From Octopus vulgaris (taxonomy: Eukaryota), in NCBI GenBank assembly GCA_951406725.2, contig OX597819.1, positions 81,468,001 through 81,532,000 on the forward strand: a stretch of 64,000 nt of DNA, given 5' to 3'. The position numbers and the translations under genes are program-made. The notes below the pieces were generated by a model. That model was not told where the DNA came from. It did no database searches and saw only the letters and a program-made list of their open reading frames with translations. Below are positions 1-64,000 of the stretch, piece after piece; positions within the stretch are counted from its first letter, which is position 1; the number at the start of each line of letters is the position of its first letter.

Positions 1-143
1 ACACATTCTGTAAAGCGGTTGGCATTAAGAAACCATGCCAAATTAGACTGGTGTCTGATGCAGCTCCCCAACTTGCCAGCTCTGGTCAAACGATCCAGCC
101 CATGCCAACATGGACAGTGGATGTTAAATGATGATGCTGATGA
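1..143 (+). mobile_element. 3' tail of RTE-type retroposon (tail family T1), cut by window edge
   Basis: ggttggcattaagaa...ccatgccaacatggacagtggatgttaaatgatgatgctgatga matches the T1 tail at 40870-41040, including the (GAT)n end. Confidence 0.75.
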
Positions 144-3100
144 TATATATATATATTATGCTGTCTATTCACTAATTTCCAATATTATTCTGATGTGTAA
201 TTCTACCTGTTGTTTTTTAAGTCCATACAGCACATCATTAACCCACATTGGCAGTTAAATATGACAATTTTTTTAGTAATTTTCAGTATATCAACCTAGT
301 ACCAGCTCACTTCATTATAAATATACCAACCATATTATATAAGTATTTTGCCTATTTATGTTGCTTTTGTTGTTGTTGTTGCTGTTGTTTACTCAATTCA
401 TCTCTGATTGAGCAGAGCTATGATCAAAAGTTTTCTCCACTATCACCAACCCATCTATTTTAGAAGTTATCCATTTTTATCCTTTTCTTTTCCTTCCAAA
501 GTGGAAGGGTGAGATAAAAGGAAGATTAAGAAGATTTATTATTCACAGTAGAGAGAAAAATCATAAATAGATTCCTTTCTCGGCTAATTGCATGTTTATA
601 TTTTCATATAAGCCAGGGTTGATGTCAGTATTATCAGAAAGGACATATAAAAGAAAATCATAATAATATATATGTGCTTGAGTTTATATTTAATTTGCAA
701 ATAAATAACTAATGAAATATAACTACTGTTTATTTTAGGATAATTTCTATTCCATAACAATTATAAATAAACCATTTTTAATTAAACCTTTTGTTATCAT
801 ACTTCTCTAGAAAAACCGTGCCTTTTTTCAATCAATTTTGAAAATAATAAAGTATTTAGTGAAACATCTGTCAGTATTAAACTGGTGTTTGAAACTTTAT
901 TTAACATCAAATTTTGATGGGAGGTTTTAATTTAGATAACTTTTAAACAGGTAGCTTATATCATAGAACTACAGCAGTTCAGGATAGATTGATATCAAAA
1001 GAGTTTATGTAGGAATGGATTGTTGAAACATTCGATTCTCCATTGAAACCATTTCATTTAATCAACTAATTTACTTAGGAAAATAGTACTATAACAAAAG
1101 TCTTTGTTTCTTCATTTCTTATTTTTATTTCCCTCACATTTCTTATTTCCTATTTTTATTTCTCCCTCTTGATGTACTTACTATGTTTGTCACATTCTGT
1201 ATGTAAAATTCTTATTGTATTACACATCTAACACTTATTTTTATTTTTACAAAGAGTGAACATGGGAACAATCCAGTGTTCAAGCCTTTTTTAAAGTTGT
1301 TATCAGCATAGGAGGAGTGAGATGCTTCGAAATGAGATCAAAACTAAAAGCAGTTGGGGAGTTCTGCTCATTCAAAAGATTCCTACTTTTTACTCTGTGT
1401 CACTTACCACAGAAAAATGTATACATAAAATATTTGCTTCTAAATAACTTTCATTCAATTTATAGTTTGTTTGTCTCCAATAATCTTGAATATTTTGTAT
1501 ATAATCTTAGCTGAGAGAAGTGTTTTGTAAACTGAAATAAACTGTTTTTGACAAGCTGAAAGGAATCATCAGAAAATAAGCATCTCAGTTTGAATATTTT
1601 ACTGCAGAAAATATATTAAATATTTTACTCTTGGTTAAGAAAATATAATATTTTCCAATTTTATTGATTGGTTATTTTCTTTCGTATGATGATCTGAATT
1701 TATTTAGTATGGAAAACAGACAACCAAGGATTCTGCAGGGAAAAATAACAGCATGTTGTCTCAGGCTAATTTGATAATATGGGGAAAGTGGTCGCAAAAT
1801 GCTTAAATAGAAAACAAAAATCAAGAAAAATCATGCATTTTCCCTTCTTTAGCCTGAAGGAAAATAACTTTGCAGCCTTTATTTGTAAGCAGAGTTATGA
1901 TATGATCACAATCAAAAGCCAGCAGCCTCATCTATTTTCTGCTGCACTCCTCCAGTCAATTGCTGCCTATGAGATTCTGACATTTTTTATTCTATTTTTT
2001 GACCCCGCAGTATGACTATTCTTCAATGTGATTGCACTTTCACATAATGCTATTGTAGCAATGTTATAATGTCATAAACTCCTTATTAACAATATAACCG
2101 TCAGTGAACACCAATGGGACCTCAGAATGAGAGGCAGCAATAAGCCCTTAGGGTATGTAAGGCAAATAACCTAAAGGCTGCATCTAAAGCCAGTCAAAGC
2201 TGTAAGAGAAGAAAAAAGTCAATTTAGCAAGGATGTGTAAGAGGAAAGAGAATATCATTATGTGCATGAGATCCCTAGTGCATTTAGTTAGGTTTTTATA
2301 TTTGCATGTTTAGGCAGCTGGAAAACTTCCCTGGATAGTTTGTTGTTTTTTTTTTTACATAACAGTATAAAGCAATAACAATAAATACTTGCCTAAAATT
2401 GTGTAAAAGTATTTGAATATGATTTAACAAATAATAGCTTTAACTGTGTAAATTCAGGCAACAAAATCAAAGTGAATTTACTGGTAATCTTCTTAGACAT
2501 TGATTTCGTTTTAACAGTCCACCTCTTGAAATGATGTTTTCTTCTGCTTTTTTCCCCACCTCTTATTCTTAATGTTTTTTTCCCTTCTTTCTGTTGGCTA
2601 TTACCTTATATCTATGGAAGTTACTTGAGAGGTTTCTAAAGGATTACAAATAATGATATTGCAGAGATTATGAGAGATCTTGTTAGTGCTGTTGCTGCTA
2701 TTGTTTAGCAACCCTTGCCACCACTGCCACCACCAGATGAACTATAATTGAACAGGCCTATGCTCAAATGTATTCCAACTGCAACCATCTCATCCTCTCA
2801 GGAACTGCATAGCTAGGACTACATTATCCAATGTGGTCAAACCTTTGCAAGTAAGTAGGGTGTTCATTGAGGGTAGCTATTTCAAGTAGATCCAGGAACC
2901 ACATAGTAATTTTTTTATTCCCTGAATGAAATTACTTTTGGTTCCTTGATATGTAAGTTGAAAGTTATTTGAAGGGTTACAAGAGATACAATTAGGTGGG
3001 GTAGCAAGGGCAAAGGATAGATTGCTTGAAGTTAACTGAGTTTTACAACAAACTATAATAGAGAAATTATTTGAGAAGACGTTTGAGGCTTTCTTAAGAG

Positions 3101-5995
3101 GTTTAGAGAGAGGAAAATTGGAAAATACAATAATAGAATGGCTAAAAGTTGACAGAGTAGCTACTTGAGTATTATAATAGATGTTACAAGAAGTGTTTAT
3201 AGAGTAATTAATAGGGACTATGCTAAAGGGAATGAGAATTTCATAGAGAGCACACTATGGAAGTTATTAGAAGAGTAACATTTGAATTTATTAAGGGGGA
3301 ATAAATTATCATTAAAAGTCGTTTAATATCATTATTGAACTGGTAAAAAGAAAAGATAATGAAGAGCAGACAGTAGAAAGATGAAGAGTTTCATATTCAG
3401 TAGACAGATTTAGTGTGTCACTTGACAAATTTAGTACATCAATGGATGGACAAATACTTCATGATATTTAGTACCTTTTTCTATAATCAGAGTTCAGATC
3501 CTGCTAGGATTGACTTTACTTTGCATTCCACTGGAATTAATAAATTACGGATAAGTACTGGATTTAGTTAGATGAACTATGCACCTTTTCAAGACTGTTT
3601 AGCCTTAGTAGAATACTGGATTGGATATTCTATATTTCAAACAAGTTAAAAATTTTATTTCAGCAAAGATTTTATTACTTTTTTTATTTATCGAGTGTCA
3701 AGAAATAAGTACCTGCTTTTTGTTGTCATACAAATGAAAATGAAATCAATCAAAAATGGAATGATGTATGTAACTTTATCGATGTAGAGAAAAAGGAGGA
3801 AAGACCCATGTTTGGTCACTGGCTAATTATTTTCAGAATCAGAATTATGAAAGCACAACTCCAGAATGGTTTTGCCTATAATTTAAAATCAAACTTTACC
3901 TAAATGTTAGCACTAAAAATCCTTTGTGGACCTCAAAAGATCCATTGTGTGGCTACCTAATGCTTTTTAGAGTGAGCACCAAAGTTGAATGCTAATGCAG
4001 AATAATTCTTTACACACCACAAGAATCCATTGTATTGGTGCTTGACTAAGGTTTCTGTAGCATTAATCAGGTGAGAAGAATAAACCTCTTTTTGTGTGAG
4101 TTACTTGTGGACAGAACTAATTTTAGAAGCTCAAGCTGATAAATTTCATGCCTGCTGTTAGTTACAGCAGTCGAAATTTCTCAGTAGTTGCTTGTTTGGC
4201 TTAACTTAATTAACTTTACTGGATTCATTTCTTTTCATATTTGGACAGTACTCTTAAATTTAGTTCTCAAAGCTCGTAAGTTATCAGAAATAGGTACCTA
4301 ATTGTATGGGAATGTTACTAGTGCTAGATAATGACTATATTAAAATTGCTTTCTCTCCTTATTTAATGCATGAATTTAAAGATAAACACCAGTAAAATAT
4401 ACCTAGCACATAAAGCAACTTAAGGAAGTTATCCAGTCACTGAAGCCATGCCAAAGGCAACATTATAGCTTTATGCAGCCCTCTGGTTCACCAGTTTCTG
4501 TAAAACCCTTCAGCCAATGCTAGTATGGAAAACAGGCATTTAATGGTGATATGGTGATGATGATAATGAATGCTGGTGATATATAAAACCTCATGAGTGG
4601 ATTGATAAACAGAAACTGAAGGAAGCTTCTTGCGTATATTCATATTCATGTGAGTGTATTATGTATGTAATTATGTGTGCGTGAGCATATGTTTGTCTTG
4701 ACATCATGTGATCATTATAGACAAGTTTCACCATTCATTTCCAATTGTCTGTTAAAAATAAACCTGTATGGCCATGGGGAAATACTACCTTACTTATAAA
4801 ACAAGTGAGGATTGGATATCTGGTACTTGAGAATTAATTTCAATAAACTTTGTCCGATGACCCATGCAATTTATGGAAAAGCGAACATTAAAACAATGAT
4901 GTTGATGTTGATTACACACAAACACACACACATATATATATATCAGTAAATCAAAAACAAAAATAAAAACAAAAACAACAAAGATCAAAAGTCATACATA
5001 GTGAATGTATTAAGTTGTTACTCAATTTAAGCTGGTAAAAAAGAGTAGGGTGTGATTTTTCAAGCATGGCTCTTCAGCAGAAAGAGGAAAAGTCTGAAGA
5101 GAAGGACACAACTTGCTGCAAAGAATTGACCTCACAACCTTACAATCATGAGCCAAATTCCCTAACCATTAAGGCATGTACCTACACATATATATATATA
5201 TTTTTGATATCATCTAGGTAATAACCTCATAAAATACATTTCAAAGCTCCTCTATGATTTTCAGTTACTATATGCCATCATGCAGCAGGGTTATTCTTTT
5301 TATTGACTATACATGTGAAACTCTGTCAGTGTATGCAAAATTTGGACATCTTTTAATGACTGATTAAGTAACTGTGATGGGTGCCAGAACAATAGAAATT
5401 CAGTTTTATGAGTGGACTAGCAGACAAGGTGGCATCCCACTAGGATAAAAGGATGACCATGGGTCCTTTAAAGTAAAAAAAATTACAGAAAAAAGAGCTA
5501 ATGAATGCTTTTCGTCTATATCTTGATATTTCAGACTGCTAATTTATCTTCAGAAAAAAAAGCAACATGCTTATGATGGAATAAAAAAAGACAGAATTTT
5601 AAGTTTGATTTATAGTTTTGGTTTTGATTTCCATTAACTAATTTTGGTTTATTTGTTTTGTAATTTTACATTTTAATTTTTTAATGCTATTATTTAATTT
5701 GGTATTTTTATGACTTATATCTATTTGAATCTATAAGCTACTCAGTATAAAGAGAATGCTAAAAATACTGTTGGGTATAAAATGATGGGAAATTGAATAT
5801 GGTTCTACAGTGCTATCAAAACCACTCACCTGATGACGTCCTGGTACACATCTGCTGCCAGATCATGTTATTCTTATAATTATTTACATAATATTTTTTT
5901 GTAATAGTATGACATGGAAAAGTCAGCAACTAACAGCTGTTATCATTGCACAGAAACAGTTGTTGTGATTTGTGATTAAAGCCTCTTCATTCCAA

Positions 5996-6570
5996 TACAA
6001 GGTGGTATCAAAAAGTTCCCAGACTAGTTCTGTAGTGCACCAACAGATGCTAGCACATGATTACATGTGCAATGAGAGCTAATAGTGACCATCATGAGGC
6101 AGTGTACTGAGTGACATTGCTATGTTTGCTGTATATGGAACAAAGACAGGAACAGTTTATGACGAGCCAATGTGAAATTGTGTTAAACTTGGGCAGTCTG
6201 CTACAGAGATATTGAGTATGCTTCAGCAAGCTTATGATAAAGAGACAATGAGTCATACACTGTGTTTCCAGTGGCATGGGTGCTTCAAAAGTAGAACATC
6301 CCTGGATGACAATGAAAGATCGGAAAGGCCTACCACAAGTGTCACTCCTAGAAATGTGGTACTGTGTAACAAGAATTCATCCCTCAGGATCAGATCATCA
6401 ATTGAGAGTTCTAATGTAATGTTCTGAAACATCTGATGGAGAACATTCTGTGAAAGCAACCAGATCTGTGGAGCATAAACAACTGGATTTTTCACTGAGC
6501 TCTTATAACCACTGTAACAGCATACTTCTTCATTTCTTGAGTAATCTGAGGGTCTGCCATTATTATTTTC
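5996..6570 (+). mobile_element. Internally deleted mariner (DD34D-type) relic
   Basis: TA + left TIR caaggtggtatcaaaaagttcccagactag, shared with 35151; N-terminal HTH-like LGQSATEILSMLQQAYDKETMSHTLCFQWHGCFKSRTSLDDNERSERPTTSVTPRNV; later KQPDLWSINNWIFH; no right TIR seen. Confidence 0.85.
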
Positions 6571-8399
6571 TGAACCAAAGATTATACAGAGTTAGCAAAA
6601 AATGCAACAATGACCCAAAAAAGGTATGTCCTAAAATACCTTTCACACCCTGTATATATATATTTAGTTACAATTTTCACTCTTTTCTTACATCTTCCAT
6701 CTTATGGTGCTTTCTTTACAGTTAAATATACTGATTGAGAGAACTTCTGAAGTGTTTAAGACATAAACACTGCAATGTACCAGCGTAAGGCCAAACTTGC
6801 AATCCACCCAACAGTCATGTAATGCCCTATTAACCCAATATACCTGCTCTTCATTACAGAAGAGATATATAATATTATTTAGTTCATCGAATCAATAATA
6901 TAATAGTTAAATGTTGTAAGCACTATATGAGAAGTCAAGATAATATTCAATGTTGAGAGCTGATTTGTTATCTCAAGGGTAACTGTAAGTATAGAAAACT
7001 TCTTATCAATCAGCTAGCATGAGACATTTGTGACAGATAAGTTTCCTGACGAAATACAAATTTGAATAACGTTTAAAGTACTGGTTGCAATCACCCTGCT
7101 GGAAGATATGCAATATAAATGTAAGAAATCACATTAACTTGATATACTTTATCTAATTTTCGTATTTTTAAATGACTTTTTTTTTAATCTAGGTTTCAGA
7201 TTATTGTTAACTCCTTCTACACACCTGAAAATAATTCTGATTTTTTTTCACAAAATCTAATAACTTGTATCATATAATGGAAAGTAATGCTAATCTTTAT
7301 TTAGTTAGCAACTCTTCATTTCTATGTAGTCAAATCTAATGCTAGTTTTAGTTTTTCAGTTGAAACTATTGCTAATTCATACTACTTAGCCAAAATTTTA
7401 TGTTAATTTAGACAAGACAGCCCAAGCTATTGTGAATTAATGACAGTTATCTTAAATTCATGTCACTTGGTTAAAAATAATTGCTAATTCTTGCTGCAAC
7501 TGGGATTATTATTTAATTATGTATACATGCTTAAGCTACAGCAAATTCATGTCCATCGGGTGAAATTAAAGCTAATTCTTGCTATAAATTAAAAGCAATT
7601 ATTAATTTTAGCAACATCCCTAATCAAATGTCCACTACAAGATAATAGTTTGACAGAATCATTAGAGTATTGAGCAAAATGCCTTGTGATATTTCTTTTA
7701 ACCTTATATGTTATGAGTTCAAATTTTTCAGGGTTCATCTTTGACTTTCATCTCACCAGGATCGATAAAACAAACATCTATCATGCACTTGGATCAATCT
7801 AATCAACTGATCCAAGATTCTTCAGTCAAGAAACTATTACTTTTTATTTTTTAATTTTGTGCTTATTTAAGTTACAAGACTCTAATCATGTTGGGGTATC
7901 ACCCTAGAGAATTTAGTCAAAAAAAATGTACCCTAATACTTATTTTTTAAGTCTGCTATTTATTCAATTGGTCTCTTGAGCTGATTTACTAAGTTACAGT
8001 AACATAAACAAACCAACACTGGTTGTCAAGTGGTGGGATGGGGGGAACATAAATATACACACACACACATTTACATAAAAAGGCTTCTATACATTTTCCA
8101 TCTACCAAATTGTTGAGAAACCCAAGCAAATTTTAGTACTGTTTCAGGTGAGTAAAGGTTTAAATCCCAAAAGCCACAGTGTTCCTATGAAAAACAGCAA
8201 CCCCAGGTATCAACAGCTTCAAAAGACACTTTGTGTGACATAAACCAATAGAAGAGTGTTTATTTTCGGTTTTTGTTACATTAAGCAAAGAAGACGTGAG
8301 TTTATGACAAGTCTATTTTCATGAAAGAAGTGACTAATGCAAGAGAGGTAAGACAAGAAAACAGCTATATTTTTTCATAGGGGACACTGCATTATCATC

Positions 8400-8560
8400 A
8401 TCATCTTTTTAATGTTCATTTTTTTCATGCTGGCATGTGTCTGACGGAATTTGTTCAGACAGATTTTCTATGGTTCTTACTGTTGCTAACTCTCATTAGC
8501 AAGTAAGGTAAAATTTCCCCATGACCGGGCATGCAGAAGATTGAACATTAGGAACTCAGC
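8400..8560 (-). mobile_element. RTE-type 3' tail, family T2
   Basis: (CAT)n followed by ttttaatgttcatt...catgctggcatg...aagtaaggtaaaatttccccatgacc; the same block recurs near 14.4, 23.4, 25.3, 36.5, 40.2 and 63.1 kb. Confidence 0.65.
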
Positions 8561-8614
8561 TCATATGATGGTGACACTTGCTGACAATTCTCACATAATG
8601 TCTAGGCAAGGAAA

Positions 8615-8892
8615 CACACACACACGCATACACACACACACACACACACGTGCACACACACACACACATGCATGCATACATGCATACATACATACATACA
8701 TACATACATACAGACATACATACATACATACATACATACAGACATACATACAGACATACATACAGACATACATACAGACATACATACATACAGACATACA
8801 TACAGACATACATACATACAGACATACATACATACAGACATACATACAGACATACATACATACATACAGACATACATTCATTCATTCATTCA
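8615..8892. repeat. Compound microsatellite (CA)n-(CATA)n-[CAGA(CATA)2]n-(CATT)n
   Basis: Directly visible; it produces the TH/YI/CV-rich ORFs at 8541-9059. Confidence 0.95.
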
Positions 8893-9526
8893 TAAGATTT
8901 CTTTCAGTTTCTATCTACCAGATCCACTCACAAGGCTTTTGTTGGCCTGGGGAAATAGTAGAAGACACTTTTCCAAACAGTATGGTTGGAAACCATATTT
9001 CTTACTACTCAGCCATGCTTGTGTCAGTTCATCATGGAAAGCAAAATAGAAACTCATGATAAGATTTACTCATTACATGTAATATGCATTTCATGAGTTA
9101 CTTAGGCTGACAAGGGCAAGTCAATTCTTGGAAGGAACTATTGTAAGATGTTAAATTTAGTGAGCTAATATATGAACTTTCATACATTTACACTACCAAT
9201 TCAATGTAGGTGTTAAATCTTTCCATTCCTGCTCTTTACTATCATTAAAATAAAATCAAAAGCTAATTTTTAAGAGAGTGTACACTCGATAAGCATGAAA
9301 TATTCAAATAGCAACCAATCACAGCAATTTGAAATGAATCACAAATTTAACAAGCTTGATGTACTTCATTTATATATCAAAAGAAAATATTTATTAAACC
9401 TTAGGCACCACTTAAATATGTGAAGTGTCAGCTTTGACCCGTATAGATCTGCAATATGTCCAACATCTTCAAATACCTAAATATCTAAATATCTCATTAT
9501 AACACCTGAATACAACATTACTATCC

Positions 9527-9596
9527 TCAAATCACAGTATGTGAATCATCAGGAAGTTTCATGTCATCAAAGGAACCTCTAATATAGTTGCTTAAA
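9527..9596 (-). CDS. Candidate terminal coding exon (xLSNYIRGSFDDMKLPDDSHTVI*)
   Basis: Minus-strand acceptor tttggttactgtttcctgcag; only one frame is open to TGA at 9527; AATAAA at 9395-9390. No homology recognised. Confidence 0.25.
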
Positions 9597-10528
9597 CTGC
9601 AGGAAACAGTAACCAAATTTGTAATATACAAATGGGCAGGAGCTCTAACGAATAACAACAATAAACATGCATATATATACATACACACACATGCACAGGC
9701 ATGCAAACATGCATGGACACACATACACAAGCCTACAGACATGTATGTATGCATATACAAACATGTATGTAAGCATATATGTAAGCAAACATATGTTCTC
9801 ACATATATCTCTTGGGTATGCTTTACATTTTATGTTAACTTCAGCTTTTGGTTGGGTATCATCTGGTACCATACTACCCTCACCTCACTTCAACTAAAGT
9901 GATCCATGAGGTTCTTAAAATACCAGCTTATAAATAGGTCTTCTAGAAAAAGCTACTATTCAGACCACACAGACTACCAACAGTGTTCTACACTTCTCTT
10001 TAGATGGACATCTCTTTCTCCAAACTTCCTAAACACCTCTTCAGAAGGAATAGCTAAGACAATAATTAGCTCAAATAGCTTGTGTTAACCCATAGTGTGT
10101 TGTACTTTACTAAAGTTTTGTCTTTAATCTACTGATTAAAACTTCTTTCTTCATTTGCAAGCTAAATTGTTAGTTTGGTTGTCTACATCCTGATCCTTAA
10201 ACAGATTTTACAGAATTTTACAAAATAAATTATTTTTATTAGCAAGCTATGTATCTTGGTTTTAAATTCACATATTTTCATCCATTATGCATAAACTCAC
10301 ACAGATATTCAATATTCTTAAAGTAAGTCCAGAAAATGGATCCCAGTCAGTTTCAGTTATAAATATTCAATAGTTTTATCAAATGAATTACCTACCCATT
10401 GAATTAACTTGTACTGTTGAGCTTATCACAGGGTTGCTTGGTTGCTCATGTTCAGCTGGTTAATGTCTGAGCCATCATTGTTATAATGGATGGCTTTATT
10501 ATAATTGCTACAGTGTACATGTGGAATG

Positions 10529-11218
10529 CAGAGGCATAGCCAGGTTCTAAAGTTAGGGGGAGTGAGCACATTGAAAAAAGGTACCGTAGCACATACCAAA
10601 CAATTTTTAACTCGTTTTGCAAGATTCCTGATGTGGAATTATTTGTAGAAACAGATATTGATATATTTGGGTATGATATTATTTTTGCTAATTAACCATA
10701 TGCATTACATACTTAGTCTTCACTTCTGCTTTATTATTATTCCTATTTAGGCATAGTATTTTTAACTAATTTCTCTTATATTACACAAAATATTTCATTA
10801 GTTGTAATAAACGTAACTGTATTCATTAATTTCATGTTTCAGCAACAATGTCGTTATGTATGAAACTTACAAATACTGATATAGATATGACATGAAGTAG
10901 ATGAAACTCCACAATATCATCCAGTGGTGAGAGATTATGAAATGGGGGTTTGTTTATTTTGGTTCTTCAAGTGTCAGTGGCCACTGACATATCACAGGGG
11001 ATTGATCAGACAGTTGAAAAAATACAGGCAGTTGGTTAAATAAAGTAATGACTCCAGAAAGTTCTTTCAAAGCTATGGGAGTAAAAAAAATGTGACTTGA
11101 TTTTTATTGCACAAGTGAACTAAAGAGATAAAGAAAGTTGCTGAAAAGGTGCCAATTTTGAAAAATGTGCTCAGAGGTGGTGATCACTGCCTTTGCTTCC
11201 CTATAAGCTATGCTTCTA
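10529..11218. mobile_element. Non-autonomous hAT-type element, about 690 bp
   Basis: Imperfect TIRs CAGAGGCATAGC / GCTATGCTTCTA; flanking 8-mers GTGGAATG and GCAGAATG (6/8) fit a decayed 8-bp TSD. Confidence 0.55.
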
Positions 11219-13061
11219 GCAGAATGTCATTGGTTGTGTGGATAATAGTTGGAGCTAACTCATAAACCTTTAATATTTATTACCACACATAATATTTGTG
11301 TTGGCTGTTTACAGTAAAAGGTGTTAATAATACAATTGCCAACTGATATATTGTGTTGGCTAATTCACAACAAAAAATATTAATAACATAATTGCCAACT
11401 GGCTTCTGTATAGTTTTTGTCTGCCCAGTTTCACTCACAAGGCTTAGGTCAACTCAAGGCTCTTGTAAAGATGTTAAACAGTGGGATTGAACCTGAATCC
11501 TCATAATTACAAAGCAAACTTGTAAACCACTCAGAAATGCAACATTGATAATTATCATTTAATATTTTGTATACACACTCATACACATACATTCATATAT
11601 ACAAACACATGCACACATATGAACATGCACACATACACAGAAAAAGAAAAACATATATATATAAGTTCAATATTCTGATTCATTTGTGATGAAATTTTAA
11701 ACTATTTTCAGAACAATATTTCGTTGCTATTTTGTAAGTTCAGCAACACAACAGATGACTTATTTAACATGACTACACTAAAATATTTGTATTATATTGA
11801 CACTGTCATTTGTCAAACCAGAATAACATGAAATATATTTGATGCTATTAACCTTTCTGAGTTTTATATATATATATATATATATCAGAGTAGTACATTG
11901 CTATCCTGGTTGATAGTTGCTACAATGCATTATGTAGATATTTGGTGCATTGCTTTTGTTAACCAACTCAACAATATTAACAGGAAATGAAATAATAAGA
12001 TAACTGGGTTACAACAGCAAGTGTGTCAGTGAGGTTTAATGCGATCAGCTCTGAATCTCTGAAACTAAGTTAGAGAGACACATGTGGCTGTTTGTATTAT
12101 GACTGATCACTTGCATCATGCTGAAAAATCACTTGCTTCCCTTAGTCTTCATAGCAAAGCAGCATTCTGCAAATTGTTATCATTGGTGATAATCTTCATA
12201 ACTGACAAAGCAGAAATAGCTTAGCAGTTCAGAACAGGATAGTTTTATTACCAAGATATAAACATTCAATTTAGACTTTGATGGAAACAATTTTATATTC
12301 TTCACTTCCATCATTAACTACCTGAGTTTTCAACTAATGCTGGTCACTTTACATAGCAATTGACCTTAACTCTATGAAGATGTCTATCTTTGCAGGCATC
12401 AGTTGATCTCCAAAGAGTACATGAAGCCCAAGTAGATTGTTTGGGTGTTTATGGCAAGGAGATAAACTCACTATCTGTCCTGACAAACACTAACTATGTT
12501 GATGGATCACAGAAAAATTCGTCATGCAAATGGAAGCACTGAATGTGAAGAACTGCAGATACTAATAAAAGCCAGAATTAATAGCTTTAGGATTAAGGTA
12601 TCTCTGAATAAATGGTCAATAAAGAAAACAAACTGAATATGCTCTGGCTACAACTGTGTTATACTTTTAGCTTATCATACATCTCTCTGCAAGAATGCTA
12701 TAAAAGCAAATTCTAGCTGGCAAGAGATGGAAATGTCAGCAGAGCTATCGAATGTAAACTTAGGTTCTAAGTTTGAATCTTTAGGACAGTTCAGGATTAG
12801 CTCAGCAATTTGGAATCCCTAGTGTCATGTTTGTTTTCCATAAAGCCTGGTATAAATTCTTTTCTGCAGCTGTATTGAAAAATAACTATGTTTCTCATTG
12901 CTCACTATCAAACTTAGAGATAGTTATCCATAGCTATGATAGCCCTCTGCCCATATTAATGTATCAGATATCAATATATTCATATTGATGGACATTGGAA
13001 CAGATATTCAATTGAAAGAAGTGACTCGTGAAATGAAAAATATAACTTGGAGATATTCTTA

Positions 13062-13292
13062 GGTACAAGCATGGCTGTGTAGTCAGTAGTTTGGTTCTCA
13101 ACCACATGATTCCAAGTTCAATCCCATTGTGTGGCAACTTGGATAAGTGTCTTCTACTGCAGTCCTGGGCTGACTAAAACCTTGTGAGTGCATTTGGTGA
13201 AGGGAAATTGAAAGAAGCCTATTGTATTGTGTGTGTATGTGTGTGTACATATATATATATACATACATATATATATATACATACATATATAT

Positions 13293-13339
<47 letters not shown>

Positions 13340-13868
13340 TAAGGAGTATAACTCCAAACTTACAGGGAAAAATTCAATTTAGTATAATTACTATATTATA
13401 TTAATCATTCATTTTATACTTTTTGAATAAAAGGTATATATATATATATATATTATATTAATTATATATATATTATTTGTTATTTATTTATTGGTTTATG
13501 TCTATCACTGTTTGAGTTGCATCATAGTGGTTTTATCTCTAATTCATATTTTATATATATATATACATAAATACAAACATACTCGTGTGTGTGCGTATAT
13601 ACATGTGTGTGTGTGTGTATGTGTGTGTGTGTGTGTATGTATGTGTGTGTGCATTTTTGTATTTGTGTCTGTTCCCCACCACTGCTTTACAGCCAGTGTT
13701 GATTTGTTTACATGCCTCTACTTCAGCACTTAAGCAAAGAAAATCAAAAACCTAAATATCAGGCTTTAAAAAATAAGTACTGGGTCCCATTCATTGAACT
13801 AAAATTTTCAAGGCAGTACTCCAGCATGGCAGCAGTCCAATGACTGAAACAAGTAAAAGATAAAAGAT
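13062..13868 (+). mobile_element. tRNA-derived SINE family A (head, central microsatellite, tail)
   Basis: Head gcatggctgtgt...gggattgaacttggaatc(rc)...gaaagaagcc; expanded (TA)n/(TG)n core; tail ...gactgaaacaagtaaaagataaaag; many copies in the window. Confidence 0.85.
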
Positions 13869-14589
13869 ATCAACACTAGCAACATGCTAGAAATATTTCT
13901 GTCTGTTTTAATAAATATTAGAGAAGATGAATATTTGTTTAAAATAAATGGAAACAATGAGAAAAGACCAGAATTTGTAATAAGTTGAGCAAGTTTCTAA
14001 AAGCCTTTGTTTACAAGATGACAATAATATGTTGTGGAGTATCAGAAAATGATAAGTTTAAGTTAATTAATTATTTGATTATTTAATAGTTATAAAAATC
14101 AGTTAACTAAAACCTGACAAGCAGTTCATCACAGCTGATCTGATGTAGTGTAGACATGCCTGTGTGGTTAACCCTGTGTTTTAATTTTGAGGTTCAGTTC
14201 CACTGTGCAGTATCTTGAGTATGTGTCTTCAGCTAAGTCTTCTGAATAGATTTAGTAGTAGAGAGAAACTGAAGAGAGCTCATTGAATGCGTCTATGTGT
14301 ATGTTTGTGAAGGAGGTGGGGGTGCAAGAGTATGCATGCCTGTGTGTGTTTGTGTCTCTTCATCTTGATAGTGAATAATAGTTCTAAATAAAAATATTAA
14401 CATCATAGAGGTAATGTTATTCATCTCAAATCTACAATGATCACATGTCCAGCTATAAGGAATTATTACCTTCCTTAGAAACAAAGGAGAGTTGGTGACA
14501 GGAATGGCATCCACTGGTCGAAATTCTGCCTCAATGAATTCCTTTGGCAAGCATGGGTCAGAAGGAATTCAGATATATATATATATATG

Positions 14590-14620
<31 letters not shown>

Positions 14621-14891
14621 CTCATATATGTCCATTGTTGTGATTAATAATATATTCTCATATATTCCATCTTCTGTTTTTCATTTGTTTTATATATATA
14701 TATATATACAGATATAGATATAGATATATAAACAAACATACACACACATACACACATGCATCATCATGATCATCTTTTAACATCCATCTTTCATACTGGA
14801 TTGGCTTCATTAGTGAGATACTCTTCCTAGTGCCACCACCCACTATATCTATCTATCTCTCTCTCTATCTATCTATATATCTATCTATCCA

Positions 14892-14977
<86 letters not shown>

Positions 14978-15010
14978 ACTTGTATGTATGTATGTATTTA
15001 TGTCACTTGT

Positions 15011-16870
15011 GAAGCTCTCATGGGTGCTTCTGGTAACATGGAACCCAGTACAACTTGTTGCGTGGTTGGATTGTTAGTGATTAGACAGGCACCCCCACCA
15101 GGCTAGCCTAGTGAGGAGGGTTGCTAGAAACCCAGCAGGACTAAAGACAAGACCTATTAAAAGGTCAGATGAACCTAGTGCAAGTTCAGTGGCTATCTAG
15201 CAATAGCGTGCAGAAATTCCAGGATGGTGTCTCATGTGCTGGAAGACCACTGGGAGGGAGGTACCCCTTAGCTCTTGTTGAAACATGTCTCTAGGAAAAG
15301 GCTACTCTGATATAAAACCAGATATGCAGGGAGTAGTATTGGACATTTTGGGCATCTTTTGCTAATGCTTGAGATCATGGCACTCCCACATCCCTGAGCC
15401 TGCAACTCATATTGGCACCAGACATCTTGCCTCAGCTTGTATCTGGATAATGTCAATAGAGTGGAGAGGGTCTACAAGGTGTCATGCAAGCCTTATTGCA
15501 CCTAAAACTTTGCACAGGCATTGCTGACTTTTTCCCAGGCCTGACATGTTGGAAGCATATATTCAGTGACCTGCATGTAGGTGGCCCATGCTAGATATAA
15601 AGTCATCTCCTTGTCACTCAAGACAGCGATGGAATTCAGTTGCTGCATGGATGTCCAAGGAGCTCTATTTGGGGAGGACACTGCTGACCTGGAGTCCAGG
15701 GAGATTCTAGAAAAGGTGAACCAAAAATTGCCTGTCTTACTCAATCTGGTCAGTTTAGTGTGACTGACAGATGCCCATTCTGCACTCGAAAAACAAAGAG
15801 AATCTGGTTGGAACTTGAATATTGCATGTTGGAATGTGCACACTCTGTTTGCTAGATAACATGAGTGACTGTGGGCCTGAAAGACACACTGCACTTATTG
15901 TTCATGAGCTGAACCATTATGACACTGATATAGCTGCCCTTACAGAGACTTGTATAATAAAAGGTGATGGTCAGCTTGAGAAGGTAGGAGGTGGATACAC
16001 CTTCTTTTGGAAGGGGAAATCAAAGGAGAAGCACAGAGAGGCTAGAGCTGGCTTTGTAGTTCGATTCAAAATCCTTAAGAAGTTGGAGGAACTTCGTGTT
16101 CCTATAAATGTTCATCTAATGACTCTGCATTTGCACCTGAAAGGTGAGCAGTTTGCTACTTTAATAAGTGTCTATGCACCTACTTTGACCAGTTGTGATG
16201 AAGATAAAACTAATTTCTATACCCAGCTGAGAGCCATGCTTAGGAAAATCCCCAATTCTGATAAAGTCATTCTACTGGGGATTTCAATGCCAGGGTTGGA
16301 ACAGATAGGCAGACATGAAACTCTCTTGGACATTTTGGTATAGGGAAGATGAATAACAATGGTTTCATGCTTCTGGAACTTTGTGAGGAATACGGACTTT
16401 ACATCGCAAGCACTCATTTTATGCACAGTGGTAATAACACAACAGTATAGATGTACACAAGGTCTAAAGTTTGGCACTTGCTGGATTATGTCAACATTCA
16501 CAAGTGTGACATCTATGATATTTGTAACGTCAAGTCCTTTCATGGTTTGGAGCGCTGGATGAAACCACAGCTTGGTGCGAGCAAAGTTCCGGACAATGAT
16601 CTGAATGAAAGAAAGAAGAGGGCCAGTTGGCATTCCTCAGCATCTGAATATCAATAAGATATATGATGCTTTGGTGAGGAAAGAGCTTCAGAATCAGTTA
16701 TCCAGCATTGAAAATACTACAGCGTGGGAAGATTTTAAAGACCAGGTTTTTCAATGTGCTGTTACCAGACACAAAGACTGATTTGATGAAAATGATCCTG
16801 AAGTTTGGCAACTGCTGGTTGTAAAGCACCATGCCCACAGTGTATTATTGCCCTCAGTAATTCCTCCACT
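15011..16870 (+). mobile_element. RTE (BovB-like) LINE 5' half: 5' UTR, AP endonuclease and linker; RT absent; frameshifted
   Basis: LNIACWNVHTL, then PERHTALIVHELNHYDTDIAALTET, GYTFFWKG, LISVYAPT, KVILLG(DFN), then D*FDENDPEVWQLL. Confidence 0.9.
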
Positions 16871-18077
16871 GACAGTGTGTTGTAGAATGTTGATATGTGC
16901 CACAGGGTCTTTGTCATGAGACATGTTGAACTATGGCTGAAAGTATTCAGTCAGTCTGTTTGAAGTCACTCAGTTCTTATCAACTTATTTTTAGTATGGC
17001 AAGGCCTTTCCCATGGACTTCCTCCAATTGTTTTTAGTCTTTTTTTGAAATCTCTCAAGCTATCTCTGTCCATAGCACTTTGTGGTTCCTCTGTTATTTG
17101 TTTTCACCATCATGATTTTAGTAATTTTTGTAACAGTTTGTCATAGTCGACCTAGTGCTTCTAATTTCTAACACTCATTGGTTGGGGACTGATTTCTCTG
17201 AAGCAGCATTTTCAGTTCAGAAAGATTTGGTTCAATCTTGATATTTCCATTAGCTTACCAATGACAGTCTTAACCTTGTTATACATAACTTGTCAAATAC
17301 ACAATCACTCCAGGTCAGTTTTCATCTCTTCTTGCATCGTCAAGGGCTTCATTCATCACTTGTTCTAATTACACCTTGTCACTAGTAGCATGAAGAGTTT
17401 CTCTGTACCAAGCTTGACAAGTTTGGTAGGCAACTGTTGTGCTTCTGTTAAATGTAGAAAGTATCTTGAGATTTTAATAGTTGATAATTGGTGCAGTAGT
17501 TTGCACCGTATATAAACTTTAGTGCTGTGACTGTCCAAGTTACCTTGCTGCAATGTAAGAATGAAATAAATCATATGCTTATTTTGGGGTTGATGTTTGA
17601 GCATGGTATTTATTGTTACTACTTCAGACTCATTACATAGAACTAATGGAAGTTCCCAATTGGCACTGCAGCCACTAATCCATGCTTGCTCATAACTATG
17701 GGCTAATTTCTATAACCTTTCCCTATTTTGATATTTAAATCTCCCATAAGCAGCAATTGTCTATGTAAAGTCTGTTGAATAATAAATGTGCCAGTTGGCT
17801 ATAGAATACTTCCTTGCTTTCATGGTGATTTGTCGTAGATGGAGCATATACTGATTATAGTGGTATTACAGTTCTATGTTAATGGTAGTCTCATTATAAT
17901 GATTGTGTCACATACTGAGCCATGTATATCTGTGGATTTTGACACTTTGTCTTTCTGTATGGTGAATCCAACGCCTAATTTTCTGCAGCTGAAGAATATG
18001 TATTCTGTATTGCTGAAATGAATTAAATAAAAATGAATGTCCACATATATCTGTTATATCAATGCTGAATTTTAAAT

Positions 18078-18650
18078 TCATCATCATCATTTACTGTCCA
18101 TTCTCCATGCTGGTCTGGGTTAGACAGTCTGATTGGAACTGGTAAGCTAGAGAGCTGCACCAGGCTCCAGCCTGGTTTGGCTTGGTTTCTACAGCTGGAT
18201 GATTTTCTTAATGCCAATCACTCTAAGAGTGCAGTGGGTGCCTTTTTCATGTCACCAGTGTGGAGACACCTTTTACATGTCACCAGCCCTGGTCATGACT
18301 ATAATTTTTCTTAGCTTGACATGTCTTCTCAGGCACAGTAAATCACCTAAGGTCTTAATCACCTGTCATCACCTCTGTAAGACTCAACATCCACAGATCA
18401 TGCTTTACCACCTCGTCCTATATTTCCCTGGGTCTACCTCTTCCAAAAGTTCCCTCCACAGTTAGAGATTAGCTCTTCTTTATGGCACTGTCCTCATCCA
18501 TATGCATCACATGACCATACCAGCACAGTCTTCTCTCTTGCACATCATATCTGATGTCTCTTATACCCAATCTTTCTCTCAAGACACTTACACTCAGTTT
18601 TATGTACACATTAACATTGCACATCTAGCAAAGCATACTAGCTTCATTTT
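18078..18650 (-). mobile_element. 5'-truncated RTE: ORF C-terminus plus T1 tail with (GAT)n
   Basis: LRERLGIRDIRYDVQERRLCWYGHVMHMDEDS (RTE RLRWxGHVxR motif), followed by the T1 tail ending tgatgatgatga. Confidence 0.85.
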
Positions 18651-18696
18651 TTTCTTATTAATATAATACAATTTTCAGTTCTATATGATAATTTAA

Positions 18697-18914
18697 CCCT
18701 TTAGCATTCAGAATACTCTATCAAATGTAATGCTTATTTATTCACATTTTTTTAATTACTCATGTATTATCTTGTAACTTAGAGATTTCAATGATGTGAT
18801 TGTTTATTTTTAGAATGACATTGTAGGTAGGTGAGAGAGACCAGATCCAACCAGTTTGAACATAAAACAGGCAGAATATTTGAGCCAGATATGGTCAGTT
18901 TAACTGTTAAAGAG
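18697..18914. mobile_element. piggyBac-type MITE (218 bp)
   Basis: TTAA at 18693-18696 and 18915-18918; TIRs CCCTTTAGCA / TGTTAAAGAG; a second copy lies at 28960-29176 in the opposite orientation. Confidence 0.75.
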
Positions 18915-19105
18915 TTAAAGTAAACTAGTGTTCTAACATTCCACTGGACTACCATCAGAAGTCTTTTGATTCTTGGCTGATTTTTCAAGATGTAGACATC
19001 CCTGAAAAATTGTAAATATTGTCTGATGGGTATATTCAACATGAAACCAAAAGTAACATTTTGAACAGTTATATATGATAACCAGAAATATATTGCTTGA
19101 TGATG

Positions 19106-19106
<1 letters not shown>

Positions 19107-19177
<71 letters not shown>
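19107..19177. repeat. (GT)n microsatellite
   Basis: Long pure GT run. Confidence 0.95.
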
Positions 19178-19180
<3 letters not shown>

Positions 19181-19484
19181 TCTTTTTGGGATGAAGGAAC
19201 TCATTGGAAGATGGTTTAGCTGGCTAGAACCTTAGAGTCACTGTCAATGCTATTCTTGTTAGGCTGTTGCACTCGAGATCACTAGATTGTAAGTTCAATT
19301 CCTTGATTGGATGGCAAGTTGTATTCTTGAGCAAAACACTTCATTTCACAATGCTTCAGTCCCCCTTTTGATCAGTGGGTGGCATCATTTGAAGGCTAAA
19401 ACATCTGATAGTCTGGTCGGTCATGTGATCACATGATATATTTATATATATATATGTATGTATCTGTGTAGGTATATACATATA

Positions 19485-19535
<51 letters not shown>

Positions 19536-19680
19536 ATATATATACACATATATATATATATATCATCATCATCATCATGATATACACATACACACACACA
19601 CATATATATAGTGATATTTTGAAATTGTTTAATACATGTTTTAGGCTTGTAGATGACTTAAATGCATTATACACATGTAT

Positions 19681-19720
<40 letters not shown>

Positions 19721-20409
19721 CACACACACAAACAGCAACAAAAATAAAGAAAAAACAGAAGGTAATAAAGAAAACACACACACACTCATATACATACACA
19801 CACACACATACTCACACACATACACACACATATATATGTGTGGAATTAGGATCAGTTTTAAGTCATTTAAACAGATTTGTCCAAATTGGGTCAAGAGAGG
19901 GTCCCATACACATGCTTGAACAGAGGATGTTATGATGAATTTTTAATATATCAAACCCTCAATGCCTTATGGCCTGAATTGGTGTACTGTACAAAGCATA
20001 AAACATCAATCTTCAGCTTTTGTAGTGCAGAGGGGCCCACTGCCAATTCTCTAATAGAGCCCTGCACTTCCTTATGCCAACCCTGTGTGGGAGTCCGCAT
20101 AGTTTCTGTCTGCTGAATTCACTCACAAGGCATTGGTCAGCTCAGGGCTAAAGAGGAAGATACTTATGCAAGGTGTCACATGGTGAGACTGAACTGAAAC
20201 TACTTTTTAATTACTCAGCCATGCCTGAAGAAAAAGTAACAGAATAAAAGTTGGAAAATTTAGAGAAAAATGTGAGGTGATATGGTTCTCTTGTACCACC
20301 GGCACAATACAAAAATCAATAAAAGAGAATGACAATTTGATTGAGATGGATGAATAACTTGGGACAGAGAGAGAGAAAGAGAGATAGACAACAATGTAAC
20401 AGTATAGGC

Positions 20410-20556
20410 AGGAAGGAAGAAAGAAATAATGAAGGAAACAAAGATTTGTTGATGGTTGATACATTGACAAACAGACAGACAGACATAGATAGATATATAG
20501 AGTAACAGACAGGCAGACAGAAAGAAAAAAAGCTAGATGGATACATACATACATAC

Positions 20557-20587
<31 letters not shown>

Positions 20588-20790
20588 CATACATACATAC
20601 ATACATACATACATAGAATGATAGATAGATCAGCAGGTAGCTAGGTAAATAAAGTGATAGGCAGAGACAGACAGACAGATGGGCAGACATATATGTATAT
20701 AAGTAGGTAGCTAGGTTGATAGGCAGGTAAGTACATAGGTAAGTAGGTTGAGGTAGGTAGGTAGGCTGCTAGATAAGTAGATAAAAGAGT
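20410..20790. repeat. Compound tetranucleotide array (GACA/GATA/CATA/GGTA)
   Basis: Successive degenerate tetranucleotide tracts. Confidence 0.85.
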
Positions 20791-21664
20791 TAATAACTCA
20801 ATAGAAATTTTTCAAAAGTGCTCGGAATGAGTGATATGATTAGGACTTAAAGAACCCAATAGATTTAGTAGAAAAACTAAATTTTTTAGTTTAAAGATGT
20901 AGAGTGTTAAATATACATCCATTTAAAATGAAATGTATCCAGCTGATAATGTATATTTTGTTGATATTATATTTATGTATTCATTTTTTGTTTTGAGATT
21001 GTCTATGTATATAGACTGATATGTGAATGTATTTTATAGGTCTAAATTGGCATACCAAACTGAACGTTTTTGATATAATAAAGGAAAAACAAACAAAAAG
21101 AATGGGGAAGAGAGAAAACAAAAGACTGAGTTTCTGAAGAATTGCTTAAATATATAGAGATTGTTAGTTTTGAAAGCATACTTATATACAATACATGCAT
21201 ATGCACAGAGGGAGAAAGACACATATGCATAACACAAGCACACATATGCATACATACACATACGCACACAAAAATACATACATACATACATACATACATA
21301 CATACATACATACATACATACATACATACATACATACATAATGCATACATACATACATATACATATAGATTATGTTTATATATGATACGTATGTTTATAT
21401 ATTCAAATATCATTATCATCATTTTACTGTTATTTTCCATGTTGGCATGGGTGAGACACACACACACCCACACATACACACACACACACACAAACACACA
21501 CAAACACACACACACACACAAACATAAACACACACACATATAAACACACATATATATATATATATGCACAAATGTATATACATAAACACACACATATATA
21601 AATATGCAGATATGTATGTAGCAATTCATAAATATATTTATATACATGTGTGTATATATATTGT

Positions 21665-21710
<46 letters not shown>

Positions 21711-21997
21711 TTGTATGTATGTACACACACATACAAGTAACCGATAATGAATAAAATATAATGCAGTAGGGCTTATCTGGTGTGATATGTGTGGTGGGGG
21801 TTACTTGTGTATTTGTGCTTGTGTATGTGTGTGTGTGTGTGCGTGTGTGTGTGTGTGTGTGTTTATGCTTGTGTTTGTGTAATTGATTTTTATATAAAAA
21901 AAAAGTTCATATTAGCTTATTTAACAAACAAACAAACAAGCAAAATATACAAACAAGATTGTATCCTTTGAAAGAAACATAAACATAAATATACATA

Positions 21998-22051
<54 letters not shown>

Positions 22052-22230
22052 TGGATAGATGATCAGTGATAGAAAGTGAGACATTGGTAACGGCCAGCTA
22101 CTGATGCCAGCTGCAAGTGAGCACACCTTCCATTCCTTCCATTCCATATCTAAGCTATTCAGAACTAGAGTCAACACAGCAGTTGGTTATGTCAGTCAAT
22201 TAAGTAGAGAAATGTTCCTGATGCGCTCAC

Positions 22231-22364
22231 CAGTAGTCTCTTTTCGTCAATAGTACAGTGGAGCAACTGCAGAGGCCGCTAACATCGGAAAGAAATAATG
22301 CTGCCAAAATTAGTGATGGCAGTTGTGTGTTTTGCTTGTGTGTCATCACTCTGTTCAGTGACAG
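22231..22364 (-). CDS. Candidate 134-nt internal exon (LSLNRVMTHKQNTQLPSLILAALFLSDVSGLCSCSTVLLTKRDY+TG)
   Basis: Acceptor cctttcattattgctatctccttccgttacag, donor TG|gtgagc; one open frame; lies in a non-repetitive, GC- and CpG-enriched island. A signal-peptide-like ORF on the + strand competes with it. Confidence 0.35.
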
Positions 22365-22558
22365 CTGTAACGGAAGGAGATAGCAATAATGAAAGGCATT
22401 CACCTTTAGCAATATATTGCACTAATTGTTGCAGACAAACTGCAGTGCCAAAAAACGTTATCCTCCGAAACGAGGCAATTTTTTTTTATTTCTTTATATA
22501 AAGCTCAAATTAATCTTCTTTCTGCACACAAAAATAAGCATGCATGTATGTATGTATA

Positions 22559-22604
<46 letters not shown>

Positions 22605-23187
22605 TAGTACATATATGAATAACTGTATTCACAGTGTATATCATATACATGAAACTGATATACATATTTTGCTGTGAGTTATAACATGCAAACACACACA
22701 CACACATCCATCTACTTGGCAGTGTGGATAAAAATTTCACTTTCAGATCACATGGTTCTGGGTTCTGTCTCATCACATAGTATCTTGTACAATCGTCTAC
22801 TGACCGAAACCATCTCAGCAGACTTGGTAGACAGAAATTGAAAGAACTCCTTCCAATATGCATGTATACATATTCACATATATGTACATATATATATTTA
22901 TATATAATTAAGGTGCAGTCAGACAGAGTTGTTTGTTTCCAATTCTCTGTGTAAAACATGACCAGTATGTTTGTTACTCAACTGATTGGGAAACTATGAG
23001 GGTTGGCATCAGGAAGGGCTTCCAGTCATGGCCAAAGGTTATGACTTGATTACTATAGGTCTCTCATTATATAATCAATATGATAGTATTATTGCTCTGT
23101 TCCATTGTTTTCATTTGTCACTCATATGTTATTGGAACAGCTGTAAACTGTGGAATAAATGTGCTACCAACAACTGCATTCTTCACA

Positions 23188-23239
<52 letters not shown>

Positions 23240-23614
23240 ATGTATGTATGTATGTACTGTATGTGTAACTGTAGATGTGTATATATCAGTGTCCCTTTGT
23301 TTTGACATCTTGTGATAGTCTTAGATGAGTATCTTTTTTCATGCAATCAACGTCATTTATTTCCAATATTCACCAAAAACATGTCTGGCCATGAGGAAAT
23401 ATTGCCTTGCTTGGAATGAGGTATGGTTTGGTGATCGGAATGGCATCTAACCACAGAAAATCTACTTGAATAAAATCCGTCAGATCTATGCAAGTATAGA
23501 AAGTGGATGTTATAATGACAATGGTGGTAATGGTAATGGTTTACACACATACACGTGTGTATGTGTGTGTGTATATATATATGTACATATACATACACAT
23601 ACACACATATATAT

Positions 23615-23863
23615 TCTCATTATACAGACATACACACACATCTATGCACACACAAACACTTGTATACATATAAACACACATACACAAATGTGTGTGTATA
23701 TATATTGATTAAAGATAGTTATGCCCAGTTTGTGGGGTTACCCATGGTACATATATATACATATATACACACACATTTGTGTATGTGTGTTTGAATATGT
23801 TTATATGTATACAAGTGTTTGTGTGTGCATAGATGTGTAAGTGTGTATGTCTGTATAATGAGA
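23615..23863. repeat. Inverted repeat, about 90-bp arms and 50-bp spacer
   Basis: tctcattatacagacatacacac...caaatgtgtgtgtatatat recurs as its reverse complement ending ...gtatgtctgtataatgaga; the arms differ mainly by two short indels. Confidence 0.85.
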
Positions 23864-23914
23864 CCCTACTAAGGTCAATACTCAACCTGCAAATTTTGCC
23901 TGAAGGAAGCACTT

Positions 23915-23960
<46 letters not shown>

Positions 23961-23964
<4 letters not shown>

Positions 23965-24260
23965 AGACACATGGCTTTGTGGTTAGGGCATTCAGCTCAT
24001 GATTGTAAGGTCGTGAGCTCAATTCTTAGCGACACATTGTGTCCTTCAGCAAGACACTTTATTTCACATTGCTCCAGTCCACTCAGCTAGTAAAAATGAG
24101 TAGTACCTATACTCTGTGTTACACTGAATCGCCCTGAGAACTACATTAATGATACATGTGTCTATGGAGTGCTCAGTCACTTGCATGTTAATTTGACAAG
24201 CAAGCTGTTCTGTTGATCATATCAGTTGGGACCCTCATCATTGTAACCGATGGAGTGCTC
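23961..24260 (+). mobile_element. tRNA-derived SINE family C
   Basis: A-box-like tggctttgtggttagg, B-box-like gagctcaattc, central ttgtgtccttcagcaagacactttatttcacattgctccagtcc; decayed copies near 19.27, 25.0 and 43.55 kb. Confidence 0.7.
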
Positions 24261-24287
24261 CTTTTATATATATACATATACTAATTA

Positions 24288-24585
24288 TCATCATCATCAT
24301 TGTTTAATGTCCACCGCCTTCCATGCTGGCATGGTTGGGATAGTTTGACAGAAGCCTGCACCAGACTTCTATGACTGTTTTGGCAGAATTTTTATACCTG
24401 GATGCCCTTCCTAACACCAACCACTCAGCAGAGTGGACTTCAGGCTTTTTACATGGCACAAGCACAGGCACAGTCAGTTCTGGCAAGGTTTTTACAGCTG
24501 GATACCCTTACAAATACCAACCACTTTACAGTGTGGACAGGGTGCTTTTTAAGTGGCACCTGCACTGACAGGGTAACCAACTACC
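24288..24585 (-). mobile_element. RTE T1 tail
   Basis: (CAT)n + tgtttaatgtccaccgccttccatgctggcatggttgg...ggatgcccttcctaacaccaaccactc. Confidence 0.8.
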
Positions 24586-25464
24586 ATTTATACTCAACAG
24601 ATTTCTACAGTTTCCATCTACCAAATTCACTTACAAGGCTTTGGTCGGCCTGGAGCTACTGTAGAAGATACGTGCCCAAGGTGCCATGCAGTGGAAGTGA
24701 ACCTGAAAGCACATTGCTGCAAAGCAAGTTCCTTACTCACACAACTATAACAAAAACACATTTTAATCTCTAAGACCAAAACTGTTATTTAACATAAGTG
24801 AAATACCTGTACTAATTGATCATCAGATGCAAGCAAGCATGGCTTTGTAGCTAGTAACAAGATCACGGGCAGAAATAGATAATCTCTCAGTTCTCCCACC
24901 TTTGACATGGCAGCATATCCTGATTGGAAAGCCAAAAGACAAGAGGGCTACACCAGCACTAGCCTGGTATTTATTACAGCTTAAGTATTATAACTTGAGC
25001 AATGTGAAGTGAAGTGCTTGGTTCAACAGCACAATGTAACACTCCATCCAGAAATTCAGACATTGACCTTATGACTATAAACTGAACATCCTAGCCACTA
25101 TACTATAAGTCTTTACTTCCATCAGGTACCAAAAGCTGTTTTGTCCTTCCATGCCTTGTGGGTGAATTTGGTAGACAGAAATTACATGTGAGCCTGTTGT
25201 GTATATCATCGTCATTTTAATCCGCTGTTTTCCTATGCTTTCATGGATTGGATGGAATTTTGCTGAGGCAGATTTTCTTTATACAGCTGGATGTCCTTCC
25301 TGTAACCAACCCTCACCTGCTTTCAAGTAAAGTAATTTATTCCCATGACCAGACATCTCTTCACAGAATATTGTGAAATGAAGAACACTGCTTTCATGAC
25401 AATGACATTTGTTTAAAACTATCATGTTATATCAAAGCAAGGAGACAGTAATCCCACACACACA

Positions 25465-25910
25465 TTCAACAGGCTTCTTTCAGTTTCCATCTATGAAATA
25501 CATTCACAAGGCATTGGTTGGCACAGGGCAAAAGGAGAAGATACTTGCCCAAGGTGCCTTGCAGTGGGACTGAACTCAGAACCATGTGGTTGGGAAGCAA
25601 ACATCTTATTACACAGCCACACCTACACCCATGTGTGTATGTGTGTGTGTGTGTGTGTCTGCGTGTGTCTACATGTGTGTGTGTGTGTGTGCACATGTCT
25701 TTGTGTCTGTGTTTGTGACCACATCACCACCACATGACAACTTGTGTTGGTTTGTTTTGGTCTCTTTAACTTAGCAGTTCAGCAAAAGTGGCTAATAGAA
25801 TAAGAACCAGACTTATAGATAACTACCGAAGGTGATCTGTTTGACAAAATCATTTCAAAGTGATGCCCCAGTATGATTGCAGTTCAATGACTGAAAGAAA
25901 TAAGAGATAA
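25465..25910. mobile_element. SINE A chimera: minus-strand head joined through (TG)n to a plus-strand tail
   Basis: 25465-25625 is the reverse-complement head; 25690-25910 is the forward tail (ttagcagttcagcaaaag...gactgaaag). Confidence 0.65.
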
Positions 25911-26989
25911 AAAATACATGCAAAATTTGTGATCTTGTGCTTGTGTCAGAAATCACTATTTCATTGTTATCAGAAACATATATAATAATAGATAATTTAG
26001 ATATTGTAGCTGGACAGGAATATACACGTATGACCTACATAAATGATGCTTCCACATTTTTTGTTTGAGTAGTTTAATATCAAATTTTTAATATTGTTAT
26101 TTACTTCTTTTCTTTCTACATTATCTGTTTTAATGATGTCTACTTTTCTTTTTCTTTTTTTTTTATTAGTGAGAATGTTTATTATGTGTGAATAAATGAT
26201 AGGAAGTATGAATGAAAGACAAGAGGTGTGTGGGTGAATAAGTTTGTCTGAGCATGTATGTTTTGTTGGCAGTAATATAAGATGTTATAGATAAATTGGT
26301 GTGATGGTACTATACTTCAATAGCTATGCCACATCACCTGTTGTCAGAGCCTGATGGACCAGCAGAGAATTGAGCTCCACTGAACGATTCTAAAGATCTT
26401 TAACATGAATACAGTAACAGTTCTCTTCTCTGTTACTCTGGTGCTTGCCTAAGTCATTAGGCTATGGCATGCTGGAGCACTGCCTTAAAGGGTTTTAGTG
26501 AAAGAAATCAACCCAAGACTTTTTGAGCAATGCTCTTCTTCAGAAACAGCAGAGAGAGGAAAATCTAATAGGAAAGGAAGCTGCTCACAAACTGGTTATT
26601 TTATCACTCTGCTCTGGAAAATGAAAAGTTAAATTGATTAGGACAGAAAATGAACTAAAAGCATTTTCAAAGGTGATGCAATGACTAAAGTATCCTTGTC
26701 ATCTTTTTACCATACAAGATAGCAAACTGGCTGAGTCATTAAAGTATAGGGCAAAACATCTTGTAGTGTTTGCTCTAAGTTTAAATCCCAATGAGCTCAA
26801 TTTTGCTTTTCATCTTTTTGAGTTATACAGACTGGTGGATTAACAGAATTGTAAAGAAGTCTGATGAGATGTTTTGTGGTATTTGTTCCAGCTGTTTGTT
26901 CTTGGTTAGTAGACTTAATCCATCATCACCTTAAAACCACTGTCTTAGTCACTGGGTGCCTTTATCAGAGTTCAATCTGTTAGAAGCAT

Positions 26990-27387
26990 TCAGTTTAGGT
27001 CTCCATTGTGATGACAACTTTCTCCCTTCATTCAATCAAACTCGGAAAGCCTGAAAAACTAAAAGCAGAGTCAAAGATGCTGTCCTTCTCTTTCATTTTC
27101 ATTGAGTAATCACAACTCTGGTTCTATGGACATGTGATTTAAATGCCACTGGAAAAAACTATAAGATGGATTTTCTTCTAGCTGAGCCAGCCAGCAAGAG
27201 ACCTAGAAGTAGATCAAGAATAAGATTGTTGAATAATATCCATAGTCTCAGTTGTTCATGCTTGAGAGTCTAGTAGAAAGTTTCATAATGGTTGCTTCTG
27301 ATAGGATCCTATGGAAGAGGTACCTCAAGACTCTAAAACCCAAGACCTTCCAAAGAAAATCTGGTGGAGAAGATGGATGGGTGGATA
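26990..27387 (+). mobile_element. Rex3/Expander-like RTE 3' fragment
   Basis: QLWFYGHVI*MP...AEPASKRPRSRSRIRLLNNIH...VASDRILWKRYL, ending gaagatggatgggtggat ((GATG)n-type tail). Confidence 0.65.
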
Positions 27388-27800
27388 AATTAAATAAAAT
27401 TTTAGTCTGAATATTTTTTTTTTTTTGGAAGTAAACAAAAACATTTAAGCGACCAAAAATTAGATTCCAACAGTGATTCTTTATTTCTTTTCAAAGCAAA
27501 TCAGGGATTTTTTTTTTGCTGTTTTAATTTTTTTAAATTTCTTTTACACCAAATTATAAGATTTTTTTGGACTACCTAAGCAAATTGTAATGAATAGACT
27601 GTCAGTTTCTAAAAGAATTTAATTAAATTTAATGATAGTTCAGATCTGTCTTTGTTAAAGTATAAAATAGAAGCAACAATGATATTTATGCAAAACAAAA
27701 GGTAATTTATCATTTAAAGGATGTATTGTATCATTTGGCCTTTGATAGAACTGATTATGATTCAAATTAAAGTCTAGTATTTTCTTTTATCATTTTTCAG

Positions 27801-27866
27801 CGAATTGTTAAAACTCAGATATCATTTAAATATACCAACTGTACAATCAGCCACATACTACACTGA
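27801..27866 (+). CDS. Candidate 66-nt symmetric exon (xELLKLRYHLNIPTVQSATYYTx)
   Basis: Strong acceptor tttcttttatcatttttcag, moderate donor GA|gtaata; open in phase 2. Confidence 0.25.
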   Translation, partial: RIVKTQISFKYTNCTISHILH

Positions 27867-28483
27867 GTAATAATAGCTATTACAGGAAGAACTATAAGAT
27901 TCTGCCTAAACACTTTTGGCAGCAACTATAAATTCATTATAAGTTGGCTGCTTTCAGAGAAGAGGTTTGGGTATTTCTTAAAATCCCATTGCCGAATAAT
28001 CACTGCATAATATATTGGCTACTAAACTTGCTGAGCTGGCAATAAATAATTGCTATCCATTTATGTTTGATAATTATTGCATTTCCAGCTTTATGTGAAA
28101 TATGACAACAAAGATCACCATGTATAGATTCACTGTTGGAAAAGCCTCAGCTACTCAGTTTAACAGCATAGTAAGGAATTACCTTTAATTAATTAATCAA
28201 AAGTCAATATGTCACCTTCAAATACTAATTTTATTATATTAACGTCATTAAAGGGAATAAATTGAAAAAAATCTTAAACTGAGCATATTGACTGTTAAGA
28301 TGGTGAAGTTCAGATGGTGCACTGTTGGACAATGATAATGCGTTCTAATCATACTACAGTCATTGAGTTGTGCTCTAAGACAAGGCGCTTAATCTTGCTT
28401 ACTTTATTTTTCAAAAAGTAAAAATCAAATCAAAACAAACGTATTTCACATTTGGCAGTTGTAAGTGAATTTATCATTTAAAA

Positions 28484-28766
28484 CACTGGTTCCCAAACAT
28501 CTATTTCTTATGGACCCCTTTGATTCCTATTTTGCTCAGGTGGAACCTCATAGCTATTTGATGTTTAAAAAATGTTCAGTTAGATTTTTATAATTACATA
28601 TTATTAGGAATTGCATAAAAATGTTGTTAAAATATTTTGTGTACTGTTGGAGTATGAGCATTTTATTGCACATAAATTTTAACAACAAAATCTTATATGG
28701 ACCCCCACTGATTTAAAAGAAATGCTCATAGAAAAACATCTCACTTTTGCAAGTTTGAGAAAACTG
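28484..28766. mobile_element. hAT/Charlie-type MITE
   Basis: Termini CACTGGTTCCCAAAC and GTTTGAGAAAACTG; internal repeated tatggacccc; TSD not clearly preserved. Confidence 0.55.
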
Positions 28767-28959
28767 GTTCAAATAGTATTTTTAAAAAAGGGCAAGAAAT
28801 GGGTTGGATTTCAGGAAATATCTCTTCCCTTAGAAAAATACCAACTTCTAAGAAACAACAGAACGTTGCCTTTTAGAAGTTGGCAATATACTTCCGCAAG
28901 TTATAGTAAAAGACTTGCTGTGACAGTCATTCTTAAAGAGACAGATACTGGTCACTTAA

Positions 28960-29176
28960 CTTTTTAACACCTGCACTGGTTATATCCAGCCTAAATATTC
29001 CACTGTTCTATGTTCAAACAGACCAGATCTAATCTCTCATACGAACCCTACTATGTCATTCTAAAAATAAACAATCACCTCATCAAAATCTCAAAGCTAT
29101 GAGATAATGCATGGCTAATTCAAAATAATATGAATAAACAAACATTACATTTGACACAGTAATTTTAATTCAAGAG
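28960..29176. mobile_element. piggyBac-type MITE, second copy (217 bp)
   Basis: TTAA at 28956-28959 and 29177-29180; internal sequence is the reverse-complement homologue of 18697-18914. Confidence 0.75.
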
Positions 29177-29324
29177 TTAAAACTTGAACATTATAAGTTA
29201 CTTGATATGGGACTGTGTGTTGAAGTTGAAATAATTAAATCATGGGAGAGTCATTTGAGCCACCTAAGAACACACATTACCTTCACTTTTCAGATATTAA
29301 TATATCAAAAAAATATTTAAGGCA

Positions 29325-29480
29325 ACAAGCTGGCAGAATTGTAATCACACCGGTCAAAATGCTTAGCAGCATTTCATCCATCTTTACTTTCTAAGTTCAA
29401 ATTCCACTGAGGTCAACTTTCATCCTTTCATGGTCAATAAAATAAATATCAGTTGAGCACTTATTCCCGCCCCTGAACTT
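29325..29480 (+). mobile_element. tRNA-derived SINE family B (partial)
   Basis: ggcaacaagctggcagaatt...aaatgcttagcagcatttc...gttcaaattcc...gaggtcaac. Confidence 0.75.
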
Positions 29481-29984
29481 GCAGGCTTTGTACCAAAATT
29501 TGAAACCAATTCAAAACCAATATATCAAAAATTTATCAAAAATATCAAAATTTTTATGCATTTCTGCACTCTGGTTATAAACACAGTTCTATCCACTGAG
29601 ATGCAGTGGAATTGTATAAGCACTGTGGAACTGTGACAGTTATGAGGTTTGTAGAAGCATGAAGTAATTTTGGAATATTGAGAAATAAACTAAAATTGAA
29701 TATATCAGTTTTTTGTGTTCTTAGGTCATTAAAATAGTTCTGTGATTTTCTTGTAATTAAATTGAGTTAGTAGCCAGTGTCTAACTATATAATGTATCCT
29801 AGCACTACTGGTAGCAGAAGCTATTATGAACAAAGGTTAGTAACATTAAAATAAATACAAAACTATTTTCTATTTTCAAATCCATAAATGAAAAACTAAA
29901 CAAGATTGAATGTATAATAAGAAAGAAATTATTGTTCTTTATTAGTAATGGCTATTGTACTATCTACTTTTAGCTTTTAGTTTT

Positions 29985-30425
29985 CACTTATTTCAGTCAT
30001 TGGACTGCAGCCATAAAGGGGTTTTTAGTTGAGTATATCAACTCAGTATTAGTTCTTTAAAATTGGTATTTATTTTATCAATCTTTTTTACTGAGTTATG
30101 GAGATATAAACAAACCAACACCAGTTGTCAAACAGTTGGTGGGATATACACAAGAACAAATACACTTATTCTGACGTTACTAGCCTTTGTTCATAATAGT
30201 TTCTGGTACCAGTAGTGCTAGGATACATACGAGTACATACATATATATATACCGTATGTATATACACAATGGGTTTCTTTTAGTTTTCATCTACCAGACC
30301 CACTCACAAGGCTTTGATTGGCCTGGAGTTATAGTGGAAGGCACTTGCCCAAGGTGCCATGCAGTGGGATTGAACCCAGAACCATAAGGTTGCAAAACAA
30401 GCTTTCTAATCTCACAACCATGCCT
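29985..30425 (-). mobile_element. SINE family A
   Basis: Reverse-complement tail (ttatttcagtcattggactgcagcc) and head (cccaaggtgccatgcagtgggattgaaccc). Confidence 0.75.
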
Positions 30426-30919
30426 ACTTGTGAAAAATGTCCATATTCTTTGTCACAGTCTTAATATTCCACATTTTTCTCTCAACAATCTCTCAAAGAA
30501 GTATTAAAATGGGCACAGGTAAGGCAGAGTGGTTAACAAGTTTGTTATGCACCTTTATGCTTTTGGGTACAACTCCAGTGTGCAGTGCTTTGAAGTAATG
30601 TGACTAAAGTTTTTTGAGTTGAACTTGGTAGATGGAAACTGTATAGACAGAAGCCTGTTGAAGGGTTCTACTTTTTGGTGAGGTGGTAGACTTATTCTAT
30701 CACAGCCTTATCCTTGGAAACCTTCAATGGAAACCATTCTGTTGCAAGCATTCAAACCAGATCTTCAGTCTGAGGATAACTTCCACTGTCCCCTACACCA
30801 CCCTCTGACTAAATTATCTTTTAACCAAAACTATAAGTAGCCCAGTCCTCTCCTGTCTCCCTCCTATTACAGCAGTAATTTTGTATATATAAATAAAATA
30901 AAATAAAACAAATACATTA

Positions 30920-32627
30920 CACTGGGAACATTTAAAAAAAAAAAGTTTTTAGTTATCTTGCTTTTTACAATTTTTCCTACCTAATTTGATGGTGTTGGCT
31001 TCAGAAATGCCCCCAGAAATTTTCTATCACATCAAGTTTTTTGTTAAACAGGAATTCATTTTTTTACCAAAAAACGTCAATTTTTCCATTAAATGCAAGA
31101 TTGAAATAAGAAACTAACACAAACCAAATAGTAGTTTTTATTGTTTAGCATATATTACACAAAATGTTTAATTACACATCTTAGAATAAATATTTCTGTC
31201 AAATTGGAGTTTGAACTACTCAAGGAATGAACAGTCTCTTTGTTGCTTTATGTGAATAAATTGCATCATGACAGTCTCTTTGCAGTGATCAGCAGTAGAC
31301 AGTACCATGTGGGTGTTCCACCTGCCTTGATACCTATTCCCCATGTTCTTGATGTCTTGGTAGAATCTTTTTCCTTGCTCATCACTATTGAAAGAAATGC
31401 ACATTTATACTCGTGTTGCAGCCCAGTGCTCAAAAACTGGTTAACAGAGTCTGCACAAGATCTTCATAATTTGATGGCTTCCTGTTTCTCAGGAAATCCG
31501 AAACAACTGCAACAAAAGCATTCCATGCTTCTTTTTCATTGCCAGACATGGTCTCCAAAAATAGCTCATCCTGCAATAGTCACCTAATATGTGGCCCATT
31601 AAACACTCCAACCTTATTTTTCTCAACAGACAAAGCTGGAAACTTTCTGCTTAAGTCACTGCCTCAGTGTTTCAACACATGTTTTGCACACTATATGGGA
31701 TGCCCAAGCTTTGTCTTGTCACCCAGTTCCATGCTAAAATAAGTAAGGAAGTAAGGTAAGCTTTCTTCACAAAATCTGTGATTTTGTTTCATTGCCTAAT
31801 CCAGAAATAAGCAGAAGACATCAGGACTGTTTTTACATTCTCTTCTCTCACAACTGGCCATATTTCTGAAATACAAAAAATGTTCAAGCCAGTTGTCAGC
31901 TGGGAAAGCATTTTCAGATTAGTCAATAGTTATAAGGTAAACAAGTGCAGAATTCCATAAAGAGCATACATACCATGAAATTCTTACAGCTCTTTGACCA
32001 TGCTTAATGAAAAGTGAGCTTGGCCTATGTGACCTCACAATCAAAACATTAAGGGCACATTCAAAATACCCATTTTCATAAGAGACAGTTAAAAGTTCAA
32101 CAAAACACGTCTCATTTAGTTTGCAATGATAGTCACACTAAATTAAGCAAAGCGTGGGGATATCTACAGATAAATTCCGCAAAAATGAGTTGTATGGTGT
32201 CAAGGGCTGCAAAATATATGCTGTTTCTAAACATTTAATTGTATAAAGGACATTTCTATTATCATCATGGCATTTGAAACTGGTTAGGTTGAAAATACTG
32301 AAAGTTGCTCAAGCTTGATACTTTTTATTTACTAATGATACTTAAATCATAGCTTTTGTTTTCACTTTTGTTGTTATATTTACTTTAAATGACATAGGAA
32401 AACTATGTTTTCAAAATTATGCCAAGCTTTATACATGGGTTCGCATTTGATGAAGTCAAATCTACCCTTAGACATGGTGACAATATCAGAAATGTTGAAA
32501 AATGGACATCTTAGTTTGTGAAAATGACACGATAGAGCAAAATGGATTTCATTTTTGAAATCAGCACCTCTGAATTAGTAGGAAACATGTCGCCAACATC
32601 AGACAACAAAAACCCTGTTCCCCTGTG
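30920..32627 (-). mobile_element. Chapaev3-like (CMC) DNA transposon, internally deleted and decayed
   Basis: TIRs CACTGGGAACA / TGTTCCCCTGTG with TTA on both sides; minus-strand MASCERRECKNSPDVFC...ITDFVKKAY...IVCKTCVETLRQ joined directly to KFPALS...GVFNGPHIR...EKEAWNAF...SDEQGKRFYQDIKNMGNRYQGRW. Confidence 0.8.
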
Positions 32628-33857
32628 TTATGGATCAAAGCTTTCATGTTTTACCATCAATTTTTTTATTCCATTCTTTTTAATAAGCAGTTTTACAGTC
32701 AACCATAGTTAACTGCACAGATGATGTCTATGAGTAATTAAGTCTCTAAAATATACTAATTTACATGCCTACCTAAATACAACTATTCATTCCAGTAGAG
32801 GCAAATGAGAACATTTGATGCATTTCTACATTGTGCATCATCAATAATGAATACTTAATATATTTTTTCTTACAAATTCATCGTAAGTACAACTTCATAC
32901 GTTCATTCATATTTGTACCACTTACAAAAAGTGCAACTTCAGGCAAAAGTTAATATTTAAACTCTACCTTTTCTGTATATTGTTTATATAAGTACTATGA
33001 ACTTAGTATCCTCTAACTTGCTGTACTAAATATAAAAAGAAAATGGAATTGTCATGTCTAACATTTATAGCTGAGATAACATCATTACAAAAAAACAAAA
33101 ATCCCACTGATATATTTAGATATAAACTTTAATATTCAGACTCTTTATCGTGAAAACACATAACTATACTACAATAAAATGCTTTATTACACTTATCAAC
33201 ATTTTATGATATTAATAAACAAACTCTGGTTTCTTAGTACCTACTTCGATAGAACAGACGTGACAATGTCTCATACATACATTCATACATACTTACATAC
33301 ATATCGGTAATCAACATTTGTTGTTTTATTCTGTGGATTTCTTTATCTACTGTTTCATTTGTGGAAGAGAATCTAAACAACATGAGATAAGAAATCCACA
33401 AAACACAGTAATTAACAATGGATATTTAAAAAGACTAAACTACTGATGAACTATTATATATGTGTATATATAATTGTACATATTTATATATATGTAAGTA
33501 TGTCTGTCTGTCTGTCTGTTTTTCTGTCTGTCTATATGTATGTATATTGATGCTGATTTGAATAGAGCATTTAGTTCTATCTTTTAATGAACAAAATAGC
33601 AAAGAACATAATTTGACTGATATTACAAATCATAACAGGAATAGTTAATCTCTGTTGATGACTTATGCATGATTAATATGACAATATATGTTAGAACTGA
33701 ACTACACCAAGGAGATAAGTTTTTTTCTCACATTTTCGTTATTTTAAGATTTCTCTATAGTTGCAGGCATGGTTGTATGGTTAAGGAGCTTTCTTTGCAA
33801 CAGCATAGTTTCAGGTTCAGTTCAACTGCACAGCACTGTGTAGAAGCATATTGTGCA

Positions 33858-33901
<44 letters not shown>

Positions 33902-34145
33902 TACAGAGTGCAGTGGAATATATTGTCATCTAAATTATGCAAAAATGAAAACTTAGAATTTTGTTTTCCAATAATAGTAATGTATATGACTTGAGACGTT
34001 TGCCATGCCTTAATGTTTGCTGTTCTATTTAACAATGATATATATACATATATATATATGTATATATAAATATATATACATACATTCATAGTACATACAT
34101 ATGTACATATGTATTTATTTACATATTTGCACATATATATATATA

Positions 34146-35002
34146 CAGGGCGCGATGAACAAACTCTTGACTAAATTACACAAAAATGAAAAGAACACTG
34201 ATATCTCATTTTAACAGATATATTTATCAAAATTACATAAAAATATCTTGAAATACTTAAGAGTAAATTTATTCAATAAAATTGCCATTAGCTTCAACAA
34301 CGGCCTCCAGATGACTTTGGAATCTCCTGCAACTCTTCTGGATGGTCTCCTTGTTGGTGAATGTTGCCATAATCTTTGCCTTCAGTTCATCTTTGGAGTA
34401 ACAAGGAGGTTTGTTGGTCTTTCACTCAACTACACCACACACATAATAATCAAGGGGGTTGCAGTCTGGGGAGTTAGGGGTGATGTGGTCACAAAAATTG
34501 TTTGACACCCACAACTGGGTTCTCCTGCTTGTGTGGCATGGTGCAGAGTCCTGTTGCCAGACATAGGATCTTCCAGCAGCCTCACTCTTGACTCAGAGCA
34601 GCACTCCCTCGTCCAGGTACCTGATGTAGGACTCTGTGTTATGTCTGAGGCCATGTGAGGAGATGAGTGGGGGTATAACATTGCCGTCGCTAGTGATCAC
34701 TCCAAACGTCATGATGTTGACTGGTTGTTTGATTTTTATCACTCTCAGTACGTCTTAGGGTCACGGCAAGCCAACGGTCATTCTGTGTGTTCACCATCTG
34801 TTTGTATTGGAGCTTCTGTCATGAATGCCAAGCTGTATGCCATGTTATTTCCAAATTTCTGGCAGAGCTAATTGCACCATGGTGCTGTTTTTTCTCACAG
34901 ACGACCCTACTACACTGTGTGGTCAAAAAAATCAAAAGCAAACAAGGCACATGCACAAAATTAAAAATATAAATTGCCAACAATTCACCCATCGCATCCT
35001 CT

Positions 35003-35005
<3 letters not shown>
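34146..35005 (-). mobile_element. maT/mori (DD37D-type) Tc1/mariner relic
   Basis: TA + CAGGGCGCGATG and an imperfect right TIR; minus strand PVNIMTFGVITSDG, VWQQDSAPCHTSRRTQ...NSPDCNPLDYY...LEAVVEANGNFIE*. Confidence 0.85.
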
Positions 35006-35083
<78 letters not shown>

Positions 35084-35150
35084 CGTGCGTGTGTGTGAAT
35101 GAATGTGAGTGTATCATCATGATGTCTGTGTTCCATACTGAAATGGAGTG

Positions 35151-36318
35151 TATGAGGTGGTATCAAAAAGTTCCCAGACTAGCTATGTTTAATAAGAAGC
35201 AACTAGTTACCTTGCACAGTAATACACTGGTTCCAGCATTCCTTTTACTTTTGGAATCTGGCCTGGAAGTCCAGGACCTTCTGTGATTCACTCTTGATCA
35301 CACAAATCATATTAAATGGCAACCTTTGAGCTGCATTTTCATCTTGGGGAAGAGATAAAAGTCTGCAGGTGCTAAATCTGGGGAATAGGGCAGGTGTGGA
35401 AGTAATACCATGTTGTTTTTGGCAAGAAACTTGTAAGAATCCAATTCTTCATGCTCCACTGATCCAGTCACTTTCACCAAATGTTCTCCCTCAAATGTTT
35501 CAAAACATTGCAGTAAAATTATTGAATGACAGTTTGGCCCTGGAGGACAAATCCTCGATGTACAATACCACAGATGTTTAAAAAAAAATGAGGAGCATCC
35601 TCTTGATTGAGCTGTGGCTCTGTGGTACCTTCTTTGATCATAGAGATGAAGGGCTCTTCCATTGTGACAACTGTTGCTTCATCTCAGGCTCATACCCATA
35701 GACCCAACTCTCGTCACTGGTGATGGTCCTTGACATGCAGGATAGGTCATCAGTTACATGCTGATGGAGATCTTTACAGACTTTGACATGATATTCTTTC
35801 TACACAGTGGTCAGCAAGTGAACAACAGACTTGGCAGAGACACACTGCATGTTCAATTCAGACGTTAAGATTGCCTGCTTGAACCCATATGACAGACCAA
35901 TATCAGCAATGTCGTTGATTGTCCTCCAACGATTCTCAGTCGCAAGCTGATGAATTTTCTCCACATTTCAAGGAGTGACACTCATTCAGTAGCATGCCAA
36001 CAGATGGCAGCACATGGTTGTATGCACAGTAAGAGCTAACAGTGACCTTCATGAGGCAGTGTGCTGAGCAATATTGCTGTGTTTACTTCACAAGTTAAAA
36101 AATTTTTTGTTTTTGTGATTACGTGTATGCTGTTGTCTGCATTTACATAAAATAACTTCCAGGTCAGATTCCAAAAGTGGCAGGAACCCTGGGACCATGG
36201 GACCAGTGTATTGCTGCACAAGGTGATTATTTCAAAGGAGATGATGTTAAGACCTACTTGAATAAGTTACTTTTTACTAAACATAACTTGTCCAGGAGCC
36301 TGTTGATACTACCTCATA
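35151..36318. mobile_element. Composite mariner with two 3' ends in inverted orientation
   Basis: TIRs tatgaggtggtatcaa / ttgatactacctcata; 35230-35982 minus strand carries ITSDESWVYGYEPE and PYSPDLAPADFYLFPK; 35990-36318 plus strand carries 5' UTR plus C-terminal WDQCIAAQGDYF. Confidence 0.8.
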
Positions 36319-37594
36319 CATTTTCAAGTACATTATTCTATCACATCATTAAACACTAAGATTTTTAAAAATAACAAGGGAAATGACTTGAGTGTGTATA
36401 GCATGAATTTAGGAAAGACTGTAGAAGGGTGAGGAACAATCAATCATTATCATCATCATTTAGTATTTACTTTACCACACTTATGTGGGTTAGAAGGAAT
36501 TTGTTAAGGCCAATTTTTCTACAGCCAGATTCCTTTCCTATAACCAGCCCACACCTATTTCCAAGCAAAGTAATGTTTTCTCATGGCAAAACATGCCTTT
36601 CAGGAAAGAAAATCTCACTTGTATGATGAAGACGATGATGATGATAATGATGATGATGCTCAGTTACAAATATGTGATGACTATACTATGGTACACACAA
36701 CCATACACATACACACACATCTATGCATACACACATATATATGTACATGACAAATTACCTTGGATGTTAATTCTACTTGAATTTATTAGTATCTGATTGA
36801 TTGATATAGTTAACCAAATTTGTTTAACACTGAATGCTTTATAGAGATCAACCTTGATTTATTAATCCCTTTTACTTTTTAATATATATTTATCATCATC
36901 ATCATCATCATCATCATCGTTTAATGTTCATTTTCCATGCTGTTATTTGCTGGTATTTGTTTGACTATAGCTGGCAAGCAGGAGAGCTGCACAAGGTTCC
37001 AATCAGATTTGAGCTGGTTTCTGTGACTCAGTGCCCTTCTTAATTCCAACCACTTTATAGAGTGTGTTTTTTATATCTTTATGAAAGACAAACTTTTCTT
37101 CAGTTTTCATCAACCAAATCCACTCACAAGACTCTTGCCCAAGATGCCATACAATGGGACTGAACCCAAAACCACATGGTTGGGAGACAGGCTTCTAAAC
37201 CATTCAGCAATACCTGCATCTATTGAATGATGTATGCAAAAAATTCTTTCTCTCTCTCCTGCTTCATGTACTCTGCTTTGTAGGTCTCAGTAAGCATGAG
37301 CTTCAAAGCAAAGATCTGAAGATTACTGATTTTTCTTAGAAAGATACAAAAGTGGTTTGCTGTTGCCTTCTGCCAATTTATTTAGAATTTACTCTACTAG
37401 TTTCATGCTTTCTTAAGAATATCTTTGAAGCACAGGAGGACTGGTTTACATAGTACCAGGGTACTTCTCAATTAATTGAAATTTTTTCTTGGTTGAAGAA
37501 AAAAAAGAAGCAAAGTTTGGCAGAAAATGTTTGCAACACTTGAAGAAAAGAGAAGGGAAATAATTTCTAAAAATCAGCTTCAAATTTGGGCATA

Positions 37595-37792
37595 ACGTCA
37601 GCAATTTTGGGGGCAGGTTAATTCAATTACATCAACCCCAGTGATCAATTGGTACTTATTTTATCGACCCTGAAAGGATGAAAGGCAAATTCAACTTAGC
37701 AGAATTTGAACTTAGAATGTAAAGACAGCCAAAATGCCACGAAGCATTTTGCTCAGCATGCTAACAATTTCACCATCTTGCCACCTTCAGTA
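37595..37792 (-). mobile_element. SINE family B
   Basis: tcgaccctgaaaggatgaaaggcaaa...gaatttgaac...aagcattttgctcagcatgctaac. Confidence 0.8.
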
Positions 37793-38119
37793 ATTTTCAG
37801 AAATTAAGAATTAATATTACAAAATTAATTTACATGTTTTGGAACAATTAGATCTTTGTTTGTAGGCAAAGTGATAGCTATGGTCATGTTTCAGTCATAT
37901 TGGTCCTCTCCAGCAGAGTGTAGTCAAATGCAAGCCTGCTGGATCAGTCAACAAATGGTTTTATGTACAGAAAGAACAAATGATGTTGGAGGCTTACCTT
38001 CATGCTGTAAACACTCTCACTGATTTCTTCTGCTATTTTTTAAAATTTCTTTCTTATTAATACATTGCTCTCTTATAATACAGAATCTGATCAAATCATT
38101 ATTAATGAACAGAACAGAT

Positions 38120-38522
38120 ACGGCTGTGTGTCTAAGAAACTCACTTTACAACCACCAGTGTTTGGGCTCAGTTCCACTGCACAGTACCTTGAGCAGTGGA
38201 GCTGAAACTTTTTCTGCTATTGCCCTGGGCTGATAAATGCTTAGTGAGTGGATTGAGATAAAAAAAAAAACCATGTGAAAGTCCATTCTATATATATGTC
38301 TGTATTCACATATGTCTTTATGTTTGGCAATCACCACCATCATTTGACAACCAGTGTTGGTTTGTTTACATCCTCATAATTTACTGATTCAGCAAAAGAG
38401 TCCAATAGAATAGGCGTCAGCCTTACTAAATAAGTACTGGTGTTGATCCATTCAACTAACTCTTCGATGTAGTGCCCAAGCACGGATGTAGTCCAATGTC
38501 TAAGCTAAGTAAAAGATAAAAA
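38120..38522 (+). mobile_element. SINE family A
   Basis: Head tacggctgtgtg...gggctcagttccactgc; tail ...aagtaaaagataaa. Confidence 0.75.
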
Positions 38523-38879
38523 AATATTTCACATTGATGGGTTATATCTTTAGTTATATTTTTTAATATTGTTATTTCCATTGCTTTGACAAATTCTTAA
38601 AATTGATTTCCTTTATTTTTTCATTCTTTAAGTCTTGAACAAACTTCCCTGTGTACCTTACTCTCCCTAACATCTCACTATTTGGTGTTTTACATGTTAT
38701 TTAATCTGGTTAACAATTAGAAACTTATATAACTTGATAGAAACCGAACATCAGTCACATCAAAACAAATATAATATAAAGGTTGAAAGTTACTTACACG
38801 CATGAAGAGTAAAAACAAATTATATAAATGTATATATATATATGTATGTATGTATGTATTTATTTATGTATGTATGTAA

Positions 38880-39100
38880 ATGCCAGTCCCACCTGACTGG
38901 CTCCCATGCCAGTGGCACGTAAAATGCACCCACTACACTCTCAGAGTGGTTGGCATTAGAAAGGGCATCCAGCTGTAGAAACATTTTGCCAAATCATATT
39001 GGAGCCTAGTGCAGCCTCCTGGCTTGCCAGTCCTCAGTCTAACCGTCCAACCCATGCTGGCATGAAAAATGGACGTTAAACAATGATGATGATGATGATG
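38880..39100 (+). mobile_element. RTE T1 tail
   Basis: gtggcacgtaaaatgcacccactacactctcagagtggttggcattagaaagggcatccagctgtagaa...ggacgttaaacaatgatgatgat. Confidence 0.85.
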
Positions 39101-40461
39101 TGTATGTATGCATTATTGTGTTATTGATATCTCAAGATTTATTTGCCAAACACAGTTCTGAATCTAAAACAGCCACCAAATTTAGGTATTCTAAATTCTA
39201 CCCTATACATAATTCCAGACAGTGAAATAATAGAATTTACTTCGACATCTACCATAGATTTGCAGTTATAAAACATACAAGATGACTGGAGATTTCACTA
39301 GCTACAACTTCAAAACAATGATTATGACAACTTATCAATATTACATAAGAGTTTTGGATTACTTTTATCTTGTTAAACTTCTTGATCTTCATTTCTGGTC
39401 TTCCCAAATGTATCATATTTCATTGATATTATTCATATTGTTTTGATATTCACTAGAAAGCAATATATATTAGAGCGTTTCAATTAATTTCCAGACAATC
39501 TGTTTTTAATTGCAGTAAATAGTTCTCAATATGGGTACCATCAACCAAGATTGACTGAACTATCAATCACTTTTGTCATGTATTATTACTTGCCATTCAA
39601 AAGCAGTAAGCCAATAGACAAAGTACTACACAAAGTACTTAATGACATTCCATGTCTTTATGTTCTGAGATCAAATCCTGCCACGGTCAGCTTTGCCTTT
39701 CGTCCTTTCAGAGTTGATAAAATAAGTACCAGTTAATCACTGGGGTCGATGTAATCAACTTGACCCCATCCCTCAAAATTTCAGGCATTTTGCCTATGGT
39801 AGAAAGGATTATTACTTGCCTTTCAACCATCAGCAATCTTATGACACCTCACATGTCTTTATAAGTTCTTTTTACTATTATACTCCCAATTCTAAATGTT
39901 TGGAAAATTTATTTTCTTTAGAGGTGGAAAGTAACTATATCTACAGCAGAATGTCTTTTAAGCATTAAACACTTAATGCTGAAATAAAAATGGAACCTGT
40001 TTTCTATCAGTTAGGCAGACTAGAACAGACAGAGACACATACTTTGATAGGTGTTGCAAGATTAGAAGTCATGATCATCAGGTCAGTAGTCCAGTAACCT
40101 TAATCTGATACCTAATCATCATCATCAATTTGACATCCACTTCTCAATAGGTCAAATAGAATTTGCCGAAATGGATTTTCTACATTTGGATGCCCCCAGC
40201 CGCCATTACAAACCTTTGCCTATTTTCAAGTAAGGTAATATTTTCCCACTACCAGACATGGAAGACAGGAAATGAAGGACACCACTTGCATTCTGGTGAC
40301 ACACACAACTATAACATAATGCCAAGGCAAAGACACAGTAACACACACACACACACACACAAATATTGAACGATGAGAATGAGTGCCCAACACCACATTG
40401 GTGGAGATAGATCCCTTATTTGTGTAGTGTTAATAACGGTAGTCTTAATACACAAATAAAG

Positions 40462-40507
<46 letters not shown>

Positions 40508-40534
40508 CATATATATATGTATATATATGTATAT

Positions 40535-41037
40535 AAAAAATCAAACCAAATCAAAATAGATGAACATCAATGGAATTTGTATCTTTGTGGTACCAGTGCC
40601 GGTGGCACACAAGAAAACCATCTGAACGTGGCCGTAGCCAGTACCGCTTCGACTGGCCTCCGTGCTGTGGGCACGTAACAAACACCATCCGATCGTGGCC
40701 GTTCGCCAGCCTCATCTGGCACCTGTGTCGGTGGCACATAAAAACACCATCCGATCGTGGCCGTCTGCCAGCCTCGTCTGGCACCTGTGTCGATGGCACA
40801 TAAAAAACACCATCCAAGCGTGGCCGTTCGCCAGCCTCGTCTGGCACCTGTGTCGGTGGCACATAAAATCACCCACTACACTCTCGGAGTGGTTGGCGTT
40901 AGGAAGGGCATCCAGCTGTAGAAACACTGCCAGATCTGACTGGCCTGGTGCAGCCTTCGGGCTCCCCAGACCCCAGTTGAACCGTCCAACCCATGCTAGC
41001 ATGGAAAGCGGACGTTAAATGATGATGATGATGATGA

Positions 41038-41040
<3 letters not shown>
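40535..41040 (+). mobile_element. Young, CpG-rich RTE T1 tail with internal tandem array
   Basis: CpG retained; about four 62-65 bp units, then the canonical tail and (GAT)n. Confidence 0.85.
40602..40866 (+). repeat. Tandem array, 62-65 bp unit, about 4.2 copies
   Basis: Unit starts at 40602, 40667, 40731, 40793 and 40856; core caccatccgatcgtggccgttcgccagcctcatctggcacctgtgtcg. Confidence 0.9.
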
Positions 41041-41080
<40 letters not shown>

Positions 41081-41815
41081 TACACAATGAAATCTTTTCA
41101 GTCTCCAGCTACCAAATCTACTCACAAGGCTGTCAGCCTGAAGCTGTTATTAGAAGACGATTGCCCAAGGTACCACACAGTGGGACAGAACATGAAATCA
41201 TGTTCTTGAGAAGCAAACCTCTTACCACACACCTACATCTGAGCCTGAAAATTTTTTTCTCAGTTATGACCATCTTCTCATTTAATTGTTGTTTAATCCC
41301 AGATCAGCACTGGTCAAGCAGACCTATTAATCAAGGCTCAAGGCATTCCAAACACGATCTTCTCATTTTTTTTTCCAGTCATTGTGTATGTAGATTTACA
41401 TTATCCATCTTGCCCCATTTTATATTAAGACAGTACATTGTGAATGTTTATTGAGGTGTATTTTTGCATTCCAAGCAAAATCTCTGACTGAATACCAACC
41501 AATGTTACCACACATCAATTCCATCATAAGTGTAACATAGTTTACAAGGAAGCATACCATGTTATCCTGCGTCAGTGATAAACAAGGATAGATGTATTCT
41601 ACTTTTGTTTGTTTTCACCGGACAAATATACTCTTTTCTTCTTTCAATTGATTTTGTATGAAATGGTCAGGACATGTAATTTTTTTTAATCATTATCAAA
41701 GAATTTTCTTTGTGTATCTATTTTCATCTGATATTTAGCTAACTTTGATTTTATAAAATAATATTATTATGGTTCCAAAATTATAAATTCTGCTATTTTT
41801 CCTTTTATATTGCAG

Positions 41816-41848
41816 GTCACAATGGGAACGGTATTCTTCTCTACATAG
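41816..41848 (+). CDS. Candidate 33-nt symmetric exon (phase 1: GHNGNGILLYI; phase 2: SQWERYSSLH)
   Basis: Very strong acceptor ctatttttccttttatattgcag and donor AG|gtaagg in unique sequence; phase 0 ends in TAG. Confidence 0.45.
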   Translation, partial: VTMGTVFFST

Positions 41849-42127
41849 GTAAGGATTTTAGTTATTCTTTGTACATTTCTTTACTAGTATCATGATACTC
41901 CAATGAAGCTTTGTCAAATTTACCAAAGAACAGCTCTATAATTTAAAACTAAATAAATGATCTTTAACTTCAATGTATACAAGTATTAATTTCTATAAAC
42001 CACATATTACATATGATTGTTCTCATAGTTGTTGATGTTGTTGCTGCTGTTGTTGATTAAGCAGTCTTATGGCATGCATGTTGTCAGCTGCAAAACTAAG
42101 TGCAATTAATTCATTGTTTTAGTGTGC

Positions 42128-42580
42128 CTGTGTGGTTAAGAAATTCACTTTGGGACCATGAAATTTCAGGTTCATTTTCACTGGATGGTATCTTCAGCGA
42201 GTATCATCCTCTATAGCCCTGATCTAAACTATATCTGATGAGTGAATTTTTTAGACAGAAACAGTGAAGAAGCTCATTGTGTGTAAGTGTGTGTGTGTGC
42301 GCGTTTGTGTTCATGTGAGTGAGTGTGTGTATGTGTGTGTATGTGTATGTGTGTGTGTGAGAGTGAGTGTGCATGTGAGTAAGTGTTTGTGCATGTCTGT
42401 GTTTTTTTCAGACTACTTGGCCACACGGACCTTTTTTTTTTTTTACATATCTATAATTGAACAGTTCAGTAAACAAAACCAATAGAATAAGTACAGGGGC
42501 CAATTTGATCACTTAACCTGTCAAGGCAATGCTCCAGTATGGCCATAGTCTGATAACTGAAACAAGTAAAAGAATAAAAG
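42128..42580 (+). mobile_element. SINE family A (decayed)
   Basis: Head gtgcctgtgtggttaagaa..., (TG)n core, tail ctgaaacaagtaaaagaataaaag. Confidence 0.7.
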
Positions 42581-42678
42581 CATATGATACAAAACTGAGA
42601 GCTACATTACATACTCCAAACAAATTGTCATGAATCATACAGAGGGCAATATGGATATATATATATATATATATATAT

Positions 42679-42818
42679 ATCATGAAGTATATTTGCCACT
42701 TAAATGTGGCTAACCCTTAAGGGTGGATGCTACTGTAGCTTGTAGCCCCAGGAGGACACTACAGTAGCATCCACCCTTAAGGATTAGCCACATTTAAGTG
42801 GCAAATATACTTCATGAT
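42679..42818. repeat. Near-perfect hairpin: 60-bp arms, 1 mismatch, 20-nt loop
   Basis: 42679-42738 is the reverse complement of 42759-42818 except at one position. Confidence 0.95.
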
Positions 42819-42887
42819 GTCATGCACCTACTGTTTATACCTTGTTCAGAGATTTATTACATATATATATATAAATGTATGTATGTA

Positions 42888-43110
42888 TCATCATCATCGT
42901 TTAACGTCCGTTCTCCATGCTAGCATGGGTTGGACGGTTCGACTGGGGATCTGGGAAACCAGAAAGCTGCACCAGTGTTTCTACAGCTGGATGCCCTTCG
43001 TAACGCCAACCACTCCATGAGTGTAGTGGGTGCTTTTTACGTGCCACCGGCACAGGTGCTATGCGAGGCTGGCAACGGCCACGATCGGATTGGTGCTTTT
43101 TATGTACCAT
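42888..43110 (-). mobile_element. RTE T1 tail carrying one 62-bp unit
   Basis: catcatcgtttaacgtccg...ggatgcccttcgtaacgccaaccactc...gctggcaacggccacgatcgga. Confidence 0.85.
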
Positions 43111-43669
43111 GTATGTATATACGTATATGTGACTGATTTTCTGTTTTCTCTGCCTTTTTGCGACTAGATGCTTAGCATACTGGACAACTTTTTCTCCTCT
43201 CTTACTAATTCTGTTTTTATATCCATTTGAAGATTTCTTCCAGGCCTTAATCCATCATAATTATATTTGGCTGTAAGGCGTTATTTATTGTCTTTGTCTA
43301 TCATTTCAAATTACATTTGTTTACTTTCATACATCCACCCTGTACTTTCATATGTCCACCCTGTATTGTTTTGTTTGCTCGAGCCCTAATTCTATGCAAA
43401 CCTTGCAGGTGCCACTGATAAGCCACATATTTCATATGTATATGCTGTACATTAGCTCATTCCCTCCATCAAATTGACGTTGCCTGAACAGGTGCACAAT
43501 GTACCACATGTTAGCTGTTGAAGTGATTGCAAAGCAACATAAGATGATGTGCTTTGTTCAAGAACACAATTCACCACCAGGTCTAGAAACTGAAACCACA
43601 ATCTTGTGATCACAAATGTAACATCCTAATCGCTTGACCATATGTATTTGTATATATATATATATATAT

Positions 43670-44039
43670 ACAAGCCAAACGCCCCCTGTCCAATGGATGG
43701 TGCTGAGTTGTCAAACATTTAAACTAAATTTTCTCAAAACAACTTGTCCGACTATCCCATAGGCCTCCCCTTTGAGAAACACTGATTAAACCTAAATTTG
43801 AGACGCCAGCAAAAGAAGAAATAAAGATAGACCTTTTTTCTATTCCAAAGAAAAACGATTTTCCATGGCTTTATCAATCGCATTCTCACCTAGAATCGAT
43901 TTTTGTAATTCTTTCAAGACTTGTACACACCCTGATACCGTCGGTATCTACATATGAAATTGAGTGCAATCAGATGGAGGATGCCCGAGATCCTAGAAGC
44001 CACACACACTCAGAGACAGAACGGATTTTATATAAGAGA
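43670..44039 (-). mobile_element. Non-autonomous Helitron (Lep1-like layout), about 370 bp
   Basis: 5' TC..TTATATAAAATC, microsatellite, ggatctcgggcatcctccatc; 3' ccatccattggacagg hairpin then CTTGT abutting (AT)n; no TSD. Confidence 0.7.
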
Positions 44040-44260
44040 TAATTAGTTTTGATTAAAAAATAGTTGATACAATCACAATATTTAATCAAAGATTTATTAT
44101 CAAAGTTATTTAAAAAATTATTTAGAGAACAGAGTATCACAAACCATCAGGGGAGAAATTTTTGTATAGTGTGTATCGTGTGTATTTTGTGTGTAAGCAC
44201 TTTCATTGTTCAACTTTTCAAACATATATATTCTATGCATGTGTATATAACATAATATAT

Positions 44261-44310
<50 letters not shown>

Positions 44311-44473
44311 GTATGTATACCTACATGGACACTTACACACATGCATGCATGCACACACACACATATATCATGCATGTAAATGTTTTAGAAGCCAAATACA
44401 TACATATTCTACAAATATGAGTTTGTTGGTGTTTTTATGTATATGTATATATATTTATGAAAACATATGTGTA

Positions 44474-44507
<34 letters not shown>

Positions 44508-46131
44508 AGTGTGTGTGTGTGTGTGTGTTTGTATGTGTGTGTGTAACTTTTTCTCGTCTAAATAAAGCATCACACACCTACATCAACATGAAACGCGTCG
44601 CAAGATGAAAGTGTACGGAGACAATGTACAACGTGGAGATAAATGACAGCATATCAAGTGAGTAGTTCTTTCATCAAGGCATCAAATCATTAGAAATGGT
44701 TTGTTGGCTATAAAGTTTAATACTAAACTGTACATGATTTTATAGACTAGCTTAGCTTCTGTGAACTGCCATTGCATATAACAAGATAAGATGCTGATGA
44801 CAATCTTTCCATATTCTCTCAGCATGCAGGAAAAGATGTGGAGGTCAGATCTCCCTCAATAACAGTTTTTTTTGTTTTTCTTTTTTCATATTTGCTTATG
44901 ATTTTTTTTTGTTTTGTTTTAATTATGAATTGCTGTGATTGCTCTGTTACTTTTATGTGTTTGTTTTTGCTTTGTGTTCTTGTTTAATACAACCATTCTT
45001 TCTCTTCTTTTCTCTCTCACCTTTCCTCTCTCTCTCTCTCTCTCTTTCTTGCTCTCATTCTCTCCCACTCTTTCTCCCTCATTCTGTGTGTGTGTGGGTG
45101 TAAGTGCATGTTTATAAATTCTAGGTCCTTTTGAAAGTGTTTTATGCTAATACATTGAAAACTTCTATTATAAACTATGGGTTTGAGGGAAAGTAAGAGA
45201 TAGGCTTTGAGATGAAAAAAAAAATATAGTTGATTTTTGCCTAGAAGAAGATAAGGCTATATGTGATGTGATATCTCCAACTAAACGATTTATGAAAGCA
45301 ATAGCTATTTGGACCAGTTTTATCAGTGTTAATAGCTATCATTGATCTTTGCCATCTAATAGAGCTAAATTGTTTGATTTGCCCAGTTTTCACAGCAAAG
45401 CAAATTGATGTAATATCCACTATATAACATGCTACATATGATTGAGGAATATTCTGAAGCTTTTTAAATTTCAGATAAACACTCAACATGCAAATGTTTA
45501 TTATAAGCATATTCAATTAATAATCAAAATTAGTAATTAATTGTGTGTGGTAGTGTTACTAAAGCTATTCAGTTAAGAATTGATATTGATATTAATATTA
45601 TTATTATTAAATAAACATACACAAACATATATAGTAATGAAAAATAGTCATAAATTATTTATGGTAATAGAAATTAATGAAAGTTTCTTTTCTGACATCA
45701 TTATTATCCATTCTAAAAGATAATGTGCAGAAATGGTATATTATACGACTTAAATATACAGCAGTCTATATTTCTATACTCTAGGTTCAAGCTCTACTTG
45801 GCTGACTTTGTCTCCTCTAGCCAGAGCTGTTGTAATTCTTATTTTTTTAGCCCTTGGTCAGCCCTGATCAAGCAGTCTTATAATCAAAATCATTCAACCA
45901 GAACCATCCAGTTTTTGACTTATATGCAGAATCTTAATTGTTTCAGTCAAACAATGGTTTGAAGTATTTAGTAAATCAAACTGACTACTGTATTTATTTT
46001 CAGTCTGGTACTTTTTTTAATTGATTTCTTTATCTTGAACAGTTAAGTTACAAGGATAAAATGAACCAACATCAGTTGCCAAGCATTGAGCGAAAAATAC
46101 AGAGAAACACCTACACACACACACACACATA

Positions 46132-46634
46132 CCGTAAATCCTTGAGTATAATCTGTATTTTTTTCCCAAAATTTAAAGGTCAAAATCGCTAGTGCGTATT
46201 ATATACGAGGTTAAAAATGAAAAATATCTTCTAAGCAATGTCCGAGTCTCTATTTGCTGTCTGGCAATTTTTATTCAGATGCATTTTGTGATGTCAGGCG
46301 GGAAAATTATCTTAAGCTAAGCCTGAAAGCAATGAAGTTATAAAAGAAACATCCATAACTTGCAGTAAGCAACACTTATTAAAATAAAAGTATTCAGAAC
46401 ACAGAATAACATGTAACAAAAACAATTTGCAAACATATTTACATTCCCATATAACAGTTAAGAACATCATTATTGTATTACGCATGTGCAGAAGTGTTTG
46501 TTTGACTAGATGCCACTGGCTTGATTACACACAACTCAAGTTAGTGAAGGGGTGTGTATTATACACAAGGTTTAGGTTTTTCAGAGGTACAGTCCCCTAA
46601 AAATCCCCTGTGTATTATACTCGAGGATTTATGG
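46132..46634. mobile_element. pogo/Tc2-like MITE (503 bp)
   Basis: TA-flanked TIRs CCGTAAATCCTTGAGTATAAT / ATTATACTCGAGGATTTATGG; subterminal gtgtattatac repeats. Confidence 0.8.
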
Positions 46635-47153
46635 TATGTATATATTGTCTAACATGTCCTTTTATTAGTCTTGGCTTAACCAATACATTTTTTTAAGTGA
46701 CATTTGAAAGATAGAAACTGTATAGAAGACTGTCTTGTGTATATATTCATTCATCCATCCATGTTATACTTGTTTTTCCATGTAAACATGAATTAGATGA
46801 ATATATTATTGAGACAAGAAAGGGGCAGATCCAGGAAAATGTGGGGCGAAGTGGTAAGAAAGGATCTTACAGAGGAGATGACAAAGGTCCATGACAATTG
46901 GTAATTTACTGTGCTTGAGAAGACCCATCCAGCTCTATAAACTGAGGTCACAATGGCATCTTGGTTATGTCCATACCCCTGTACACAATCTGTTCCTGAC
47001 AAACCTCAACCTCACAACCCATCTTCCTAACACCTCTCCCATTGATCTCCACCCCTAAGTTCATCATTTGTTGTATTCCCTTCCACTCTATCTCTCATTC
47101 ACCCATTGCATCCTCATGAACCTACCTATACCTCTCTCTCTCCTCTCTCTCTT

Positions 47154-47200
<47 letters not shown>

Positions 47201-47545
47201 AACCAGTACTTATACTTCTTCATGCTTGAAAAATGAATGGCAAAGTCAACTTTGGAGGAATTTGAACACAGAACATGATGTATCTGAAGAAATGTCACAA
47301 GGCATTTTGCCTGACACTAATGATTCTGCCAACTCACTACCTTAATTATCAGTAATGTATTACATAAAAAGTAACCTTCGAATGTTGAGCCTTGTAGAGG
47401 CAATGACAAGCGACCAAGACCTTTGGCAATATGCTGAGCTTGAGAAGGCTCATCAAGCCAAATGAAATACTGATGCCAGTAGCATGTAACTGGCACCAAT
47501 GCCGGTGGTACATAAAACGCACCCATTACACTCTTGGAATGGTTG

Positions 47546-47645
47546 NNNNNNNNNNNNNNNNNNNNNNNNNNNNNNNNNNNNNNNNNNNNNNNNNNNNNNN
47601 NNNNNNNNNNNNNNNNNNNNNNNNNNNNNNNNNNNNNNNNNNNNN
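47546..47645. other. Assembly gap (100 N)
   Basis: Run of N between a T1 tail and a SINE B fragment. Confidence 0.98.
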
Positions 47646-47889
47646 GTGTGTCTAATGGTAGTGAACTAGAAGAAACATTAAAGTGCCTGACAAATTGCCG
47701 AAGAATATGTGTCCCTCCGGTTTAGGTTTTGAGTTCAACTCATACCAGGATAGTTCTACTATTCATTCTTCCTGGATCTATAAAATAAAGTATCAAGGAA
47801 GTGTCTTTTACTATGGTCCCAGCTGAACAATGCTTTGTGAGAGAATTTGGTATATAGAAACAAACTGTGTGGGGGGCAAGCTTGTTCTT

Positions 47890-47925
<36 letters not shown>

Positions 47926-47934
47926 CATATATAT

Positions 47935-48131
47935 ACATGTATATAGTTAGCCACTACACACATTTTTTCCTCTCCTTGTTTCTCTCCTTGTTTTCTGTGT
48001 CGCTTTCTGTAGAAGAAAGAGCGTAGGCTCCAAACGTAAAAGACTTTCTATTCCTGAGCATTATACTAATACATCTGTTTGTTTTGTACACCACCTGTCT
48101 TTGTCTTTTGTTGTTTTTTTTCGTAAACTCT

Positions 48132-48146
<15 letters not shown>
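47935..48146 (+). mobile_element. Penelope-like terminal fragment with degenerate minimal hammerhead
   Basis: cttt-CTGTAGA-agaaa-gagc gtag gctc-CAAA-cg-TA-aaag at 48003-48042; ends at a (TA)n array. Confidence 0.55.
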
Positions 48147-48187
<41 letters not shown>

Positions 48188-48429
48188 TAAAAACCATGTA
48201 ATGTGCATTTAAGAGCTCTTATGTTTTTCTTGTTTGGCTACCACATGTTGTCCTACAGTAAGGTAATATTCCAGGGCTGGACATACATGTGGAACTTCTC
48301 TTTGCATAAGATCGGTACAAAGACAGAGGATAACAGGCTTTAATAGCAGATTACATTTATCTCTGCACCACACACCAGCTTTGAGTTGCTGAGTTTATAT
48401 TCATATACGTTATATTATCCTTATAGGCA

Positions 48430-49272
48430 CCAATATGACTGTGTGGTAAGAAGCTTGCTTTCCAGCCACATGGTTCTGGGTTCAGTCTCACTGTGTGGCA
48501 CCTTGGCAACTGTCTTCTATTATAGCCTTGGGTTGACCAAAGCCTTGTGAATGGATTTGATAGCCCGAAAATGAAAGAAGCCTATTGTATGTATGTGTGT
48601 GTGTGTGTGTATTTATGTGTCTGTGTGTGTATTTTTGTGTGTGTGTGTGTTTTTGTGTCTGTGTTTGTCCCCCTACTATTGTTTGTCGACTGATGTCGAC
48701 TGATGCTTAGAGCATCTAGGGACAGGGGTACCACAGAAATGATAATGGTTTACAGCACGAAAGAAATCCCTTTAAACTTGCTAAAATGATATTCGTAATG
48801 CCTTATCTCTAATAAGTATAGAAGCAGAAGTTTTATGTAAAATAAATTTTAACGATATCATCAAACATTTTGCAATTAATAAAAAAAACGAAGGACGAAA
48901 CTTTTCAAATATAAATGAAATGGAAGCATACAAAAATAAACATTATTTTCCATCCTACTGTGAATTTTCATTTTGAAAGATAAAAATTTATTTTATGGTT
49001 TATTATCATTTACATTTTGAATTATCTTTGCTTATATTTTGAACCATTTACATATACTTGAGGGCACCAAAACCTTTTAAGTGCTTAGGGCCTCTATGGT
49101 TCTTAATCCAGCCCTGCCTACAGTTGTTGATTTGTTTACATCACTGTAATTTAGCAGTTCAGCAAAGTGACCAATAGAGTATGTACCAGACTTAAAAATA
49201 TGTACTGGGGACAATCTGTTCAACTAACCTTTCAATATGGCTACAGTCAAATGATTTAAACAAATAAAAGAT
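48430..49272 (+). mobile_element. SINE family A interrupted by a hAT fragment
   Basis: Head at 48430-48590; tail resumes after 49117 (ttagcagttcagcaaag...aataaaagataa). Confidence 0.75.
48700..49116 (+). mobile_element. hAT (Tip100/ZMYM1-like) 3' fragment
   Basis: NALSLISIEAEVLCKINFNDIIKHFA resembles the hAT C-terminal dimerisation motif; ends in ttaatccagccctg (CAGGGCTGGATTAA-type TIR); left end missing. Confidence 0.65.
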
Positions 49273-49925
49273 AATCAAGATCTAAGGTGCAATCTCATCT
49301 TCCGGCTGCTGTCACATCTTGGACACTTCTTTGGGTGAAGGTGAGAGGTCAAGGAGATGACTGCATCAGTTTGTAAAAATTTAGGTATCTAAAATGCACT
49401 AGTGAAAAGTGTGATACATGCTCATATCAGACCCCTTGATTGAAGCAGTGGTCATACTATTATAACATAGGGGAATGAAGGCAGTGAGCTGACAAAATTG
49501 ACAGAGTATTGAAAATTGTTGTGTGATATTTCTTCTGACTATACTATACATTCAGAATTCAAATTCTGCTGAGGTTGACTTTGCCTTTCATGCTTTCAAA
49601 TTCGATAATTCAATAAAACAAGTACCAATTGAGAACTGGTGTTGATGTAATTGACAAGCCTCCTCCTGGAGGTACAGGGAAATATTATATTTTTTATCTT
49701 TTATTTGTTTCAGTCACTAGACTAATGCTATTCTGGGGTACCACCTTGAAGACTATTTAGTCAAATGAACTGAACCCAGTACGTTTTACTTTTTTAAGCT
49801 TGGTACTAATTTTTTTCTCTGTTGCCAAACTACAGATGTAAACACACCAACACTTGTCAAGTGGTGGTTGAGGATGAACACACACATTCACACACACACA
49901 CACGTTTATATATATATATATATAT

Positions 49926-50444
49926 ATATTATATAAAATTGGCCTGTCTGTCTGTCTGTGTGTCTTCTAGGATCTCGGGCATCCCCCATCCGATTGCGCT
50001 CAAATTTGATAATTAGATACTGATGGTATCAGGACATGTATAAGTCTTGAAAAAATTACAAAAATCGATTCCAGGAGAGAATGCAATCAATAAAGCCCTG
50101 GGAATGTGCATTTGTACGTGCAAGTACATCAGCTGTTGCGATCGATACTACGCGTACGCGACAAAAATGCACATGCAGTTTGCACAAAATGCAATATATT
50201 TAAGAAACCAAAAATGCAAGATACAAAAGAGATATTTTCTTCAAACTTGGCATGAAGGAAGGAAAGACTATTTGGTTTCTCAAGAAGTTTTCTTTTTGCC
50301 TTAACTTCATTTAATGAAACCAAAAATTTTATTGAAATAAAAGCATGTTTAATTATTTTTTAATGAAAAGAAAACATTGATTGCTTTTTATTCAGCAGAC
50401 ATGATTCAGCACTGTCCATTGGACGGGGGGGGCGTTTTGCTCAT
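49926..50444 (+). mobile_element. Non-autonomous Helitron, about 520 bp
   Basis: Same 5' block as 44039 and 61025; 3' ctgtccattggacgggggggcgttttgctcat; both ends in (TA)n. Confidence 0.7.
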
Positions 50445-50558
50445 ATATATACACATATATATATATAAATATATATATATATATGTATATATGTATATAT
50501 ATGTGTGTGACAACAAACTTACTTGGGAATGGGTACACAACGTTCAATTAAATAAATA

Positions 50559-50590
<32 letters not shown>

Positions 50591-50975
50591 GGTGGTTGTC
50601 TACTCCTTATGCAGAGTTTGACCACCTCCTAAACCGTGACCTTAAAACCATCATGACATCTGATGTGGTTTTTTAAGCCAGATAATGTTCTGAAAAGACA
50701 CCCACATACATTGCACATCCGATTTGAACCACCAAGAGCTGCAGATAAGTTCTGATCTTTGTGGATCTTAAAATGTCTTTTGGGACCTCCATTAATATTT
50801 GCAAACCTTCTGGCATACACTGCATTCAAAGGTTTACACAGATATATTGGCAGAATAGTTGGTGGAGGTTCATTTTCCATGGGTTCATAAATGAGATTTG
50901 AGCCCAGCAAAAGAAAGGCATGGTCTGTCACAAACTGAGCACACAAAAAGATCATTGTCATTCACCTTCTGGATC
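50591..50975 (-). mobile_element. Probable LINE 3' end encoding one intact and one decayed C2H2 zinc finger
   Basis: CNVCGCLFRTLSGLKNHIRCH, preceded by ...ARRFANINGGPKRHFKIH; short 3' UTR ending in (AT)n; no splice context. Confidence 0.5.
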
Positions 50976-51015
50976 GTAACATATATATATCATCATCATC
51001 ATCATCATCATCATC

Positions 51016-51090
<75 letters not shown>

Positions 51091-51166
51091 GATTTTTATA
51101 GAACTATCCCTGATGTTTCAGGAGTGTAGCCTCACCCCCTTAGATGTTTGGAGAACTCAGATGTTT

Positions 51167-51256
51167 TTTCGGCTGATGAGTATGGGTCACTTGTATTTGC
51201 TGCAATATTTGCAGCCTTAATAAAGCTGGTCTTTGTACGAAACAATTGTACCGAAA
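51167..51256 (+). ncRNA. Type I hammerhead ribozyme with extended helix II
   Basis: tttcgg / CTGATGA / G...C (51180:51238) / GAAA / C-AATT-G / TA / ccgaaa; all core nucleotides present; palindromic stem III ACAATTGT; predicted cut after A51250 (GUA). Confidence 0.65.
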
Positions 51257-51402
51257 TATTGATCCATTTTTGTTGCTTTTTTCTTGTTTATAATCACCCC
51301 GCATTATCTTATGTTTAATACCATATAGATTTCTGGTGCATCTAAGTTAAGTACCGCATTCATGTGAATTCAACAGAACTCACTTGAATCTTAATTGCTT
51401 TT

Positions 51403-51452
<50 letters not shown>

Positions 51453-51456
<4 letters not shown>

Positions 51457-51935
51457 ATCCAAACAAGAAAGCCCCAAAAAAACACAACAACGCGAGGACG
51501 TGGAACAAATAGAGTATTATTGGACGCTCAGGAAAGAAGGAGGGTTTAACATTTCGAGCAGAGCTCTTCGTTGGAAACATAGGAGAAGGAAAGATCCAGA
51601 GAAGGGAAGACAGAGGAAAAAAATCGCCAATGGGACACATGAGGTCACATTATATATACACATGCATATATGGGTACAGGACATTACCAATGGTGCAAAT
51701 AACATACACATGAGAGATAGATACAAGACGTGGACAGTAATTACAGGACAAAAACAAGTGAAAAACTTAAACAAATGGGGGAAAATGAGTGAAATACATA
51801 AACAATAAGAGAAAAATGGAAAACAGGACGAGTTAACACAGAAAAAGGACCCTTCATCAATTGTTGGCTGTCTATCAACTCCTCATTTTGAGCATTCAAA
51901 CAACAATGTGAGTCTTCAAAGACAGCAGCTCCCGG
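51453..51935 (-). mobile_element. Penelope-like terminal region with decayed minimal hammerhead
   Basis: Minus strand gttt-CCAACGA-a-gagc tct gctc-GAAA-tgtta-aac at 51578-51544; bounded by (TA)n on both sides. Confidence 0.55.
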
Positions 51936-52346
51936 AGCTATATTATATTTTATATATATGTATATATATATATATTCCAGCTACTCACTGATATAATACC
52001 TGGTAGCCGTGTATTTTCTCTTTAGCAAGACACCTGTGCTTATCCCTCTGTCAACCTTTAGCATATCAACACCTTGCATAAAGTTACTTCCCCTTCTTTT
52101 AAATACATTCCCACTTAGTCCCCAAGGTACTTGGTGACCCTCACAGGTGCAAGTGCCACAAAGAAAGCAAATTGTAGACATAGCAAAGTGGTTGGTATTA
52201 TGAATGATATTCAGTCATAGAAATCATGCCAAAACCAAAACTGGAGCTTGATGCAGTACTGCAGCTTGTTGGTTCCACTCAAACAATACAACCCATGACA
52301 GCATAGAAAATAGACATTAAATGATGATGACGATACACACACACAT

Positions 52347-52426
<80 letters not shown>

Positions 52427-53358
52427 ATATATACACACAAAGCGAAGTTGCAATCAACTTGATCTTTGATCTTCACACTAAAATTGACTCTGCTATCAGT
52501 GTAGAATCACACCAACAATAAATGCTCAGTTGTTATTTCACACACACACACACACACGTAGAAAAATAGATAGACAGACAGACAGACAGACATATGGACA
52601 GACAAATTGATGGACATACACATGCAGGCACATGGCATACATATGCCTTCATGCACAAGGACAGATAATGCCAGGGAAAAAGAACAGGGAGAAAGAGATG
52701 TATCAATAACTTTGCCAGGCGTACCTTTAGTCATGGTGAGCATGATAATGTTTATATCTATAGTAAATTATAGTATGTGAGAGAAAAAAGTGATGGGGAG
52801 GGTGGACATACTTACAGAACAAATTAATACTTTTTGCATAGCTATCTTTTTGTTTTATTTATGGTCCTCCGTCTATGTTTTGGATTTTTTATATGTACAA
52901 TTTATCTGGTTGCTGGGGAAAGTACATAACTCTTTGACAGTAAAGTATAGAAAGAGAGAGAGAGAGGGACTGTGTGTGTAAATGAGAAAGCAAAGGAAGG
53001 AAGAAATAAGGAAGGAGAAAGAAAAGGGAAAGAGGGTTTGCATCCATCACAAAAGACAGTAGTATATATACATCTGCATATAGTTATAGGTGTATGCTGC
53101 ACAGAGAACTAGAGTGACAGCAAAAGAGGTGTAAGGTATGATTTATGTGCTTCTGTGTGTGCATGTGTGTGTGTGTGTGTGTGTAAAAGTATAGTTATGT
53201 GTTAACAGAATTTTATGACAGCCATATGGTTCCAGGTTTGATCCCACTGTGCAGTATTTTGGGCAGGTATATTCTTCAATAACCTCAGAGTAACTAACAG
53301 AATATGAGTCAAAGAATTTGGTCAACAGAGTCAATTGTGATATATATATATATATATA

Positions 53359-53752
53359 AAAGAAGCTTTCTTCTCAACCACATGGTTCCAGGTTCAGTCC
53401 CACTGCATGGCACCATCATGAAGTGTCTTCTACTATAGCCTCAGGCCAACCAAAGCCTTGCAAGTGAATTTTGTAGATGGAATCTGAAAGAAGCCTGTCG
53501 TATATATGCATGTGTGTGTGTGTGTATCTATGAGCACATGTCTCTGTATCTGTGTTCGTCCCCACCCAGCACTTGACAACTCATGGTAGTGTGTTTACAT
53601 CTTCGTAACTTAGCAGTTCAGCAAAAGAGATTGATAGAATAAGTACTAGGCTTTAAAAAAATAAATCCTAGAGTCAGTTTGCTCAACTAAAACCCTTCAA
53701 GGTGGTACCCCAGCACAGCTGCAGTCAAATGACTGAAACAAATAAAAGAAAA
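53359..53752 (+). mobile_element. SINE family A
   Basis: aagaagctttc...ccacatggttccaggttcagtcccactgc...gactgaaacaaataaaag. Confidence 0.85.
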
Positions 53753-53757
53753 TAAGA

Positions 53758-53809
<52 letters not shown>

Positions 53810-53871
53810 CACACAGTCACACACACATATGTACTGACAATATATATGTATGCATGTTTCTGTGTATATCG

Positions 53872-53996
<125 letters not shown>

Positions 53997-54082
53997 CGTA
54001 TATATGAGTGAGTGGACAAATGAAAGAAGGGCACTTAACAAATTTATTGGGAGTTACATGTGTGGATCAAACAATTTAATTG

Positions 54083-54753
54083 AAATTCGTTGGTACTCTT
54101 GAGTTTCAAGCGTGATGCTAGTCATCAGCCATTTTGAATTTGAACGACAGATGTTGATTGTTATTACTGTAAGATGGACTGAGATTGTTCAAGGAATGTC
54201 ACACGGTGTCGAGGTTTGATGATGGTATATAGGTAACAGTTAGTCGGAAAATACTGTGTGGTGAATGGGAAATTGACCATGTGGAGGACAGGAAATAGAC
54301 CACATGGCAATTAGCAAAATCAGTCAGGTTGTTGCGGGGAAGTAGGAAGAGGCAGCATGTGCAAGTGTATAGTTCTATATGTACAGATGTGTATGCTCGT
54401 ATTAATACACACATGCATGCAAAACTATATAAGGACATCTGCACACTCATATAACTAAATAAAACTATATACTTGCACATGTCACCCCTTTCCACTTCCC
54501 CTCCAACAACTTGACTGATTTCCTAATCACCGCATGGTCTATTTCCTATCCTCCACATGGTCAATATCCCATTCACCATGCAGTATTTCCAACTGACAGT
54601 TACCCATATACCAACATCAAACCACGACACCAAGTGATCCTCCTCGACCAATTGCAGCTCACCTTATGGTAATAGCAATCAACTTCTATCATTCAAATTC
54701 AAAATGGCTGATGACTAGCATAAAGCCTGAAACTCAAGAGTACCAATGAATTT
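54083..54753. mobile_element. Foldback element / long-TIR MITE (about 290-bp arms)
   Basis: 54083-54374 and 54463-54753 are reverse complements at roughly 80% identity by eye (ggtactcttgagtttc...gctagtcatcagccattttgaatttgaa). Confidence 0.8.
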
Positions 54754-54964
54754 GAATCAAACTGTTTTGATCCATCCACATATATACATATATGTATACA
54801 TATACATATCTATAAATACATACAAACACATACATACATATACAACTACATAGTTCTAGATCTTGACATTGCATGATAATTGTAAATGATGTCACTGTTC
54901 TACAATCAGTGTCATTCATTTCATATATTCTGCAAGAACATGTCTGGCCATAGAAAAATCTACC

Positions 54965-55780
54965 TCAAATTAATTCAGCTCTAGAATTCAGTAGGTCAGT
55001 GGAGTTCTTAGAATTAAAAAGATATTTCATTCAACTATACAAACCCTGCACCTCCTTAATCTATTAACATATGGCATGGACTGTTCTGCAATGCTCCACT
55101 CAATGGTACGAGGGATTTTCTTGGCCTTCACGTCCTAGATATATCTTGTTTACTTAGTGGTTTTCTTCCTGTCTACATACTAGAAAGAAGAATGGTGTTA
55201 AGGCTTTTTATTTTTATTAAAGTTACTTTCATATAAACCAATACGCTATTTTTTTTTAGCTTTGCTACTTTATAAAACTCATGTGAACTCAACTTCATAA
55301 ATCACTGAGCTAACTATGCATGCCTGGTCAAGAGAGCAAGTGTCTGGGTCTCTACAGTTACATTTTGGTGTAGTCTTCTGGTGTGACTTATGTGTAATAA
55401 TGTTTTTCATGTTGGAACATTTGGAAGAAGCTTTCACTGAACGTCTATTAAAAATTTTATTATACCTATGGCTATCTAGGAAAGGCTTATCTATTAAGGC
55501 AAGGTATTTTCTTAGCATTCAAAGTAAAAGGTGGTAGCCAAACCATATAATCTTCCTAGAGCTATTTTTAGGCTTAATGCTTTTTATAGTAGGGATGTAA
55601 CCCATTTTCTCTTTGAAACCACTGTTAGCCAGAGCATAGTAGGGGATTGCCTTATTGAAAATATCCTTAGGGCAGGAACAATTAGACGTCTTGTTACTAA
55701 TATTAGTTATAAGATTTTATATTTATCTCTCATTAGATGGGCGCTATTTTTATTGCTTTTACCAATAACAGAACAGTGCA
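54965..55780 (-). mobile_element. Penelope-like retroelement fragment (RT thumb, linker, GIY-YIG), decayed
   Basis: ALANSGFKEK...RKIIWF..PPF, LIDKPF..HRYNKIFNRRSVK, CNCRDPDTCSLDQAC, a YIG-like IGL motif and a C-terminal LLNSRAEL. Confidence 0.8.
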
Positions 55781-56284
55781 TATATATATATATATTTAAA
55801 TATCCATACATATGCATACACAGACACACAAACACATATTCAAACATACATGCATATATATAATTATATATTTAGATTTACACACACACACACACACATA
55901 AATATATTTGTGTTTGCACATGTGTGTGATATAAAAGAAAAAAACTACAAGGAAGTGTGACACATTATCAAAACTTTTAGGCTTGGCTAGATAGTTTGGC
56001 TATAATCATCATATCTCTGGATAAGATAATGTGCAGGATTTGAGTCGTGCTATAGTAATAATAAACACAGAAAACATAACACATGTTTCTAAAGATTTGA
56101 GTGTTGTCATTACGCAAGCCAATTTCCTCTATTACACTCTACAATTACACTATACTCAATTTCTGGGCATCACCAGCAAAACATATTAAATATTGTTTTG
56201 CATATGTTATATGAAGCTTAAAAATCTCTATTACATTTTCTGAGTTAATTATTACTATGTGTGTGTGTATATATATAGATATGT

Positions 56285-57070
56285 TCTTTTACTTGTTTCA
56301 GTCATTTGACAGTAGCCATGATGGAGTACTGCCTTTAGTCAAACAAATCAACCGCAGGACTTATTTTTTGTAAGCCTACTACTTATGCTATCGGTCTCTT
56401 TTACTGAACCACTAAGTTATGGGAAAGTATACACACTAACACCAGTTGTCAAGTGATTGTGGATGGACAAACACAGACATACAAATACATATATAAATAT
56501 ACATATATATATATATATTATGTGAAATAGAAAGATGAATAATCTTGTAGTAGATTAATCAAAAGTTTAACCGATACCTTAGTAGCAAAAATCACAGCAG
56601 TAAAATCACGATTTCTGTTCAATCTGCGTTCAGCTCCATTTCTTCAATTCACCAATAATGTTATATATATATATATGTATGTATATATACAACGGGCTTC
56701 TTTCAGTTTCTTATTTCTTTATTGCCCACAAGGGGCTAAACATAGAGGGGGCAAACAAGGACTACAAACGGATTATGTCGATTACATCACCCCCAGTGTG
56801 TAACTGGTACTTAATTTATTGACCCCTGAAAGGATGAAAGGCAAAGTCAACCTCAGCAGAATTTGAACTGAGAATATAAAGGTAGACGAAATACCGCTAA
56901 GCATTTCGCCCGGCATGCTAAAATTTCTGCTAGCTCACCGCTGGCAAATCCACTCACAAGGCTTTGGTCAGTCTGAGGCTATAGTAGAAGACACTTGTCC
57001 AAGGTGTCACACAGTGGGACTGAACCGATCACTATATAGTTGGGAAACAAGCTTCCTACCACACAGCCAC
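56285..57070 (-). mobile_element. SINE family A split by a younger SINE B
   Basis: Tail at 56285-56480; head broken at gggcttctttcagtttc | ggcaaatccactcacaagg. Confidence 0.75.
56703..56943 (-). mobile_element. Near full-length young SINE family B
   Basis: Reverse complement reads gcggtgagctagcagaa...gccgggcgaaatgcttagcgg...ctttcatcctttcaggggtcaataaattaagtaccag...aataaagaaataag. Confidence 0.85.
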
Positions 57071-57099
57071 ACACACACTCACACACACACATATATATT

Positions 57100-57300
57100 A
57101 AGGTAGTGAGCTGGCAGAACCATTAGCATGCCAGACCAATGCCTAGCAGCATTGTGTCCATCTTTATGTTGTGAGATCAAATTCTGCTGTCAACTTTGCT
57201 TTCCATTCTTTCAAGTTTGATGAAATAAGTACCAGCCAAGCAATGAGAATGATATAATTGACTAGCTCCCTTCCCTAAAATTCCATAGTAGAAAGGGTTA
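57100..57300 (+). mobile_element. SINE family B
   Basis: aaggtagtgagctggcagaaccattagcatgcc...gtagaaagggttatta. Confidence 0.75.
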
Positions 57301-57306
57301 TTACTA

Positions 57307-57345
<39 letters not shown>

Positions 57346-57614
57346 ATATATATGTGTGTGTGTGTATGTACATATACACACAGGTATGGCTTGATGGTAA
57401 GAAGTTTATTTTACAATGATGAGGTCTTATATTCAATTTTAAGTTATAATTTTTACAAATCTATGCTGCCCCAAGTCTGGGGTGCCAATAAGACTGGTGT
57501 TGCCAATAAATTTTAATTAAAAAAAAGCAGCTTAAATTTTCTGTAGTGTTAATGTCATACTTACTTTACATATATGCATCATCTCCATACAATTCATATA
57601 AATCAATAAGGAAC

Positions 57615-57853
57615 TCACTACATGGTCAGTGGCTTGACTAGAAGCAGCAACCAAAATTGTGCTCATAACACACACACTATCACTTTAAAAGAAAGGACAC
57701 ACTAGATAATGTAGTCTTAGATACACTATCCCTCAAATGGTGATGGCTGGAATGTTTTGATCATAAGTCCGTACAATTAGAGCTAACCTGAAAATAAACA
57801 AATGAGAACAGTAAGAAGAACAACAACAGCAGCAGCAGCAACAACAACAACAA
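57615..57853 (+). mobile_element. Retroposon tail family D ending in (CAA/CAG)n
   Basis: ggacacactagataatgtagtc...ttgatcataagtc; reverse-complement copies near 0.4, 2.75, 41.3 and 45.85 kb. Confidence 0.55.
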
Positions 57854-59025
57854 CATATATTCCCATCCTCTATTTGGACTAAATCTACGAATCTTTATTC
57901 ATAAAGTAGGGTTTCAATATCCTTATTTACAGTGTAACAGTCATTTGGATGACACTGATAGTTTGAAAGACCTAAATTATTCTAGTAATAACTCATCTTT
58001 AAAACATAGACATGTAAAAAAATTGTTTGTTTTACAGCACTTAAAATGAACTTCAAAAATAACATGTCCACAGGTGTCAACAAAATGAATGTCAACAACA
58101 CGTCAGGCATTCCAAATATGTTCTGAGATATTGGCATGAGCCAAAACAGCGCTATTTCAGGAGAGAAGCAATTACTTTACAAATTTATTTGTTTGTTTTG
58201 ACTGTTGTTTAAAGCTTATCGGATTAGTGGATTAGTGAGAGTAAGAGAAATTGCAAGTTAGACACTTTAGATATACGTGAGGTATTTTTCTACCGGTTTG
58301 CCCAAGTCTATTTCACCTTTTTTGTATATTCATAGATACATTGACATTGCAGTCTGTGGTTTTGTTAAAAACTAGGGGGAAAAAAAAAAATCTGAACAAA
58401 TTTAAATTCAGTAATTCCTTTAGAAAACATAGGAAAAAAGACATGAAAAGATATGGAATAATGTCTGGAAAAAAACATGGAATAACATATCAAAAATATA
58501 ATTTCATATTCATTTCTTACACAAGTACCAGACTTGAAACTGTTAGGAAAGGGAAAATGTCATGTTGTTACATTCATGGCTTTCCCTAGAACATTAGCAT
58601 ACTGAATTAATATTAGCATAAGTGAATTGAATTGATTGCATCCAGGGAATAAACCCAGGTCACGATTTCAGCACATTGGGAATTTACCTCTACACACTAT
58701 GTTATTGCCACCGGAATGAAAAATTAATTGAATCAGGATTAAGGAGATATTATAATGACCACCACTGACTATTACTATTGACTTCTGTTATTATGAACAA
58801 CAACAATTGCAACACTAGTAATGATGATGACGAAAAGGAAAGAAAAAAAAAGGTGAAATTGTTAAATAGGTGTTAAATGGATGCAATAATGCCTTCAGCT
58901 AGTAGAACTGTATCTTAAGAAGGGAAATGGAAGAAGAATAGATTCACTTGTACAATCTCAGAGTTTAGAAGTTAAGTGTTGAGTATTATCTGTTTGGCCC
59001 TTGTACCTTTCAATAGTAATAAAAG

Positions 59026-59063
<38 letters not shown>

Positions 59064-61024
59064 GTGATGGGGATGAGGATATTGACGACAATGAGGAAGA
59101 ACATGATTTCTCACATTAGCACATGAACTAAATTTTTAAGAATAAGGTATATTTGAGAGAACTGTCTCTTATTTATTTTTATCAGCCCTAAAAATAGATA
59201 AAAGCCAAAGTCACTGTTCAACAGGAACTGAAATCAAAATGAGAAAAAAAAAATTGGTTATAAACATATATAAACAGCAAAGTATTTAATTCAGCAGCAT
59301 TCTACCATTTCTTCTACTAATAATGATAAGACTTTCTGTATTTGCCATATGGAAAGGAGTAAGAAAATTGTAACAGACGAAAGAAGAATAAAAAGAATTT
59401 GAATTAACTGAAAAATAGATATACAATATATGGATCATAATTTTTATATAAAAATCCTTACTATGGATTCAGTTAGGAACAAGATCTTTCCTGAACATTG
59501 CAAGTGTTTAACCAGCAGTCACAAATACATGAAGGATTGTTTCTCACTTTCCCCACAAACCATGCCATCACATCTCAAACATACTCAACTAGCCAATACA
59601 ATCTTGTAACCATCATCATCATCATAGTTGTTGTTGTCATCGTTATCATCATCATCATGACCATCATCTTCTAATGCCCAGCTTCCATGCTGACATGGGC
59701 TGGATGGTTTGACAGGGTTTGATAAGTCAAAGGACTGTATCATGCACCAATATCCATTTTGAGCACGGTTTCTATGGTTTCTATGCTCTTCTAAATACCA
59801 ACCACTTTACTGAGTACACTGTTTGTTTGCTCTTTTGTTTTGCTTTGTGGCACAAGCACACCACTAGTGATGATTGATTTGTAACTTGCAAGGTTAAGGC
59901 TCTAAAGTGACCCCCTATAACTGAAGGGGAACAGAAGAGACAGTGGTTAGTGATCCTAAGACAATGAAGACCTGAAAAGTTTCTGATATACTTTTGTTAA
60001 ACTAGTCAATTTAATCTCTGACTTCCTAGTTGAATTAATCAATTTAGATACTGAATATTGGAGTCATCGCCCAGTTCAGGAAACTTGAACTAAACTCTTT
60101 TGACTAAACTAAGTATAGTCAAACCGATATCTGAACATCTGTTATTCAATAAGAATAACTAATAAGCCATACTGTGTGTAACCTGATCTTGATAATAACA
60201 ATGGTGGTACCCTTTCATCTTTTGTTTGCAAGCATTAAGATCGATATCAAATTACTGAAGATCATATAGAAATGTTACATCAAGAAAGGGGGTTATTACC
60301 TTATTTTCTGGCATATAGGTTGAATTTTTCAAACCCAAATTTACAACCAAAAGAAATAGGTCAACTTATACTCCAAGACAATTTTGGAGGACAAAAAAAT
60401 TCAATGTAAAATGCTGCAGGGTTTGGAAAGAGAGTGATGATGTTTGAATGTTTACACTACAGTTAACTTTTAAGCCAAAAAATAAGAAAATACGGTATCG
60501 GTGGTATCATGATCATATCTTTAATTTACAATTATCAAAAGTACTACATGACAGTCAGTCCTCTAGTTTGGTCTCAGTAAGTCATTCTAAACAGTATTAC
60601 AATAACAAATGATGTCCTCTTGCTGAATTTACCATTAAACATTATGGGGAAACAATTTCTTCTAGGTTAAGCTAAATTAAGTTGAGAAATTCTCATCAAA
60701 GAGTAAAAAACATACTTCTTAAATATTTTCTTTTTTAAAATAATTTTAATACATAAAAATACCCGACATACTGAAGGATTTATAAGCATAGAAAAATCGG
60801 TGGTGACTTTATCACTCAATGACTGAGATCCAAGTACAGGTCAGTCAAAAGTAACTGAGTTTGTTGTTGATATCATTGTCTGTGAAGAAAAAGAAGTACC
60901 AGTGATAAAACAGTATTTCAATAGTGGTAAAATGGTCTCAACCATTTCATAAGAGTACAACATTGTAGAACACATAAAAACTTCATAAACATACTTTTAT
61001 ACATAGATACATATATATATTATA

Positions 61025-61851
61025 TCTATTATATAAAATCGTTCTGCCTGTGTGTGTGTGTCTTCTAGGATCTCGGGCATCCTCCATCCGATTGCACTCA
61101 AATTTGATATGTAGCTACCGACAGTATCAGGGTGTGTATAAGTCTTGAGAAAATTACAAAAAAATGATTCCAGGTGAGAATGTGATCGATAAAGCCGTGG
61201 GAACGTGCATTTGTATGCAAGTACTTCAGCTGTTGTGATCGATACTACGCACATGCAGTTTGCACAAAAAAAGCTGGCTGGCTTGCTCATAAAGTAAGTT
61301 AGCTTAAAATTAGTTACTTAGTTCCCTAGGTTGTTGCTTTTCATCAAAAATCGCTCCAAGTTGATTTCCTACATGTTTTATCGGATAAACTTATTATTGT
61401 CCCAGGTACGTTCTCATAAATTCATCATGCTTTTCCATCTAGATTTACCTCCAGCTAACCCATTTGCATGCATCGTTTTTGTCCTGCTTTTCTTCTGTCA
61501 ACCTGTACATAACTGCACCTTCCATTTTTTGTTGTTTTTGTACTGCTTAAAGGCACGTTTCTTTCCTGCCAAGCTTACTGTTTAAACCATGATTGTGTTC
61601 TCCCAGTCAACAGCCTTATCATTACTGGTACTTTAAACTCTTTGGTTGCATATTTATGTGAATAAAATCGTTTTTCTTTGGAAAAGAAAAAAAGTCTATC
61701 TTTATTTCTTCTTTTGCTGGTGTCTCAAATTTAGGTTGAATCAGTGTTTCTCAAAGGGGAGGACTATGGGACGGTCAAACAAGTTGTTTTGAGAAAATTT
61801 GGTTTAAATGTTTGACGACTCAGCACCATCCATTGGACGGGGAGCGTTTTG

Positions 61852-61855
<4 letters not shown>
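61025..61855 (+). mobile_element. Non-autonomous Helitron, longest copy (about 830 bp)
   Basis: 5' TCTATTATATAAAATC; 3' ccatccattggacggggagcgttttgctcat into a long (AT)n; contains both blocks seen separately in the two shorter copies. Confidence 0.75.
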
Positions 61856-61915
<60 letters not shown>

Positions 61916-62802
61916 GAAGTCTAGTATAGCTTCCTCATTTTACAATCAGATATGTTAATTAACAATCAGTTATCTGAACAAAACACCAAAACACTCCTTG
62001 TCCAACATGTTCTGATAAATGAGGCCTAACTGTGTAAAAAAAAAAAAAAATTAATAACTTCCAATATGATAAATGCAAAAGTGTAATGAGTAGTTAAAAA
62101 TAGGAACACTCATAACATCAAGTCTATGTACACAGATAAGAAAAATAGAATTAAATGTCCTGCTCAAAAATATAGCAGAAAGGTTTCAGCTAATTTCAAT
62201 AAGTTAGTGGCCCAATTTCATTTTTCTGATCATTACAAAACCAAAGTGTAAGTCTCTATTTTTTTTAATGTTTAGAACTTGACACCAACATGGAAAAAAA
62301 GGAGAAACACGTCCATTTATTTGTTATCATTTAAGAAGTTTATTGTAAAATGAGATCAATAAAGCAACTGTGTCCTACCCTTAAGTGTGGTTACACCTGT
62401 ACCTGTAAATCTATGCAGACAGTAGAGAAAAGAAGTTATGTACTTAAATGTGGATAATGTTTATTATTGTTAACTAGTAAATGAGATTATTTCTTTAAAA
62501 GTTTAACACAAGTTTAAATCGCTTAAAGTATTCTCAAAGATATTTCAAGACCCTTTAGTTATTAAAACCAAAAGTTAAAAGTACAAGATGGCCCAATTGC
62601 AATCTAATGTTCTTTTACTTTATACAGAACTATAATAGGCACAGGCATGGCTGGCTGGCTGATCAAAAGTTTGCTTCTCAATCTTGTGGTTTCAGTTTAA
62701 ATCTCCCTGTATGGCACCTTGGTGAAGGAACTTCTACTGTAAGCACATGTTCAACCAAAACTTTGTGAGTGGATATATTAGGTAGGAACTGAAAGAAGTT
62801 CA

Positions 62803-62870
<68 letters not shown>

Positions 62871-63069
62871 CTTAAACAGAAGCACAGCAAAGGAATGAAT
62901 GCAAAATACAGACACAAGATATGGACATGCTGATCCCTTGATGGCATCAGCAGTGAAAAACTGCTGGAAATAGTGAGTGAACATTGAGGACAGTAACAAA
63001 AATGTTTGTCCACGTGCATGCATTTATGTATGTGTGTTACCATCTTCTTCTTTTGACTTTGCTTGACAG

Positions 63070-63352
63070 ATGTGAGTCACTATCGTACAAGCAGTGTCCT
63101 TTATTTCCAGTCTCCCAAGGAAATATGTCTGGCCATGGAGAAATATTACCTTCCTTGGAAACAAGTGAGGGTTGACAACAGAAAGGGCATCCAGCTCGAC
63201 AAATTCTGCCTGACTTATGCAAGCATTGAAAAGTAGACATTAAAATAATGATGATGACGACGACAAAGATGATGACGATGACGACGATGATGATGAGGAG
63301 GAGGAGGATAATGATGAGGATGATGATGAGGATGAGGATGAGGATGATGATA
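63070..63352 (+). mobile_element. RTE T2 tail with expanded (GAT/GAC/GAG)n
   Basis: ctggccatggagaaatattacc...agggcatccagc...tagacattaaaataatgatgatgacg followed by about 100 bp of trinucleotide array. Confidence 0.75.
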
Positions 63353-64000
63353 TTACTGTCTTTTATATTGTCTTGGAGACCTCACCAATTGAAATCTTAT
63401 TCATCTGTCTAGAATAATTTTATCTCTTATGTCACTTAAACTTAGATTAATTGTTGTGGTCAAGCTTTACTAAAAGTCATTTTTGTGTAATCTTTTGAAG
63501 ATATCATCTATTGCTAAGTGAAGTCACTTGAAAACATCATTTGGTCATTCTGCATTGTTGATAAATGAGCAAAAAGTGTGACAAAGAGAAAGAAAAGAGA
63601 GAGGGGGGGAAAAGAAAGAGGAGAAGAGAGAGACGGAGAGAGAGAGAGAGAGAGAGATGTTCTGTTTTTATATTATATTTTTCTTTTGCTTTGTCTTGGC
63701 TGGAACACACCCTCGGGTAAAATCTGCTCCATTACAGCTGAACTGCCTTGTTCGCTGACATGAGCATGAAAATAATCTCTTAGTGCACCTCAACTCAAGC
63801 ACCTAATAATATGCTCATATTGCACCAATTCATACAGATAATGGTTTTAATACACATGGAAATAAGAGATATTTTCACACATCATTCATACCATGGATTT
63901 AATGTCATGATTTAATCCTTTATCTTGTGAATGCTTAGGAATCAAATTTGATCAATGCAATAGCAAATTTAGCAGTGAATTGATACTTTATTTGCCATAT

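What the first reader, a model, noticed from the sequence alone, without database searches (positions are those of the whole stretch)
51167..51256. Intact type I hammerhead ribozyme with an unusual ~59-nt helix II domain
Seen: stem I tttcgg/ccgaaa, CUGAUGA, G10.1-C11.1, GAAA, a 2-bp stem III closed by the palindrome ACAAUUGU, and a GUA cleavage triplet. Helix II opens with 3 Watson-Crick plus 4 G-U pairs and encloses a perfect hairpin gctgcaa-tat-ttgcagc (51199-51215). Established: minimal type I hammerheads with short palindromic stem III occur in Penelope-like elements and retrozymes and can cleave as dimers, normally with a short helix II. Inference: the ~310-bp module between two (TA)n arrays (about 51091-51404) may be a retrozyme or Penelope terminus family with an atypical ribozyme architecture.
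Basis: partly seen in the sequence, partly recalled or inferred. Interest (0 to 1): 0.75.

Follow-up and report, generated by a model that had tools for sequence, protein, structure and literature searches.

The report
Octopus Penelope-element hammerhead, long helix II
The motif is a real hammerhead ribozyme sequence, but it sits in a dead, truncated copy of a Penelope-like jumping gene of an octopus genome, a known association whose only unusual trait is a conserved, much enlarged second helix.

Summary
Window 51167-51256 (+) carries every conserved hammerhead core nucleotide, a 6-bp stem I, G10.1-C11.1, a 2-bp stem III inside the palindrome ACAAUUGU, and a GUA cleavage site (cut 51250|51251). 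Helix II is a 59-nt domain.

The motif is not a chance match and not a retrozyme. The segment 51080/51092-51404 is a young copy (about 1% from its subfamily consensus). It is the 5'-truncated 3' end of a Penelope-like element (PLE) with an RT-like plus GIY-YIG ORF, inserted in a (TA)n microsatellite of an Octopus genome. The family has at least 450 exact-core copies. Insertions are head-to-head inverted arms with two alternative 3' ends, which is the PLE "tail" signature.

At least three sequence families share the design, and two of them are linked to PLE endonuclease ORFs about 60% identical in protein. Stem I, basal helix II and the apical hairpin of helix II covary between them. Rfam models miss the motif, and thermodynamics alone does not favour the active fold. 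A double-hammerhead dimer is computed to be more stable than two monomers.

Verdict: a known kind (PLE-associated type I hammerhead) in a new structural variant (extended helix II rod). Self-cleavage is untested. Every inserted copy carries an uncut ribozyme, so the template RNAs were not cleaved there.

The parts
51018..51090 (.). (TA)n microsatellite upstream: the insertion target. It directly abuts the 5'-truncation point of the PLE fragment.
   Evidence: TRF. Other copies have unrelated upstream sequence or a longer element here.
51080..51404 (+). 5'-truncated 3'-terminal fragment of a Penelope-like element (positions about 481/490-805 of the 805-bp reference 3' segment). It is a solo arm with no ORF. 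The true junction lies near 51089-51092, because the first bases overlap the TA repeat.
   Evidence: 97% identical over 325 bp to the 3' end of the ORF-bearing copy L031. 40 scored genomic copies at 95-98% identity and 3010 first-look candidates. Boundaries.
51167..51172 (+). Hammerhead stem I, 5' strand (UUUCGG).
   Evidence: Pairs with 51251-51256. Covaries between families: cgg/ccg, ugg/cca, cua/uag.
51173..51179 (+). Core C3 U4 G5 A6 U7 G8 A9 (CUGAUGA).
   Evidence: Read from the sequence.
51180..51238 (+). Helix II domain, 59 nt. Basal stem 51180-51186 with 51232-51238, an A/U-rich interrupted middle stem, and an apical hairpin. It folds as one long imperfect rod.
   Evidence: RNAfold of this and the other families. 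Basal pair 21-79 switches U-A to C-G between families.
51199..51215 (+). Apical hairpin of helix II (GCUGCAA-UAU-UUGCAGC).
   Evidence: Read from the sequence. Four of its 7 pairs show changes on both sides between families, for example C-G to U-A. It is deleted in one family B copy, L054.
51219..51224 (+). AAUAAA hexamer inside the 3' strand of helix II, ending 26 nt before the cleavage site. AAUAAA in families A and B, AUUAAA in A2. Significance unknown.
   Evidence: Alignment A1. No test was done.
51239..51241 (+). Core G12 A13 A14.
   Evidence: Read from the sequence.
51242..51249 (+). Helix III: A15.1-U16.1 and C15.2-G16.2 closing loop AAUU. The whole octamer ACAAUUGU is self-complementary and could form an 8-bp intermolecular helix III in a dimer.
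   Evidence: Read from the sequence. Dimer energy -53.2 kcal/mol against -42.0 for two monomer hammerhead folds.
51250..51251 (+). Predicted cleavage site: after A17 (51250), before C1.1 (51251).
   Evidence: Hammerhead numbering applied to the sequence. Not tested experimentally.
51251..51256 (+). Stem I, 3' strand (CCGAAA).
51257..51292 (+). Spacer to the alternative 'short' 3' end of the family (reference position about 693, 42 nt after the cleavage site). Many genomic arms stop here and continue as (TA)n.
   Evidence: 11 inverted arms end here. 158 exact genomic junctions of this type against 190 that read on into the tail.
51293..51404 (+). 112-bp 'tail', present on one arm of an insertion only. 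It ends in ...GCTTTTAC followed by (TA)n and is well conserved between PLE families A and B.
   Evidence: The concept of the tail comes from PMC8557442 and PMC11167929.
51407..51452 (.). (TA)n downstream of the element's 3' end (target microsatellite).
   Evidence: TRF. The same tail-to-(TA)n junction is seen in nearly all copies.

Best explanation
The feature is the hammerhead ribozyme of a Penelope-like retrotransposon (PLE), preserved in a recently inserted, 5'-truncated, non-coding copy of the element's 3' end in an Octopus genome.

In the master elements, the ribozyme lies 0.65-1.2 kb downstream of the ORF that encodes the RT-like and GIY-YIG endonuclease domains. It sits 42 nt and 154 nt upstream of the two positions at which genomic copies end.

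The element nicks (TA)n DNA and copies its RNA by target-primed reverse transcription from these two sites. On this reading the two ends are the two internal RT initiation sites described for PLEs. This gives head-to-head inverted arms, one ending without and one with the 112-bp tail (inferred from copy structure and from PMC11167929).

The ribozyme has a standard type I core. Its weak 2-bp helix III is palindromic. The active fold is therefore expected to need either pairing of two copies (a double hammerhead with an 8-bp helix III) or help from the element's protein. The monomer prefers an inactive fold in which GUAC of helix II pairs with GUAC at the cleavage site.

Helix II has been enlarged into a conserved interrupted rod of about 20 bp. 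If active, cleavage would occur after A51250.

Every genomic copy contains the ribozyme uncut. The RNAs used as templates were therefore not cleaved there, so cleavage is not the step that makes the template 3' end. It more likely processes multimeric or read-through transcripts, or the fold serves as part of the protein-binding 3' module.

The window copy itself most likely has no function for the host.

Shown: the motif, repeat family, ORF linkage, insertion architecture and covariation. Inferred: catalysis, dimer or protein dependence, and biological role.
For: - **Motif and coordinates:**
- **Dispersed young family:** (the window copy has 3 differences from its subfamily consensus).
- **5' truncations, inverted arms, constant short end at reference position 693:**. 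Short-end junctions number 158 and tail-continuing junctions 190.
- **ORF linkage:** the ORF-bearing copy L031 has an open frame of 696 aa. It shows a YRDD RT motif, a Cys-rich linker and a VIY...YLG GIY-YIG domain. Pfam scores GIY-YIG at 24.4 bits, above the 22.6 cut-off, and RVT_1 at 18 bits, weak.
- **Host:** the best homologue is an Octopus sinensis protein at 87% identity.
- **Family B:** its endonuclease is 59-62% identical in protein, and the same ribozyme design lies about 650 nt downstream. Only the endonuclease coding region and the stretch from the hammerhead to the 3' end align between families A and B.
- **Genome-wide pattern count:** 450 hits against 0 for the control, falling into several sequence families.
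- **Covariation:** 90.9% of cells are paired, against 27-47% when partners are slid. Nine pairs change on both sides. None of 500 shuffles reaches the observed score.
- **Rod-like fold of helix II in all families:**
- **Energetics (kcal/mol):** the hammerhead-competent fold is -22.2 against an MFE of -24.9. The dimer is -53.2 against -49.2 for two MFE monomers.
- **Literature:** PLE hammerheads, palindromic helix III and dimers (PMC4209133). Inverted arms, tail and (TA)n bias (PMC8557442). Two internal RT start sites, a protein-assisted ribozyme, and cleavage not needed for insertion in vitro (PMC11167929).
Against: - No Rfam hammerhead model scores the motif, even at E<=10.
- The fold is not thermodynamically distinctive (z = -1.0), and RNAalifold does not recover the hammerhead.
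- Copies are too young for the core to stand out from its flanks in conservation.
- The covariation rests on only three to four independent lineages, which are related by descent.
- No full-length element was recovered, so the RT is only partly seen and the PLE clade is unassigned.
- No cleavage or expression data are available.
- Most insertions are inverted, not tandem, so cis dimers would be rare.
- Published PLE hammerheads cleave poorly in vitro (PMC4209133).
Confidence: 0.85

Rival explanations
1. The sequence is a conserved hammerhead-shaped RNA that no longer acts, or never mainly acted, as a self-cleaving ribozyme. On this view the core and the enlarged helix II are kept because they form part of the structured 3' module that the PLE protein binds before starting reverse transcription nearby.
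For: - Every inserted copy contains the uncut motif, with ends 42 or 154 nt downstream of it.
- The region from the hammerhead to the 3' end is the only non-coding part conserved between families A and B.
- In the Anolis PLE, catalytic mutants did not affect insertion, and no RNA-seq reads ended at the cut site (PMC11167929).
- PLE hammerheads show low activity in vitro (PMC4209133).
Against: - All 15 core nucleotides, including those needed only for chemistry (G5, G8, G12, H17 not G), are kept across diverged families. However, the search pattern itself required them.
- The Anolis hammerhead did cleave when the protein was present (PMC11167929).
Confidence: 0.3
2. It is a non-LTR retrozyme: a short non-autonomous tandem repeat whose hammerheads cut out monomers that circularise.
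For: Type I hammerhead with a 2-bp helix III and a tetraloop, low GC, and a module size of about 310 bp, all as in metazoan retrozymes (PMC7229834). Retrozymes are proposed to derive from PLE pLTRs (bioRxiv 10.64898/2026.07.22.740005).
Against: - There is no tandem repeat of the module in the window.
- All 14 close pairs in the genome listing are inverted.
- Copies are 5'-truncated at variable points of a longer ORF-bearing element.
Confidence: 0.03
3. It is a chance resemblance to the hammerhead consensus inside an AT-rich repeat, made possible by allowing a very long, loosely paired 'helix II'.
For: No Rfam hit. Unremarkable folding energy. Core-only matches do arise by chance in very large databases: 33 in metagenome contigs.
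Against: - Those chance matches lack stems I and II.
- The octopus families keep stems I and II with compensatory changes.
- The motif lies exactly where PLE hammerheads are known to lie.
- The reversed-pattern control gave 0 hits.
Confidence: 0.02

Closest known systems
Penelope-like-element hammerheads ('min-HHRs'; Cervera & de la Pena 2014, PMC4209133; dimer cleavage reported by Lunse, Weinberg & Breaker 2017, which was not readable here)
   Same: - Type I topology.
- Location in the terminal repeat region of an RT/GIY-YIG retroelement.
- G10.1-C11.1.
- A longer-than-canonical basal helix II (7 bp here, 6-8 bp reported).
- A very short palindromic helix III that predicts action as a dimer.
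- No obvious loop-loop tertiary contacts.
- Thousands of dispersed, mostly solo, truncated copies.
   Different: - Helix II is not closed after 6-8 bp. It continues as a conserved extension of about 45 nt (middle stem plus apical hairpin), for 46-59 nt in total across families.
- There is no unpaired nucleotide between A9 and G10.1.
- Helix III has a real 2-bp stem with a tetraloop, rather than being absent.
Poseidon PLE of Anolis carolinensis (PAc; Frangieh et al. 2024, PMC11167929)
   Same: - A hammerhead lies next to the place where copies end.
- There are two alternative ends that define a 'tail'.
- Targets are AT-rich.
- Both DNA strands are used, giving inverted structures.
- Insertions carry the uncleaved ribozyme.
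   Different: - In PAc the ribozyme overlaps the ORF start and the tail is 30-40 bp.
- Here the ribozyme lies 0.65-1.2 kb downstream of the ORF stop and the tail is 112 bp.
- The octopus ORF has a Cys-rich linker before GIY-YIG, which PMC8557442 describes for the Neptune and Nematis clades. The match is by eye and the clade was not tested.
Canonical metazoan type I hammerheads and non-LTR retrozymes (Rfam RF00163; PMC7229834)
   Same: The core, 6-bp stem I, 2-bp helix III with a palindromic tetraloop, and GUH site. The same genome holds canonical 42-nt examples above the Rfam cut-off.
   Different: - Canonical forms have a 4-bp helix II with a small loop that docks on loop I, and they sit in short tandem repeats.
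- This one has a 59-nt helix II, is dispersed, and fails the Rfam model.
'HHR_half_core' cases in Naiad PLEs (Craig et al. 2021, PMC8557442)
   Same: The two halves of the catalytic core are separated by 35-50 nt in a PLE 3' UTR.
   Different: Those cases were recorded as not fitting hammerhead descriptors and were left unvalidated. Here the long spacer folds as a helix, and the flanking helices covary.

Membership tests
Hammerhead ribozyme, type I | Conserved core: C3 U4 G5 A6 N7 G8 A9, G12 A13 A14, A15.1-U16.1, H17 not G | tested here: met
   CUGAUGA 51173-51179, GAA 51239-51241, A51242 pairs with U51249, A17 = 51250.
Hammerhead ribozyme, type I | Three helices around the core, open at helix I, supported by covariation | tested here: met
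   Stems I, II (base and apex) and III are 90.9% paired, with 9 pairs changed on both sides. Slid controls give 27-47%. The support comes from only 3-4 related lineages.
Hammerhead ribozyme, type I | Reaches the curated score of an Rfam hammerhead model | tested here: not met
   No hammerhead family was listed at gathering score or at E<=10 on 401 nt. The 45-position model expects a short helix II.
Hammerhead ribozyme, type I | Site-specific self-cleavage 3' of H17 | not testable with these tools
   Needs in vitro transcription or RNA end mapping.
Hammerhead ribozyme, type I | Tertiary contact between helix I and helix II loops, needed for fast cleavage at physiological Mg2+ | tested here: inconclusive
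   Stem I is followed by an internal loop, and helix II has an internal loop after about 7 bp. No known contact motif was recognised.
PLE-associated hammerhead (min-HHR) | Lies in the terminal (pLTR) region of an element encoding RT and GIY-YIG endonuclease | tested here: met
   L031 ORF. GIY-YIG at 24.4 bits, above the cut-off. Family B endonuclease about 650 nt upstream of its hammerhead.
PLE-associated hammerhead (min-HHR) | Minimal or very short palindromic helix III | tested here: met
   ACAAUUGU is self-complementary. The computed dimer is 11 kcal/mol more stable than two monomer hammerhead folds.
PLE-associated hammerhead (min-HHR) | Helix II of 6-8 bp closed by a small loop, with an unpaired nucleotide between A9 and G10.1 (consensus of PMC4209133) | tested here: not met
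   The basal stem is 7 bp but opens into a 45-nt extension. G10.1 follows A9 directly.
Penelope-like element | [quoted passage not shown] | tested here: met
   RT motifs FDI (family B copy L055), MGSSDS and YRDD, a Cys linker, then VIYKC...YLGC...H...H. Pfam RVT_1 is only weak, at 18 bits. Only 5'-truncated ORFs were seen.
Penelope-like element | Insertion architecture: variable 5' truncation, adjacent inverted 5'-truncated arm, tail at one end only, microsatellite or AT-rich target | tested here: met
   The description of this architecture is from PMC8557442.
Penelope-like element | RT groups with PLE and telomerase RTs in a phylogeny; clade assignment | not tested
   No full-length RT was obtained.
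Non-LTR retrozyme | Head-to-tail tandem repeats of 150-400 bp, each with a hammerhead | tested here: not met
   No such array in the window. 14 of 14 close genomic pairs are inverted.
Non-LTR retrozyme | Accumulates as small circular RNA | not testable with these tools
   No transcriptome data were available.

The most novel reading that the evidence does not exclude
The roughly 45-nt extension of helix II may be a selected functional module rather than a tolerated insertion. It could be a docking platform through which the element's RT/endonuclease protein, or another factor, switches the RNA between the inactive GUAC hairpin fold and the active hammerhead. That would make it a natural protein-gated, allosteric hammerhead placed beside the reverse-transcription start sites. 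Alternatively, it could be a switch that hides or exposes the embedded AAUAAA signal. Octopus genomes would then show repeated, independent enlargement of helix II in at least two hammerhead lineages. It would also follow that the field's descriptor-based searches systematically miss this class.
Probability: 0.2. Interest if true: 0.6.

Novelty: new variant of a known kind. Interest (0 to 1): 0.35.

Why it matters
Hammerheads in Penelope-like elements have been known since 2014, so the association is not new. The new point is structural.

Several diverged octopus PLE families keep a hammerhead whose helix II is a conserved 46-59 nt rod. A second, unrelated octopus hammerhead lineage carries a 65-75 nt insert at the same place.

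Standard tools fail on such forms. Rfam models and the RNAmotif descriptors with bounded helix II do not detect them. Comparable 'half-core' cases in other PLEs were previously left unclassified. The covariation found here suggests some of those may be real ribozymes.

The architecture puts an expandable arm next to the reverse-transcription start sites. That makes the family a convenient natural system for one open question: whether PLE hammerheads are protein-assisted or regulated ribozymes, and what they do, given that inserted copies always carry them uncut.

For the window itself the finding is ordinary: a dead transposon fragment in a microsatellite.

Tried and rejected
1. **Rfam.** Neither the gathering-score search nor the permissive search gave a hammerhead hit. 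Only (TA)n-driven noise appeared.
2. **Single-sequence folding and RNAalifold.** Neither recovers the hammerhead. Both prefer the competing hairpin GUACGAAACAAUUGUAC, so thermodynamics alone neither supports nor refutes the motif.
3. **Core conservation among copies.** Copies are only 3-5% diverged and vary mostly at CpG sites, so the test has no power.
4. **Column-wise covariation of the middle part of helix II.** This was abandoned because indels shift the register between families. Per-family folds were used instead.
5. **Cross-species relatives through the ORF.** Apart from an Octopus sinensis protein, only short ENA contigs at 39-48% identity turned up. One (L077) has a hammerhead-like motif with a short helix II 72 nt after its ORF, but its base pairing is not canonical. 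The others show nothing clear. The phyletic spread of the long helix II is therefore unresolved.
6. **Metagenome scan with the core pattern.** It gave 33 hits, all lacking stems I and II. They served as a chance control, not as relatives.
7. **Retrieval of a full-length element, and of families C-F with their flanks.** This failed. No full-length PLE, no 5' pLTR and no clade assignment were obtained.
8. **Protein-level searches.** The PDB sequence search found only insignificant matches: a group II intron RT at E 0.12 and T4 endonuclease II at E 0.17. Pfam on the family B RT fragment gave no RVT_1 hit.
9. **Papers that could not be read.** Lunse et al. 2017 and Arkhipova et al. 2017 are not held. 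A prior description of long-helix-II PLE hammerheads there cannot be excluded.
10. **A second relaxed hammerhead-like match in the window.** It lies at 5830 (+), with a 4-nt stem I, a C/A mismatch at 10.1/11.1 and a 117-nt spacer. It was judged to be chance.

Full report
**1. Observation.**
- Stem I: UUUCGG (51167-51172) pairs with CCGAAA (51251-51256).
- Core: CUGAUGA (51173-51179), and G12 A13 A14 A15.1 (51239-51242).
- G10.1 is 51180 and C11.1 is 51238.
- Helix III: C15.2 (51243), loop AAUU, G16.2 (51248), U16.1 (51249).
- A17 is 51250, so cleavage would fall between 51250 and 51251.

Helix II spans 51180-51238 (59 nt). It opens with G-C, U-A, A-U and four G.U pairs, and it contains the perfect hairpin 51199-51215. 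TRF confirms (TA)n at 51018-51090 and 51407-51452, with (ATC)n at 50989-51017.

No Rfam family reaches its gathering score anywhere in the window. No hammerhead family is listed even at E<=10 on 51050-51450. The 103-nt fold is unremarkable: -22.1 kcal/mol, z = -1.0. A generic hammerhead scan of both strands of the window that requires a 5-nt stem I finds only this site.

**2. What the module is.**
The 313-bp module is a dispersed repeat of a 2.8-Gb, 227-contig genome. There were 3010 first-look candidates, and the 40 that were scored are 95-98% identical.

Alignment of flanks shows the window copy is 5'-truncated. Other copies continue upstream by variable amounts. All end at ...GCTTTTAC followed by (TA)n.

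I used an 805-bp reference 3' segment, with window coordinate = reference position + 50599. On it, the window copy covers about 490-805 and the hammerhead covers 568-657.

Eleven of 30 loci have a second, inverted arm directly upstream, joined head to head. Its outer end lies near position 693, again followed by (TA)n, in all but one case. Genome-wide there are 158 exact junctions of this short type and 190 that read on into the remaining 112 bp. The two types often lie within about 1 kb of each other on opposite strands.

Longer copies share 2.7-3.2 kb. Locus L031 carries an open frame of 696 aa with these parts:
- RT motifs (MGSSDS, YRDD);
- a long Asn-rich linker;
- a Cys cluster;
- a GIY-YIG domain with CCHH (VIYKC...YLGC...H...H).

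The endonuclease part alone passes the Pfam GIY-YIG cut-off (24.4 bits against 22.6). RVT_1 is only weak, at 18 bits. A family B copy adds RT motif A (FIQFDINNYY). The best database homologue is an Octopus sinensis protein at 87% identity. PLEs are annotated as a recently active class in O. vulgaris (PMC13282606).

Several published hallmarks of Penelope-like elements are present together (PMC8557442, PMC11167929):
- RT plus a C-terminal GIY-YIG domain;
- variable 5' truncation;
- inverted 5'-truncated arms;
- a tail at one end only;
- a (TA)n target.

The window holds only this one 325-bp fragment of the family. It differs from its subfamily consensus at three positions: 51183 C>T, 51234 C>T and 51314 G>T. 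The first two are CpG decay in helix II and turn C-G and G-C pairs into wobble pairs.

**3. Is the hammerhead real?**
Copies are too young to test core conservation. Among 39 copies found without reference to the core, 31 keep it intact, and the rest carry single point changes.

The decisive evidence is comparative. The pattern CTGATGAG-N40-70-CGAAACAATTGTH occurs 450 times in the genome, against 0 for the reversed control. The hits fall into distinct sequence families:

| Family | Helix II base | Stem I | Cleavage triplet |
|---|---|---|---|
| A (window) | GUACGGG/UUCGUAC | uuucgg/ccgaaa | GUA |
| A2 | GUACGAG/CUCGUAC | uuucgg/ccga(u/a)a | GUA |
| B | GCACU/AGUGC | aauugg/ccaa(a)uu | GUA |
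| C | GCUAU/AUAGC | aauucua/uagaauu | GUC |

Three single variants were also found.

Family B loci carry an endonuclease ORF 59-62% identical in protein to that of family A, about 650 nt upstream of their hammerhead. Between A and B, only the endonuclease coding region (67% nucleotide identity) and the stretch from the hammerhead to the 3' end (72%) can be aligned. The 3' UTR between them cannot be aligned. Family B shows the same short and tail-bearing ends.

I imposed the hammerhead structure on a 17-sequence alignment: stem I, four basal pairs of helix II, the apical hairpin and helix III.
- 90.9% of cells are paired, against 27-47% when partners are slid by 1-3 columns.
- Nine pairs have changes on both sides.
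- None of 500 shuffles reaches the observed covariation score.

The caveat is that these are few lineages related by descent.

As a chance control, the same core pattern has 33 matches in metagenome contigs. None combines a stem I of at least 5 bp with a stem II of at least 4 bp.

**4. The helix II domain.**
In every family the 46-59 nt between G10.1 and C11.1 fold into one long interrupted hairpin. It has three parts:
- a basal stem of 4-7 bp;
- an A/U-rich middle stem with bulges;
- an apical hairpin of 5-9 bp.

The apical hairpin covaries. GCAA/UUGC in family A corresponds to GUAA/UUAC in family B. One family B copy has lost the apical hairpin. Indels shift the register of the middle stem between families, so I did not score it column by column.

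Published PLE hammerheads have a helix II of 6-8 bp and usually an unpaired base after A9 (PMC4209133). More generally, stem II is commonly as short as 2 bp (PMC3088659). Here the basal stem fits that range, but it is extended by about 45 nt, and the unpaired base is absent.

Hammerheads tolerate additions to stem II. That is established from engineered aptamer-ribozyme fusions (my knowledge, not tested here). Catalysis is therefore plausible.

A second lineage in the same genome was found with Rfam RF00163 at 34-36 bits (L036, L037, L040). It has the canonical octopus core (GUAC-CUGAUGA-ACCC...GGGU-CGAAAC) with a 65-75 nt branched insert in loop II, and it also has inverted arms. Its short 42-nt relatives are present too. 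Enlargement of helix II has therefore happened at least twice here.

**5. Folding and mechanism.**

| State (kcal/mol) | Family consensus | Window copy |
|---|---|---|
| 105-nt monomer, MFE | -24.9 | -22.1 |
| 105-nt monomer, hammerhead fold | -22.2 | -17.7 |
| 90-nt, two MFE monomers | -49.2 | -41.0 |
| 90-nt, two hammerhead-fold monomers | -42.0 | -35.6 |
| 90-nt, double-hammerhead dimer | -53.2 | -46.8 |

- The monomer prefers an inactive fold in which the 3' strand of helix II (GUAC) pairs with GUAC at the cleavage site.
- The dimer is domain-swapped. ACAAUUGU forms an 8-bp intermolecular helix III.
- This supports, but does not prove, the dimer model proposed for PLE hammerheads.

Most insertions are inverted pairs. 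All 14 close pairs in the first 100 hits are in the minus-then-plus order. Two ribozymes on the same strand are rare, although same-strand neighbours 2.1 and 4.2 kb apart exist.

One inference follows from the copies themselves. They end 42 or 154 nt downstream of the cleavage site, and all contain the intact motif. The RNAs used as templates were therefore uncleaved. This matches the Anolis PLE in four respects (PMC11167929):
- reverse transcription starts at two internal sites downstream of the ribozyme;
- catalytic mutants insert normally;
- cleavage needs the protein;
- no RNA-seq reads end at the cut site.

My best account has three parts. First, the motif is a bona fide PLE hammerhead. 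Second, it is kept mostly off and is activated by dimerisation or protein. Third, it forms part of the conserved 3' module next to the RT start sites.

The role of cleavage is not settled. It could be processing of multimeric or read-through RNA, or something else. A purely structural role is the main rival.

**6. Comparison and novelty.**
The association of type I hammerheads with PLEs is known, as is the insertion architecture. I found no paper linking octopus PLEs to hammerheads, and none describing a conserved extension of helix II.

The closest mention is the 'HHR_half_core' note for Naiad PLEs, with 35-50 nt between core halves, which was left unvalidated (PMC8557442). Two relevant papers could not be read.

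I therefore rate this a new variant of a known kind, of moderate interest to ribozyme and transposon specialists. As a feature of this window it is ordinary.

**7. Limits.**
No full-length element, 5' pLTR, clade assignment or flanks for the rarer families were obtained. No eukaryotic genomes other than this one could be searched, so the phyletic range of the design is unknown. No expression or cleavage data exist.

Noticed in passing
L036, L037, L040 (genome C7:15930010-15930117, C1:98507175-98507282, C15:53489332-53489439): A second octopus hammerhead lineage. It has the canonical 42-nt type I core seen elsewhere in the genome (L041, L044), but with a 65-75 nt branched insert in loop II. It still scores 34-36 bits with Rfam RF00163, and its loci also show inverted head-to-head arms.
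   Followed up: partly
window 51219-51224: A poly(A)-signal hexamer AAUAAA lies in the 3' strand of helix II, ending 26 nt before the ribozyme cleavage site. It is AAUAAA in families A and B and AUUAAA in A2. It is predicted to be base-paired. This could be coincidence in AT-rich sequence.
   Followed up: no
window 51293-51404; L055 and L054 downstream of their hammerheads: The 112-bp tail is the best-conserved non-coding part between PLE families A and B. It contains small conserved hairpins (for example UAUGGUUAAUACCAUA), and may be the site of protein binding or RT initiation.
   Followed up: partly
window 55030-55713 (-): A degenerate fragment, with many stop codons, of a different and older PLE: the end of the RT, the linker and a GIY-YIG-like region at 24-38% amino-acid identity to family A. 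No hammerhead remnant was found downstream of it.
   Followed up: partly
L031 7300-8200 (+): The PLE ORF has an Asn-rich, low-complexity linker of roughly 300 aa between the RT and the GIY-YIG endonuclease. It is kept in frame in this copy.
   Followed up: no
window 50632-50961 (-): A 110-aa open frame just upstream of the microsatellites ends in a C2H2 zinc-finger-like motif (CNVCGCLFRTLSGLKNHIRCH). The Pfam zf-C2H2 match is only E 0.064. It may be an exon or a remnant of another retroelement.
   Followed up: partly
window 47546-47645: A run of 100 N: an assembly gap or a masked stretch.
   Followed up: no
window 5830-5980 (+): A relaxed hammerhead-like match: CTGATGA, a 117-nt spacer, GAAA, a 4-nt stem I, and a C/A mismatch at 10.1/11.1. 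Judged to be chance.
   Followed up: partly
L077 2401-2450 (+) (ENA metagenome contig): A distant relative of the PLE ORF (42% identity) has a hammerhead-like motif with a short helix II 72 nt after its ORF stop. This suggests the long helix II is a derived trait. The source organism is unknown.
   Followed up: partly
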